Position numbers and translations under genes: made by a program. Of a stretch of DNA of 6,386 nucleotides, positions 1 through 6,386 are shown piece by piece. Source of the DNA: Zygophlyctis sp. KS116 (taxonomy: Eukaryota > Fungi > Chytridiomycota); NCBI GenBank assembly GCA_054661495.1, contig BAAFSQ010000442.1:1-6386 (forward strand), given 5' to 3'. The notes under the pieces are model-generated. The model was not told where the DNA came from. It ran no database searches and worked only from the letters and a program-made list of their open reading frames with translations. Numbering within the stretch: the stretch's first letter is position 1; each line of letters starts with the position of its first letter.

Positions 1-2
1 AA

Positions 3-464
3 AAAGATGTGAAAATCGCCGTACTCAATGAACAGCTCAAGAATTCGAACATGGAAAAGTTGATGGAGAAGCAAGCATATTCTATTCGAGCCGCTATGGA
101 GACTCTCCTTCTCAAAAAATATCCTGAAAAACCTAGAAAGATGGAAGAAAAGTTAAAGAAATATTGGGAGGAAGATCCGCAGTTGAAGGAGACTTATTTG
201 AAATTATGTGAAAAATTTAATTGTTCCAACTATGCTCACTTAGTACCTTCAAAACTGTACCATTCTCTGTCGAGTAAAATTCACGGAGGAGGTTTTCCCA
301 TTAAGTGCAATATCAAAGATTCGAGTTTGTCTGCTGCGGAATGGTCTTTTGTCATTGCTGTATTCAAGGAGAATCTTCCAAACAATGGTTTTATTGTATT
401 TGATTCCGAAGACAATCAAATTGATATTGATACTTTTAATACATCCAATAACAAAGTCTGTTGA
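3..464 (+). CDS. 3' part of an uncharacterised protein (coiled-coil-like start, then a helical domain); probably begins upstream of the window
   Basis: Over 150 open codons with protein-like composition. The track start is a GTG and the frame is open to the window edge (KDVKIAVLNEQLK...). TGA at 462-464. Confidence 0.7.
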   Translation, partial: KDVKIAVLNEQLKNSNMEKLMEKQAYSIRAAMETLLLKKYPEKPRKMEEKLKKYWEEDPQLKETYLKLCEKFNCSNYAHLVPSKLYHSLSSKIHGGGFPIKCNIKDSSLSAAEWSFVIAVFKENLPNNGFIVFDSEDNQIDIDTFNTSNNKVC

Positions 465-670
465 TCACTTCAAGTTTTCCATTAATGAAAATTCCTCTGC
501 TAATTAGAGAATTGATTGTACAATCCACTATTCTGATACGTCAGATAACATACGGTGTTTATTGAGTTATTCCTTTATAGTGCACAAGGCAGCTTCTACA
601 AAAGATATTGAAGAGTTATCTGCTAAAGTTTATCAGGCCTCTGCTCGGCATGAGAAACGTGTGGCTCAAC

Positions 671-686
671 TTTTTTTTTTTTTTTT
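671..686 (-). repeat. Poly(A) tail (A16) marking the 3' insertion junction
   Basis: Uninterrupted T16 on the plus strand directly downstream of the 3' UTR and AATAAA. Confidence 0.9.
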
Positions 687-942
687 AATTTATTAAGGCC
701 ACTACAATATCAAAATCCCATATATAAACATTTTCATAATCCCTTTTGATGGTACATCTGTCCATGATAAAGTTATTTGGTAGTTTGTATATCCTCTTTG
801 AGAAAGTACATCCTATTTAAAGGAAGAGAATTTTGATTCCAGCACCTAGAGTATAATACTTCTAGTGTCTCATGATTTTGACTTTGGCAAAAATGAATTT
901 TGCATTCCACTGGCGAGATGCCTCTTTGAGGTCCCAATTGTA
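687..942 (-). other. 3' UTR of the retrotransposon (256 nt)
   Basis: Lies between the ORF2 TGA (943-945) and the poly(A) tail. Confidence 0.8.
689..694 (-). promoter_or_regulatory. Polyadenylation signal AATAAA
   Basis: The minus strand reads CCTT-AATAAA-TT-(A)16, so the signal almost abuts the tail, as in L1-type elements. Confidence 0.7.
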
Positions 943-1620
943 TCAGTCCTTGAAATTCAACTTTGGTCCCAGTTCAGACACTGGACCTCCTGTTAAGCGC
1001 CCAACTCTCCCAGAGTCGCCTTCTTCCCCTTCAACTTCATCCCCCTGATTAGGATGAAGTTCCTCCCTTGGAACAGTGAACTTGATTTTTAATTTTGGTG
1101 GTTTACGGATCTCATTCTGAGCGTCATTGTTCTTTCTTGTTCTGTTTAATAGAATTTTTGATGCTTGATCTATATTTGTTTTTAGAGAGATTTTAGCTAT
1201 ATTTATCAATCTTATTCTTATACGTTTATTGTGAGTGTCGTTATCAAAATCCTTTTTCCTTTTACGATTATACTTCTGATTCTTATTTTGTACAGCTATA
1301 CATCTACTCGACCATATGTGTTTATATATTGTTGAGAGCCAACAATCCATTGTAAAATGTAGCCAAAGCATTGCATTTTCTTTGGTTCTATTGACTGTTT
1401 TAAAGTTCTGAATGAGATTGTCCGTGATTAATCCCTGTGCAACTTTTGTCTTTAAAAATTCTAATGTATTCTGACGTATTCCTAGAATGAACATCAAGTG
1501 TTTAAATGTCGGTCGATTTCCCTGATCATACAATATCTTATATCCTTTGTTAGATATTCTCTTTTCCATATTTTGGATCGTGTCTTGGTACAGAATTGTT
1601 CTTATGTTTTTATTCTTAGT

Positions 1621-1671
1621 ACATTCAAATATATGTGAATGATTCTCCTCTATTAAATTACATCGTGCACA
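1621..1671 (-). other. C-terminal CCHC zinc knuckle of ORF2
   Basis: CARCNLIEENHSHIFEC = C-x2-C-x8-H-x3-C, preceded by QLSTLD (an LPT-like motif) as in LINE ORF2 C-termini. Confidence 0.85.
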
Positions 1672-2019
1672 TATGTTATCATCAGTATACTTTTTGTGCG
1701 TTGTATTCCACTTGAGAACTTGGTCTAATGTACTTAACTGTTTTGTGATTAATTGTATACGAAAGTTTTGTTCCTTTAAGTTTGAGACATCCAAGAAATT
1801 AGTTTTGTCCATTCCTGTTTGGATTAATTTCAAAGTATTTGGAATATTAAACTCGATAATTTCTTTCCGGACAAAATATCTTTGAGTAATGTCCTCGTTG
1901 TCTTTCTGATTTAATTTTTTAAAATAAGTACTTGGATATTCATTGATTATTGCCTCATTCTGGAAGATGTATAGTTTATTACTTGAATTAGGGACTATGT
2001 AACTTGGGTGTTCCGAGTT

Positions 2020-2450
2020 GGCCGCTGCTTTAGCCAAGTCATCAACTTCATTGTTTCTATAATCGTTACTATGACTTTTTACTTTTGTAAATACCGGGGG
2101 TATTTGGAATTTTTTCAATTCATGGCATATCTCTTCTATAATATTATAATTGATAAACTTAATACGGGATCTCTCTTTTGTAATTAAGCTATAATTTGTA
2201 ATAGAGGTAATTGCAGCCTGAGAGTCCGTATGAATATTTAAACTGACATTACCACTACATTTTTTAAGTGCAATTAAGATTGCTATCAATTCCGCCTTTG
2301 TTGACGATGGGTTCAAGGTATCAACTCTGGTTTTGATTTGATCGATTTTAGATTCATTGTTCCAAAAGGTAACAGCTGCTCCAAGTTTATGATTATTATT
2401 CCCTGTTTGATCGAGAAACAGACTACCATCAGTCCACACCTTTATCTTAT
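2020..2450 (-). CDS. Ribonuclease HI domain (boundaries approximate)
   Basis: WTDGS (D 2428-2430), STKAEL (E 2290-2292), HTDSQ (D 2224-2226), KVKSHS (H 2071-2073), NNEVDDLAK (D 2041-2043): a full D-E-D-H-D set. Confidence 0.94.
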
Positions 2451-3289
2451 GGTCTTTTATATTATTGATCAAATTTATTTCTTTGTGTTTGAAAGCATTA
2501 TAGTATTCAAAGGCATGGTCTAATACAATATCCTCATTTACTAGTATGTATTTCTTGACTATATTTTGCCACCATTGTGGGACTGTGTCATAAATCTTCT
2601 TTTTAAAGATTCTCCTATGTTGATTTCTTAGTTCATTAAAAGAGATTATTTGGTTATTATTAGATGGCCTTATTATCATTTGTTTCTTGAGATCAAGATG
2701 GTATAAGACTTTTTGTTCTGTAGTGTATTCTTGATGTGGTATTTTCCTTATGATCTCTGTTATTGGGTCTTCATTCCCTGTCCTAATTTGTATATTATTA
2801 AGATGTAAAATATCGATTATATATTTCAACAAACTCATTTGGGTTTTCAGTTTTATCGGACGAACTATTAGAGGAAGAGGACATTTTATTTTGTGTTGTA
2901 ATTTCTCTAGAGCTCTAATAAGTATTTCATTTGTAAAAGTAGTACTTCTAATAATAGTGTATACATCCGATAATGTATAATTCGTTCTTAATTTTTCAAA
3001 GGAAAAGAGATTTATAGCGAAATTTTTATCATAAAAGATGAAATTCTTTGAGTTTTTTGGTAGATTATATTTCATTTTGCATAACCTTCTTAGTTTATTG
3101 TCAATTTCCTTTACGAATGTTTTAGACATTGGAATTAGTTGTGATTTATATAATAGTTGTGGAATTATTACAGTATTGATCAAATGGCACATTATCTTAC
3201 CTGGAATGTATTTATATTGAATTGCATTAATCTGTTTTGTGAGATCGTTCAGAATTTTTTTAGTTGTCATTTTATAATTCCCATCCATT

Positions 3290-4201
3290 GACCAATGGAC
3301 TCCTAGAATTCTTACAAGCTCATTTTTTGGAACGATTTCAATCACCTTATCTCTAATCTTAAATACATGACTAGATAGGTCCTGGTTGCTAATTATTTTG
3401 GATTTATTTTCGTTTAAATACATTTTATTTCCTTTGAGGAAGTTGTCAATATGATTGATCATGGTCTGTAGTTCTTCTGGATTATCTGAGATTGGATGTA
3501 TATCATCTGCATAAGCTAAGGCTTGAACACTAATGTCTTTGTATAACTTATATCCCTTCATTTTTTGTAAATTAATTAGTAACACATCATAAAAGATATT
3601 CCACAGTATTGGAGACATAGGATCTCCCTGTGGTAATCCTCTTAGCAATGATTTCTTCTGTGAGTCCATTCGGGGTATTAATTCGGACTGATCTCTTTAG
3701 GATTTTCTCAACTTGTTTGATGAAAAAGGTTGGAATTTTTAGTCTTTTTAGTGATGAGACAATACTTTCAAAAGGTACACTATCATATGCCTTTTGGACA
3801 TCTAGTGTGGCACTCCAGAGCATTTTTTTACTTAACTTTGCATCATCAATTAAAATCCTTAAAATACATAGTGGGTCTTTTGTACTACAATTAGATTTGA
3901 AACCAAAATTATGTCCTTGTAGTAGTCGATTATTTTCTATTACACTTGTTAATCTGTCAGTTAAAATCTTGGAGAACATTTTTTTCATTGTGTTATTAAG
4001 AGTTATCGGACGTAATTTACTCAAATTCCCGTCCCAATCTTTTACTTTGGGAATCAGGACAACAACAGCTTTGTTTAACTCATCTGGAAGCTCATCCAGA
4101 AACAAGAATTCATTAAGTATCTTTACTATAAGTTGTAAAACATTTTCATTTTTAATCAATTGTATTAATTCATTGGTAATTTCTGATGGGCCTGGACTCT
4201 T
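3290..4201 (-). CDS. Non-LTR reverse transcriptase domain, split by the frameshift (boundaries approximate)
   Basis: KSPGP, LIPK, LRPITL, NFGF, LDVQKAYDSV (3782-3802 core), GLPQGDPMSPILW, LAYADD (YADD at 3502-3513), LNENKS, RILGVHW. Confidence 0.96.
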
Positions 4202-4969
4202 CTACTTTGGTAGATTTTTAGTTAATTCTTTCACTTCCTCCATTGTGATGGGATTGGCAATTTCATTGAAGATACACTCATTAATTTCAAGTTCTGGAAA
4301 AAGAGTTTCATCTATTGTTTTGTTATCTGTGTTTTTATATAAGTTATAGAAATGATCTTGAGTTTCAATTAATGTTTGTTTCATATTATTGATAATTTCC
4401 CCATTTTCTTTCCTGATAAAGAATACATCACCTATCTTAAGTTTATTTTCAAAGATTGAATCAATTTGTCTCTTTTGATTATGTAAAAATGAGGTGGCTC
4501 TACGGTCCATTAATTTCCTAATTCTCTTTTTCCTTTTCTTTTTAAGTCTTCTATTGATGCACTCTTTGATCTTACTAATCTTGAAATCTTGCTTCTGATC
4601 ATAAGGATATTCTGCATTAACAAATTTTTTCCAATATATTTCTATTCTGTGATCACTTATCTCATCTAAATAGGCTGAATCTAAATATTTAATTATCTTT
4701 CTAAAGTTTTGTGTAAATTTTTGAGGGATTTGTTTTTGGTCGCTTTGAGTTAATTTTTTCGGGAGAGTTGTTTTTGCTATGTTCCTTAATCTAGTCGAAA
4801 ATCTATTGTAATCAATATTCTGTTTATTTAATAAGAGGAGTTCTCTGTTTAGTTGATTATTATACTCAATACAATCATTTTTCTTGATTTCTTTGTAGTC
4901 GATATTTAAAATTTTCTTGTTAACCTGATTTATTCTGATCTCTTGCAATTTTATCTCCTTAAAGTCAGA

Positions 4970-5764
4970 CTCCAGATCTAAACATATTGGTAAATGGTGA
5001 TGATTACCGATTCTATTCAGATTTCGGATTCCTTTTACATTCTTGATCAGATTCTCACTTATGAATGTCAGATCGATTCTTGATTTAGCAGGTAATTCCT
5101 TACCTATACTAACTTGATGAGTAAAACTTTTTGTGGCGGGGTAGATAAATCTAAATATATCTTTCAGATTATATTTTTGTTTCAGAAAATTTGTGATTTT
5201 TGGTGAACCACATTGTTTTTTCCAGTTTTTTAATCCTATTTCACTGCTGTCATAACCATATTCTTTATCTAAGCTCGGATTTTGAATCTCATTGAAATCC
5301 CCTTGAATGATCGTTCGACTCTCATTCGATTGATTTAACAAATTTAAGTTAATAAATTTTATGATATTCTTTTGAATTGATTTATAGTCCTTATTTGATC
5401 TATTTGGATTATATATAACAATGTACTTGAGGTCTAAATTGCTTTTTTTCTCTTTGAAATGAAGTCCGATTCCATGTCCAGATAAAAAATTTTTTTCGAT
5501 CAGAAAAGGAATAATTTTCTTGGAGATAATTACTAATGTCCCACATCCAAATTTGGGATAACTCAAATTGTCATGATCTGATAGAATAGCATATTTTTTA
5601 TTTATGTTTTCATTTAAAATATAGTTAATTCCTTTTGGGTCTTTGATCCATGTTTCGGAAATACTAAAGATCAGTGGTTTTTCCTGAGTTAATATATTCT
5701 CAATGTAAATTCTATTTATTTCATTATTTAGACCAGATATATTCCAATGAATAAAATGTGATGT
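4970..5764 (-). CDS. Apurinic/apyrimidinic-like (APE/EEP) endonuclease domain (boundaries approximate)
   Basis: Ordered EEP motifs: HWNISGL (W at 5744-5746), FSISETW, IYNPN, IIQGDFNE, LKDIFR, SFTH, SRIDLTF, and HHHLPI in place of the usual SDHxP. Confidence 0.93.
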
Positions 5765-6233
5765 ATTTCCATTTATGGAATGCATCAATTTATTTGATAT
5801 GGATCTATAGAAATAATAACTCAAAGAGTGAAAGAAATTAGTAAGAAGTTTATTATTCAAATTCTTTTTTACGATTGAGATGGATTTTCCCGTTTTCCCA
5901 TAAAATTTCTCATTCAATTCATTCGTAAAAGCTGATGTATTAGATTCATCTTCCATTTGATTCAGTCCGGACATTTCTTTTAGTTGATAAAAATTTTTTT
6001 GATTAAAATTATTTCTGTTTTTAAAAAGTTTGTGGCTTATCAATTTGTGGCTGTATTTTTTGAGGCTTGTTTGGTTGCTTGGACATCTCAGGAAATAGAG
6101 TTTTGTTTTTATAACTTCTATTTTATTGCATTTTGTTAAAATAAAGTTGTCTCTGTTATATATTTTGAGATAAAATATATAGTTCATTATTATTTCTACT
6201 AAAAAATTTATTATTTTAGATATATTAGATATT

Positions 6234-6261
6234 TTATATGTAAGGTTATATGTAAGGTTAT
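6234..6261. repeat. 12-bp tandem duplication (TTATATGTAAGG x2.3), encoding NLTY-NLTY on the minus strand
   Basis: Read directly from the sequence. Confidence 0.85.
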
Positions 6262-6386
6262 TGTCGTTCGAGTCATTGCCCACAGATGTAAAATAAACTA
6301 CACCATGGGTGTAGCCTTTACTATACGGGGAGAAGACAAGCTTCTGGGCTCTATTTGTACTAAAAAATATTATATTCATCGCGTTT

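Follow-up and report, generated by a model that had tools for sequence, protein, structure and literature searches.

Two kinds of system come closest to what we describe here. Peptides of the 2A/StopGo type (D[V/I]ExNPGP) occur in the N-terminal region of ORF2p of the elements L1Tc, Ingi, CR1, L2 and Rex1 (PMC3708506). The other is the cleavage motif ‘CM’, NKxMHxxNGN, right after which the capsid proteins of the arthropod toti-like viruses IMNV and Omono River virus (OmRV) start (PMC7968656). In OmRV, whose second site reads NHVMHALNGN, cryo-EM places the starts of two chains at P789 and I244, immediately after the two sites (PMC7968656); that paper gives no mechanism, and an earlier one speaks of cell proteases. 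Our literature search found the motif string in this one paper only, and never in connection with retrotransposons or with viruses that are not toti-like; most subscription journals lay outside the search, and an earlier description is possible. Here, we report an exact match to this motif, NKLMHSINGN, directly in front of the endonuclease of a LINE, where it is probably a genuine processing signal of the viral type, analogous to the 2A peptides of L1Tc and Ingi.

The window, that is, the whole stretch of 6,386 nucleotides analysed, is occupied from position 671 to 6386 by an APE-type non-LTR (LINE-type) retrotransposon, and the motif is a minus-strand feature within it. As far as the window extends, a single reading frame runs through the element, apart from two lesions, and the domains follow each other on one strand in the order leader, APE endonuclease, reverse transcriptase (RT), RNase H, Cys/His cluster and poly(A). 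The succession of APE, RT and RNase H on one strand is that of the I / Tad1 / Ingi-like architecture, and L1Tc and Ingi have it in common with the element. The features that the argument below relies on are the following:

6379..4202, minus strand: open reading frame of 725 amino acids, with the leader of about 198 residues, the AP-endonuclease domain and the linker to the RT
5795..6386, minus strand: leader; in the frame of the motif, at least 195 codons precede it without a stop up to the window edge, the first ATG being at 6377-6379
5783..5785, minus strand: ATG of M199, which is one of the fixed residues of the motif and, in the rival view, the candidate start of the EN-RT protein
5765..5794, minus strand: NKLMHSINGN, amino acids 196-205 of the frame at 6379..4202, an exact match to N-K-x-[M/Q]-H-x-x-N-G-N with the predicted scissile bond between N205 and T206
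4973..5764, minus strand: AP-endonuclease (APE/EEP) domain, amino acids 206 to about 469, first beta strand 207-213, catalytic Asn N213
4202..4204, minus strand: in-frame TAG stop (LPK-stop-KSPGP) between the endonuclease-RT linker and the RT, a sense codon in relatives
4159..3587, minus strand: open reading frame piece in the same frame as 6379..4202, first half of the RT
3295..4051, minus strand: reverse transcriptase, Pfam RVT_1, split by the frameshift
about 3638-3640, minus strand: 1-nt frameshift that splits the RT between AKR and GLPQGD
3669..943, minus strand: open reading frame with the rest of the RT, RNase H and the Cys/His cluster
2020..2448, minus strand: RNase H domain, PF00075, E=6e-14
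1621..1671, minus strand: Cys/His cluster C-x2-C-x7-H-x-H-x3-C downstream of RNase H, read from sequence only
671..686, minus strand: poly(A) of 16 A, the 3′ end of the element, with unrelated flanking DNA beyond

The copy is slightly damaged, young but dead, unless the stop and the frameshift are assembly errors. Searches and folding were run on each of its three ORF pieces alone; the pieces were concatenated solely for amino-acid frequencies. The Cys/His cluster is a possible zinc knuckle of the kind typical of this LINE group, and a C-x2-C ... H ... C segment resembling it in outline is present in three relatives (P0003, P0008 and P0012). The 3′ flank was searched for the second copy of a target-site duplication, and none was found within the window; the 5′ end of the element lies beyond the window. 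The G+C content is about 30%, and the closest named proteins are distant ‘RNase H-like’ proteins of Rhizophagus, at about 26% identity.

A sequence-only reading of this DNA had placed NKLMHSINGN right before the endonuclease, and translation and coordinates agree with this: the residue in front of the motif is S195, T206 (5762-5764) is the first codon after it, and W212 and the catalytic N213 (5741-5743) follow, W212 seven residues after N205. That the APE fold starts directly after the motif is likewise borne out, the first strand running from residue 207 in the AlphaFold model and Foldseek recognizing the domain. The model, which was built on a 20-sequence alignment, has a helix at 176-200 that extends into the motif, a coil at 201-206 and a strand at 207-213, and its pLDDT is mostly above 90 beyond about residue 220. 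The top Foldseek matches of the domain are the human LINE-1 endonuclease structures 1vyb and 8sp7 (target-normalised TM 0.82-0.84), and the human L1 endonuclease 8sp5 has TGSTSHITILTLNINGLN aligned to NGNTSHFIHWNISGLN of the element. Pfam Exo_endo_phos matches from H211 onward, weakly and below threshold (E=0.0019). In the 20-sequence alignment N213 is invariant, and E242, D361/N363, D407 and D436 are invariant or nearly so. The motif thus lies at the junction of leader and endonuclease, a domain boundary, and in frame within a long open ORF, which continues for 725 codons from the window edge into the APE domain and the linker; the stop and the frameshift come further downstream. The position inside a long frame and directly before the next protein or domain is common to the element and the toti-like CM. 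The same reading had noted that the element has no DxExNPGP peptide, and indeed we found no 2A or NPG motif in any of the three ORF pieces, nor in the relatives.

That reading had also drawn a viral parallel, a similar MHxxNGN sequence straight after which the mature capsid proteins of IMNV and OmRV begin; it is published, in the form NKxMHxxNGN (PMC7968656). We scanned IMG/VR with the back-translated strict motif and obtained at least 120 contigs, compared with five for a scrambled-order control. One of the matches, 7611 nt long, agrees with OmRV-AK4 in published length and motif position. Among the matches listed, 123 of the 126 sites are in frame in long ORFs (median 1107 aa), and often 50-190 aa of sequenced ORF precede the motif, which would there release a short leader. 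After removal of contexts with flanks more than 50% identical, at least 88 non-redundant flank contexts remained, the flanks being unrelated, and codons vary freely at synonymous sites of the motif among the matches listed; this variation of synonymous codons within unrelated flanks indicates selection on the peptide. The carriers among the matches listed comprise picorna-like viruses (RdRP_1, helicase, 3C protease), viruses with Bunya_RdRp or RdRP_2/3, and toti-like viruses, four RdRp types in all, with virus families checked by Pfam on eleven ORFs. Two copies of the motif are present in one polyprotein in at least six cases (L040, L043, L057, L069, L107 and L168), and in at least two (L014 and L107) it comes 5-10 residues after an NPGP 2A site. 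We conclude that N-K-x-[M/Q]-H-x-x-N-G-N is a real, portable module in RNA-virus polyproteins, and that it is far more widespread there (L005-L124, L136-L188) than in the toti-like viruses in which it was described.

The seven ‘invariant’ columns of our viral table are fixed by construction, and tolerance was probed at three positions. The change of M to Q, found in 59 contigs, is tolerated: 45 of its 60 sites are in ORFs of at least 300 aa, with flanks of the same kind. The final N appears to be required, as the variant with K in its place gave six sites, none in a long ORF, which is background level. The N before G is rarely replaced by H (six sites, three of them credible), and the second OmRV site indicates that H can replace K. 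The degenerate pattern originally proposed, N-x(2)-[MQ]-H-x(2)-[NH]-G-N, was therefore close to right, with Q for M common and H before G confined to those three credible cases. Around the fixed residues the viral sites have soft preferences among the matches listed, for A/R at -4, K/R at -3, W/H/T/R at -1 and I/T/M/P at P1′.

The element matches the viral motif at all seven fixed positions (N, K, M, H, N, G and N). Moreover, its L, S and I at the variable positions and its T at P1′ each rank first or second in frequency at the viral sites among the matches listed. Three viral contigs (L039, L080 and L120) contain the very same ten residues, and the last of these also has T at P1′. The upstream flank of the element, Y-R-S-I-S, is atypical: the viral sites listed favour [A/R][K/R]x[W/H], and the element lacks the usual [K/R]x[W/H]. 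In the matches listed, T is found at P1′ in 17/88 and R at -4 in 12/88, so that these two residues of the element fit; S at -1, found in 5/88, is unusual, as are S at -3 and I at -2. A further difference from the toti-like system is that the viral chain starts were observed, whereas the carrier here is a retrotransposon, not an RNA virus, with a predicted cleavage site.

With the amino-acid composition of the element itself (N 10.4%, K 11.6%, M 1.5%, H 2.4% and G 2.9%), the expected number of matches to the strict N-K-x-M-H-x-x-N-G-N is 1.4e-9 per position and 2.5e-6 per element, and it falls to 1.5e-9 per element once the three variable positions and P1′ must follow viral preference as well. 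No match was obtained in 3000 Markov-2 simulated windows, both strands included. The motif match is thus far beyond chance. The main alternative that these figures address is nevertheless one of coincidence, in which an element rich in N and K, and in AT, came by the 10-mer through chance, translation starts at M199 or yields an uncleaved extension, and no processing takes place. The unconditional expectation per element, which is far lower still at this exact position, argues against it, as does the agreement of the variable positions and P1′ with viral preferences, while the atypical upstream flank counts in its favour. Taking these points together with those on relatives and on the leader given below, we consider coincidence unlikely, yet by no means negligible.

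The relatives of the element provide points in favour of coincidence. An exhaustive representative protein search gave 27 matches, among which P0024 (locus L003) is the sole close relative that covers the junction. Its identity to the element is 46% across the junction, 60% for the RT and 38-46% for the endonuclease. L003 is a decayed copy itself. In DNA and in protein, the two become similar about ten codons ahead of M199 (YYRS[IL]S); farther towards the 5′ end the similarity fades, and L003 may be 5′-truncated there. Its aligned site, YKMSHITHGK, keeps three of the seven fixed residues (K, H and G), no better than the background of 38-46%; the Met is not in the same column, and the last residue is K, giving the NGK variant that is at background level in viruses. 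Conservation of the motif in related elements, on which the sequence-only reading had made its proposal depend, is accordingly lacking: all 43 related proteins examined lack the motif, in loose as well as in strict form, and none of about 20 more distant relatives carries it. This differs from the viral motif, with its 88 or more independent contexts. A chance origin would gain from the three residues that L003 already has, the four further ones (three N and one M) having a chance of roughly 2e-5 per lineage with the element's amino-acid frequencies. It would also fit the many relatives whose ORF, as called, starts 1-35 residues ahead of the first strand of the APE fold. The leaders of the more distant relatives range from 0 to more than 800 residues and are mutually dissimilar; one relative, L001 (P0004), is a 5′-truncated copy without an endonuclease.

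Our attempts to find other copies covered several collections. A word-index search with the APE region gave no match, a profile of the window and P0024 run against a set of 5.8 billion returned only P0024 again, two metagenome scans (one with ORFa, one with the window/P0024 alignment) yielded no further copy, a scan of viral contigs with the RT-RNase H ORF gave nothing, and exact-product look-ups of the ORFs of the window met no record. The occurrence of the motif in LINEs rests on a single, defective copy, and our finding is provisional for this reason. The original proposal of a portable module shared by RNA viruses and LINEs has thus stood on the viral side, with at least 120 contigs and four RdRp types, while its LINE side consists of one element.

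The leader has a direct bearing on where translation starts. Its frame has no stop in 200 codons, as opposed to 24 and 22 stops in the other two frames, which has a probability of about 2e-11 at that stop rate, and its codon-usage score is weakly positive in frame (+10 bits) versus -125 and -130 out of frame. Because the leader frame is stop-free while the other two are so frequently interrupted, translation most likely runs through the motif, and the leader most likely belongs, or recently belonged, to the translated frame. The competing view, already allowed for in the sequence-only reading, is that M199 is simply the initiator of the EN-RT protein. M199 indeed lies a few residues before the first APE strand, as expected of ordinary ORF2 initiation, and 14 residues before the catalytic Asn, compared with 13 in human L1 ORF2p; in addition, the N-terminus of the human protein (M-TGSTSH...) aligns with NGN-TSH... 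of the element, including the hydrophobic strand that follows TSH. This spacing and this alignment make a plain ORF2 start a serious rival, and they count in favour of coincidence as a whole. In L1, however, a closed frame lies upstream and ORF1 is an ORF of its own, whereas all 198 of the 198 codons upstream of M199 are open in the element, which makes the open frame at least 198 codons long, and no separate ORF1 is visible in another frame upstream of M199 within the window. Coincidence is further weakened by L003, in which protein similarity reaches about ten residues upstream of M199 and the Met stands in a different column. The view that M199 is a simple initiator is hence weakened by the open upstream frame, and it keeps its place as a rival through the likeness to L1 ORF2p.

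The leader itself has few recognizable features. Pfam finds no meaningful domain in it, its model is mostly of low confidence with the exception of helix 176-200 (AlphaFold), and the exhaustive protein search aligned nothing upstream of residue 187, except in P0028, with one alignment of 22% identity that starts at residue 112. As the leader is without a homologue among the LINE relatives, it could be proposed that leader and motif derive from an RNA-virus polyprotein, part of which the element acquired at its 5′ end, perhaps through template switching during reverse transcription, and that the motif is a relic. LINE reverse transcriptases are known to make 5′ chimeras. In our data, however, tblastn of the ORFs of the element against the 190 motif-bearing viral loci gave no hit at E<=0.01, and the exhaustive protein search gave no viral match to the leader. 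With no similarity past the 10-mer to any of the 190 viral loci, the motif does not appear to have been imported together with a viral fragment. Moreover, the motif segment aligns with the LINE relative L003 in protein and DNA, and is therefore part of the element's own lineage. We have ruled against a captured viral fragment, which we regard as very improbable.

The reading that we prefer is that translation would pass through the leader, which is at least 198 residues long and not conserved, and on through NKLMHSINGN, a bona fide copy of the signal at which many RNA viruses separate their polyprotein products, and that the chain would be broken after N205, freeing the leader. The EN-RT-RNase H protein would then start at T206, one residue before the first strand of the endonuclease, and the motif would serve here as 2A peptides serve at this junction in L1Tc, Ingi and some CR1 elements. 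Whether the element in fact uses the viral signal to detach its leader from the EN-RT-RNase H protein after N205 is, in our estimate, evenly balanced. We infer that the leader is translated and that the motif is cleaved in this element and its host, and the manner of cleavage discussed below is likewise inferred.

It is conceivable that the motif is under selection and yet is no cleavage site in the element, either acting as a short linear motif that binds a conserved host factor, one that the viruses use too, or depending on a cleaving agent present only in the hosts of the viruses. Even for OmRV and IMNV no cleaving agent has been identified, and the only named relatives of the element are the distant Rhizophagus proteins. 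The position 5-10 residues after NPGP in L014 and L107 would also be odd if both signals did nothing other than separate proteins. Against this, the first residues of two OmRV proteins are placed by cryo-EM right after two copies of the motif, the motif occurs across very different polymerase lineages and sample types, and in the element it stands one residue before the start of a domain, which is the place of a separator. We judge a motif selected for something other than cleavage here to be rather improbable.

Returning to cleavage after N205, an autonomous signal, either based on the nascent chain and the ribosome or consisting of an Asn-driven self-cleavage, or else a universally conserved host factor, is favoured because the motif is found in unrelated polyproteins, in viruses with and without proteases of their own, and with seven of its ten positions fixed. 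A lineage-specific protease is less likely as the cleaving agent. The presence of the motif in very different polymerase lineages and sample types in turn suggests that the mechanism is available in many eukaryotes; that it functions in the host of this element is our assumption. Cleavage after Asn with a His nearby would be compatible with the chemistry of asparagine peptide lyases. These include the coat proteins of nodaviruses and tetraviruses, reovirus mu1 (cleaved between N and P), YscU/FlhB (between N and PTH) and inteins (after the C-terminal HN). In all of them the scissile bond follows an Asn, with a conserved His nearby, and site 1 of OmRV is also an N-P bond. The reactions of asparagine peptide lyases depend on the folded protein around the site. 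The viral motif, in contrast, occurs in unrelated flanks, which suggests a linear signal.

The comparison with 2A peptides is closest in terms of use. Both 2A and the viral motif are employed by RNA viruses of several polymerase lineages, and the element would have its signal at the same leader/endonuclease place, with the same presumed job, as L1Tc, Ingi and CR1. There are clear differences as well: the element has no NPGP, and 2A needs a Pro, whereas the viral motif breaks after Asn and leaves the next residue free (I, T, M, P and others). As P1′ is free, the motif is not a 2A in the strict sense. Furthermore, the 2A mechanism, ribosome skipping, is established, and 2A is kept in whole LINE clades, unlike NKLMHSINGN, which is known from one LINE copy. 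It is tempting to go further and to suggest that the motif could be a second autonomous, portable separating peptide, independent of 2A, used in at least four viral polymerase lineages, accepting almost any P1′ residue and recruited by a retrotransposon to detach its leader. We offer this wider proposal tentatively, as a possibility that falls somewhat short of an even chance.

If the reading is true, LINEs would have adopted at least two separators of viral type, 2A and NKx[M/Q]HxxNGN, at the same leader/endonuclease junction, which would support a need of single-ORF elements to release an N-terminal product. The motif would then act outside a viral context, and this would argue for an autonomous or universally host-supported mechanism. 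In practical terms, the cleavage chemistry of IMNV and OmRV would become directly testable with a harmless sequence, and co-expression would gain a useful alternative to 2A, a separator that imposes no proline on the second protein. Quite apart from the LINE, the spread of the motif in viruses can improve the annotation of processing sites in metatranscriptomic viruses.

Several other observations were made along the way. Three DNA-virus-like contigs of 64-140 kb (L009, L051 and L066, one of them labelled GVMAG) share the same 75-codon ORF with NKNMHLVNGN; this has no polyprotein context and is probably unrelated to the usage in RNA viruses. Past the poly(A) of the element, the flank (window 9-464 on the plus strand, and 465-670) has a 151-aa ORF on the opposite strand with no Pfam match, presumably a host gene. 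At the other end, roughly the first 100 nt of the leader (window 6290-6386, minus strand) have a higher G+C content than the remainder, and a short direct repeat (LTYNLTY at the protein level) comes after them. Scans of the window for tRNAs and with Rfam, this G+C-richer 5′ end included, gave no match; one possibility for the region is an internal promoter, and another is that the element truly begins near the window edge. In L003, positions 1-140 hold a frame with a P-loop-like GSSGMGKTQ upstream of the decayed relative, probably a host gene that was disrupted by the insertion or lies next to it.

A last observation concerns P0006 (locus L002, gene 815-4714), a LINE relative with 41% identity in the RT and a leader of 340 aa, in which ...HTRLRGG stands about 25 residues before the endonuclease. 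The RLRGG of this protein gave rise to the idea that the leader in our window is a decayed ubiquitin-like domain, which was rejected, as nothing in the window supported it. In P0006 itself, residues of about 265-330 weakly match ubiquitin and ISG15, in register and over the C-terminal half of each (E 0.18-1); Pfam finds nothing in this stretch, and a single-sequence AlphaFold model of it has a pLDDT of 36. The stretch is a possible ubiquitin-like fusion. Host deubiquitinases might cut it, and the same leader/endonuclease junction would then be processed by a different route.
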